Source: Octopus vulgaris (taxonomy: Eukaryota). Taken from it: a DNA stretch of 64,000 nucleotides. The first letter of the stretch is position 1; each line of letters opens with the position of its first letter. Below the pieces are notes generated by a model, which saw nothing but the letters and a program-made list of their open reading frames with translations, did not search any database and was not told where the DNA came from. A program made the position numbers and the translations under genes. Of the stretch, positions 1 through 64,000 are shown piece by piece. The stretch lies in the NCBI GenBank assembly GCA_951406725.2, contig OX597814.1, forward strand, positions 95,046,001-95,110,000, in the 5' to 3' direction.

Positions 1-1489
1 ATTATGAATCTTAACCTAGGTTTTGTTCACTGCATCTTTTGGTCGACTGTACACATTAGTAGATGTGATGAAATGGCTGATGACAACTGAATTAGTGAAA
101 TTGCGCTCGACACACTATCAGACATGAATTGCTATTCACCATACATCAGAATGGCCTGTTTTTTTTATGTTCACGAAGGAGAATTAGAATATGTGTCACC
201 GATGGAAATAAGCTGTTCTCTTTTGTTTAGGATTTTAATGGATGCAGATAAACAATGTTAAAATTTCTCAGTATGTCCGATATCTCAGTATTTCAGTCCT
301 CACAATATTCCAATTAATTCTAGTGATTTTGGTGGGATCTCCTTAATCTCTTGTCCTCAAAATAGAATTTGAAATTGATACAGCAGTCTTCAGGAATCGA
401 TTATTGAATGAGCCATGGTGCTACTGTGTGTGCCTTTTAAATGAATATCCCATGTGTGTTGGTTGATGTGTGGTAAATAGAAATATAGCATGCAATACTA
501 TTTTTCTGAAAATTTTCTTGGGAGTGATCAGCGCTCCATATAATTGCAATTGGCAATCAGCTGAACTGTGGAATTGACCGGTAAACTGTTTGGGGTTTGT
601 TTTGGTCCAGGCCTCCATGTGAATCGGTGACAAGGTGGTACTCAGAAATGAGATGCTCAGAAGTTATTCCTTGAAAATCGGATATCGATGGGGAACGAAA
701 AGAAAAATTAGTTAGTGCCCTAAGTAACCCCCTTTTATGGTAGGGGTTCTTTTCCGGGGCAATACTTAATATATTAGAACTATTGTCTTTGTATATATGT
801 TTCTTTCGTCAGAAGATCCATCCACTATTAACGTTCATTGTGACAACCCCTCGTGGTTGATGATGCGCAGTAATAGGTAGAGATTATGTCACCTGCTGAA
901 TTTTCTGGACAGGGAGCAAGTGTAGTGGTCTTTCTGTTACGTTTTGTATTTCGAAAAGGGAATCTGATTTATCATACAAACCGCAGTTTACTCATCATAT
1001 GATATATAGAATAGAGATAGAGCTGGACTATATGCTTAAATCAAAATAACTTTCCCACAAAACAAAATTTCGAAATACAAACCAAAATTACTTCTATTTT
1101 ATGCAAATCAGAAATAGAAAAGGCTGAGATTCCCTGGCTTCTATAATTTCAGAAATATCAAACATTCAATCAAGCAAACAAACGTTAAAAACAGTGACAC
1201 CTACTATTTGGGAAGTTGGATATCTTAGCTATGAAGTAATGCTTACGATGTACAACATGTATGCTTAAAACTTTTTGTAGACTTAGATTTTCAGAATAAT
1301 TCAAATTGGAATTAAGTATTTTCTTATGATTTGAGTCAGAGAGGAAAGCAGTGCCAACTGCTTATATGAAAAGAGAAATGCATCCTCTAACTGGAAACCT
1401 GACCAAAATGGAATGAACCCCCACGAAAGGCACCCAATGACCAGGTGATGCTGCCAAACCGCGTGACGGATTAAGTCTGCGACTCAAGT

Positions 1490-1735
1490 AGCCAAGGCGG
1501 GATTTGAGCTCACAACACAAACAGCCGAAACAAATACAAAAAGACATCTGTCCAACGTTAATGAATCTACCAATTCCACTGTTTTTTACTGGTACTTTAT
1601 TTTATCGACCCAGAAAAATAAATGATAAAGTTGATAAAGTTGACCGCGGCGGGATTCGAATACAAAACACAAGAGACCAAATAAACAACCGCAACGCATT
1701 TCATTCCATGATCTGACGAACGACTACCGTTATTT
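1490..1735 (-). mobile_element. Decayed SINE family B fragments
   Basis: Diverged match to the family B core (actggtactttattttatcgaccc...aaagttgacc.cggcgggattcgaa) seen intact elsewhere in the window. Confidence 0.5.
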
Positions 1736-2149
1736 CGTCATCTAAACTTAGAATATGACCTTTCTTCAATGGTATACAATTATATTTCTTACTCTGCTGT
1801 GCTTTAAATTATGTCTCCGTCTTCTCGTCATCACTTCGCTGTTATTAAAATTACCTCATCTCACTCAAGGGAACTATAATTTGCAGATTTATAGTAATGT
1901 TTACATAGATTCATTAAATCAAATTTCTTTCATTGCTCTAATGGAAACTACTATTTACGTTGATTATAGACATTTAAGCTTTAAATATTTATTTATTTAG
2001 GAATATAATTACTTGCGAAAATCTTGATATATTTTTATAGCATAGATGTGCTTGAATTCATATATTACACATGTATGCACATGCCCGTGTGCACACATAC
2101 ATACATTGATGCATATAATTACACACACAACAAACACGTATATATATAT

Positions 2150-2563
2150 GCGCAGGAGTGGCTGTGTGATAAGTAGCTTGCTTACTAACCACATGGTTCC
2201 GGGTTCAGTCCCACTACGTGGCATCTTTGACAGGTGTCTTCTACTATAGCCTCGGGCCGACCAAAACCTTGTGAGTGGATTTGGTAGACGGAAACTGAAA
2301 GAAGCTCGTCGTATATGTAAGTGTGTGTGTGTATGTGTGTGTGTATGTTTGTGCGTCTGTGATTGCCACCCACCCCCCAACATTGCTTGAAAACTGATGC
2401 CGGTGTGTTTATGTCCCCGTAACTTAGCGGTTCGGCAAAAGAAACCTATAGAATAAGTACTAGACATACAAAGAATAAGTCGCGGGGTCAATTTGCTCGA
2501 CTAAAGGCGGTGCTCCAGCATTGCCACAGTCAAATGACTGAAACAAGTGAAAGAGTAAAGAGA

Positions 2564-2565
<2 letters not shown>
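2150..2565 (+). mobile_element. tRNA-derived SINE family A (octopus-type, internal TA/TG microsatellite), full length
   Basis: Pol III A-box-like tggctgtgtgataag and B-box-like gggttcagtccc, conserved body, internal (tg)n, tail aaatgactgaaacaagt(aaagag)n; more than 10 homologous copies in the window. Confidence 0.9.
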
Positions 2566-2606
<41 letters not shown>

Positions 2607-2671
2607 AGTCCTAATCAGATGATGCTTTGAAACTCAGCCTTCAGATTTGTCTCGATTGCTTTGTGGCGTAA

Positions 2672-3071
2672 GGCAGCGAGCTGGCAGAAACGTTTGCACG
2701 CCGGACGAAATGCTTAGCGGTATTTCGTCTGCCGCTACGTTCTGAGTTCAAATTCCGCCGCGGTCGACTTTGCCTTTCATCCTTTCGGGGTCGATTAAAT
2801 AAGTACCAGTTACGTACTGGGGTCGATATAATCGACTTAATCTGTTTGTCTGTCCTTGTTTGTCTCCTCTGCGTTTAGCTCCTTGTGGGTAGTAAAGAAA
2901 TAGGTATATTGTCTGTTTTTACGTTCTGAGTTCAAAATCCGCGGAGGTCGACTTTGCCTTTCATCCTTTCGGGGTCAATAAATTAAGTACCAGTTGCATA
3001 CTGGGGTCGAACTAATCGACTGGCCTCCTCCCCCAGAATTTCGGGCCTTGTACCTAGAGTAGAAAAGATTT
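2672..3071 (+). mobile_element. tRNA-derived SINE family B, dimeric, with target-site duplication
   Basis: Head ggcagcgagctggcagaaacg; two copies of core gagttcaaattccgcc..gtcgactttgcctttcatcctttcggggtc (resembles the Nin/Sauria-type SINE core); TSD ctttgtggcgta at 2659-2670 and 3072-3083. Confidence 0.9.
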
Positions 3072-3920
3072 CTTTGTGGCGTATCTTTTCTCAATCAAGA
3101 GTAAATCACTATCTCGCAAATATTTCCGCGACAACTTCAGAATACATAGTTAAAATTTTTCTTCTACAGTTGTCATTTTCAATTATCACTTAATTGAAGA
3201 AGTTGAAAAGAGATTAATATTCATGAAAGAAAACTTGTCAATACTAATATTTAATTGACAAATTAATTAAGCCTGTATATACTGCTACAGTGCACTTTAT
3301 CATGGCTACATCCCAGGTTATTTATGCTTAAATAAAAACTCATTATAAACATCTTATTTATGCTTATATGCATACCATAACAAGAACAATTCAATCAATA
3401 TACGCTTAAAATTCTGTCTTCCCCTTCTCTCTATCACCTTCTCCTTCTCTTCAGTTTGCTCAGTATTTTGAGTCTCTCCCTCTCTCTCTCACTCACTCTC
3501 TCTTTCTCTCTTTCTTCACTTACTCTCTTCTATGTGTTTCAACTTACTCTCCGCTCTCCTCTCCACTTGCTCTTTCTCCCTCCTCCGTTTGCTTCCCTGT
3601 CTCTTCTTCCATATCCCCATTGTTTTTTCACCTTCCTTCCTTCTCTTTCTCTCTCTTCCTCTATCCATCAGTCGATCTATCTATCTTTCTGCACACACGA
3701 GCCAATCACATGTGCAGTCACACGCCACGAAGAAAGGAATAAGAACAATAGTTAAGATATCGAGGAACTGAAAGAGTGCTAAAATAGAATTGTTCCTCTG
3801 AGCGTGGAGAACGATCCATTTAATAACCTGATTGCAGCAACTCTGAAAAGTAACGGATTTACTAGATTTGCAGCGCAAATAGGGCGAGAAATGAGTGAAT
3901 TTATCCTCTCCTATGCACTC

Positions 3921-4013
3921 ATCTTGGGCAAGTGCCTTCTATAGCCTCGGGCCGACCAAAGCCTTGTGAGTAGATTTGGTAGACGGAAACTGAAAGAATC
4001 CCATCGTATATAC

Positions 4014-4061
<48 letters not shown>

Positions 4062-4237
4062 ATATGTGTGTGTGTGCGTCTGTGTATGTGTGTGTGTGTG
4101 TGCGTGTGTGTGTTTGTGCGTCTGTGTCTGTCCCCCAACATTGCTTGACAACTGATGCTGGTGTGTTTATGTCCCCCGTAACTTAGCGGTTTGGCAAAAA
4201 AGACCGATAGAATACGTACTAGACTTACAAAGAATAA
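3921..4237 (+). mobile_element. SINE family A, truncated at both ends
   Basis: Homology to 2150-2565 from cttgggcaagtg to agacttacaaagaataa, internal (ta)n(tg)n. Confidence 0.85.
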
Positions 4238-4464
4238 TGAAATGAAGACAACAACGACAGTGCTACCACCTTTTTATATCTGCTGCTGCAGGTATTCACT
4301 GAAATGCACAAACTGAAAAAGGAAAGACCCCCAAGAGAAGCAGACTCTACACCGTCAATCAGAACAGCAGTGAAATAAACAGAACCAACCGAAAGACTAA
4401 TGAAACTGGATTTAAAGTCAAAACTACTAAAAATAAAACGGAAAACAACGAGAAAACACTACAT

Positions 4465-4565
4465 GAAACGCGAACCATCAGCAAATTCTGCATAAAAGGT
4501 GTCTGCTGACATGGAGAGATTGGAACAAACAGCCGCTTTGCGCATCCAAAGCTTAGGCAAAATGG
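4465..4565 (+). pseudogene. Decayed CCCH zinc-finger relic, probably LINE (CR1/L2-type) ORF1
   Basis: Translates ETRTISKFCIKGVC*HGEIGTNSRFAHPKLRQ, resembling CKFYxKGxCxHGxxGxxCxFxHPKxC with mutated Cys and a stop. Confidence 0.4.
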
Positions 4566-4632
4566 AACTCAAAGTATTAACCACTACTTATTCAACCAAC
4601 AAGCATTAAATTAGGTTACGTAAAAGAAATAG

Positions 4633-4846
4633 TCCTTTCTACTATATGCACAAGACCCGAAATTTTGGGAGAAAGGGTTAGTCGATTACATCGATCCCAG
4701 AGCTCGACTGGTACTTATTTTATTGACCCTGGAAGGATAAAAGGTAAAGTTGACTTCGGTGGAATTTTAACTCAGAACGTAAAGCTAGAAGAAATGCCAC
4801 GAAGCATTCTGTCTGTCGTGCTAATTATTTTGCCAGCTCTCCGGTT
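4633..4846 (-). mobile_element. SINE family B monomer
   Basis: Reverse-complement match to head, core and type-2 tail of 2672-3071. Confidence 0.8.
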
Positions 4847-4974
4847 AAATGAAATAGTTATTACCGGAAATGAAACCGAGATAATAGATTCAGCTCACGG
4901 GAAGATGACTCTTTATTTTAGGATAACCGTCATATATACTCCCTGTCAATACGAAAAAACAACATTATACGAAC

Positions 4975-5165
4975 CATAAAGAAGCTTCTACGCTCAACCA
5001 GCTATAAATAGATTCCAAATCTCCCTAACATCACATCGTATCGTCTTAAAGAGGCAGAACATTTTGGACAATGTAATCGTATGTACTAAAACGCATCGTT
5101 AAAGCAAGAATGTTTTGATCTTGGAATTTTTAAATCAGGACTACCCTGGAGCTAAACTATAACTG
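4975..5165. repeat. Interspersed repeat family D (unclassified, SINE-like)
   Basis: Diverged reverse-complement similarity to 18140-18335; further pieces near 5700-5775, 6735-6850 and 25355-25420. Confidence 0.5.
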
Positions 5166-5349
5166 CAACAAATTAAACACCTGCAAAAGTCTTAATATTT
5201 TGGAAACATTTTCATTCGTGATTAAATCAAATTATTTATTGCGTTCACGTTTTTGTTTAACAGACATTATGTTTATTCATAACGAAAATTTAATAATCAA
5301 TATTTCTGCAATAATTTATTTTATATTTTATTAAATACTTTTAATCATT

Positions 5350-5610
5350 TTATTGGCAAATTTTTCTGTAACACTGGCTCTAAATGTTACCATTCTTCTT
5401 CCGAACTGCCACAAATACAGATTCGTTACTTCTGAAAGTTCTTGAATTCAGTTTTAATTTAACGATCTGCCATAAATTTCCAATAGGATTTAGATCTGCA
5501 TATTCTCCAGGCCAGTGCAAAGTCTCGAGTTCATGATTTTGGTAAACGGTTTGATTAATTTGGCAGGATAACCATTATTATGGTATATTGCCGTTGTGGA
5601 TTGAATTATA
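5350..5610 (-). pseudogene. Tc1-family transposase C-terminal relic
   Basis: Minus strand ELETLHWPGEYADLNPIGNLWQIVK matches the Tc1 motif WPxxSPDLNPIENLW. Confidence 0.7.
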
Positions 5611-5929
5611 AGTAATATCTCTGAAAGATATTTTTGTGAAATGTCGTCCTTGTTAATATCATCATCGTCGCCATCATTGCCGTTATTGTTGTTGTTGTTT
5701 GTTGTTGCTTGACACCGAGTTGGCTCTGATCAGCCAGACATATGGTCAAAGGTATTCAAACCATGATCCCTCCACCACCACCATCACCAAATACTATATT
5801 GCAAACTATATTATTTGATGCATGTTTTTAAGACATCTTTTATTGTTTTCCCCCAAACTGAATAGCTGGAAATATTTCTGTAATGATTTGTACTGGATGA
5901 AGGACCAGTTTTGTAAAGTAAATTGTATT

Positions 5930-5982
<53 letters not shown>

Positions 5983-6071
5983 TATACATATGTGATGTGC
6001 ATATACATAAATAGAAACAATCTTACATCCAGATTCTCCAACCCATATCAGCACAGGAATCAAACATTGGA

Positions 6072-6480
6072 TTGAAAGAACTGAACAGCGGTATAGATGT
6101 CAACACATTTTTTCTTCTTTCTCTCAACCTTCTTTCTTTCCTTCTCTTTTCCATTGACACTCCTTTCAGATACACAGGCACTCACACACACACGCACACA
6201 TACACACACACACACAAAAACACACACACACTCTCTCACACGGACAACAATAAAAAGAAATCCATACAATTTTTTGAAAAATAACATTTATCAAAGCAAA
6301 ACCCACCCCCTTAGAGTAGCCATCTGGTTTTGCCATTTCTAAAGGCCAAGAATCACTTTCTATTAAAAGAACTGACCAGCTGTATAGATGTAAACACATT
6401 TTTCTTCTTTCTCTCTTCCTTCTTCCTTTCCTTTTCTTTTCCATTGACACTTCTTTCAGATACAAAGGCACACACACACA
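6072..6480. repeat. Diverged local duplication (two ~120-bp copies about 290 bp apart)
   Basis: aaagaactga.cagc.gtatagatgt.aacacatttt...ccattgacact.ctttcagataca.aggcac at ~6074 and ~6365. Confidence 0.75.
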
Positions 6481-7094
6481 TGTACTCTCTCTCACTTTTT
6501 CCTCATTCCTCACCATCTTTTGCTATCCTATATATCTCTCCACCCTTACACACTCAATAGTACTATAAAAAGAGACGAATCTCCTCAAAAAATTCAATCT
6601 GTATATATATGTATGTGTGTATAACCCGAACTTCAGTTTCCGTCAACCAAGTCCACTCACAAAGCCTTGATCGGCCCGAAGTTATAGCAGAAGACACTTG
6701 GCTCTTGATAGTCCAGCTTGGGATCTGATTTTAAAGCATTTCGGTTGCTATTTCTAGCAGATAAAACTTGGTTGATTCACATCATCTTGGTTGTCAGACG
6801 GCATTAGATATCAAGGGAGAGATTTGCTTCGTTAATTTTACGTCGAGATAATAACTTTGGGACGAATCGGCCAACTTGGAATTCAACTTGGGACTGGAAC
6901 AATAGAATGATTGCATTACAGAATTAATTCTCATCCATCCTTAACCTCCGATTAAACACGACGGGGGTATGTAGTTATTATAGGCGTATTATAGTCATGC
7001 TCTTTAGCTCTCTTTAGTTATGGGCCACACGCTCAATTAGCCATCTGCGCAAGCTAACTGAAAAGTCCGCACGGAGTGCGGCTTTTAGACTAGT

Positions 7095-7154
<60 letters not shown>

Positions 7155-7159
7155 CCACA

Positions 7160-7390
7160 CAAGTGTGGTTGCTTTTGTGTCTATGTTTGCCCCCATCCTC
7201 AACACCGATTGACAACAAGTGTTGTCTTTTTATGTCTTCGTATCTTTGTAGTTCGGCAACAGACACCTGTAGAATAAGTACCAGACTTTAAAAATAAGTG
7301 CTGTAAGTAATGGGTTTGTCCGACTAGACCCATCGAAATGTTACCACCCAATTTGGCCGCAGGACAACTAATGCAACAAGTAAATGATAA
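7160..7390 (+). mobile_element. SINE family A 3' half, old
   Basis: gttcggcaac..agaataagtaccagac..tggccgcag..gcaacaagtaaa matches the family A 3' half. Confidence 0.6.
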
Positions 7391-8351
7391 TATATTCTCC
7401 TTTTTTTTTTTTTGTCATCTTTTCTAGTGTAAATTTCGATAAGGGCTTGTTGTTTCCTTTCTGTCAGTGGGAGTAAGTTTTAGAAGTCTCCTCATCTCAG
7501 CATCTTCGAGCCTTTTATCTGAATTTTTGTTGTATGTTGGTAAATGAGATATCTAACTATCTTTCTTGCAGATACGTTTTGATGTTGTTGAATATATGTA
7601 CGGCAATGCTTTTTCATAAAGCGAAAAAAGAAACAATTTTTGCTTTGAAAATATATATTTCAATAAAGGCAAGCCGTCAGATCTAAAATATATCAACCTT
7701 ATGCAATATGATCCCAAATAAAGAACGATGAGGATGAATATTAAACACGAATGGAAAGAACTTCACATGACTAAAGCAATGAAAATATAACAAGAAACTC
7801 TATTTGATATAGATTTTACATCTTATTGGGAATTTCACGTGTAAGCAATATTTCTTATAGGATGGCTGTGTGTGTGCATGTGTATGTGCATCTCTGTGTC
7901 CTTTTGTGCATATGTGTGTGTGTAATAATGTACGTGTTTATATATACATTTATATATATGCATATTTTTATAAATATATTTTATATATAGTTATATATAT
8001 ATGGTTTTATATATAGTTATATATATGGTTTTTATATATATATATATATATATATCGTATGTTTATACGTATTTAGGCAAAGCCTGTACAAAGCAAATTG
8101 AAATATTAGAGTGAAAATGGAAGTAAAGAAGGTGGAACAACAGTCTACACATTGCCTTATATATCTATATTTCTAGCTTTATATTGTTTTATATTCCTAT
8201 TCAGCAATTTCCACCGTTTTCTCCTCACGAACTGGTATTAACACCGAAATAGGGAAATAGAAGGTAAAGTGAAAACTATTGTTTTGCCATCTTTATTTGT
8301 TTTCTCTACTATATTCCAATTTGCATTGTATTGTCTTTGAACAGTTTTAGC

Positions 8352-8352
<1 letters not shown>

Positions 8353-8429
<77 letters not shown>

Positions 8430-8430
8430 G
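8353..8430. repeat. (GATA)n(GACA)n microsatellite at LINE 3' junction
   Basis: Direct reading. Confidence 0.95.
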
Positions 8431-8553
8431 AGTTCTTTATTAGCCGCACATGGCCGAACACAGAGGGGACAAAGCGCTCTCTCTCTCTCTTTCTCTCACT
8501 CTCACTCTCTCACTCTCACTCTCTCACTCTCTCTCTTTTTCTCTCTCTCTCTA

Positions 8554-8598
<45 letters not shown>

Positions 8599-8613
8599 CT
8601 CTCTCTCTTGGAT

Positions 8614-11252
8614 TTAAAGGATCATGCTCAAAGTGGTTTCGTCATTCACGCATACCATCTTTGCTACATTCACCCACCTTTTGTTGAAACTTTCATTAGA
8701 AAAAACTTCCCGCTCTATTGTCACCTTTCTATTCAAGTGGTACTTGAAAAAGTTGATGAGCGATTGGCCAGAGAGAAAAGTGTTTGTCTCTAAACCTTTC
8801 GCACGAATCCACCATACACATTCTTTCACCATAGCCACCAGTACAATGAAAACTGCCTTGCCTTCCCGGTTAAAGGAAAGTGGCGGGGCAATATTTCCGA
8901 TACACTCGACGTGTCCTACACGTGACAACAGTCGTTCGACATAAGCCCACAGGTCTGAAATGGTTGGACACTGCTCGAGTGCGTGCAGGACGGTTTCGTC
9001 GCTCTGACCGCATTTCGAGCAAGTCTCGAACCGTACCTGTGGAGCTTATCCTGAACCGACAATGCTTCCCGATAGCACTGCCAGGCCAGGGATCTCTGGT
9101 GATTGTCCATAGATCCCGACCCGAAAGTGGTCTTGAACAGGTCTTGCTTCTTCAGGTGCCGAGCCGCAAGCCCACTGACTTTTCCGGGTTAATTTTCGCT
9201 CCTGTTACCGCTTTGTATTCTTTTAGTGCCTCGCTCACCAGATCGATATGCCTGTGACTCGACACAATGACGGTGACGTCGTCCGCGTATGCAGACACGC
9301 TCCTCCCGCATCCCAGTTCTCGCGGGATGCCTCTCAGTGTCGCCAGCTTCCACAGTGGTGGGGTCTAGAGTCAATATGTACAGAAGCGACGAGAGGGGGC
9401 ATTTTTGATGGACCGAACGCGTGATGTTAAATGGTCTGGATAGATGACCATTTATGTGAACCACCGAGCGGATGCCACTGTATAAGGCAGCGATCCAACC
9501 GCAGAAGACGGGACCGAAACCAGCCGCCCTAAGGAAAGCCTCCAGGTAACGATAATCGACCCTATCAAAAGCTTTCGATTGATCCAAATTGATCAGCACC
9601 CCACTCACGCCAGGTTCCTTAACTACCTTGTCAATGAAGTAGCGCATCAGATGGAGGTTGTCATGGATACCCCTGCCCGGCACAGCACATGTTTGCGCCT
9701 TGTCGACCAGTTTCTGATAACAAGCGCCAACCTCTCGGTTAGCACCTTGGCCAAAATCTTCAAATCTGCGTTGAGCAGAGTGATGGGCCAGAAGTTATCT
9801 ATAACGTTCCCCTTGTTTAGATCTTTCTTTAGCAATGCCACCGCTTCTCGGCTCACAGAACTGGGGCTACTCCCGTTTTGCTGCCAGTTGCAGTAGACTG
9901 CTGCCAAGACGCCTCCAAACAAGTCTGGCATATGACAATAAATCTCGTAGGGTAGACTATCCAAGCCTGGCGACTTGTCTCCTGCGCAGCCTGCCATCGC
10001 ATCCCGTATGTCTGCGGCTGTGATATGTCTTTCACAACACTCTGCCTCTCTTGCCGAGAGTCGTTGTAGGCCATGCAGGTAGGCACTAAAGTCCACTCTG
10101 CGTTCTGACCCACCAGTTATCTCGAACAGTTGGGCAAAGTGCTGTTGAAAGGCCTCACACATCCTTTCGGGCTCAAGTAATTCGGCCCCTGTTCATTTGT
10201 CAGAGACCTAATAGTGGCTTCGTTGCCTCGTTGCGCCTCCGCCTATCGAATAACTCGTTTCTCAGAGCACGCATCCTAGCTCTGACAACGCAGGGCGAAC
10301 CTCTGTGCCAGCACGTTGGACGCGATGCCACTTCTATGTGCCTCTTCTAATTTCTTAACTCCCTCTATTCTATTTCGATCTATCGCTAGAGCCTTAACCG
10401 ATTCTGCTTTAATTGCTTTTTTTAGGGCATACTACCATCAATCGTTGACGATGGCTCCCGTCAATGCCCTCTTAGCTAATGTGCTAATCCGGTCTCTGTA
10501 AGCCTGTCGCGCTGTGAACGACGCGTTCAGTTTCCATTCTTATCTAAGTCAAACGTACAAGTCACGATTTTGTGATATGTGTAGCTGACTATATGAAAGT
10601 GTGAACAATCTACACTATCCCTATCCACTGCCCAACAGAATACTCTATCTAAATACGATCTGGACGACCCGATGCGGTTACTCCATGTTCACATTGGTAC
10701 ATTCGGGTGGTCCAGTTGGTACCTGTCAGACAGTTGGAAACATCTGAGCAGGTCTTTGAGGCATTTAAATTCCCTCCTATTCCTATCTCTACCTACGTAG
10801 TCTAGATGCGTGTTCAAGGTAGCGTTCCAATCCCTTACTAAAAGTAAAGGAAGAGACATTCACAGGAAAACCTCTAGGCGTCGAAAGAAATCCGGTCAAC
10901 CTGTTAAGGACGGTGCATAAACTGTTATCAGTTGAAAAGCACACCCATTACTGCCATCGATATCCAAGACGACCAGCCTACCCTCCGGGTCTAGGAATAT
11001 TGCTCTTGCTTTGAGATCCATACTATTCCGAAAAAGCGCCGCGGTACCACCTCCGCCCCTTCTCGGCAGACACGGAGAAAAATATATATCGAATTGTCCG
11101 CTGAACATGTGCTGGAGAGCCCGTGGGTTATGGAGTCTGGCCTCACTGATGGCTATAATATGCACATTCTGTGACTTGATGTCATTTAACAGGTAGCCTT
11201 GTTTCCAAGGCGACCCCAAGCCACACACATTTATACAACCTATTCTAAGCAT
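8614..11252 (-). pseudogene. LINE ORF2 (APE endonuclease-reverse transcriptase), disrupted
   Basis: MLRIGCINVCGL..IIAISEARL (APE); KSPGLDSLPYE, WPITLLNADLKILAK, GRGIHDN, LDQSKAFDRV, QKCPLS, VSAYADDVTV (~9270-9300), INPEKS; C-terminus ...FNKRWVNVAK; region between thumb and C-terminus largely deleted. Confidence 0.9.
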
Positions 11253-11320
11253 GTTCCTCTCGAAAGTTGTGTTTTACACACAAAAAGAAAAGGAAAAGAA
11301 TGAGAGAGAGACAGAGAGAG

Positions 11321-12379
11321 TCACTTACTGTTCAAAAGTTGGTTGTTCTCCTCCTCACAATCTTCTCTCAAGAGGTTTTTGTACTTTCGTTTTTGATAAG
11401 TACTTTTGAAATTTCCCTACTGCATCAGTAGGGAAATTTCAGTGTGTTGTGTGTGTTTTGTGTCACGTGTAGGATTTTTTTATGTGTTGCGGTGGTGTTG
11501 TGCGTGGGTGATTGTTTGTTTTGAGATTGTCTTGTGTTATGTTGGTGTTTGACCTAATGTATTGCATTAGGTCTGAATTGTTTGTGTTTATTGCTGTCAA
11601 CATTGTGGGGCTATTTGATGTTTGTGTGTTTGTAGTGTTGGTCTTAATGCTTTTATATTGTGCGGGAGTTTTGTTCTCGGGAGTGGTGAATCTCCTTGCT
11701 TTGTTTGATTATGTGACTCTTCTTTGCTCTCCCCTTTTTCTTCTTCCCAACTGTGGCTATTTGCCATTCTTCAATATCACCTTCGTCAGACGATATGTCG
11801 GAGGAATCAGGAGAAGGGAGGGGAAGGATACTGGGATCGATTTGTGATTGTGTTGTTGATATTGATGTTGTTGGTGTTGGTTGCTGGTTATTGGGATGTG
11901 ATGTATGGGTTTTGGGGGATGAGATGTTAGTTTTTCCCTTTTTTCCCTCTGGGTTGGATGCTTCTGTAGTTGTTGGTGGTGATGGTGATGGTGCTGTCTC
12001 TGTACTTGATGGCGCTGATGGTGGTGGTGTTTGGCTAGGCTGGCATGTTGGCCGGGGAAGCTCTTTCATTTGCTTCATCAGTTATGTTGCTGGCGGTGAG
12101 GGTAGCAGTACTGGTTTGCCTTTCGGTTTTTGGTTTTGTTGTTGTTCCAGTTGTTGTTGCTCTTCTTCTTCTTTTGCTAATTGGTAGTCTTTTTTGAGAT
12201 GATATCTTCAACCACAAAGGTAGCAGCGTGGCCTTCTGCCTTCAACGGTCACGTATAGGGTTGTTCTATCTGAAAGTTGAATCACATCTGGGAGATTTTC
12301 GATTGTCTCCTGATTTGCCTGAATCAACAAATCCAACCCCTGTCCAATCCAATTTTGTTGTTCCAGGACGGCAATTTCT
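11321..12379 (-). pseudogene. LINE ORF1 (gag-like, CCHC knuckle), partial and disrupted
   Basis: LYVTVEGRRPRCYLCG*RYHLKKD is a degenerate CX2CX4HX4C knuckle, followed by a Pro/Ser/Thr-rich disordered tail typical of Tx1/L1 ORF1. Confidence 0.75.
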
Positions 12380-13400
12380 AAGATACTATTGTGCAATTGT
12401 TTCCTTTTTGATAGGCTTAAGGGAAATGTTCGCTCTTATATGCATAGAATAACAACATATAAAGAAAAATACTGCTTTGAATCCGTAGATTTTAAAGTAT
12501 ATGTCTGTTTCTATATTTCTACCTGTTTCCATTGTGAATTTTATATTATGAATCATGTTGTTAATGTGATTTCCATAAGTTTATCAAGGTTATCCTGCCA
12601 TAAAACTCGTCATCTAGATGTTATTCACTTTTAAATGCATAAAATATTATTCCAAATAATTGCAAGATTCATCATAAAATTTTTCTTCTTTGCGTAAGTG
12701 AGGGTTAATTTCGTGATCATTGCAGTCCCTGATATTTGTTGGTCCAATGATTTATTGAAGATAAAATAATTAGTTTTTAATATAAATCTAAGACCAGCAA
12801 TAATAAAATGATTTTCAGTAATTCAAACTGGTATATATAAAGTAAATATCTATTTAATCGCAGTGATTCCATTGTTGTGAGGGATATTATCGTATAACTT
12901 TACATCATTAATGGAAATAATTATTCTTCACTCCTTGTTTTGCGATTGAGTATATCTAGATTATTCCAAATATAAGTCTGTATATGTTTATATAAGATGT
13001 CTAAAAGAAGTGACTAAACCAGTGTATTTCAAATATAGAGCCTGCTATAATCGATCTTAATTACAAACCATCTGGATATTTATATACTTGTTTTTACAGT
13101 TTTTACGAGCGTCACTTATAGCTAGGCCATAGACATTTCTGGTTTATCATTTTAAGTAAGTTGCTTGATAAAACTCTTTAATAGTCAAGCATTTGTAGTA
13201 TATATTCAATAAAGTCAGTAGTTTTCTCATTATTTTTTATATTGTTTATAAGTTGTTTGTTTCATTATTTTCTAACATTTTAACACAATTTCCTTTTAAT
13301 AATCTTTCGCTGACAACAACAACATTACCTTTATCGGTTTCTTTAGTTGTAATTTCAACGTCTTTTTGTTTATCATTTGGATTTGTTCATTCTTGTTTTG
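12380..13400 (-). pseudogene. Penelope-like element reverse transcriptase relic
   Basis: Minus-strand motifs KETDKGNVVVV, DVKLYDNIPHNNGITAIK, FILKTNYFIFN..QISGTAM.TK, IKFTME, HIRANIS..CTIVS, all characteristic of PLE RT; heavily degraded. Confidence 0.8.
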
Positions 13401-13695
13401 AGAAATTCGATGTTATGTCGTGATTATATTCGAAGTTATTCACAGCTTGAGATATATTTTCTTTAAGATTATTTTAATTCTACCATTGTATCGGAACATA
13501 CATACGCAGGAAGTTTTAGTCGCAATGTTGTTTAGCATATTTGTTTATGTATGTATTCTAAATTATATATAATGCTTAGTGACAAATGAATATATAAATC
13601 TGCTTTCGTGTATAATCTTACTTTATTCTGTAAACCAACTCTTCCATAATTTGGTATGTTTCATTCATATTTGGGGTAATTTTATATGTTCATTC

Positions 13696-13758
13696 ATATA
13701 TATATATATACATGTGTGTCTGTGTATATACATATATATATATGCATATATATATATA

Positions 13759-13848
<90 letters not shown>
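13696..13848. repeat. (TA)n microsatellite
   Basis: Direct reading. Confidence 0.95.
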
Positions 13849-13851
<3 letters not shown>

Positions 13852-14500
13852 GAATGTATGTAATATATAATTTATTTCACGGAAACGAAATGCTTGAATC
13901 AATTATTCAAATAACAAATCTGCTGGATGCCACTTTAAGAACATCCTCTTGCATAACGATGCAAGCCAGAGAAAATATATTACGAAAGACTTCTACGCCT
14001 GCATAACATTCATAATTCTCAAATATATAAACATTACTCTGTTGCTAGGAACAGCAGCGACTATGATGAGTGTTGCCATGGATGTTGGTTGGTTCCAGAT
14101 AGATTTTATCACCTTGGAAATCTATCAACTAGAAATAAAATACCAGAGGCTACTTTCTATCAAATATTCCCAAAGAAAAGGCGCCACGGTCAGGCATTTG
14201 TTACACTAATGAAAGTATTCTCCATTTCCAGCTGACTGTAAATAAGTTCTTGCGAACTCATTTCTTGATGTGATTAGCCAACCTGATCATTGTGACGTTC
14301 CTGAAACTGATTACGAGGTCTGTCTCGAGCCAAAGCCGCGAGTAATTTACCGAACCTTCAGACCAACAACAAAGAATTATTTTCTCCGTGTAGCCTGAAG
14401 TAATAAAAGGAAAATGAGATAAGAAAAAAAAAAGAAAAAAAAAGAAAAAAGAAAGAAAGAAAAGTCATAAAGAAAGCAAAAAAGAAAAAAAAATCAAGAG

Positions 14501-14646
14501 GTGTGTGGTAAGAAGCTAGCTTCCCAACCACTTGGTTCCGAGTTCAGTCCCACTGTGTGGCACCTTGGGCAATTGTCTTCTACTATAGCCTCAGACCGAC
14601 GAAAGTCTTGTGGATTTGGTAGACGGAAACTGAAAGAAACCCGTCG

Positions 14647-14707
<61 letters not shown>

Positions 14708-14935
14708 TGTATGTATGTATGTATGTATGTATGTATGTATGTTTGTATGTATGTATGTATACTGGTGTTGGTGAGTTTACATACCCGTAACTTACCGGTT
14801 CGGCAAAAGAGTCCGACAGACTAAGTACTAGGCTTAAAAAGCAATGTCCTGGGGTCGATTTATTCAACTAATACCTTTCAAGGTGGTGCCCCAGCATGGC
14901 TGCTGTCAACTGACTGAAACAAGTAAAAGGTTAAG
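14501..14935 (+). mobile_element. SINE family A with internal (TA)n(TATG)n
   Basis: Homology to 2150-2565. Confidence 0.85.
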
Positions 14936-14990
14936 AAAAAAGAAGAAAAGAGAAACCGAGTAAGAAAGAGAAATCAAAAATGAAGAAAAC

Positions 14991-15205
14991 AATCCTTTCT
15001 ATTATAGGCACAAGGCCTGAAATTTGTGGTGAGGGCGATGGTTGGTTGCTTCGATCCCAGTACTCGACTGTCACTTCTTTTAATCGACCCAGAAAGAATG
15101 AAAGAAGTCAACCTCGGCGGAATTTGAACTCAGGACATGAAGACAGACGAAATGCCGCTAAGTATATTGTCTGACATGCAAACGATTCAGTCAGCTCGCA
15201 GCCTT
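14991..15205 (-). mobile_element. SINE family B monomer
   Basis: Reverse-complement match to family B. Confidence 0.8.
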
Positions 15206-15262
15206 AGGAATAAAAGAAAAAAAGAAAAAAGGAAAGGTGTTAATGAATGAAGGAAACATAGT

Positions 15263-15510
15263 AGAGGCACGTGGCTTAGTGGTTAGGGTGTTGGATTCAT
15301 GATTGTAAGATTGTGATTTCAATTCCTGGATCGGGCGATGCGTTGTGTTCTTGAGTAAAACACTTCATTTTACGTTGCTCCAGTTCAATCAGGTAGCAAA
15401 AGTGAGTATTACTGCGACTGACCGGCACCCCGTCCCAGATAGAGAACTTATACGCCATGAAACCAAGAAAACCGACCCTTATGAGTCGGTATGACTTATA
15501 AAAGGAATTT
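15263..15510 (+). mobile_element. tRNA-derived SINE family C
   Basis: A box gtggcttagtggtt, B-box-like gatttcaattcc, central gttgtgttcttgagtaaaacacttcatttt.cgttgctccag (CORE/Meta-like), (GACT)n tail. Confidence 0.7.
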
Positions 15511-16616
15511 GAATGACTGACCAAATTGACTGACTGACCAGACTGACTGACGGACGGACGGATGGATGGATTACCAGTACCATGTAGAATATGCCTCATT
15601 ATGTTCCTCATGGGCTTTTATTTATTTTTATTTTTTTGTTAGAAAAGCAAGACAGGAATTGTATCGGGTATCTTAGAACATATCAGCGTTCCAACTCTAT
15701 CTTTTTCCATACTATTTTTCTTTCGACGGGGGAAAGCTTAACTACGAGAAATTTCTAATACGAAACAAACAGCCCCACCAGGAATTGAACACGTATCTTA
15801 GCTCAGCGAAAAATTTGCCATACAACCTACTGAGTCCGCTTCTTTCTTGTGCCACTGTTCAGTCATGGCGTACGAGTAAGTTCTATCGATTGTACACTTC
15901 CCCATCTCTACCATACTGTATCCTTATACTAATATAACAAAATCATTATTGATGTTTTATTGTGAATGCCTTGCTGGTGTAAGAAGTGGTGATGCTGGCG
16001 CTGTTGAGAGTTCTAGTAATATTAAAGATGGCGGTGGGTTGTAATGGTTCCGGTGGTTGTGGTGGTGGTGGTGGTGGTGGTGCCGGTGGTCGTCGTCGCT
16101 GTCGTCGTCGTGGTACGGATTGAGGTTGCTTTACCAAATGTGTTTGTTATGGAAATCAGCTAAAACCGATTATGTTGGCAATTTAGATTGATGCCATCAA
16201 CTAACTTGTTAATTACGTTCATACTGCCGCTCCTAGGCTGACCTACAAAATTACCAAATAAGACATCTATATACGCGTGCGTGTGTGTGTGAGTGTTTCT
16301 GTGTGTGCGTGTGTTCATGCATGCATAGACACACACACACACACACAAGTATAATGAAAAGACACATATGTCTTGTATGTATGATTTTCATGCTTTCTCT
16401 TTCATCTTATTTCTCGTTCTCTCTGCAGTTACATGCATACATGCACACGTGTACACGTACGTTTGTACGTATCTATATACCTATCTACCAACAAGCATAC
16501 ATACACACACAAACACACATACGCACACGCACAAAGAAAGAAAGAAGGAAAGAAAGAAACAAACAAACAAACAAACAAACAAAGAAACAAAGAAACAAAG
16601 AAAGAAACAAAGAAAC

Positions 16617-16651
<35 letters not shown>

Positions 16652-17244
16652 CAAACAAACAAACAAAGAAAGAAAGAAAAAGTTATGTTTGAAATGTTTA
16701 TTTGGAAAATGTTACACAGAAAACTAACTTCGATTTTAAGAATTATTCCTAATTGTATGTTTCGTAGAACTTCCTGTGGGATAAATATAACAGATAAATA
16801 TTTCCCTCTCTTTGCTTACCATCTACAAACCAGGACTTTCTTTTTTCTTGTGTCTTCGATACTTATAACTTGGAATGCTGGGGTGAATTCTTGTTAGCAT
16901 TAAAAGTATTTTGGTGGAAAGTTGATGCAATAAGTTAAGTTTCATAATTTGGAATTAATGACCATGGAATTTCTTGCTCAAAGAATTCTGAGCATAGGTT
17001 TTCAAGAACTTACCAAGTTATTTACCGAAAAATTTTAGTCAATTTTTGTGAATGAAATATGGCATATCTATAACCACCGGCGTTGAATGGGTAGTTATAG
17101 ACAACAATAGCCAAAATACTAGTAGTTTTTCTCTTCATAATTCTACGACGTTTTCTACTAGACACAGTACAGAAATTCGGTCAATGCACTGCTTTGTCTG
17201 TTTTTGTATATATATTTAATAATTAATACTACAAAGAGCGGAAA

Positions 17245-17385
17245 AGCAGCGAGCTGGTAAAATCGTTAGCACCCCGAGTAAAGTACGAGATAAAATAAGT
17301 ACCAGTTGAGTACTGGGATCGATGTAATCGACTCACCCCTTCCCCCGAAATTGCTGGCCTTGTGTCAAAATTTGAAACCAATATT
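17245..17385 (+). mobile_element. SINE family B, internally deleted
   Basis: Head gcagcgagctggtaaaatcgttagc joined to gataaaataagtaccagttg...gccttgtgtcaaaatttgaaacc. Confidence 0.75.
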
Positions 17386-17993
17386 ACAAAGAGCGGAAGG
17401 AAGAGATGACTATCAGCAAGTTTATAAGTAATATATAAAATAAACTGGCAGAGAACTCACGCTTAATATAATAAAGATTGTGCAAGCGGCGTATAGTAAG
17501 ACATTCTTGACGAATCTCATCAGCGATGTAGGTTTCAATTTTCAATTGACGTTTAATGTCCTTGCAGAAAATCTTGTAACTATATTTTCCTTTTACTCAA
17601 AGGAAATTGAACTTCATAATTTTTTTTTCTTCATCTTTAAAATATTAGACGTTTGTATTGTCGTTCTACAACACTCGGTGGGTTGTTCTGTCTTCAAGCA
17701 TTACATCATGAAATGGTTTATCTCCCCACACTATATCAACACCTTGCCTTGATATATATTACAACTATCAAACACACTACCATGTTATATACTTTATTCT
17801 GTCTGCAACATTTATACTGCTGCAGCACAGTTGCGAGTGTATCTCGTAGGGAGAAGGTTAAGGAAAGTAGAGGAACATACCTGGAGGGAAGTTTCAACAC
17901 TCTTCTAAATACCTCGTGTGTGTTGAGATATAATCCATTATTTGCTCTCAAGAAGAGCAAATAATGGATTTTTATGGATTATTCCTCCTCCTC

Positions 17994-18063
<70 letters not shown>

Positions 18064-18112
18064 CCTTATTATTATTACTATTATTATCATTATTATTATT
18101 ATTATTATTATC
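17994..18112. repeat. (TAT)n microsatellite
   Basis: Direct reading. Confidence 0.95.
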
Positions 18113-18139
18113 ATTCTTCTCCTCCTCCTTCTTCTTTAG

Positions 18140-18335
18140 CAGAGATGAATACTGATTGATCAAACTTATGACCGGAGGCACTCCAGCTGTGACCATCTCA
18201 TCTTCTAACTCCATTTAGAACTACTTTTATCGAATATATCTTTTCAATTTTAAGACTGCGGGAAACGATTCGAGAGAGAATCAGCTGTTATTTCTAGCAT
18301 GCCGAGCGATTGTGTGGAGGCTCCTTCGTTGGCTC
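18140..18335. repeat. Interspersed repeat family D
   Basis: gctgttatttctagca..cgagcga..gtggaggctccttcgttggct, shared with other D pieces in the window. Confidence 0.55.
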
Positions 18336-19050
18336 ATGATCTAAGGTAAGAAAGAGATAAAATGATATTTGGAGAATCGGTGTGTCGAACAAATATACAG
18401 ATAGGTAAGAATAGTAACTGTTGCATTTCAGTTCAGAATGGCAAACGATTCGTCTTCTGATTCAGCTGAGTCGATGTCGCAGAGCGGGGGCAGAAGACAG
18501 AGATCAAGAGGAGTTATATGCATTTATTGATTTAATCACTGAATATTCGTTTTCATCAAAGGCTGAAAGAGAAGCAAAAGTATACGATTCAAGATGTCAG
18601 AAACTGGTTGTTGGCATCACTGATTTTAGAATAAACACCTCTTTCTACATTTCTGTTTGCATTTTTATGTTGTTGCTTTTTTGCTCGGTTTTTTTTTAAC
18701 CGATCAAAGAATTAAGATATTGATCAAGTAAGAAATCGAAATGCTACTTGTGCTTCGTTAGAGATCAAGCAAAAGAATTTGCTCTAATATAAGGGAAGGA
18801 TTATTGTTTTTGTTACTAATTTTGTCAAAATTTAGTATTGATATTTATATATTCTGGGGAGCAATGTTGATCAAGAGGTTGGATTTTCGGCAGACTGAAA
18901 CTATGAAGTGTTTTCAATTCCTGGGCAATGCTACTTCACATCAATTCTAACATAGCACCTTTGACGTTTGATTGACATTTGCAAGCGTTCAGAACAGGTC
19001 TTAAGTCTAAGAATTACTTCGTCTCGCCAGTCATAGGAGACCTTATACAG

Positions 19051-19363
19051 CAGGAATTCTCAACCCCTTTGATTACTATTTTATTCTGATGGACCCCCAT
19101 AGCTATTCGATGTTTATTAACTAGTTTGATTGAAACTTCTTTCAAAATTCCAATTTTGTTTTTCAAACACTAACTTGTGTAGGTTGAACTATGTAAAATG
19201 TTAGAGAAAGAAACCTAGTTGTTTCTTGCAATACATACCAATACATACATCTAAAGTAAAAAAATTTCACGGGCCCTTAAAATATTATTGTGGATACCAA
19301 GTTTACTATTTTGTTATATGGATCCCTAAAAACTCTTATATGGACCCCAGTTGAGAACCACTA
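19051..19363. mobile_element. hAT (Charlie-type) MITE
   Basis: Imperfect TIRs caggaattctcaac / gttgagaaccacta, subterminal tggaccc repeats, degenerate 8-bp TSD ttatacag / ttgtaaag. Confidence 0.75.
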
Positions 19364-19430
19364 TTGTAAAGGATATGAATGTTAACCATCTTCCTCTGAT
19401 TTCTTTTAACTGGTTTCTTTTTAACTGGTA

Positions 19431-19820
19431 CTAGCAGTATCGCCCGGCGTTGCTCGGGTTTGTTTCGACCCTTTAGAATTGGAATTTTTGAAAAGTAAAA
19501 ATTTTGCATTATGTAGCTTGTTATTCTCTTTAAGTGAACATTTTCTGGTTGAAATACACCGAAAAATGGCGACACAGCAGTCAAAAGATCGTAAAAAATA
19601 GGGATTTTCATAGAAAAAAGCACATTTTTTATGTAAATAATTTTTGGTGTTAACATGGTCCGATTTGAATTTTTTCTTCTACTGAAGGAAGAGCAAGTCT
19701 TCTTCTATCATACTCTCAATTTTGGTCAACTTCCGCCGCGGGGTCTCGGGGGAGATAGTGTTAGTTGAAGGCTACCAAACCTGCCATACACAGACAAATT
19801 CAGCTTTATATATAGAGAGA
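19431..19820 (-). mobile_element. Non-autonomous Helitron
   Basis: Minus strand begins TC(tctctatatataaag), ends hairpin cccgagcaacgccggg then CTAG, inserted at A|T; 3' end identical to 61537. Confidence 0.85.
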
Positions 19821-20378
19821 TTAAGCCGTAATATTTTCAAAAGAGCAGAAAAAGAAAGAACGTTGCAGTGTCAATGTCTTTCACAATGCCATTAAATTTA
19901 ATGGTTACTTCATTCAAAATTTTAATAGTACTGTAAACATTGCAGCATTTTCCCTTTCCCCGCTCACGTGAAAATATTTTGGTGTAAGTCTAGTTTTGAA
20001 AAAACAATATTTATGTACTCAAGGGTAGTCAGTCGGGTGGTAATTACAAGGCTACAAAATTATTTAGTTGTAAACCAAATTAGCCCTAAATTAAATCTAA
20101 ATCTGTTCTGGCCTGGTGTGGTAGATAAAGGACAACTATATATGCATACACACACAACACAGATGTTCATGTGGGTATATCTGCTTATTTAAAATACATA
20201 AAGAAAAAGTAATCGATGCATAAAGTAGACTTAAAATAATAACCGTGAAGGAAACACTAGATTTTCAGTTCTTTACGCAGAAGTTCACGTTGCAGCTAAT
20301 TCAAAATTACCTTACACTTTTATCAAAAAAGTGTACAGGTTGGTTTAGTTTCAAAAATTTGGTGAAAGCAAAGCCTAT

Positions 20379-20451
<73 letters not shown>

Positions 20452-20584
20452 TAGAAAAAAAACACCTTTTATCAATTCAATAATTATATGTTTTTATATA
20501 TATATACATATTATATTTGGTGAAATTTGATTTAGTATTTCTAAATTTAATTTTTCCCTGTAAGTTTGGAATAATATTCCCTCA

Positions 20585-20680
<96 letters not shown>

Positions 20681-21600
20681 TAAATATGATGATTGATCAT
20701 GACATTATACATAAGCGAATTATAAATCACGAGAAAGAAAGAAAGAGGGGACATTTACAATGTTTACTGTATCCAAGCCAATGTATCGTAAATATTTAAT
20801 TTTTCACGTCAAATAATGCATATTACATAGGAAAGAAAGAATATGTATGACAGAGAAGCAGTTGTAAGCAGAAAGAAAATGTATTAATGATGAATATGCA
20901 CGACACTGAGCACATACAACACGCTTATAAAGGGGTGATGTTGAACAAAGAGACTAGTCTAATAGGGAATGGCATAGAGTCTTATGTAAAAAGATATAAA
21001 AAGGAAAAGAAAGATTAGAAGAGTAAAGAAAAGAGGAATTTTTAAAAAGTACAGGAAGATACGGAAAATTTTTCTTTAATACGAAATCATTTTGATGAAT
21101 AAATACATTAGAAAAACAAATTTGAAATATAAATGGGAAAAATAAATTAAAATGAAAATTAACAAAATAAAAACCAAATAAATTAAAATTTAATCCATTA
21201 CAATGAAATTAATATCTTTGATGATATCATTTAGATGGACACGACAGTTCACTAAAACCTTACTGTTCCATCTGCGAGAGAATCTTTGTCATCAAAACGA
21301 TGGTTTCCGAAAGAATCGAAAAATTTCAAGAAATTCCAGAAAGATGAAAGAATTTCGAAAGAATTCCACCTTAAATTCAGCTTAACTTATTTCGACCTGT
21401 AAAGAAATAATAAATTATAAATTTTCCGCCGTATGAACAGCCATCAATCAGTTTTTGAAACAATTGTTATAAATACACCCAAAGAATTTGGTTTAATAAT
21501 TGTAATTACTACCAACATCAATATAGTCAAAATAAAACATTAAAGCTGAGCACAGAAAAATATTATCCATATAGGAAGCCTAATGATTACTTAATATATC

Positions 21601-22025
21601 ACTCTTTTACTCTTTTACTTGTTTCAGTCATTTGACTGTGGCCATGCTGGAGCACCGCCTTTAGTCGAGCAAATCAACCCTAGGACTTATTCTTTGTAAG
21701 CCTAGTACTTATTCTATCGGTCTCTTTTGCCGAACCGCTAGTTAACGGAAACGTAAACACACCAGCATCGGTTCTCAAGCGATGTTGGGGGGGGGGGACA
21801 AACACAGACACACAAACATATGCACACACACACACACATACACACAAACACAAACACACACATATATATATATATATACGACGGGCTTCTTTCAGTTTCC
21901 GTCTACCAAATCCACTCACAAGGCTTTAGTCGGCCCGAGGCTATAGTAGAAGACACTTGCCCAAGATGCCGCGCAGTGGGACTGAACTCGGAACCATGTG
22001 GTTTGTAAGCAAGCCACTTATCACA
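21601..22025 (-). mobile_element. SINE family A, near full length
   Basis: Reverse-complement homology to 2150-2565. Confidence 0.9.
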
Positions 22026-22482
22026 AATTTTCTAGACATGACTTTATCGAATCTAGTAAATAGCATTAGTCGGCGTGTATCAAGCAAATCGACTTACAAA
22101 AGGCATTTTTGATCTTTTTACACCATATCATGGCAGCACCTTGTTATCGAGAACATTTTCTCTGCTTAAGAATTAAACTTCTTTCATTAATTAGATGAGA
22201 AGGAAAAAAATGTCCACTATTTTCCAGGTTTTCCCAAGCTGATAAAAATCAATGACGCTGGCATCCAATTTGAACTTGAGAATCTGTATATGTGAGAGCA
22301 ATAGTTGAGAGAGCACTAATCTTGATATTATCTTTTAATTAATTCTGTCCTTCGTTGTCTTGAGTTCAACTTCACACTTTCATCTCTGGTCACTTAAGCG
22401 TCAGACCGAATGACTTACTATCGAATTGACTGTATATTAACTTTGTAGCGAAGCAAAGGAAAACTGTGTGTATGTGTATACA

Positions 22483-22640
22483 TACATACACGCATGCATG
22501 CATACATACATACATACACACATACATACATACATACATACATACATACATACATACATACATACATACATACATACATACATACATACATACATACGTA
22601 CGTACGTACGTGCATACATACGTACATACATACATACACA
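22483..22640. repeat. (CATA)n microsatellite
   Basis: Direct reading. Confidence 0.95.
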
Positions 22641-22711
22641 CACAGGTATATGTAAATTTCTAATACTGATTGACGCTGTTCTTTGCGTTAAGATAGATTA
22701 CAGACAGAAAT

Positions 22712-22745
<34 letters not shown>

Positions 22746-23302
22746 CACACAGAGTATGTGTGTTTTAGAGAGAGAAAGTGGTGTTGAATGGCAGAGGTGT
22801 TAGAACGTTGGGTAGTATGACATGTGGTATTTGTCCTAGGTTTTTTTGTATTCTAAGTATAAAGCCCACCTCAATGGTAAAAAAAAATGGTGATAGACAT
22901 GAAGAGTCCTTAAGTAAGTGCACAAGTATTTCAGATGATCTTTGCCATTGCCAGTGCAACAGCTGGAGAGAGAATGCAAAGAAGCATTCAAGTCCTTGCA
23001 TTCAGTAAAAGATATATACATACATATATATGCGTGTATGTATGTGTGTGTATGTATGTATGTATGTATGTATGTATGTATGTATGTATGTATGTACGTA
23101 CGTATACGCATATACTGAATTGTAAGAACGGACCATTACTTATCTTCTATTGCATATCCCTCTTATCATGTACCTGTATATATTATCTGCATGTCTATAT
23201 GCCCGTATGCATGTATGTATAATACTTATCTATTTCAATACATAGATATAGATACATATGTGTGTAATTATATATGTGTGTGTGTAAATTGGTATTATAT
23301 AA

Positions 23303-23543
<241 letters not shown>

Positions 23544-25997
23544 TGGTTTCTCGTTACTGATCTATAAATGCCTCTTGTTGCTTTGCGTTACCAGCACCAC
23601 AATAGATTGGTTCTTTCTTAAAAATACATTACCATTAAGTCAGAGAGAGTGAAAGATAAAGATTCCTGTTGGGTGATGTAAATCAACAAAGATAAGTAAA
23701 ATATAAAAATCGAACTAGAAAACAAATACGTATAATTCTATGATACATACATATGTCTGTGTATACACATATATATGCACTATATATATGTGTGTATATA
23801 CGTATGTATACACGCACACACACAATATGGTAAATTCTACTTTTCTTGGATTTTGTTTCAAACTAAAGATATTTCTGTTTTATCTTAAAATTACGTTTTC
23901 CAGAGTTATCAATAATTCCCAGCGGCGATAAATCCTTTTCTATTCCTGTCGAAAGTTTCCTGTTTATTCTTAGATTTATCATCGAAATCTTGTGAGTCTT
24001 CCTTCCCACAATATTGAAGCAGAAATTGGTAGAGGGGAGACAGAGTAAAAATGCTGTCGTTATTGTTACTGATGTTATTTATATTTTCATTTTTTTCTCT
24101 CCCGTTATATCAGTCAAATCAATCTTTCCTTCTGTTTTTAATTTTCCTTTTTTTTTTTCTCTCTCCTTGTCTTTTACTCTTGACATTCAAAGACGGTTAT
24201 TGGGCATTATAGCTATCGCTGTTATCAAGAACACTTCTACCAATATCATGGCATAACAATATAACCAACAGTACACCTCTATAAAAGACAGCTTCTTATA
24301 GTAACAGGCTCGAGCTAAAGATGATATCCACAAGATATATGACTAATGGTGACAAATGTCAATAGAGAAATCACAGCATTGACTGGCTCAATATTCGTTT
24401 TCTCTTTGTTGACTCAATAAATTAAATTCTGCTTTTAATCCATTTGTAGTAATGCAATTTTTGTTACATTTTGTGAATTTAATCTTGACTTGAGAGATTG
24501 TTAAGATCAAAAGAAATTTTATTGCCTTCGTTGCTATTTCTTTGAAATGCTGCTACTTCTGAGTCCGGCTTTCAGCTTCTGCTTAATTACCAGATAACTT
24601 CGTCTAAAATCATGTATAGTTTGTACTAGCAAGGCACAAGTTGGATCTTAGCAGAGCTGATCTTTGTTCATGTCATCTCTGAGCATTTTCTTTTTTCATG
24701 TGGTGGCGAGAGCGGTATAAGCTTTAATGTTGTACAAACGAATTTATTATAAATTTATTAAAGTGTTATTGCATAACATTAGGGTGTCACAGTGCCAGAC
24801 AGTGGACAGGCAATCATGAACGTGCTATTGAAAGGGTGTGTTGCGCGCCAGAAACAACAATTCCTCCACTAGTAATACTAATTTTTCCACTGGTAATAAC
24901 AACTTTATAAAAGTATTCGTACACGTGAACCGAAAACTTAAAAAAATTAAGTCATAAGCATCGATTAAATAATTCCTATTTTAGTGATAAGTAAATATTC
25001 AGTTGAGAAAACAAAACGCTGAAGGTAGCAACAAATAACTATAACCTTACGTATAGTAACAAGCTAGTTAATTTACTAACACAAGTGACTTACTTGGCAG
25101 TCATAAGCACAATACATCACAAATATAGTTACTTCTCAGAAAGAGGTAGCAGTTATATGAAACCTAGCAATACAACAAAAGAGAATTTAGCGAATAAGAA
25201 ATTAAATATAGCTTTAAACTAATAAATAACTGTCCACTGGACCACTGACGCTGAAGTAATATCTAGCTCTCATACAGACTGAAACTACATCGGCATAATT
25301 GAAAATACATTTGAAAAACATTACACGTATGTATCTAAAAACCCATTATACACATAAACGAGGGAGCCTTTACGGTAGTTCAAACTGCTAGAAATAGCAA
25401 ACAGATATATCTCTCAAATTAACATACTCCGCCATGAAGACCCAAAATAAGATTTTTTTTCTTTAACGCTTCTTCTGATGTTAACAGTCACTTCAGATCA
25501 ATATTGTCGCTCCGGAGAAATTTCTATATTGATGACATTTAAAGATATCTGTTGAGAGAAACTTAGAATTATGAAAATGAAACTTCGCGTTTAAAAATTT
25601 CGTGGTAGTAGTTCTTAACACTAACCCCCATATTAGGCAGAAGAGAACGGCAAATTCTAGCGACCTTAGTATTTGATTTGTACTTTATTTATCAACTCCA
25701 AAAGGATAATATAGTTGGTCTCGGTGGGATTTGATCACAGAACGTAAAGGGTTCAATATATCACCCCGCCCTCGAAGCAGTAGACTGGAAGAATTAGTAC
25801 AGCGTAGGCCACTTCGTTTATTCCCTGTCGGATTTGTGTTCAAGTGTCGCCAGTGTCAATAAAATAAGTACCAAATCAAGTCTAAAAATCTATATAATCG
25901 ATCATAGCCTCCATGGAAATTTGTGACCTTGTGACAATGCTGTCGTAATTTTGAGTTTTCTAATGTCCTTACTCTTCCAATATTGAATTTACAATTA

Positions 25998-26905
25998 CGA
26001 GGAGGTACCCAAAAGTAACCGGAAACGTTTTATGTGAGACCATCCCATTGTAGTTCAGACTACCGCTACTAAAGCCACTTGATGTAACCCTCAGGCATCA
26101 GTTTGCCAACCGGTGTCATCCAGTGTAGTCTTACTATCACGTGGTGCGTCTTTGTTTTGCAATGTTTTTTCCCTGTTCGTCGATTTTTGTGATGGCTGAA
26201 ATAAAGAGACAGCGCGCTTTGTGAAATTCTGTTTTCTGTTGGGGAAAACGGCAACCGAAACAGTTGTCATGCTTCAAACAGCTTACAAGGTCGCTGCCAT
26301 GAGCAAAACACAAATGGTTTTCACGGTTTAGGAATGGTCACTTGTCGTATGAAAACCAACTTCGTTCAGGAAGACTGTCAACCTCCCGAACGAATGAAAG
26401 CATCGCGAAAATTCATGAACTGATCTTGGAGGACCGTTACCAAACAATTGACGGACTTTTTGATATGATTGGTATATCCTGGAGCTCCTGCCAACGAATT
26501 TTGAGCGAGGAAATGCGAATGAAAAGAGTTGCAGCAAAATTTGTGCCTCGCTAGTTCAGGAAGATCAAGAGCTGTCATGACTGAATGCTTGACCCCACTT
26601 ACCCACCCTCCCTACTCACCCGATCTTGCTCCTTACAAATTTTTTTGTTTCCCCGAATGAAAATGTCCTTGAAGGAAAGTGTATTGCAGATGTAGAAGAG
26701 GTGACAGAAAAAGCGACGGAAACATTAAAAGGCATCAATTCGCAAGAGTTCCAGGACTGCTTTGAACAGTGGAAAACGCGTCTGGGCCGATGCTTTGCTT
26801 CAAATGGAGAATACTCTGAAGGCAATAAAAGTTTAAACATGTAAAGCTAGGTGAATAAAATGATATTGCAAAATTCCGGCTTCTTTTTGGGTATCCTCCG
26901 CCTCG
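25998..26905 (+). mobile_element. mariner element with internal deletion of the catalytic core
   Basis: TA + TIR cgaggaggtacccaaaagtaaccggaa and inverse at ~26874-26905; transposase KFCFLLGKTATET..RSGRLST..AAKFVPR joined to HPPYSPDLAP..FEQWKTRLGRCFASNGEYSEG. Confidence 0.9.
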
Positions 26906-27028
26906 TTTATGGTGACGTAGTGTATTTGTAAATTGTGCGTCTGTCTTATCCACGAACTGAACATAGTTTTAAATGATAGGATGCAAACTTCTAACCTGTC
27001 TACTAGCCATTTATACAATAACGTGTGT

Positions 27029-27170
<142 letters not shown>

Positions 27171-27828
27171 GTGAAATTGTCGCTGTGTTTCAGAATGTTT
27201 GCCTAGAGCAAGAGCGTGCAACTTTAAAACCGTACAAATACACGCATCAACACTACAACCTCTTTATTTTTACAGCAATGTTTGAAAGAAATAATACGCA
27301 AGTGTTTTTGCAGAAGGAAAAATGTGAGACATTAGACATAAAAACAAAAATAGATGTGCAAAGTTTCAGAGATTCATAAAGATAAAGCAAAGGTAGAAAA
27401 TAAAACAAAGTTTCTACAACCAACATTTTTCTGGAGGACATTTCAAAATTATTCACTGAAGTAATTTTGTAAAATTAAACAAAAATACTGAAGAATATAT
27501 TATAAGAAAAAAAAATAGGAAAAACGTTAAAGTAAAAAAGAAATACAGCTACAATTTCTTATCAACGATACTGAATGGAAAAATGAAATATGGTTACTTA
27601 AGAAAGAGTTAGCTGCCAAGTTTAATCTCGAAATAAATATGAGTTTTATTGTATACGTTTTTCCTTAATATAGAGCCATTGCTTCAGTCCTGAAGGAATA
27701 TGTCCAAACTTGACATGAGTTAACTTGATCTTTCAACTTTGAGGTCACTTACTGACCTACCGTAGTTTGGAAAAGATCTGTCAGTCAACATACAGATATA
27801 GTGAAAAGATTGTTAAAACTCGATAAAG

Positions 27829-27829
<1 letters not shown>

Positions 27830-27920
<91 letters not shown>
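27830..27920. repeat. (CT)n microsatellite
   Basis: Direct reading. Confidence 0.95.
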
Positions 27921-27922
<2 letters not shown>

Positions 27923-28088
27923 TCTGTCCATTTTTAGCATACAACATGAATTTTCGCTTACAACATAGTAAACAGTCAATGCGCGAGATGATCTCCTTTT
28001 CTAATTCTAAACATCACCGTCTTGAGATCAAATCTCTCTTGAATCGGCTTCATCTTTATTGTCTTTAATGCCGATAAAATATAAATAT

Positions 28089-28252
28089 AGGAGTGGCTGT
28101 GTGGTAAGTAGCTTGCTTACGAACCACATGGTTCTGGGTTCAGTCCCAGTGCGTGGCACCTTGGGCAGGTGTCTTCTACTATAGCCTCGGGCCAACCAAA
28201 GCCTTGTAAGTGGATTTGGTAGACGGAAACTGAAAGAAGCCCGTCGTATATT

Positions 28253-28329
<77 letters not shown>

Positions 28330-28553
28330 ATGTGTGTATATGTTTGTGTGTCTGTGTTTGTTCCCCCAACATCGCTTGACAACCGATGCTGATGTGTTTA
28401 CGTCCCCGTAACTTAGCGGTTCAGCAAAAGAGACCGATAGAATAAGTACTAGGCTTACAAAGAATAAGTTCTGGGTCGATGTGCTCGAGTAAAGGCAGTG
28501 CTCTAGCATGGCCACAGTCAAATGACTGAAACAAGTAAAAGAGTAAAGGGAGT
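28089..28553 (+). mobile_element. SINE family A, full length
   Basis: Homology to 2150-2565. Confidence 0.9.
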
Positions 28554-28629
28554 ATAGTGATATATAGACTACGTATATGATTCTAGTACATACCTGGCCA
28601 AACCATATCAGTATTTCTTTAAACATAGA

Positions 28630-29025
28630 GCAGCAGGTGGAGCACTGGACTGCTTTGCAATATTTAGTTCCGTCTCCCTAACATTCTAAGTTCAAATTTT
28701 TGTGGGGTTCACATTATGTTTTAACCCCTTTCATCTGTCTTTACGTTCTAAGTTCAAATTCGGCCGTGGTCGACTTTGCCCTTCATTCTGTCGGTAAAAT
28801 AAATACTAGTCGAGCACTGGGGTCGATATAATTGACTTACACTCACCCCCAAAATTGCTGGCCTTGTGCCAAAACTTGAAATCGATATTTCTTCCGGTAC
28901 TACGTTCTGAGTTCAAATTCCGCTGAGGTTGAGTTTCTTATTCATTTTTTCACGCTCTGGAGTTGATGTAATTCACAAGTTTCTCTTGCCGAAAATGTCA
29001 GGCTTTGTGTCTATAGTAGAAAGAA
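28630..29025 (+). mobile_element. Cluster of about 3 decayed SINE B monomers
   Basis: Repeated acgttct.agttcaaatt cores and gccttgtgcc tails. Confidence 0.7.
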
Positions 29026-29199
29026 TAAGTAAATATACATACATATTTATATGTGTGTGCGCGCGTATTTACTAATTGTTTCGTGTGTGTATGTGTGTGT
29101 GTGTGTATAAAGCTGTTATTGCAACCTAATAAAGCTTCACTTACTAACGCGGCTCTGAATTTCGCCTTTCGATTCATCAGAATGTAGTAATACAGAACA

Positions 29200-29283
<84 letters not shown>

Positions 29284-29499
29284 CGCGCGCGCGCGTGTGC
29301 GTGTGCGTGTGAGAGAGAGAGTGTGTATGTGTGTGTGTGACCAATTTGTGTGACAAAAATGTTGACCCCAACTAATAAATATTTAAGTGAAGATAACAGT
29401 TTTTGTATTTTTTGAATGGCTTCGATGCTGTAATTGTTTTAGTTTAAACAAACGGTCTCATATCAAAGCACTTGCCAATCATTTCTAAAATAAATAAAC

Positions 29500-29609
29500 T
29501 TTAGTTGTTCGCAAAAAAAAGTTCGTATTCCATGTTTTCGCATTTCGCATTTCATGTTGTTTTCGTATTTCATGTTGTTTACGTTTGTGACACCCTGTAC
29601 CCATATATG

Positions 29610-29665
<56 letters not shown>

Positions 29666-30560
29666 GGTATGTAAATATAAATAAATGTATATATGCATAT
29701 ATGTATGTATTATTTATATTATTATTATATGATTGAACGCCAGGCATCCATTTTCAAGTAAGTTTATCTTAATAATTCCGATGCGGCTCTATCCCGTATT
29801 GTTCCCTCTCTCTCTTTCTCTCTCTCCCCTTTCGTTTTCTCTCTCTTCCTTCCTCTAATTTTTTATCTCCCCTTCTCCTCCTTTTGTTTTTTTTTTCTCT
29901 CTCTCATCCTGTCTCTAATTCTTTTTTCTCCCCTTCGCCCTTTTCTATCTATCTCTCTATCTTTCTCATTCTTCCTGCTTTACTCTCTCGTTGCTCACAC
30001 GTGACCATCCGCCATCTTTCTTTTCCTAACTTGAGCTTTTTCCTTTCCTTCCAGCCTGCCACACAGATCAGATGTATTTTTGTCTGTCTCCTTTCCTATC
30101 CTTCCTCTTGTCAAAGCTTGTTCCTCCAGCGTTCTCCACCTCACCTCGTTATGGCTTAGCAGCCCTCACTGATTTGTTTTTAGTGTCCTGTTTTTGTTAC
30201 CAACTTTGACCCTCCACAAATCCTAAATTTTATTTTGGTTTTGCGAGAGCAATTGTTTCATCGATGGCACATCTTTGTCGTAATTGCTCGCAATGTGGAG
30301 TAGATAAACAGTCGACAACTGACGAAGGGTCGTTCTTTATGTTACTTGTCCCGTTTTTTCATTTGTTTCTTTCGTTGTTTGCAAAAAAAGTTCGTATTCC
30401 ATGTTTCCGTATGTCATGTTGTTTACGTTTTATGACGTCCTGCACACATATATGCATATGTATATACATATATATGTAATTATGTACATATATGTAAGTA
30501 TGTACATATATGTATGTATATATGCATATATATATATATATATGCATATATACATACATA
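29500..30560 (+). mobile_element. Non-coding Penelope-type element with partial tandem pseudo-LTR (~870-bp unit)
   Basis: Direct repeat gcaaaaaaagttcgtattccatgttt..tcatgttgtttacgttt.tgac at ~29511 and ~30381; caa|gtaagt donor-like motif at ~29755; hammerhead-like motif at 30253-30330; homologous to 43065-43380 and 50025-50780. Confidence 0.65.
30253..30330 (+). ncRNA. Hammerhead-like ribozyme motif, non-canonical strand order (copy 1)
   Basis: cacaTC-t-ttgtcg ... gctc-GCAA-tgtg ... cgacaa-CTGACGA-A-gggt; helices I, II and III can all pair; GAAA is mutated to GCAA. Confidence 0.55.
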
Positions 30561-30700
30561 TATACATACATATATGTACATACTTACATATATATATATA
30601 TATATATATACATACATACATACATACATACATACATGCATACATATATATGTAGGTATGTACATATAATTATGCATATATAATATATATAATATATATA

Positions 30701-30779
<79 letters not shown>

Positions 30780-30929
30780 CACCCTATGAACTAAAAGTTA
30801 ATATAAACAGCTAGGCGCAATATAACATAAAGGAAAATTTTAATCATCCCTAATATGATTGAGAGTACCTAAGTACCTACATTGCTAGAAATAAGAGTTA
30901 AAAACTCTTAACACTGTAAAAGGAGCACA

Positions 30930-31005
<76 letters not shown>

Positions 31006-31092
31006 ATAGACTGACACTCATGTTTAATGTCGACTGTCGAAAATAAACAGTACTCAATACCATAATAGAGCTTAATAATATTTTTTATCTTC

Positions 31093-31212
31093 GTCGAGTC
31101 CGTCGCTTGCTACTCTGAGTTTTGCCTTTGGGTGCTCAGGATCTGTCATAAATTGCCTGAAGACCATGTGCACCCACAGGGGGAACTCAGAGTAGCAACA
31201 GATTGATTCGAC
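31093..31212. repeat. ~120-bp imperfect palindrome (MITE-like hairpin)
   Basis: ttgctactctgagtt (31107-31121) is the perfect inverse of aactcagagtagcaa (31184-31198); also tgggtgc/gcaccca and gtcgagtc/gattcgac. Confidence 0.8.
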
Positions 31213-31759
31213 CAAAGTAATGTGTGAGTGTATGTGTGTGTAATAGTATTCTAACAAGTTATTTGATATCGGCTGTTAGAGTCTTTGTATGAGTAGAAAC
31301 AGCAACGGGAATGAGAGACAGAAATTGTCAGGAAGAGAAATTGAGGAAACAAGAGGAAAATGCAAAGAAAACGGAATGAAAGAGAGAAAAGCGAAAAGAG
31401 GAACATTATAAATACTTCAACAGAGGCTATTTTTCCTAGTTGAGGTTAAATATATGTTTATTAAACATGTTTATAGGATTTCTGTATACATATTTATTCA
31501 TAACCACACTGTCAGTAATGTAATTATGAAGTCTTAACCGTCACATTTGTACAGTTATGTAAATTTTGTTGCTATTCAGAATTTATCTCAAGGCGAAGTA
31601 AGCTTTCAGATAAATTCTTTAGGTATGTTTATTAAATTCATCCGAAGAGGTAAGCTTGCAGATAAATCCCCTATATACGTTTAGTGAAACATATTGCATA
31701 GGATTCCCATACAAAAACTGTCATATGTATATATATATATATATACTCCTTTATTTTTT

Positions 31760-31978
31760 TATTCTTTTACTTGTTTCAGTCATTTGGCAGCGGCCATGCT
31801 GGAGCACCGACTTGAAGGGGTTTTTTTAGACGAACAAATCTAACCCAGGACTTATTTTTTAAGCCTAGTAGTTATTCTATCGGTCCCTTTGACGAACCGC
31901 TAAGTTACTTTGACGTGAACACACCAACACCGGTTGTTAAGCGGTTATAGGGGGGCGAAACACACACACACATACACA

Positions 31979-32036
<58 letters not shown>

Positions 32037-32090
32037 CGACGAACCTCTTTCAGTTTCCGTCTAACAAATCTACTCACAAGGCTTTGGCCG
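31760..32090 (-). mobile_element. SINE family A, 5'-truncated
   Basis: Reverse-complement homology to family A. Confidence 0.85.
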
Positions 32091-32144
32091 GCGGCCGTGT
32101 GTGGATGTGTGTTTGTATGTTTGTGTGTGTGTTTGTATGTTGTG

Positions 32145-32179
<35 letters not shown>

Positions 32180-32239
32180 GTGCTTGGGTGTGTATTTCAG
32201 TTGTGTATGTGTGTGTGTGTGTGCGTGTCACACAAATAT

Positions 32240-32590
32240 GCAACTGAAGAGTTTAAAGTACCAGTAATGATAAGGCTGTTGACTGGGAGAACCACAAACA
32301 AGGTTTAAACAGTAAGCTTGGCAGGAAAGAAACGTGCCTTTAAGCAGTACAAAAACACCAAAAATGGAAGGTACAGTTATGTACAGATTGACGGAAGAAA
32401 AGCATGACAAAAACGGCTTTATCGATCGCATTCTCACCTGGAATCGATTTTTGTAATTTTTTCAAGGCTTATACACATCCTGATACCGTCGGTATCTACA
32501 TATCAAATTTCAGCGCAATCGGATGGAGGATGCCCGAGATCCGAGAAGACACACACACACAGACAGACAGAACGGATTTTATATAATAGA
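32240..32590 (-). mobile_element. Helitron-like 5' portion
   Basis: aaatttcagcgcaatcgg...(caga)n..ggattttatataataga, same architecture as the 5' ends at 19820 and 62053; 3' CTAG end not found. Confidence 0.55.
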
Positions 32591-32706
32591 TGTTTACGTG
32601 TGTATGTATATATGTGCGTATATATGTGTGTGTGTATGTTTATGTATGCATATATGTGTGTGTAAGTATATTTATATATATATATATCAAATATATATAT
32701 ATATAT

Positions 32707-32764
<58 letters not shown>

Positions 32765-33131
32765 ATGATATGAGAATTCTGTCATGTCGTATGTGTATGT
32801 GTGTGCGCGCGCACGTGTCTGTATGTGTGCATGTATGTGAGTGTTTTAATTTTGTAAATATATTTTTCTTTCGAGATCGTTGAAAGCAAGTCACGGAAAG
32901 CTTACCTCTTGCTCTGCTGCGCTCAGCATGATAATTTCCAATATTTCCTGTATATATACTTTACAACATTTTGTCTCTTCCACTACATTAACTTCACTAA
33001 ACTCATTATTATCTTTAATTAACTGATGACCGTTATACTCGCTTACTTTACTGGTTTGTTGTTGTTGTTGTTGTTGATGATGATGATGTTGTTGTTGTTG
33101 TTGTTGATGATGTTGTTGTTGTTGTTCTTGC

Positions 33132-33164
<33 letters not shown>

Positions 33165-33323
33165 CCTCCCTACCTATCACCACCTGCATCCTTCTCTCAG
33201 TACTTTTCCACAAAATAATACTTGATAGTAATTAGTGTGATGTAACAAACCGCTGACTATTAATTAGCAAGCCTTATCATTTCTTGAGCTTTATCTTTTT
33301 TGTCATTTTCTTCTTTCTCTTTC

Positions 33324-33383
<60 letters not shown>

Positions 33384-33405
33384 AGGTGATGGTGGGAGAG
33401 CCGGT

Positions 33406-33490
33406 GATCCGTGGATGTAATGGTTAATTCGTCTGCACTGTTAACCTGAGTTGAGTCGCGTGAGTGGTTCAATTCATGCGTTAGAGATCA
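33406..33490 (+). pseudogene. Degenerate tRNA(Asn)-like sequence or SINE head
   Basis: A box gtggatgtaatggtta, anticodon loop ctGTTaa, B box ggttcaattc, T5 terminator at ~33497; stems poor and variable region oversized. Confidence 0.35.
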
Positions 33491-33574
33491 TCCCCGTTTT
33501 TACTGAAATAAACCGCAGAGAAAGAAAAAAAAGCATAATTCGGTAGACCGGTGTACAAAACGCTTTGCCTTATA

Positions 33575-34282
33575 TAATTACATCCTTCTACGTTCCGAGT
33601 TCAATTTCCACTGAGGTCAATTTAGCTTTTTTTTCCTTCTAGAGTCGATGAAATAAAGTACTAATCAAGTACTAGAGTCAATTTAATTGACTAACCCCAC
33701 CACCAAAGTTCTAGCTTTGTGTCAATGTTAGAAATTGGGGTGGTGGCTTGGCAAAATTGTTTGAGTATCGAGCAAAATGCCTTGCTGTATAAATTCCAGC
33801 CCTTTGAGTTCTTAGTTAAAATCTCATCGAAGTCGCCCCTTTGGCAGTTGATAGAATAAAGTACCAGTCAAGTACTTGGGTCGATAACATCGTCTTGCCC
33901 TTTCTCCTCAAACATGTTGGGCTTGTGTTTAAATTGGAAACAATTATAAGAGTGGTGGAGTATCAGCATCGTTAGAATGTCGGACAAGTCCGGGTTCAAG
34001 TAACGCCGAGGTCAACTTTGCTTTTCATCCCTCTGGGATCAATGAAATAAAATACCAGTCAACTGCTGAGGTCGATGGTCTTGTCTAACACCTTTGCCTC
34101 AAAACTTCTGGCCTTGTGCTTAAATCAGAAGCGATTTATCATTGTCATGGCGCTTTACGTTGTGTTCAAATCCCGCTGAGGCTAACTTCCCCTTTCATCC
34201 CTTCGAGATCAATAAAATAAAGTACGGGTCAAGTAGTTGAGGCACTTGGATCGACTAACCTCTTTCGACTAAAACTATTTCC

Positions 34283-34356
<74 letters not shown>

Positions 34357-34520
34357 ACAGCAGCAGCAGCAGCATTGTGGCAAAATGGTAGAATCTACGG
34401 TGTTTAATTACGTCCCTTTACGTTCTAAGTTCAAATCTCACCGAGGACAGCTTTGACTTTGTTTCAGGGATCGATAAAATAAAGTATCTATCAAATACTG
34501 GTTTCCTTATGGTTGACTCT
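33575..34520 (+). mobile_element. Head-to-tail array of about 5 decayed SINE B monomers
   Basis: Core motifs gttcaa.t.c..c.gaggtc and aataaagtac recur at ~33600, 33820, 34000, 34170 and 34430. Confidence 0.75.
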
Positions 34521-36434
34521 ACTGCGCTCAGAATGATAATTTTCAATATTTTCTGTATATATATTTTATAACTTTATTTGGTTGAGGTCGGGTTTCTATC
34601 TAGATGTTTCCTCACGGGTTGAAACGGAGAATTTCTGCCGCTATGTATGGAGAAGAGGAGAGGACGCTAATAATGATGTCCAATTTGAAGACCTGCCTTT
34701 CATGGAATTTCATTCATTTTGTTTTCTGCGATTTCGTTTTTCCTTTTCGTTTTTCCTGAACGCTTCATAATAACTGAGGTCTCGATTCGTAATGCTGCTT
34801 CTATTTTGCTCAATATTTCTGGGTAAAGTAATAGTTGACACTTTAATCTGACGCATGACCAACGTGGCATTTGGTCGTGTATTTTTTATCAGAGTCCCGA
34901 ATTGACCTAAGCTTTGTGAAGGCAAGTGTGTCAATGGAAACAGATTGGAAACCTGTCGAGCGGATTGTACCTGAAATTTCAAGATCCTACCATGACATGC
35001 TGCTTCCATCTGAGAGTTAATATTAAGGGCACACAGTTCTGTGGAATATTCGCCCATTTACACGTTAAGTCATAAAGCAGATACTTCAGGTGGTCGAACA
35101 AACACTGCCAAAACTGATGAATCCATTAATATATACAACCACGTCTGTTTATGAGTTTTGATTTTGTTCCCTGAAAGTTGTGCTCGGTGAAACTCCAAAG
35201 ATTATTAGTAATTTTATGTTGTCAACAAACTGAAGACGACAAAAAAAGCAGAGTAACAGACAGAATGAGTCCTTTCTCATAACAGTCTGAGTTTGTTTTG
35301 CATTTCATCTCTCCTCCTTGAATAAACAGAAATACTAGCCAAACACTTGACTACATTCATCTTAGTTTATATGTTCCCTTGTACCAGTATAGGAAATTTT
35401 TACTGATGCCGGTCTCTCATTGCATGTCAATAATAAAGCTCTAGTAGTTTGGATTTTTTTATAACACAAGTTACACGTAAAAGGGTAAAGGGAAAAGGAC
35501 AGAATTTGAAAACAAATATACTAATGGAAATTTAGAGTAGACAAAAGCAGAAAAGATAGCGTTAATAATCTTTCCAGTGATAAAAGTGAAGAAATGAATA
35601 CGGAGTAAATTTTTTTTAATATTACTAGTTTGTTTTGGTTGTTCAACTGTTTACAGTACGAACAGAGTACTAAAGGATATTCTCAAATTGGCTAGTTTTA
35701 GTTCATAAATATAGAATTATGGTATTCTGATGCTACGTAAAGAACCAAGGAAACATCTGAAAAATCTCAATTGATTCAAAACAATAGATTAAAAAGGAAG
35801 CGGGAATGGGTATTAAGAGCAGCGGTAGTGTAACGGAAGCGAAATAGGTTCAACAAGGATTTGAAAGGGGATCAACTTGGTTCTCTGGGAATGTTGTTTG
35901 GATGGAGAGGGGGTTATTAATGCTCTTCATTATACTTGAATTACAACTATAAAACAAACAAAAAATTTAGATATGTGTAATTCTATGCAGTTTGTTTTTT
36001 GTTGTTGTTTTTTCTTATTCCTTAATTTCGAATTCAAACTTCTAATCCCTCCATTTATGAAAAAATGATTATCTCCCTTCTGTTAACTGTCCACTATGGG
36101 AAACTAACTGTAAAATGGTTTCTAATTTGTAGCACTGCATTTTTTCGATGTAATGTCTGCAATTTCCCAGCAATGCAAATTCAAGGTCTCTATATCTTAA
36201 TAGCAGCATAAACGCGGTGAGTCATAAAATAATGCAAATAAAAATTGAATTACTTTCTGATCACTCACGTGTAAAGTGAAATCATTCTTTTCTCGGAAGA
36301 ATTTAAACTGTTAAAATGAAATTGAAGTAGAAAGCCTACAACCAGGAATCTAAACAGAATCATTGATTTAGCTAGGATTACCTTCAGCTTGTCTTCATAC
36401 CCTGTAACATTCACCTACAGAAAAAGCTGTCGCT

Positions 36435-36579
36435 CTGCAACCGCATGGTTTTGAGTTCAGTCCCACTACGCAGCACCTTGGGCAAGTACCCTCTGCTGTA
36501 GCCCTAGGCCAACCAATGCCTTGTGAATGAATTTGGTGGAAGAAAATTGTGTAAAAGCCCGTCGCATATGTATGTGTGT

Positions 36580-36672
<93 letters not shown>

Positions 36673-36897
36673 CACACAGATATGTACATTTGTGTCTGTG
36701 TTTATGCTTGTCTCCCAACCGTTTGACAACCGATGCTGGTTTGTTTATGTGCCTGTAATCCAGTGGTTCAAGAAAAGAAAGGGGTAGAGTAAGTACCAGA
36801 ATCGAAAAATAGCTATTATGATCGATTTGTTCGTTTAAACCCTTAAAGGAGGTATCCCGGTACGACTGCAGTCCAATGACAGAAACAAGTAAAAGAT
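36435..36897 (+). mobile_element. SINE family A (older) with internal (GATA)n
   Basis: Diverged homology to family A. Confidence 0.8.
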
Positions 36898-37695
36898 TAC
36901 ATTACTAAAGTAAAAATAACTGAAACATCTTCTTTTTCGTGAAGGGCCTCTTGAGAGCTGATGCTTTGTTTCGGTTACGTTACGCGAATTTGATGGAAGC
37001 TTAATAATCCCTTTCGGGACAGAATACACATCTAGTTAAGAATCCACTACCTATTAGTGACAGCGAGATGAAGCAAAGAGCTAGCTATGAGTAACTCAGA
37101 GACACAACGAAATTCCTGCTACATATTTAAACTCTATGACCCATGAGCAAGTAGTAATAAAAGTTTATACACTCCGCCATTTTCCCTCTACAGCTTTTAA
37201 TCATAACTACAAAGTAAGTTCATATTTGTCGCACTGCCCTCTTCAAAGCAATTTCCGAGCAGTATTGAACATAAAATATGATATTTTAAGGTTTTCATCG
37301 TTACAAGTGGATAATTTCAAATCTAATATTTGGCTTCGTGCCCCAATAGCTTGGCAACATATACTTCTGATTTTGTCGTCTCAGAGAAAATCGCCACTCG
37401 TACAATCACTAATGATCTGAAGAAGACTTATCAGCATTTCTTCTTTTTCCTCTTTCCTCATTCTTCTCTTCGTCTTCAAAGTCCTTCTTCATCATCCTTC
37501 TTCTCCATACTTTTATTCACATGTCCCGGATTCTCTGCTCTTCTTTTTCTTCTTTCGTATTTTATTTTATGCTTTCTCTTTCTTTTTTTTTTTCTTTTTG
37601 TAATTTTCATTCTTCTTCCATCTTCTTCATCGTCACCATTTCGTTCTTATATTTTCTTCTATATTCTACTTCACTGGTCACTTTCTACTGTTTGC

Positions 37696-37757
<62 letters not shown>

Positions 37758-37777
37758 AGGTGGTGGTGGTGGTGGTG

Positions 37778-37845
<68 letters not shown>

Positions 37846-37866
37846 GGTGGTGGTGGTAGTAGTAGT
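37696..37866. repeat. Compound (AGT)n/(GGT)n microsatellite
   Basis: Direct reading. Confidence 0.95.
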
Positions 37867-38232
37867 ACGTTTTGAACCACAGTGCACCGTGGGAAAAAAA
37901 TCATTTTTAAACGAATTTACCTCACAGTATGATAAAGTATTGTTTGTTCCAATGTTACTAAGAGAAATTATTCTTCTACTTCATTATCTGGGGTAGAAGA
38001 ATAATTTATCTTTACACGTTTTAAAACTTTTAAATATTTTCGACAAATGCCCATTAGCAATATTTACATGAGTTGCGAAATGGCTGCTCGCCACAGTGGA
38101 GATGGTAGTAACGTAACTAACTCGCTACATTTTCATACGTAAAACAAAAATTCGGACATATACACGAAGCTCAAAGTTTAACCACTTTCATTTGTACAAT
38201 AAAAGTGCAAGAAAAGATAATTTCAGTAATAC

Positions 38233-38692
38233 TGATTTCAAATTTTAGAACAAGGCCAGCAATTTCGGGGGTGGTAAGTCGATTACATCGACATCTGTAC
38301 TCAACTGGTACTTATTTTATCGATCCCGAAAGGATGGAAGGTAAAGTCAACTTCGGCGTAATTTGAAGTTAGAACGTAAAAACGGACGAAATGCCGCAAA
38401 GCATTTTGGACGGAGTGCTAACGATTCTTATTTCTTTATTGCCCACAAGGGGCTAAACATAAAGGGGACAAACAAGGACAGGCAAAGAGATTAAGTCGAT
38501 TACATCGACCCCAGTGCGTAACTGGTACTTAATTTATCGACCCCGAAAGGATGAAAGGCAAAGTGGACCTCGGCGGAATTTGAACTCAGAACGTAGCGGC
38601 AAACGAAATACCTACTTCTTTACTACCCACAAGGAGCTAAACAAAGAAGGGACAAACAAGGACAGACAAACGAATTAAGTCGATTATATCGA
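38233..38692 (-). mobile_element. SINE family B multimer with two LINE-like tails
   Basis: Three consecutive B units; tails ttctttattgcccacaaggggctaaac at 38432 and ttctttactacccacaaggagctaaac at ~38617. Confidence 0.85.
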
Positions 38693-38804
38693 AATAAGAT
38701 CATCCCGGGTATGCTACACTGAGGGCGCAAAGACTGCTGCGGCACGGTTTAAAAAAAAAATTGCTATATGTGTTGGTAGTAAAGACCACCAACAGGCCTT
38801 CTAC

Positions 38805-38835
<31 letters not shown>

Positions 38836-39022
38836 AAGAAGAAGAAGAAGAAGAAGAAGAAGAAGAAGAAGAAGAAGAAGAAGAAGAAGAAGAAGAAGAA
38901 GGAGAAGAAGGAGGAGGAGGAAGAAGAAGAAGAAGAAGAAGAAGAAGAAGAAGAAGAAGAAGAAGAAGAAGAAGAAGAAGAAGAAGAAGAAGAAGAAGAA
39001 GAAGAAGAAGAAGAAGAAGAAG
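38805..39022. repeat. (GAA)n microsatellite
   Basis: Direct reading. Confidence 0.95.
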
Positions 39023-39747
39023 ACGGCAGACAGCAGGAGAAGCATTACCACCAATAGCAGGGCCAGAGATGAAAAACGTAGCTGCTAATTAAATTGTTTA
39101 CAAAGTTCCACCGATTCAGCTCCCGATGTAACCATAGCGAAATCAAGGGAAATCGCCTGTTCCTAAGCGTCACCAGAACCAAGGGTTTACGACAGTATAA
39201 GATACAAAAAAGTCATGAAGTCTCTTCTTCTGGTGTAGGAAAAAAACGTGAGAAAGATAGAAATCTAAAGTAGAATACTTGTATGAAAGGAGAGAAAGAA
39301 GAAAGAAAATGGTTTTTAAAAAAGAGGTTGCGTTTCCCTCATGAAGAAGATCCCATCATTATAGAGTACCTGACTTTTATGGTGGTATGAAAGGCGAATC
39401 GCAAAGTACTTAGTCTAACACTGGCTGTAAAACAGAACCTATAGAATGTTGTACTGATTCGGAAGATGGGGGCGAGTACATGATTCATGATTGATAATAA
39501 CATCTGCTGAGGAATTGTTCCAAAGGATATAGACCGCAACAGCTCAATTACGCTCAAAAGTACTAAGGAATATTTGAGCGAACCAAGTTTGCGGAAGGCG
39601 GCAAGTGTCGTCGACTGTCCAGGCCCTACCTATGTGGTGGCATCTCATACCTGTATGAGGGAAGTATCCTCATTTTTAACCATTATATGTACCAACTTTT
39701 CGCATATGTTAATATAACGCATAATCTTGCTTGCTCAAGCCGTCGTT

Positions 39748-39782
<35 letters not shown>

Positions 39783-39811
39783 AGTGCATATATGTTAGTA
39801 TATGTGTATGT

Positions 39812-41180
39812 CATTATTCAGTTTATTTCAACATTTCCTGCCAATAGAATAAGAACCGTTTTCTAACCTAGATCCAAGACTCCTCCATTGGAATTTCAAC
39901 ATCAAAAACAGGGTACGTATGTAAGTATGTATGTATGTATGTATGTAGTATGTATGTATGTATGTATGTATGTACGTATGTAAGTATGTATGTATGTATG
40001 TATGTATGTATGTATGTATTATGTATGTATGTATGTATGTATGTATGTATGTATGTATGTATGTATGTATGTATGTATGTATGTATGCATGTATGCAGAT
40101 TTCTGTTTTATGTATGTATTCTCATACATATAGTTGCATATCTAGACATGCTCATATATATTTAAATGATAAACTTCTGGAAAGTTTTACAGAATTTTAG
40201 CTCCAGTAATGGATCAGATCTGTAGTCTTCGAATTAGCTTTCTCCTTTCTGGTTTTGAGAAGCCTAATTTCTCAAGATTGGTATTTAGGTAGTGTGTTAC
40301 ATATCCCAGGGCCCCAATAATTACAGGTATAAACCTGAACTTGTAATCTGGATAGAGTAACTGTAGATTTTTCAATAGTTCAGCATAGGTGTTCTCTTTT
40401 TCGCTGATCCTGAACTTTATGTTAACATCCGCTGGGCAGCTAATTTTCACAACTGAACACAGTTTCTCTTCTCTATCCCAAATCATTTTATCAGGTCTGT
40501 TGTGCTTACATTTTATTGAGGTCTTCACTGGTACATTCCGCCAGTATTCCTTTTTCTTATGAGTGACTCTACCAAACTGTGGGTTCTTATTTCTTTGTCC
40601 TCGGGATTATCCTTCTGACAGATTTCATTACAGAGTGTCCTAGCATTCATCATGACTCATTGACAGATAATACCATAATTACATTTTCGAACAACTACTT
40701 ATAATGTGTGTGATATCTTCAGTGTTAACTCCACAAAGTCTGCATCGGTTGTCACATTTTACTGCTTTTCCTGCTTCTCTATCCCTTTTGTGCATCAGAT
40801 ACTTGGTTGATATTTCCTGTTCCTGGATTGCAAACGCATACCCTTTAAAGTGGGAGGTAGTAATCCGGCTATTGGTCCATGATAAACTGCTTTGATGATC
40901 AATGTTACTATCATCACGGAGCTTTTCTACTAACATATCCATGCATAGTCTTCTGCTCATATAGACTCATCCTTTCATCTGATAATATATTGCGGTAGAG
41001 TCGTGCAATTTCTTTGAGCATGCATTCTAGGTTATCAGACAAAGAGTGTTGCTCAAGGAGCTGCCTTCAAAGTCTTATGATGCTATCAGGTTCATGTATG
41101 CAAACTTGGTCAAGAGATTCACTTCGATACTTGGTGGTTAAAAGATGTTGCCGAAGAGATATGATGCGACATTCAAATGT
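39812..41180 (-). mobile_element. R4/Dong-type non-LTR retrotransposon 3' fragment (restriction-like endonuclease)
   Basis: FAIQEQEIST, CRLCGVNTEDITHIISSC zinc knuckle, HNRPDKMIWD..KISCP..EKENTY..IPVIIGALG RLE domain; 3' UTR with (CATA)n ending AATAAActgaataat. Confidence 0.85.
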
Positions 41181-41277
41181 ATATGTGTGTATGTGGGAAT
41201 CTACATCACACATGATTTGTACCCCTTTGCTAAGACATATTTGTATTGTATGTCTGGGCCCATTGGGCCATTATTAA

Positions 41278-41497
41278 GGCGGCGAGCTGGCAGAATCGTT
41301 AGCACATAAAGACAGAAAAAATGTTCAGCAGTATTTCGTCCATCTTTACGTTCTGAGTTCAAATTCCATCAAAGTCGGCTTGCTTTACCTTTCATTCTTT
41401 CGGGTCGATTTAAAAAGTGCCGATTTGGCACTGACGTCGATGTAATCGACTTACTCCACTCACAAAATTGCTTGCCTTGTACCAAAATTTGAAACCA
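41278..41497 (+). mobile_element. SINE family B monomer
   Basis: ggcggcgagctggcagaatcgttagc head, core and type-2 tail. Confidence 0.85.
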
Positions 41498-41500
41498 TTT

Positions 41501-41577
<77 letters not shown>

Positions 41578-41913
41578 TCACGTTCGACTTCATCCTTCCA
41601 CTTTTATTGCCGTATTCTCCCTCATCATTTGCTCGCTTTTCTGTTACAATAACTCATCTTCATTCTTATATTATTCTTCCCTTCATGTTATTTATTCTTC
41701 CTACTCCTGTTCAGATACTCTTTTCGAAACTCTCTTTCCACTGCATTTTGAACTTTATTCGTCCTTTGTCTCTTCTTTTCTGCTCTTAATTAAAACTTCA
41801 TTCACACAATCTGCACATAATCTTCTTTCGTGCGTGTGTAGTCGTTTGTGCGAATGTATGTGTGCGTGTAGGTATGCATATATCTCTGTATGTATATGTG
41901 TACGTGCGCATAC

Positions 41914-42168
<255 letters not shown>

Positions 42169-42792
42169 TATTTACAATATACATACTAGCGGCAGTACTT
42201 GGTCGGCCTTGCCTGGGTTTAAAGAAAATATCAATAAAAGTCACATAGTTCTATGACCTTCTCTTTGAAAAGCTGTGCCTTTATGCAAAATGTCAGCGAC
42301 CTAAGTGGATATATGTCTATATATGTATATGTGTGTACGTGTGAGAGAGAGAGAGAGAGAGAGAGACTGAGAGAGGGTGGAGTGCGTATTTATGCACACA
42401 TATATGAGTATAAACATACATATCTCCATACGCATTCACACACGCGCGCGCGTGCATTTATGTGGTGCATATCTGATGAAGAAGAGGAATTCTTCTTCCA
42501 GAGATAGGGAAAGCGCAAGCTTACAAATCCACTTAAACTGTAGCGATGGGAGATTCCAATGTAAAGGTCGGAAAAGGAGGACAGGGAAAGAATAAATGCA
42601 GGCTAAATGACTGAAAATTCACAGACTACAGGCAAACTCGTACAGTTACCGAATATTATTCCAAAAATTGGTAAAGGTCACTCGGAAGGCCTCCGTGATG
42701 ATTAGAAAACGATTCAATTGAATGATTTGGTCCATAATGGAAAAGAAAGGCGCAATTAAGAAAGAACTGAAAGTGCATTGTGACCAACAGTG

Positions 42793-42829
<37 letters not shown>

Positions 42830-43064
42830 TTACGATATATAGATTCAAGTAACCCGGCAGTACTCAAACAATTACTTAGATTGTCATTGTACAACCGTAT
42901 AAGTTATATGGTAATATACATGAGAAAAGAATAAGGATGTTTATAGTTAAAGTTCATCATAATATTTGTCCGTCATATCTATTTATATATATATATACAT
43001 ACATACATACATACATACATACATACATACATACATACATACATACATACATACATACATACAT

Positions 43065-43380
43065 AACGACCCTCCATGTTTGTTTTCGTTCGATTTCCTT
43101 GTCAAATTCTCCACTGTCAAATTTTTGTTCCCAACTTTGACTCTTTATAAATCCTAATTTTTTTTTTTTTTGAATTTATGGTAGTAGCTGTCTTTGAAGA
43201 CTTATATTGTCGTTGAATGCTCGAAATGGATAGTAGATAAGACAGGCGACAACTGTGTTTACTTCTCTGTGTTTACTTGTCCTATTCTCCCTTTTTTCTC
43301 GTTGTTTATGTATTTAACACGTTTGTTTACGTATTTCATGTTGTTTGAACCGTTGGTGATGTCCAGTGCCTATGTGTGTG
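43065..43380 (+). mobile_element. Penelope-type pseudo-LTR fragment, same family as 29500-30560
   Basis: tttttgttcccaactttgac...aaatcctaa and cgtatttcatgttgttt shared with 30190-30440 and 29560. Confidence 0.7.
43188..43255 (+). ncRNA. Hammerhead-like motif, non-canonical strand order (copy 2, core partly deleted)
   Basis: ctgtctt..cttaTA-ttgtcg..gctc-GAAA-tgga..aagacag-g-cgacaa-CTG, then deletion of the rest of CTGANGA. Confidence 0.45.
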
Positions 43381-43399
43381 TGTGTGTATGTGTGTGTGT

Positions 43400-43555
43400 G
43401 TAGTCAATTCAAATAAACGAATAAACAACGAAAAAAGAAAAACAACGAACGTGAGGACGTACACAAGAAATGTATAAAACTGATGCTCGATGAAAGGAGA
43501 GTTTAACGTTTCGAGAATAGCTCTTCATCGGAAAGAAGAAACGGGGAAAAGTCCG
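43400..43555 (-). mobile_element. Solo Penelope pseudo-LTR terminus (family of 52832-56245) with minimal hammerhead-like motif at 43501-43535
   Basis: Minus strand cttt-CCGATGA-A-GAGC-tat-TCTC-GAAA-CGTT-aaac, homologous to 52925-52960. Confidence 0.65.
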
Positions 43556-43683
43556 AAGAAGAAGAAGAAGAAGAAGAAGAAGAAGAAGAAGAAGAAGAAG
43601 AAGAAGAAGAAGAAGAAGAAGAAGAAGAACAACAACAACAACAACAACAAAAACAAAAACAAGAACAAGAAGAAAAACGGCTT

Positions 43684-43788
<105 letters not shown>

Positions 43789-44279
43789 CACTTCGATTAG
43801 AGGTTGTGTTAACCTCATGATAGGATAGTTTCATCCAAGGAAGTACTGGTTCAATACCTAGTATTTTGGAGGAATTTCAGTTTGCTATAATGAATCCATA
43901 AACGCATAAAACATTCAAAGGTATATATTTTTCCTCTGAAGATATTATGCTCGGGTCATATAAATTTAATATTTACTTAAAATTTTTCTGCGTATTAATT
44001 GAAACAGCGCATTTGTACATATAAAAATCACGCAAGAAGAACCCTTAATTCGTTAAAAAATTTTAGGCGCCAACATCAGTGATAAAGTAAGACAGAGCAA
44101 GACCTCTCTCCAAAAGCAAAACGATTGCTTAACTCCCGCTACACTGTCAATCAAACTGCCTATTAAGCCAACACATCGAGGTGAGTACTTTTCAGATATT
44201 GTAGAGTCGCTAAGAAGGTGAGCTCAGATAAATAATTGATAAATAATTGATGTATCCTATAATGGCAACCATTATTGCA

Positions 44280-44457
44280 GGCAAGTTATTTTTATTTTTA
44301 TCTTTAACAAATCGACCACAGTACTTATAAGTCTAGTACTTATTCTCTCGGTCTCTTTTGCCGAACTGGTGGTTAAACGAACCAAGACTGATTGTGAAGT
44401 GGTACAGGGACAGACACATACACAAAGATGTACACAAACACACACATATACACACAT

Positions 44458-44460
<3 letters not shown>
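44280..44460 (-). mobile_element. SINE family A 3' half
   Basis: ctagtacttattct.tcggtctcttttgccgaac match. Confidence 0.7.
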
Positions 44461-44524
<64 letters not shown>

Positions 44525-44532
44525 ATATATAC

Positions 44533-44653
<121 letters not shown>

Positions 44654-44885
44654 TATTAGAGGGAAACCACTATGTGGACACCCTTATGCTAGAAATAGAT
44701 CCGCTATAGTCTTACCACTGAGAAATGTTCTCAAGAAAAATTTTGCAAAACAACCAAAACGTAATCGAGCAAGACAAAAGAAAAAAGCAATAAAAATATG
44801 GATTATTCGCATACATGTTTCACTAATAACATATTACGTAATTTTACTTATATAAATGTCCGTAGATCATCGGTGCATATATATA

Positions 44886-46142
44886 CAGCGGTTGGACAAA
44901 ATAATGGAAACACCTTAAAATTTCAGACAAATTTATTATAATATGCGGTAGGACCGCCTTTGGCAGTAATTACAGCTTGAATTCTATGAGGTATGGACTC
45001 GTACAAAGTTTGAATTGTTTCCAAAGGAATTTTTGTCCATTCTTCAACTAAAATGGTCTCCAGTTCTTGTAGTGATGATCATGGAGGATATCGACTCCTT
45101 ACTTGTTTTTCTAAAATGCACCATAAATGTTCAATAATATTGAGATCTGGGGACTGTGGTAGCCAGATAAGATGTTCAACTTCACTAGAGTGTTTCGCGT
45201 GCCATTCAGTAACAATTATAGCTGTATGAATTGCTGCATTATCATCCTGGAAGATTGCGTTTCCCTCCAGATACAGTTCTGCAACCATAGGATGAATTTT
45301 ATCAGATAAAATGCTTAAATAATCTTGACTATCAATTCTGCCATGAATCTGCCGGCGGATTTACAAGATATACCCCCCCCCCCCAATCATCACAGATCCT
45401 CCCCCATGTTTAACAGTTGGAAGAAGGCGGGCTGGGTCAAATGCTTCTTTTGGTTGTCTCCACATGTATACTCGGCGGATGGTCGGAAATAAGGTAAACG
45501 ATGACTCGTCTGAGAAAATAACATTCTTCCATTGCTCTAGAGACCAATTCTGTAGGTTTTTACTCCACTCTAAATGCTTTGCAAGATTTGTTTTTGAAAG
45601 TAGTGGTTTTCTAATTGCAGCCCTCCCGTGAAATTCGGTTTTGTGTAGCTCCTGGCTAACAGTTTTGTGGAAACTGGGTTCTCGAGGTTGTCATTAAGCT
45701 TTGCAGTAATTCTGGGAGCTGTACTTTTGTGATTCTTTCTAACAATTCGCATAAGAGTCCGACGGTCCCTATCTGAGAGTTTTTAGTTTTCTTCCGGAGT
45801 TTTGTTTCGACGAGGAGGTTTTTCCCTCTTTCACAAAGGCTGTCATTACTTTCGAGACTGTACTTTTTGATACACCAAACATTTCGGCAGTTTTTCTTAC
45901 GCTAGCGCCTGCGATACTAGCACCAACAATTTGACCTCTTTGAAAGTCCGATAGATCTGTCATTTTAATGAATTTTAATTACCCTTTTCTGATGAAATCT
46001 GAAAAGAAACAGCAATTTTAGCAAAACATATTAAGCAACACTAATAATAAATCAAAAAAACATAAAAATATACAAGCTTTTGGCGGTTTTATAGATATTG
46101 CAAAATTATGATGCTATGATGCTAGGTGTTTTCATTATTTTG

Positions 46143-46147
<5 letters not shown>
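44886..46147 (-). mobile_element. Tc1-like transposon, DD36E type, near full length
   Basis: TA + TIR cagcggttggacaaaataatggaaacacct; inverse aggtgttttcattattttgtccaa at 46124-46147 (outer 6 bp lost into a TA tract). Confidence 0.9.
44940..45963 (-). pseudogene. Tc1 DD36E transposase, frameshifted
   Basis: MTDLSDFQRGQIVGA..NSGRK; VIFSDES; KHGGGSVMI; FQDDNAAIH..WLPQSPDLNIIEHLW with 36 residues between catalytic D and E. Confidence 0.9.
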
Positions 46148-46176
<29 letters not shown>

Positions 46177-46177
<1 letters not shown>

Positions 46178-46402
46178 GCGGTGAGCTGGCAGAAACGTTA
46201 GCGTACCGGGCGAAATGCGTAGCCGTATTTCATCTGTCGTTACGTTCCGAGTTCAAATTCCGCCGAGGTCGACTTTGCCTTTCATCCTTTCGGGGTCGAT
46301 AAATTAAGTACCAGTTACGCACTGGGGTCGATGTAATCGACTTAATCCGTTTGTCGGTCCTTGTTTGTCCCTTCTGTGTTTAGCTCCTTGTGGGTAGTAA
46401 AG

Positions 46403-46405
<3 letters not shown>
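46177..46405 (+). mobile_element. SINE family B monomer ending in the LINE-like tail, inside (TA)n
   Basis: Near-consensus head and core; ends ...tttgtcccttctgtgtttagctccttgtgggtagtaaagaaa then (TA)n. Confidence 0.9.
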
Positions 46406-46463
<58 letters not shown>

Positions 46464-46465
46464 CA

Positions 46466-47357
46466 CGTGGTCTCATCAATAACTATCCAGACTGTTGCCA
46501 TAGTAACGAAGCTAAAGCACGCAAAGTAGAGCGGCTTGACACAGATTGACCTTAAATTCTGCTGTGCGTGAGCACAAAGCTTTAATGTTGTAGCTCACTT
46601 CCGCTGTTTACACCAGTGCTTGGAAGGAAGGTGTGTAGTGTGTGATCGTCGCATTGACCATCACAGAGAAAGTTGAGTAGAGAATCTGCATCAAAATTTG
46701 CCAAAAGCTTGGCGATACCTGCTCAGAGGCTTACGCAAAGTTTTCAAAAAGTTTTCATCGTTCTCGACACAATCAAGATTTTGTATAACTGAAACCAGAG
46801 TGTCTTTTTGGTCAGCTGATAGCAGTTTTCGCACAAACTTGGCAGACACGCATCACATACCCAAATCTTCAGTGATAATGGACTGAACTGAACCGTAACT
46901 AATCTACACATTCTCCGATAATTCGTGGATGGTGATTCGATGATTTCCCCTCACAGCTGCACGCACATCTGCGATGTTTTTCTTAGTTCTGCTGGTTGCG
47001 GGTCACCCAGAACGTTCGTCAATATCGACATTTTTCGGTCATTTTGAGAACGTCTGAACCACTCGTACACTTGTGTGCAGCTCATACACTCCTCTCCATA
47101 CACTTTCTGCAACTTTTCGCAGGCCTCTGAGCAGGTATCACCATAACAACTTTCTCTTCTCATGGTCAATGCGACGATTACACGCTACACACCTTCCTTC
47201 CAAACACTGCTGTAAACAGCGGAAGTGAGCCAGAACGTCAAAACTTAGTGCACATGCACAGCAAAGTTCAAGGTCAACTTGTGCGAAGCAGTTTCAATCT
47301 GCATGCTTTAACTTCGTTACTATGGCGACTGTCCAGATACTTATTGATCAGACCTCG
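46466..47357. mobile_element. mariner-derived fold-back element made of two 5' ends
   Basis: ~280-bp inverted arms, each with TIR (cgaggtctgatcaataa..), 5' UTR and transposase start; minus arm continues GDTCSEACEKLQKVYGEEC..VYEWF..SAKFVRKLL. Confidence 0.85.
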
Positions 47358-47359
47358 TA

Positions 47360-47520
47360 TATACACGACAGGCTTCTTTCAGTTTCTGTCAACTAAATCC
47401 ACTCACAAGGCTTTTGTCGGACAAAATGTGTGGTAGAGGACACATGTCCAAGGCACCATGCAGCAGAACTGAACCCCGAAACCATGTGGGTGAGAAGCAA
47501 GCTTCTTACAACACATCCAT
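47360..47520 (-). mobile_element. SINE family A 5' half
   Basis: cgacaggcttctttcagttt..aaatccactcacaaggc..ctgaacccc.aaaccatgtgg match. Confidence 0.8.
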
Positions 47521-48162
47521 ATAAAGTTATATACATAAACACATACACACGCACGCATAAATGCACGTGCGCACACACATACACACATATATGTGTGTGT
47601 GTGTCTGTATATACAGATCGCCACAAAAGAAACTCAGATTCACAAATTTCATGACCTTAACATTGTCAACGTATCAAAATTGGATCCCAAAAAACTGATG
47701 TTCTTCAGGTCCCGGAAATATTTCAGCTCCCAAACAGTTATTACATAAACTGCTCCCATTGAAAGGGGTCACTTGACTGATTAACATGATGATATTCACC
47801 AACAAACACCAACCTATATCTGACAGATTAGTGACATTTGTAGCTGCTGTATGGATATTTAATACTATAGGCATCACCAGGTGTAATGTTATAAAAGGTT
47901 TTGATACGAAGTTTGGTTTGAAGGAAGGATGCAAATAGATGAGCGTTGCATTTTTTATCATTTCAAGATGCTTTGAAATAAACTGATAGAGAAATTGTTC
48001 ATATTTATCTTAGTTTTTATTTAACCGTTGCGAAGTTTATCACAACTACTACTAGATGGAGTCAGTATATCCTTTTATTCGTTTCAGCCATGTTGTTGCG
48101 ATCATGCTGGGGTACAACCGTGGGAAAACGTAACACGTCAGCCGGGAGGTATTTGTTAGTTC

Positions 48163-48625
48163 TGTCGGAGAATCTCATGTTGTTATTGTTGTAGAAGGTT
48201 TATTATTAAGTTGATGTGGAGGAAAGAGAGCGAGAAAAGTTAACTCTCTGCGAACGGAGAGTTACCATCCTAACTGAAAGAGGAGTGAGAGCAGTCACCT
48301 CTTGGGCAGTTGCCGTTAGAGAGAGAGAGTAAGTAAGTTGTTACCGCTCTGAGAGACACTGGGCGGAGAGGGAAGTAAGAGATGTTACCTCTCTCATATC
48401 CCTGAGGAAAGAAGAAATGTTCTGTTATGTGTATCTCTCAGAACCAAGTCAATAACAACGGAAATTAAATGAGTTATCAGGACTGAACTGAGTTTCAACT
48501 AAGATGGCGATGAATTTGACAGACGATTCACATAAATTCGGAATGCAAACTCTGAAAACACTGGAAACTAACACGCAGGAGCATTCAGGCCGAGGTTTAA
48601 GATTCCTGGTTGCGAATTCTCCGTA
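48163..48625. mobile_element. Possible solo LTR or MITE (unclassified)
   Basis: Starts TGtcggagaat with short inverse attctccg at ~48616-48623; AATAAA on minus strand near the left end; internal agag/taac subrepeats; no clean CA end or TSD. Confidence 0.25.
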
Positions 48626-49335
48626 TTCGTCACACACTTCGTCACACTGATTCGTTTGCTGTTACTAAAATGTCTTCCACTCTTTAGAGTTTGCCGGTTT
48701 GTTCCATCTTCACACATACTAACTCATCTATCGTCCCCCGCTTCTTTTTCCCCTTCGTTTCTCTTCCTCACATGTCTCTCGTCTTCTCGTCAATCATATT
48801 GCTTTTTCCACGAAACCAAACCATTAACTGGAGAGCATAGCTTCGACTCTATCCATCTTCCAAATGGCTATTCTTATGCCTATGTCAGAATTCAATATCT
48901 CTTTAATAACGTAATTCCAATTTCTAAATACATATGAAAGCGTTGGTGTATTTTTATAAATATCACAACTACACAATAAAGTTTCGATGTAGTTAATAAT
49001 TGGCAGAGAAACAAAATAACAGATAGTAGTAATTCGTTTCGCCGTATGGCAGCAGGGAACTAGTTAAATAGATATAGATGAAATTTGGGGTCCCTCCAAT
49101 GTTCTATTTATTGCCAGAAATATTCAGTAGCATACATCATATGAAAACGCATCTTCAGTGTTTGTATGTATTTATGTATGTATGCGCATGTATGTGTGTA
49201 TACATACGTGTGCCTATGCATATGTGTACATGAATGTATATGTGTGTATGTGTGTGTGTGTGTGTGTGTGCAAACATATTTTCATGCATTTTTGTATTAA
49301 TAACCAGAATTTCAATTCCATTAATGCATACCCAA

Positions 49336-49368
<33 letters not shown>

Positions 49369-49474
49369 CTTGTAAATATGCGTGCGTATTAAATGAATAT
49401 GAGAAAGGCAGGAGATAAAGTGCGATTTATTCGTGATCAGAGTTTTTCGAAAACCGAAATTCTACTGTATATAT

Positions 49475-49848
49475 ATTCTTTTATACTTTTACTTGTTTCA
49501 GTCATTTTTACTGTGGCTATGCTGGAGCACCGCCTTTCAGTCGAAGAAATCTACCCCTGGACTTACTTTTTGTAAGCCTGATACGTATTCTATCGGTTTA
49601 CGGAGACGTAAACACACTAAGATCGGTTGTCAAGTGATGGTTGATGACAAACACAGACACAAATACACAAGTATATAAAAATATATATACGACAGGTTTC
49701 TTTCAGTTTCAGTCTACCAAATCCATTCACAAGGCTTTGGTCGGCCCGAAGCTATAATAGAAGACACTTGCCCAAGGTGACACGGGACTGAACCCGGAAC
49801 CATGTGGTTGGGAAGCAAACTTCTTATCACACAGCCATACCTGTGCCT
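49475..49848 (-). mobile_element. SINE family A
   Basis: Reverse-complement homology to family A. Confidence 0.85.
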
Positions 49849-50024
49849 ATATGTGTATATATATATATATACATACATACATACATACATATATATATTC
49901 ATACATACATACATATATATTCATATGTGTGTGTGTACTTATATGTATGTGTGTATGTTTATAAATGTATTCAAACATTTATATATTTTTGCGTGTGTTT
50001 ATATATATATATGTATATATATAT

Positions 50025-50768
50025 ATTGAAATAAAACTTACTTGGAAGAAGACGACGCGTGGCGTTCGATCATATAATAACAATTTAATAAATAAAACCT
50101 ATACATACATACATACATATATGTACATACCTACATCTATATGTATATATACATGCATATATGGGTACAGGAGACCACAAAAAAACCTAGAACACAACGA
50201 GAAACGAAAACATAAAAACAAAACAAGGAAACGGACTTTTTCCTAACAACGAAAAAACAGAGTACAAGACAACAACACAAGGAACATTCCCCTTCTTCAG
50301 CTGCCCCTGTTTCGACTCATTGCGTGTTTCGAAGGTAAGGGCAGAATACGACTACATTGAAACAGTCCTTCCCGCAAAGCGAATTAAATAAAAAAATTTT
50401 GCGGAGGGGTAAAAAAAAGGTGACAATAACAGGACGTAAAAGCAATACAAATAAAGAAAAAAAACAGTACAAATAAAGATAAAAAAAGTAAAAGACAGGA
50501 CAAGGAGAAACCAACAATAAGGGTTTTTTTAAGCCTGGACGGTGGAAAAATTCATTTGAACGCATTCCGAAGAAGGGGAATGTTCCTTGTGTTGTTGTCT
50601 TGTACTCTGTATTTTTCGTTGTTAAAAAAAAGTCCGTTTCCTTGTTCTGTTTTTATGTTTTCTTTTCTCGTTGTGTTCTAGGTTTTTTGTGGTGTACATA
50701 CCTACATATGGATGTAGGTATGTACATATATATATGTATGTATGCATATGTTTTATTTATTAAATTGT

Positions 50769-50780
<12 letters not shown>
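50025..50780 (-). mobile_element. Penelope-type element: pseudo-LTR plus inverted 5' pseudo-LTR copy
   Basis: ~210-225-bp inverted arms (~50072-50298 and ~50569-50778) around a ~270-bp spacer; homologous to 29500-30560 including caa|gtaagt; flanked by (TA)n. Confidence 0.75.
50289..50365 (-). ncRNA. Hammerhead-like motif, non-canonical strand order (copy 3, both core motifs intact)
   Basis: Minus strand ctgtttc..cgtaTT-ctgccc-tta-ccttc-GAAA-cacg..gaaacag-gggcag-CTGAAGA-A-gggg. Confidence 0.6.
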
Positions 50781-50822
<42 letters not shown>

Positions 50823-50915
50823 GCATACATACATATAAAGAAGAAGAAGAAGAAGAAGAAGAAGAAGAAGAAGAAGAAGAAGAAGAAGAAGAAGAAGAAG
50901 AAGAAGAAGAAGAAG

Positions 50916-50946
<31 letters not shown>

Positions 50947-51029
50947 GTTAAAGGATGATGAATGATGAATTGAGGTCTAATGGAGAGTAGAGCGGATTCG
51001 TCTTGTCATTAATGCGTAGGATAGAATGC

Positions 51030-51343
51030 GTGATTCTGTGGTAAGACGCTTGCTTCCCCGCCACATGGCTCTGGGTTCGGTCCCACAGCGTGGAACCTTG
51101 GGCAAGCGTATTTTACTATAGCCTCGGGCTGATCAAAACCTTGTGAGTGGCTTTGGTAGATGGAAGCTGAAAGAAGCCCGTCGTATATGTATATATATAT
51201 ATGTATGTGTGTGCGTGTGTGTGTGTGTGTGTATTTGCCCCCCTATCACTACTTGACAACCGGTGTTGGTATATTTATGTCCCCGTAACTTAATGGTTCA
51301 GCAAAAGACACCAATAGAGTAAATACCAGGCTTTAAAAATAAG
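51030..51343 (+). mobile_element. SINE family A, 3'-truncated
   Basis: Homology to family A. Confidence 0.8.
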
Positions 51344-51725
51344 TCTTTAAATCTTCTTTTAGGTTTACGCCTATAGCGTTTCTCCTCTGCAAGCTCACCA
51401 TAAAACAGCTGTTTCAGCATGCGTTCATCCGCCATTCGAACAATATGGCCACACCATCTCATTTGGTTCCTCAAAATCATAGCTTTAATTGAGGCAATGC
51501 CTACAGATGCAAGGGCATCTGTATTTGTGATAAAAGAACTCCATTTAATGTTTAAAATGCGATGAAGGCATTTTTGGTGGAATTGTTCTAACAATGTAAA
51601 ATGCCTTTCATAACAAGTTCATGTTTCACAAGAATACAACAGGGATGGTAAGACAAATGATTTGTAAAGAGCCAGCATTGTATTCTTATGTGTCCAAGTT
51701 ACCAAATACATTTGCTGCCCTTTGA
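51344..51725 (-). pseudogene. RTE-clade LINE ORF C-terminal fragment
   Basis: LYKSFVLPSLLYSCET..LEQFHQKCLHRILNIKW..QMRWCGHIVRMADERMLKQLFYGEL..KPKRRFKD. Confidence 0.85.
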
Positions 51726-51789
51726 ATTCGCAGATGTATTTCTGTATCAAGATTTCCATAATTTTGTACAGAGCTTCCAAGGTAGATTA

Positions 51790-51945
51790 ACCGATTGTGT
51801 TGTGTTTACGTCCCCGCAACTTAGCGATTCGGCAAAAGGAACCGATAGAATAAGTACAAATAATAAGTCCTAGGGTCGATTTGCTCGACTAAAGGCGGTG
51901 CTCCAACATGGTCGCAGTCAAATGACTGAAACAAGTAAAACAGTA
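51790..51945 (+). mobile_element. SINE family A 3' fragment
   Basis: gtttacgtccccgcaacttagcg...gactgaaacaagtaaaa. Confidence 0.8.
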
Positions 51946-52047
51946 TATATTTATATATACATAAATATATATATACATATATATACATATATATACACAT
52001 GTATATACATATAAATCTATATACATCTATACATATACATATATATA

Positions 52048-52316
52048 CTTATTCTACCGGTCTCTTTTGCTGAACCGGTAGTTTCACTATGTATATGTTA
52101 TATACGGGGGCGTGAACACACCAATATCGGTTGTCAAGCTATAGTGGGGGAGAAACACAGACACCCAAACACACACGCACACGCAAATCCACTCACAAGG
52201 CTTTGGTCGGCCCGAGGCTACATCAGAAGACACTTGCCCAAGTGCCACGCATTGGGACTGAACCCAGAACCATGTGGTTGGTAAGCAAGCTACTTACCAC
52301 ACAACCACTCCTGCGC

Positions 52317-52318
<2 letters not shown>
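52048..52318 (-). mobile_element. SINE family A, internally deleted
   Basis: Reverse-complement head ccacacaaccactcctgcgcc and body. Confidence 0.8.
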
Positions 52319-52352
<34 letters not shown>

Positions 52353-52386
52353 ATACATACATACATACATACATACATACATACAT

Positions 52387-52427
<41 letters not shown>

Positions 52428-52449
52428 TATGTGCATGTATATATGTAAA

Positions 52450-52799
52450 TCAGATAATAGTTTCAGTATTAATAGTTTCACTATGTATATGTTATAGTGA
52501 ACGTATTAATAGTGAAACCACTAAAACTGAAAGTATTATCTCACAATACAACAGAGATGTTATTGCTTCACTTTCGACACGTAAAATTGAAATGGTGTAA
52601 GAGATAAGCAATTGCTCCGGGCTCGCATTAGGCAAGAAGTTGAAGATTTTGGGGGCCGATGACACTGCGTGGTCCCTAAGTAAGGCATGTGTAAAATTTG
52701 AATGAAATCGGTTGGGTAGTCCTCGAGTTTTAGTGATGCACACATACAGACACACTCACGGACATACACACACACATTCTCAGTTTTATATGTATAGAT
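52450..52799 (-). mobile_element. Helitron-like 5' portion
   Basis: gtaaaatttgaatgaaatcgg...(caca)..cagttttatatgtataga, as in the other Helitron 5' ends. Confidence 0.55.
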
Positions 52800-52802
52800 A
52801 TT

Positions 52803-52834
<32 letters not shown>

Positions 52835-52924
52835 TTTAATCCAAACGGGAAAACAAAAAAACAACAACAATGGAACAATTACAGTATTATTATTAATAGG
52901 CGCTCAGGAAATGGAAGCAGGAGG

Positions 52925-52960
52925 GTATGACGTTTCGAGCGGAGCTCTTCGTCGGAAACA
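52925..52960 (-). ncRNA. Minimal type I hammerhead-like motif (CCGACGA core variant)
   Basis: tgttt-CCGACGA-A-GAGC-tcc-GCTC-GAAA-CGTC-atac; palindromic ACGT in place of stem III. Confidence 0.6.
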
Positions 52961-55574
52961 TAAAGAAGGAAGAGAGAGGAAAGAAAGATCCCAAAGCGGG
53001 CAACAGGGATAGAGAAAAAACGACTGGTGTTTACGAGTTACACATGGTGAAAGGCGGAAGTTTACGATAACAAGAGCAAAGTAGGTTTTTAAAGGCAAAA
53101 GAGTGGAGACAAGGTTGGTAACGCAACAGATGTGTGTGTATGTGTGAGTGTGTGCGTGTGCGTGTGTGTATGTGTGTGTGTGAGGCGAGATAAAAAAACA
53201 AAAAATATATGTATGTGTTAGTGTGTGCGTCTGTGTGTAGGCGTGTGAGGTAGGGCGAGACAGTGGTAGGCATAGCAGACACTGGTCAGTAGTAAGAAAA
53301 AGAAGGAAGGAGGAAGGGAGGGAGGGGAAGGGGTGGGGGCGTATGTAGCGTGCCAGCGTGTGTTGAGTAGTAGTGTGTGTGTGTGTCCAGTGTCGTGGTA
53401 GTATTAATAGCGAGTAGATTGAATGTGTGTAAGAGTAATGTATATATTTAAGCAAGGTGTGTATATGTGTGCGCGTGTGTGTAACAAAAAAGGGGGGGTT
53501 AAGGAAAAAGGACTCCAGCTGAGGGGAAGATGGAAGAGTGGTCCCGCGGAGACGGGCGTGGGAAAACCCAACGACAAGCGACGGTCCCAGGAACGAGCGG
53601 GAGGTCTCGTCGGGTCCAAGAGCGAGGTGCATGCGGCGCGTATGCGTGCGCGAACCGGCGCAAGCGCGTGTGTGCGCGCGCCTGCGAGTATGCGCGTAAG
53701 TGTGTATGTGTGTGGATGTGTGAGTGTGTCTGTGTGTATGTCTGGGTGTCAGTGTGTCCGATGAAATGTATGTGAGTATGTGTGTATATATGTGTGTGCA
53801 TAGATGTATGTCCGTGTGTGTGTGTGTGTGTATGAGTGTGTATGTATGTACGTGTGGGTGTGTGGAAGTGTGTGTATGTGCATGTGTGTGCGCGTACATA
53901 CAGGTGTGTGAGTGAGTGTGTGTGTGTGTATGTATGTGTGAGTGTGTATGTATGTGTGTGTAGGATGCATGTATGTGTATGGGTGTATGTATGTGTGTGT
54001 GTATGTATGTGTACGTGCGTGTGTGTGTGTGTATGCGTGTAGGTGTGCGCGTGTGCATGCATGCATGCATGTGCGTATGTGTGTGTGTCCATGTGTGTGG
54101 GTATATATGTATGTGCGTATATGTGTGTGTATGTGCGTACAGGTGTGTGTGTGTATGCATGTGTGTGTATGTAGGTGTGTAGGCGTGTGTGTATAGGTGT
54201 ATGTATGTAAGTATGTATGGGTGTGTCCGTGTATGTGTGTGTATGTATGTGTGTGTATAGGTGTGTGGGCGTGTGTATATGTGTGTGTATGTAGGTGTGT
54301 GGGCGTGTGTATATAGGTGTATGTATGTATGTCTGGGTGTGTCCGTGCATGTTTGTGTGTGTGTGTGTAAGCATGTGTGTGTAGGTGTGTGTGTACGTGT
54401 GTAATGTATGTGTGTATGCGTGTGTGTGCGTGTGTATGCGTGCGTGTGTGTATGTAGGTGCGTGTGTATGTGTGTTTATGTTGGTGTGTGTGTGCGTGTG
54501 CGTGTTTATGTTGGTGTGTGCGTATGTGAGTGTGAGTGTATGGGTGTTTGTCATGCATGTGTGTGCGCGTGCAGGTGAGTGTGTGTGTAAGTATGTGTGT
54601 GTGTGTTTGTGTGAGTGTGTATGTGTGTATGTCTGTGTGTATGTATGTGCGTATAGGAGTATGTAGGTATGTGTGTGTGTATGTGTATGGGTGTATGTAT
54701 GTATGTGTGTGTGTGTGCATGTGTATAAGTATATGTGTGTGTGCGTATGTGTGTGTATGTGTATGTGTGTGTGTTTATGTATGTGTGTATGTATGTGTGT
54801 AGGCGTGTGTGTGTAGATGTATGTATGTATGGGTGTGTGTGTGTGTGTGTATGTGTGTGTGTGAGTAGGTGTGCGTGTATGTATGTGGGTAGGGATGCAT
54901 GCGAGTGTGTGGGTATGTATGCATACATACGCACGCGCACATCCGAAGCAAGCCCACACACACGAAGCGCGCTCACGCACACAACGCGCAAGCAGTACAA
55001 CGCAAGCCCAAGGGGCCGACCAAGCCCCCAGCGCGCGCCAAGGCGCGCGAGCGCAAAGGCCCTCGAACGCCCCGCTACGCGGGAACCGAGGATCCATCAG
55101 CCAAAACCGGAAAGCAGTAAAGAGGGGGGGGTGCTGCCTGGATGCAAAAAGGTGTATGTGTGTGTGCATTCAGTGTAAGGGTGTGCATGTGTGGGTATGT
55201 ATGTATGTGTGTGCCTACATGTATGTGTGCATGTGTGTGTGTGTGAAGTATGTACGTGCGGTGTGTGTGTGTGAGTGTGTGTGTATGTATGTGCGTATGT
55301 ATGTGTGTATGTATGTGTGTATGTATGTCTGTGTGTGTGTGTGTGTGTAAGTATGTATGTGTGTGTGTATGTAGGTATGTGTGTGTGTATGTGCATGTTG
55401 GTTTGTATGTTAGTGTGTGCATGTATGTCTATAAGTGTGTGTGATTAAATGTGTGAATGTATGTACGTAGATGGGTCTACGTATGTGTGTGTGTGAACAG
55501 GCGTGTGGGAGGTAGGTGGGTGGGTGTGGGTGGGTGGTGTATCCGGGGAAAAAAAAAAAAAAAAAAAGGGGATC

Positions 55575-56186
55575 TCAAGAGGAGGGGGCTGTGTTAAGTC
55601 CGTGTGGGGTGGTAGTTTGTAGGGTGAAGATGTAGCGTTGCTCCAAGTGGAGCCTGGAAAGTGGGCGACCATTGTGGGGGGCGAGACCAAACACTGAGAT
55701 GTCATCTAGGGAATGGCCGGCCGAGCGGAAGTGGCGTGCGACGGGATAAAAAGAGTGTAGGCGAACGTCCCTCAAGTGTTCAGTGAAACGGTCGGACAAC
55801 CGGCGTCCCGTCTGTCCTACATACAGCATCCCGCATAGGTTGCATTTAATGCAGTAAATAAGGCCAGACGAGGTGCACGTAAAAGAGTGCCTAATGCGTA
55901 CAGTATGCTGGTTGGAGCCGGTGACAGCGGTGGTGTTGGTGATGAAGGGGCAAGTGTTGCAGCGGGATCTAGAGCAAGGGAATGATCCGTGTGGGGCTGA
56001 GGGGGAAGGAGAGAGGGTGCTGTGGACCAGGAGGTCACGCAGATTGCGGGCTCGTTTGAAAGAGGACAGGGGTGGGTTAGGGAAAATGGGGCGGGTGGTG
56101 GGATCAAGCTGGAGGCGACGGAAGGCACGTAGTATCTTGCGACGAAGGGGTAGGGTAGAGGGGTGGAAAAGGAGGGGGAAGGGGTG
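55575..56186 (-). CDS. PLE ORF C-terminus: Zn-finger linker plus GIY-YIG endonuclease (partial, 204 codons open)
   Basis: [97 protein letters not shown]; probable frameshift near 56185. Confidence 0.9.
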
Positions 56187-56241
56187 CGGTTGGGGGGTGG
56201 GCGGGGGGAAGGAGACAGGGCGGTAGTGCGGTCGATGCGAC

Positions 56242-56297
<56 letters not shown>

Positions 56298-56303
56298 GAT
56301 ATT

Positions 56304-56342
<39 letters not shown>

Positions 56343-56376
56343 CTATGTAAGTATGCTGTAATGTACAACAGAATAA

Positions 56377-57063
56377 ATCTATGGATTTCACTACCTGCAT
56401 AAATTAATCTTAATTATATAAATAGGAGAGTCTAAAATATTTGTCTATCTATATAATTTCTCTGGCCACAGAAAAAGAGTGAGCTACATTGGTTCTTTAT
56501 TGAAATGTTATCAGTACCTGACTGCCTGTCTCTAACTGTCCAAAGAAGTACTGTATATACAGCAACGTTTATTCTGAGCTCTATTAAATGGGAGAAACGA
56601 TTTATATAAATATCTCATTTTTAGTTGCTTGTTCGATTAATAATCTAATGAAGCTTAGGTAATTTCCTTGTTTACGCTGTCTTTTAAAGTCTACTCTACA
56701 TCACTCGTGGACATCGTGTTCAATAAGTTATTTGCCGATTCCTGTTACCTGGACTATCATATTCACTCTACCAGCGCACATGTTAAAAGTGATGGTCAAC
56801 ATCCGACAAGATACGGAAAATTTGGAAAGCACCACAACTGTCCCATGATCTATGGATTTCAGTACCAGCATAAATTAATCTTAATTATATAAATACGAGA
56901 GTCTAAAATATTTGTCTACCGACAAGATACGGAAAATCTGGAAAGCACCACAACTGTCACATGATCTATGGATTTCAGTACCTGCATAAATTAATTTTAA
57001 TTATATAAATAGGAGAGTCTAATTTGGAAAATTTGGAAAGCACCACAACCGTCACATGATCTA
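56377..57063. repeat. ~116-bp tandem repeat (about 2.3 copies, 56803-57063) plus solo half-unit at 56377-56448
   Basis: atctatggatttcagtacc.gcataaattaatcttaattatataaata.gagagtctaa and ggaaaat.tggaaagcaccacaac.gtc.catgatcta repeated. Confidence 0.9.
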
Positions 57064-57270
57064 CAACTATATCTGTTTCGTGTTACAGTAGTATGTGTTC
57101 TGCTCCACGCCTCTTACGGTGGCCCAACAACGATCATTAGACGGCACATACTCTCGACTTCTGCGCAAGACCTTTAACATCTTTTATTCCGACTTATATC
57201 AGACAAGTCACTATATGGATCTTTAATGACCGTCAGCTAAAATTCGCAGGCCACTGTTTTTGTTGACTAG
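57025..57270 (+). pseudogene. RTE/RTE-X-like LINE fragment
   Basis: KIWKAPQPSHDLQLYLFRVTV..QQRSLDGTYSRLLRKTFNI..LYGSL..RQLKFAGHCF. Confidence 0.65.
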
Positions 57271-57514
57271 ATCACTGCGCCTTTTTTCTATAACCCTGTG
57301 GAAACGTTCAAGCCTTGTGATCAGGCTCGCGTGGTGTATGTCTATGACGCATGTCGTGGCGTATGCGGAACACAGGACTGTGCACTGTCTCCAAGTTAGC
57401 ATGCGCAATCCCATCTCACACAGTCTGGAAGAAAATTTGCTCTTCACTTTATGCTGTAATGTATTATATAATAAAGTTATAGACTTCAGCTAACACTGTG
57501 TGTGTTGGTTAAAC

Positions 57515-57695
57515 TTATATACTTAGGAAAGTCATAAGTTTTTTGATCAAATGGATTAGTTTTAATCTCTATTAAGATTTCATTAGCTGGTTGTTCTAAT
57601 CTCTATTAAGATTCCATATTTATATACTTGGAAAGTCAATATATTTTTGATCAACTGAATTAGTTCTAATCTCTATTAAGATTTCATTAACAGTT
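57515..57695. repeat. AT-rich tandem duplication (~105-bp unit; taatctctattaagatt x3)
   Basis: Direct reading. Confidence 0.8.
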
Positions 57696-58174
57696 GACTA
57701 CTCGTCTTTTATTTTTACAATGACACACTATATATAGCCACAATCATAAGCTAAATCATTTTGCATAAATAATATATTCTTGGTCGCTGATTTTATTAAT
57801 AAAATTCAGACGTGTTACATAAGACGAGCGAGAAATAATAGATTGAGATGTAGAGGGGGAAACGATGTAAAATATGGTAAAAGTGAGAGTTAAATTTGAG
57901 GTGTCTTGTAATTGAGAAGCTTTGACGTTAACAGATTAATTTACTTTTTTTTTTTAAGAAATCTAATCAGTAGAAACACAATACGTAGTCAGATTTTTTT
58001 TAATGAATTTGAGTGTATAGAAAATATTAAAAATCTGAAAGCTTGGCGAAGAGGATCTGATTAGCTTTACACTTGAAATCTAATCGAAGGGAAGTAATTT
58101 GCTTGGTCTAAATAATTAAAAATTAATTTCGAAATGTAAATACTTCAAACTAAACGGAAACGAAAGAAGTTTAG

Positions 58175-58351
58175 CCCGTTAACATTCAGATTACTCAGTC
58201 AAATGTAATGCTTTTTAATTAATTATGCATTATCTCATAGCTTTGAGGTTTTGATGATGTGATGGTTTCTTTTTAGAAACACATTGTAGAGTAGGTGTGA
58301 CATGTCAAATCTGGCCAGTTTGAACATACACCCTGTTTAAATGCTAAAGGA
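58175..58351. mobile_element. piggyBac-type MITE (decayed)
   Basis: ttag|cccgttaacatt ... aatgctaaagga|ttaa, i.e. degenerate TTAA-CCCTTTAGCATT termini. Confidence 0.6.
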
Positions 58352-58662
58352 TTAAATCATAAGAGATTTAAGGTAGCTTGCAGGCTAAAAAGTCAGGCAG
58401 AATGACTAAGATAGAATAATATTGATAATTTTTTAAATATGAATTACGCTAAAGATTTCTATAAAACTTCTTCATAAAGGGTTGTTTTCAAGCAGGTTAT
58501 TTTAAATGTATTCGTCGTGTATTTAAGAAAAATATAACAGGTAATGTACTGAAAATTGTTAAAAACTGACATAATGTAAAAATGATTAAAACAAGTACGT
58601 TGAAGCGATAATAAATTCCAGTAAGTTTTGTATTTCTTGGAAACTTGGACGTGAGAAAAAAG

Positions 58663-59106
58663 GGATCTTTTCGGTTTGAACGGCAGTTTTTTTCTAGCGG
58701 TGCCATATGAAATTGTCACCCATAATTATGACCCTAGTATCGATCTATTGCATTTCAATCTCTTTTAGGATTAGGGTTAGTTAGGGATAGGGTTAGGGTT
58801 AGGGTTAGGGGTGGGGGGAAGGGTATCTATTTTTCTTCACAAATGTAAATAAACCCAATCTGTTTCTTAAACGAGGGACATATTCATGCGGCACAGAATG
58901 TTTTCAGCTCAATAAACGTATTTGATTGGTTGAAATTACAGAAATTGAAGTAAAAAACAACAAATATCTTACAAACTATAGAATTTTCTCAATAAAGCCA
59001 AGAGAAAAAGATCTTTAATAAACACATTCTACCAGTATACGAAGTTTAAAATTTTTTAGGTACCTAGAAATTATGTTAAAAACTGCCGTTCAAACCGAAA
59101 AGATCC
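58663..59106. mobile_element. Young MITE, Merlin-like, carrying TTAGGG repeats
   Basis: Perfect 29-bp TIR ggatcttttcggtttgaacggcagttttt, perfect 8-bp TSD gaaaaaag (58655-58662, 59107-59114), (TTAGGG)-like tract 58765-58810. Confidence 0.9.
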
Positions 59107-59879
59107 GAAAAAAGTACATATGAAAATAGACATCTTAAGCTGCTGCAAAATGATTAGGTCAGGCAAGTATACATCTCAAGTTAAAGAAAAATGAAATCGA
59201 TACATTGAATTGACATTTGAGTATGAACTGCTTAAGATATTTTTTTGCGAATGACCGGATTTAGATAATAGAAAAAATAATGGGATATGTTACAGTTAAA
59301 TGTGACAATGTATTTTGCAATGAAATAGTATGAAAATGTATTGTGATTTGATAAGATAATGTAAGTATGAGATCAACTATTTTGGATCGTTACTGACAAA
59401 AGGAAAATTATATACCGTCATAGAAGTCACTTATCTTGAAGATGTTAATATATCTTTGAAAATAAGTAAGAAGTTAAATATTTTTGGAAACTGTTTCGAA
59501 TCCTAGTTTCTCTCTCCAGATTATAAAATCACATTTATACCAATAATTATTGACGGACTTAGCAATGTTTATAAATGCTTGGTTGACAGTTTAGAAAAGT
59601 TTGGATTTTCACTCAAAGAAAGTGGAATGTTAACATGCTCTTTACAAATATAATATACAAGCGGAACGTTAAAAATTTGCAAAAATTTTTTGAAGCTCAG
59701 CACATTTTTGTTGTTCTTATTTATATTCCAGATATGGAAGCTTTTTGTTTCTTTGTTAGAAATCAGCTCCTGCTTCATAGGAAGAATATTCTTTTTTAAA
59801 TACATAGCTTTGATTTTTTTACAACCTCGCCGCCTGCAGATAGGTGTCCAGCCAAAATATTCTCGAAAACTTTAATCAG

Positions 59880-60160
59880 AGGCGGAAAGGTGAATAGCTG
59901 AGTCGGTAGAATACCGGACAAAATGTCTTGAGGTATTTTGTCATCTTCCTTTTCTTTTAACCTCAGTTCCCACCGTAGTCAGTTTTGTCTTCAGTTCTTC
60001 TAGAGAGTAGAGAGAGAGAGAGTTGATAAATTACATGCCAGTTGTAATATTCGTTCCAACTGCCAGCGTTTTCAGTTCAAATCCAGTCAAGATCAACTTT
60101 GCCTTTGCTTTTTCTCAGGCCGACTGATAAAGTACCTGTCAAGTACTGAGGCCGATCGAT
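59880..60160 (+). mobile_element. Decayed SINE family B pieces
   Basis: Head aggcgg..gctgagtcggtagaatacc.gac.aaatg and core agttcaaatcc..caactttgcctt. Confidence 0.55.
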
Positions 60161-60163
60161 TCT

Positions 60164-60239
<76 letters not shown>

Positions 60240-60969
60240 ACACACACTCACCCACTCTCATACTCTCCATCTTTCTTTTACACAAGAAAGACGACGTCGT
60301 GCTGCTCAAAGGGTCGAGAGATGCACTCACAGCATCTGCTTCTCTAAAACTGGAGGACGGTTGAGTAGAGGACATACTACTTTTTGTGCAACAAAAACCG
60401 TCCACGGAAAGCCTCATATACAGCACAGCAGGAAACTTTAATAAATACGAATTTAATTTACATACAGCGGGTCAATTAAAACGACCATACGCCTAATCTT
60501 CAGCTTCGGAGCTTGTGCCTATTTTCAAAAATCAATATTATACCGAGGAAATGAATATTAATTAAAGTTAATTCCCATAAGAAAAAATATTTAATGCACA
60601 TTCAGACAAAAGTTTTGCTCCTGGCAACAAGTAATTTGGTTCATATTTTTATTATAAATGGAGTTTTGCCTGTAGCTTAAAATCAAACATGTAGATTCAT
60701 CGTTTAACAAACAGCTATGGTTTGAAAATCTGCGGGATGGATGTCGATAAACACTGAAAGAAGAAAATAGAAAAGAAGGCGAGAAAAAAAAACGACTTCC
60801 TCGTAGGCATAAAGATTTATACAAGTAGATAAATTTGAGTGTCTGTGAAGCTCCTGAGGTCAGTGTCTTGAGGCTACTTTTGTTCGTCTTTAGTTACTCT
60901 AATATGTTTGTGTGTATGTGTGTGTGTATATATACACACACATACGCACACACACACATGCACACATGT

Positions 60970-61115
60970 ATAGGCACAGGAGTGGCTGTGTGGTAAGAAG
61001 TTTGCTTCCCAACCACATTGTTCCGGGTTCAGTCCCATTGCTTAATAGAAGACACTTGCCCAAGGTTCTACATGTGGTTGGTAAGCAAGCTACATACCAC
61101 ACAGCTACTCCTGCG

Positions 61116-61119
<4 letters not shown>
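60970..61119. mobile_element. Two SINE A heads in inverted orientation (hairpin)
   Basis: ataggcacaggagtggctgtgtggtaagaagtttgcttcccaaccaca vs its inverse tgtggttggtaagcaagctacataccacacagctactcctgcgcctat. Confidence 0.85.
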
Positions 61120-61200
<81 letters not shown>

Positions 61201-61203
61201 TAC

Positions 61204-61252
<49 letters not shown>

Positions 61253-61255
<3 letters not shown>

Positions 61256-61431
61256 ACAAGGGATTGGCTTCACCCCTCACCACGCGCTGCAAGAAATAGA
61301 AGCTAAAAGCCACTATCTCCGCCTTAAAATCTCCGAGAATAACACACTCGGAAAATTAAAGGTGGTAATAGGGGCTTTTAGCTTCTATTTCTTGCAATGC
61401 ATGGTGAAACGTAAAGCTGATCCCTTGTTAT
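61253..61431. repeat. ~180-bp fold-back palindrome (MITE-like)
   Basis: ataacaagggat/atcccttgttat, tgcaagaaatagaagctaaaagcc/ggcttttagcttctatttcttgca, tccgag/ctcgga around a 9-nt loop. Confidence 0.9.
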
Positions 61432-61536
61432 GATTAAGTATATAATTATAAAATATTTTGTACAATTTACCTATGACGTTTTTATTTCTGCACTGTCTAC
61501 CTAGTAAAATTTTTTGATTTTACTCTTTATTATATA

Positions 61537-62053
61537 CTAGCAGTATCGCCCGGCGTTGCTCGGGTTTGTAAGGGAAATAACTATATAAGCATTTTTAGAG
61601 AGTTACTTCCTTTATAGATGCCAATTCAGGCTTTCTTAGCCATTTCTGTTTTGGTGTCTTCAAGCCATGAAGTCGTTGTTCTAAAAGAACGCTGGTCTCC
61701 TTGACAACGCTTTACGACGTTGATTTCCTTAAACTCCCTTCCCCACAGCTTCACGAGGGAGGGAAGAAGGGGAGAAGCAAACACAGGTGCAGGTGTTTGA
61801 GCGTGGACGCCAACTCCGCCGCCATCGACACACGAAAAATTATGCATTAAAATGGAATAAAAAAATTATGTTAAATTATTTTTAAAATCGTAGACTCATC
61901 GTTGACGCGCGCTAATAGCCAGACGGGCTCGATATTAATCACGACTATAAGATACCCGAATTTGGTTAAACTGCACCGCAAAATGTGGGAGGAGTTAGGA
62001 ATCTAAATCGTAGGAGACAGACACTCACACAACTACAGTTTTATATATATAGA
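61537..62053 (-). mobile_element. Non-autonomous Helitron
   Basis: Same 3' hairpin+CTAG terminus as 19431; 5' TC end in tctatatatataaaactg. Confidence 0.85.
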
Positions 62054-62062
62054 TATATATAT

Positions 62063-62677
62063 AATGTGAGGTATACTTGCCATCTCAATATGGCTAACCA
62101 CTAAGGGTGGGTGTTACTGTAGCTTGTAGCCCCAGGAAAACATCGTCTCCAGCTGGCTTTAGGCACACTTTCTGTGCTCTTATGGTATTTACAAAGGGAG
62201 GTCATCCTTCCCTCGTCAACCTAAGTGATACGCACGGACTGCAGTTTCTAGGTATTGACTTGTCTTCAGCGTACGACAATCACCGGTTTTCGATAAAAGG
62301 GTTCCAATGCAAATATTTATATCGTTTTTCCAGTAACTTTTCGTCACTGATCTCGAAAAACTGTATGCAAGCAATAATAAATCTCTGAACGAGGTATAAA
62401 CAGTAACTTGCACGACAATGTGAGGTATACTTGCCATCTCAATATGGTTAACCACTAAGGGTGGGTGTTACTGTAGCTTGTAGCACCAGAACATCGTCTC
62501 CAGCTGGCTTTAGGCACATTTTCTGTGCTCTTATGGTATTTGCAAAGGGAGGTCACCCTTCCCTCGTCAACCTAAGTGATACGCACGGACCGCAGTTTCT
62601 AGGTGACCTCCCTTTGCAAGTATACCTCACATTGTCGTGCAGTTACTGTTTATACCTCGTTCAGAGATTTATTATTG

Positions 62678-62678
<1 letters not shown>
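62063..62678 (-). mobile_element. Penelope-type insertion: tandem pseudo-LTRs plus inverted tail
   Basis: ~190-bp direct repeats at 62063-62253 and 62417-62604; inverted copy of 62371-62434 at ~62614-62678; (TA)n flanks; hammerhead at 62226-62282. Confidence 0.75.
62226..62282 (-). ncRNA. Type I hammerhead ribozyme motif with palindromic stem III
   Basis: gtacg-CTGAAGA-caagtcaataccta-GAAA-ctgcag-TC-cgtgc; helix I gtacg/cgtgc extended by tgat/atca; helix II poorly paired in this copy. Confidence 0.6.
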
Positions 62679-62715
<37 letters not shown>

Positions 62716-62999
62716 TTATAAAATGTATGTATGTAAATATGTATATGTATGTATTATGCACACATACGCTTATGCACACATACACACACACAACATATAC
62801 ATGTACATATATATATACACAACTATATATAAGCATATACACACGCACACACACACACATACACACACACACAAACATGAGAGTTATACCGGAAGTAATG
62901 TAGAAGTGAGTATAACTTTTATACTAACTGACATAGGGTTAACCAAATTGCACATTCTGGTTAAATAACTGTTTTCTCCCTACAAAGGCGTTACTCATC

Positions 63000-64000
63000 A
63001 TAGGAAGTTCAATAAGTAATGTCCCTGACCCACTTGCAGTTGTTTGATCTAGCTGAAATTTTGCATGTGCAATTATTTATATCTCTATAGATTAAGTGGC
63101 AAATTATTGTGGTTTCTGATTTACAGGTTTTTAAACTGAGTCAAGTGTGAAATGGAGCCTGTTGAGTGTCGAGCAGTGATCCGGTTTTTGTATTTGAAAG
63201 GACGCACACCACGGGAGACTTTTGATGAAATCAAATTAACTTATGGTGATGAAGCCTCATCATATGACCTTGTAAAACGCTGGCGTCGTGAATTCAAACA
63301 TGGTCGGAACTCTGTGCAAACAGCCCCCAGATCTGGTCGCCCCCCTTCTGCCATTGATGAGGCATCTGTCCGTCAAGTTGAGGCTGCCATTTTGGACGAT
63401 TGACGCATAACTATTCGCCAAATAGCCCATGAGGTCAACATTAGTACTGGATCTGTGGAAACTATCATTCATGACCATTTGCATATGCAAAAGGTGTCTG
63501 CCAGATGGATTCCCAGGTTGCTCACACCTTTCCAGAAGCAAGAACGCGTCGAGTGCTCGAGGATGAATTTGGAGATGTGCCAAGAAGATGAGTCACAATT
63601 TTTCAAAAGACTGATTACACAGGATGAAACCTGGGTCCATCACTATGATCCAGAGACCAAAGCCCAGTCAATGCAGTGGAAGCACCGTGACTCACCTCCT
63701 CCAAAGAAGGCTAGGATGCAGCCCTCCGCTGGCAAGGTCATGTTCACAGTCTTCTGGGACCAGGACGGAGTAGTGATGACAGATTTCCTGGCAAAGGGTA
63801 CCACAATTACAGGAGCCTATTATGCTTCACTTTTGAGGAAATTAAGAGAAGCTATCAAAATCAAGAGGCGGGGCTAGATCAGCAAAGGCATCCTCCTCCT
63901 GCAGGACAACGCTCCGGTCCACAACTTGCGTGTGGCCAGATCAGAAGCACAGGCGTGCGGCTATGAACTCATCCCCCATCCCCCCCTACTCTCCTGACCT
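63000..64000 (+). mobile_element. mariner element (runs off window end)
   Basis: TIR-like gttcaataagtaatgtccctgac, 5' UTR and transposase. Confidence 0.85.
63152..64000 (+). pseudogene. mariner transposase with in-frame stops
   Basis: MEPVECRAVIRFL..RSGRP..SARWIPRLL..ITQDETWVHHYDPE..AGKVMFTVFWD..LLQDNAPVH..HPPYSPD; stops at 63401-63403 and 63875-63877. Confidence 0.92.

Follow-up and report, generated by a model that had tools for sequence, protein, structure and literature searches.

The stretch of DNA analysed here (the window) comprises 64,000 nucleotides of the Octopus vulgaris genome. Its minus strand carries, at 50024-50577, a 5'-truncated, non-coding repeat of the Penelope type (family A; unit length about 800-840 bp) that ends in a 49-bp tail (50072-50024) followed by (TA)n. 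Inverted relative to it, on the plus strand (50569-50776), lies a likewise 5'-truncated second arm of the same repeat that is 86% identical, also ends in (TA)n, and meets the first arm at a short common TTCTTC word. Relatives of the family are arranged in head-to-tail tandems of about 800-840 bp units, including natural pairs spaced 836 nt (L199) and 822 nt (L066), and the hallmarks of Penelope-like insertion (5' truncation, tandem and inverted copies, a tail, and a microsatellite target) are all present. The (TA)n targets, 5' truncations, partial tandems, inverted 5' copies and short tails are shared with the Naiad clade (Craig et al., 2021; PMC8557442), from which our repeats differ in that families A-C are non-coding and in that the tail measures 49 bp rather than the 30-40 stated there. 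At 50044-50033 (minus strand) the tail contains CAAGTAAGT, a splice-donor-like word with which each tandem unit starts and which is reminiscent of the Penelope 5' UTR intron. The element is flanked by a different abundant repeat, whose two copies (49474-49875 and 51037-51345) are oppositely oriented, and the window also holds a short TTAGGG array (58765-58810) and a 116-bp tandem duplication (56803-57022).

A first-pass annotation of the sequence had pointed to a permuted hammerhead at 50289-50365 of the minus strand, preceded by a hairpin (ccgcaaa/tttgcgg). The elements it listed are there, and the hairpin occupies 50404-50372. Read in the 5' to 3' direction, the motif begins with a strand CCCCU (X; 50409-50405) that pairs with the strand after A9 and does so in the minimum free energy fold. 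The 5' arm of the hairpin, H0 (50404-50372), adjoins X and its 3' arm adjoins G10.1, the first G of GAAGG (50371-50367), which is the true 5' strand of helix II. Next come the 5' strand of a helix P0 (50365-50359), the distal continuation of stem III, the 3' strand of helix III (CGUA; 50350-50347), U16.1-H17 (50346-50344), and the 3' strand of helix I (CUGCCC; 50344-50339), which a 3-nt linker separates from block G (50335-50323; CCUUC of helix II, GAAA, and CACG of helix III). The 3' strand of P0 (50313-50307) adjoins the 5' strand of helix I and the core (GGGCAG and CUGAAGA; 50306-50294), and a strand X' (AGGGG; 50293-50289) follows directly after A9. The predicted cut falls between 50345 and 50344, a position suggested by analogy to the hammerhead core and by the truncation pile-up described below. 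Block G was assigned by direct inspection and family comparison, P0 by family comparison, and helix I and X' by family comparison together with covariation. The resulting strand order is X, H0, II5', P0, III3'-UH-I3', II3'-GAAA-III5', P0', I5'-CUGANGA, X', with the core segments CUGANGA, GAAA and UH adjoining three helices.

Helix II had originally been drawn between ccttc and the gggg that follows the core, as in the type-SGC hammerheads (HRIMA-1 and variants; Eckert et al., 2023; PMC10085705). Instead, ccttc pairs with the upstream GAAGG, and because the G-run pairs with a segment 110 nt upstream that adjoins H0, the CUGANGA block is split at A9/G10.1 by a predicted four-way junction. The non-circular permutation claimed earlier has held, since the core letters and the NUH triplet are in place and helices I and III covary, while the wiring of helix II has not; the hairpin does not simply precede the motif but, flush with both X and G10.1, is part of the predicted ribozyme. 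Our motif and type SGC have in common an S block, a linker of about 3 nt that joins helix I to helix II, a G block, I5'-CUGANGA, the core letters and a non-circular order (S-G-C), which also sets our motif apart from the circularly permuted hammerhead types I, II and III. In type SGC, block C is whole and forms a Watson-Crick helix II after CUGAUGA and one base, and an extra helix joins the flanks of block C (PMC10085705). By contrast, helix II is here supplied from the leader, the 5' flank of block C pairs with the leader (P0, which extends stem III), the 3' flank pairs with X, and X and H0 bring the two chain ends in at A9/G10.1, so that neither an intact block C nor a flank-joining helix is found.

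In the 2.8 Gb of genome searched, the G and C blocks written as YCGAAA-N18-34-CTGANGAWGGG yielded 9,274 matches, against 31 for the reversed pattern; first-look candidates for families A, B and C numbered 2,660, 2,217 and 5,008, figures that are not copy numbers. We compared 43, 28, 23 and 18 copies of families A-D, respectively. The strand before GAAA has a perfect upstream partner in each family (GAAGG/CCUUC in A and B, GAGCAA/UUGCUC in C, GACACC/GGUGUC in D), and the strand after A9 pairs with X (CCCCU/AGGGG, GACCCU/AGGGUC). Watson-Crick cells make up 95, 97, 91 and 90% of the upstream helix II in families A-D, and 38, 40, 36 and 23% of the type-SGC helix. Since the sets were picked with fuzzy patterns that include the compared strands, it is the change between families that counts. 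In an alignment of 28 sequences, two-sided changes are present in helices I and III, in helix II when drawn with the upstream strand (A-U to G-C), and in X, which changes from C-G to A-U in family C. The type-SGC helix, which is mostly G-U, shows none; we relied on pair types here because related sequences beat shuffles in the covariation tool. The linkers A9-X', X-H0 and H0-G10.1 are 0 nt long in all four families, and the linker between helices I and II is 3 nt in families A-C and 1 nt in D. X is weak in family D (50% Watson-Crick), and the nested minimum free energy fold of family A is another hairpin. P0 was mis-registered by MAFFT in alignment A1 (75% paired) and its assignment therefore rests on evidence outside that alignment, including the four-family comparison.

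We also examined a less biased set, chosen by the G and C blocks only, namely the first 100 of the 9,274 matches. The S block is kept at 58 of these 100 sites, and among the 58 the upstream helix II (four or five of five Watson-Crick pairs) forms at 53, helix II, X and H0 together at 38, and the type-SGC helix (four of five) at none; the failures that we inspected were mostly 5'-truncated. Among 78 parsed viral-contig matches (of 80 listed), the S block occurred in none and the three helices in one, and shuffled leaders produced the three helices together in 0.6% of 4,300 trials. Helices I, II and III are intact at 109 of 247 unique sites, whose copies are not independent of one another. The NUH triplets at these sites are GUU (52), GUC (24), GUA (19), AUC (7), AUA (3), AUU (2), UUA (1) and UUC (1); H17 is never G, N7 is variable, being U at 63 sites, A at 42, and G and C at 2 each, and G10.1-C11.1 is present in 109 of 109, a count that is partly built into the parser.

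A pattern derived from the published 3' end of Naiad_Ovul found 286 matches in the genome (control, 0), and a fourth family of the motif, family D, matches the 3' ends of Naiad_Ovul and Naiad_Obim. At one family D locus a Naiad-like reverse transcriptase (RT) C-terminal frame, compared by eye, lies upstream of the motif. Among the best 30 Naiad RT C-terminal loci, 13 carry the motif in sense orientation 770-1,370 nt downstream; a fourteenth regex match downstream of these loci proved not to be the motif. An autonomous Naiad encodes an ORF with an N-terminal GIY-YIG and a C-terminal RT domain. No ORF is linked to families A-C, the window copy is non-coding, and a motif screen of the ORFs upstream of 20 diverse motif sites revealed none that is RT-like; families A-C presumably originated from, or depend on, Naiads. 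Families A-C and D have the same ribozyme layout and helix I sequence and share no alignable colinear sequence. The genome also contains a young family of the Penelope type in which many frames of 781 aa are intact and terminate in GIY-YIG (G000, L127, L132 and others). As a candidate parent it was rejected, since the descriptor found no sense-downstream motif at any of 30 GIY-YIG loci; CTGANGA is absent close behind the stop codon in most of the 30 loci of this family. With the covariance model, two A/C-type copies were found on the opposite strand at two GIY-YIG loci (L137 and L124), and we took these to be separate insertions.

The split-core layout is not confined to the octopus. We read by eye the last approximately 600 bases of 30 of the 54 Naiad consensus sequences in File S5 of PMC8557442 and recognized it in nine 3' ends of otherwise unrelated sequence from five phyla: Bfor (ctenophore), Chem-3, Amil and Movir-2 (cnidarians), Plae (acanthocephalan), Dst-4 (ostracod), and Obim, Ovul and Esco (cephalopods). 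Helix I of Bfor is only 2 bp long and helix II of Esco has decayed. The Plae end combines X (AGAGG/CCUCU), an 8-bp H0, helix II (GGCCCC/GGGGCC), an 8-bp P0, GUA, and helix I (GAGGAG/UUCCUC). The junctions of these ends are flush, except that Movir-2 and Bfor have U-U or UU-UU at A9 and that a single U precedes helix II in Chem-3. An in-register helix II cannot be formed by the strand that follows A9 in Naiad-4_Dst, Amil and Plae. Of the 21 ends without a split core, 17 showed no such layout in the part read, and in four (Parc, Nbra-3, Hpol and Smim) the order is the ordinary one and loop II is long, which led us to reject the idea that all Naiads flagged HHR_half_core are split-core.

The 3' ends hold further candidate structures. 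Those of Dst-1, Dst-2, Dst-3 and Ppla contain the core half CCCCTGACGA without a parsable layout, possibly a further variant. A common 3' UTR motif, roughly GRCGGGTG ... GCTYACT ... CACCTG, recurs at the same place in Chem-1, Chem-2, CGi, Pmar, Skow-1, Pfla-1 and Pfla-2 and is a second candidate structured RNA. The ends of Naiad-1_Movir and Naiad_Mley include stretches that resemble the twister ribozyme consensus, which suggests that Naiads lacking the split-core hammerhead may carry other self-cleaving RNAs.

Two rival explanations of the conserved pairings can be judged from these comparisons. One holds that the type-SGC fold, made from CCUUC and the G-run after CUGAAGA, is the active one and that X, H0 and the upstream strand serve as its off-switch. 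If G-U is counted, the G-run of families A-C can form four pairs with this partner, and the arrangement then resembles SGC-1 in having G10.1-C11.1 and a single extra base. Yet this duplex shows no two-sided change, reaches four Watson-Crick pairs at none of the 58 sites, and is impossible in register in Dst-4, Amil, Plae and Chem-3; its median stability is -3.1 kcal/mol, and the two helices that would have to give way to it have -6.2 and -8.6 kcal/mol. We consider it improbable that the motif works in this way. The other explanation, chance pairing in a high-copy repeat, draws on the shared descent of copies within a family and on the modest z-scores of single folds (-2.9 to +0.6). Against it stand the compensatory changes between families, the shuffle, reversed-pattern and viral controls, and the recurrence of the layout in unrelated sequences from five phyla, and it can for practical purposes be set aside.

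With a covariance model built from 28 copies, the window was found to hold three motif copies. Besides the one at 50284-50415 (minus strand), there is a family C copy whose GAAA has mutated to GCAA (30203-30335, plus strand) and a decayed, family C-like copy from which CUGANGA has been deleted (43134-43265, plus strand). The description of the minus-strand copy as the most complete is therefore correct among the three, and its helix I indeed differs at three of six pairs while being fully Watson-Crick (CUGCCC/GGGCAG as opposed to UUGUCG/CGACAA); the copy belongs to another family. A block-order descriptor also matched the window once, at this site (score 12), and gave one match (score 11) in ten shuffled windows. 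Within the window no Rfam family reaches its gathering score, and a type II reading through an internal GUC fails as it leaves no helix I. The copy had moreover been recommended as the best natural template for an assay, an advice that we cannot endorse. Position 50347 is A, which breaks pair 15.2-16.2 of helix III, and is G in 28 of the 30 closest copies (the window copy itself being counted); the best nested fold is an alternative hairpin of -36.0 kcal/mol, against -22.8 kcal/mol when P0 and helix III are enforced. With helix III broken and the competing hairpin stronger, it is a poor template and likely slow or dead. The motif is real and unusual; the window copy is worn.

What, then, might intact copies do? 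Judged from their sequences, the split-core hammerhead probably cuts the RNA of the element after the predicted NUH triplet. Intact copies would fold into a ribozyme in which the continuous strand II3'-GAAA keeps helix II stacked under G12-A9 and X stacks on H0; the two crossing strands would create a four-way junction between A9 and 10.1, the step at which a single conserved extra base is bulged in other Penelope hammerheads (PMC4209133). P0 would continue stem III and terminate within 0-3 nt of the outer ends of both helix I and helix II. In hammerheads, helices II and III stack on each other and their far ends lie distant (PMC10085705), and metazoan Penelope hammerheads reportedly act as dimers (PMC4209133). 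In our model of a head-to-tail dimer, the tip of the long stem III/P0 hairpin, which comprises the S and G blocks, would dock on another copy at its base, formed by the two halves of block C; such a dimer would satisfy all pairings for any stem length. Because the stem tip of one copy would dock on the base of the other, cutting would need two copies, as are present in tandem transcripts. Although the minus-strand segment 50280-50410 contains all six helices, a single-copy construct might consequently not cut if two copies are required. The opened core may also be dead, since the natural hammerheads described so far have at most 1-2 nt between CUGANGA and helix II (PMC10085705).

Alternatively, the same split-core ribozyme could assemble within one copy, a sub-case of the split-core reading rather than an additional one, if a kink-turn or a flexible junction between helix III and P0 turned P0 into a strut that reaches back to the tips of helices I and II. 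In a kink-turn, two helices are separated by a 3-nt bulge and, after it, tandem G-A pairs. Family D exhibits such a pattern (GA adjoining helix III, a 3-nt bulge, GA, U-U), which is strict at 15 of 109 sites, with GA on both loop strands at 72 of the 109, and which is degenerate in the other families; it renders a single-copy fold plausible in family D. The window copy is without the 5' GA. An extra hairpin occupies the helix III-P0 spot in Bfor and Chem-3, and published type-SGC ribozymes, some with a comparable 0-nt link, cleave during transcription (PMC10085705). Speaking against assembly within one copy, the far end of the II/III stack is where the tips of helices I and II are located, and by hand estimate the stem is too long or too straight to fold back in Dst-4 (helix III of 9 bp, a 1-nt bulge, P0 of 5 bp), Amil (11-12 bp, a one-sided bulge, 10 bp) and Plae (5 bp, a 3-nt bulge, 8 bp), in each of which it ends 0-2 nt from the tips. 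We therefore regard the single-copy arrangement as possible but rather unlikely, and we infer the head-to-tail dimer with only a slight preference over it.

If the dimeric split-core hammerhead cuts, it would trim tandem precursors to RNA of unit length. Reverse transcription, with its priming site close to the tail, would then stop at the cut, and uncut or recircularised RNA would give rise to longer copies. We looked at where genomic copies end. An earlier sample was blind to ends located 3' of GAAA and was replaced by 94 copies of families A and B, retrieved through an anchor that lies 3' of the predicted cut by about 130 nt. The anchor has 1,781 matches, of which 100 places were listed and the first 90 used; seven copies were dropped by eye as deletions or artefacts (n = 87). 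Per 1,000 nt at risk, 5' ends number 1.9 at +24 to +135, 14.4 at 0 to +23, and 2.7 at -60 to -1. Between 0 and +23 past the predicted cut, 21 ends were observed where 3.0 were expected (Poisson probability about 1e-11), in an interval that had been suggested by the earlier sample, with which five loci are shared; the best 24-nt interval starts at -4. In one inverted pair (L335), the junction lies at the predicted cut and uses helix III complementarity.

Stalling of the reverse transcriptase at a stable fold would predict the same pile-up. A hammerhead-derived fold might accordingly persist without cutting, as a place where the Naiad protein binds or pauses, with the truncations as RT stalls. 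About half of the copies (44 of 87) run at least 25 nt through the site, and the ends are spread over the 24 nt from 0 to +23 rather than concentrated at 0. Moreover, metazoan Penelope hammerheads cleave poorly in vitro (PMC4209133), and for a Poseidon element one report states that cleavage is not needed for insertion in vitro and that no RNA ends mapped to the cut (PMC11167929). On the other hand, the core letters, G10.1-C11.1 and an H17 other than G are kept while N7 and every helix vary (by eye across five phyla), and the pile-up stops near the cut and not at the 3' edge of the fold. These observations make a non-cutting role unlikely to our minds, and the split-core hammerhead that cuts remains the reading we prefer.

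Several known systems come close to this motif. Types CSG and GCS have the same cyclic order of the blocks C, S and G, with chain ends that lie between blocks and not, as here, inside block C (PMC10085705). The type I hammerheads of Penelope elements and non-LTR retrozymes (Cervera and De la Peña, 2014; PMC4209133) likewise sit in the terminal repeat of Penelope-type elements or in tandem non-coding units, with G10.1-C11.1 and the same insertion point at 9/10.1; for the minimal ones, a dimeric mode of action and a function in the processing of tandem RNA have been proposed. They differ in their short helix III and single bulged base, in place of which our motif has a long stem III, a non-circular order and two helices. 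Tandems are found here too, but the ribozyme is not type I as it is in the units of non-LTR retrozymes.

In the literature that we found on permuted hammerheads, ribozymes of Penelope-like elements and Naiads, hammerheads of Octopus and cephalopods, G10.1 insertions and four-way junctions, the layout is undescribed, which does not prove its absence from print. As far as their accessible parts go, a retrozyme preprint from 2026 uses type I descriptors only, a ribozyme survey from the same year does not mention the layout, and Perreault et al. (PMC3088659) report core insertions of just 1-2 nt. The published type-SGC descriptor, which requires CUGAUGA(U)G and admits no linker longer than 15 nt, would miss the motif (PMC10085705). 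The sequence features indicate an RNA that would act as a hammerhead; it falls outside the definition of type SGC and is best regarded as a variant of its own. More tentatively, and with somewhat greater doubt than confidence, we suggest that it represents a seventh topology among natural hammerheads, one whose catalytic strand is interrupted by a four-way junction and that assembles only head-to-tail between two copies: an RNA copy-number sensor that would divide tandem retrotransposon transcripts into units, retained by Naiads ranging from those of comb jellies to those of octopus, its cut site marked in thousands of insertions.

If this is true, two printed statements would be overturned. 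The permutation scheme with its six arrangements assumes that CUGAnGA and the adjacent paired bases are inseparable (PMC10085705), so that block C could not be interrupted, and Naiads are reported to lack canonical hammerheads, with some flagged HHR_core or HHR_half_core (PMC8557442). The type-SGC RNAs stem from metatranscriptomes, none being described there in the genomes of known organisms (PMC10085705); non-circular permutation would move from environmental RNA into animal genomes, in thousands of copies. An A9/G10.1 entry point that accepts whole helices, together with a two-copy switch, would be useful for ribozyme engineering, and the truncation pile-up offers a genomic handle on the in vivo role of Penelope hammerheads.
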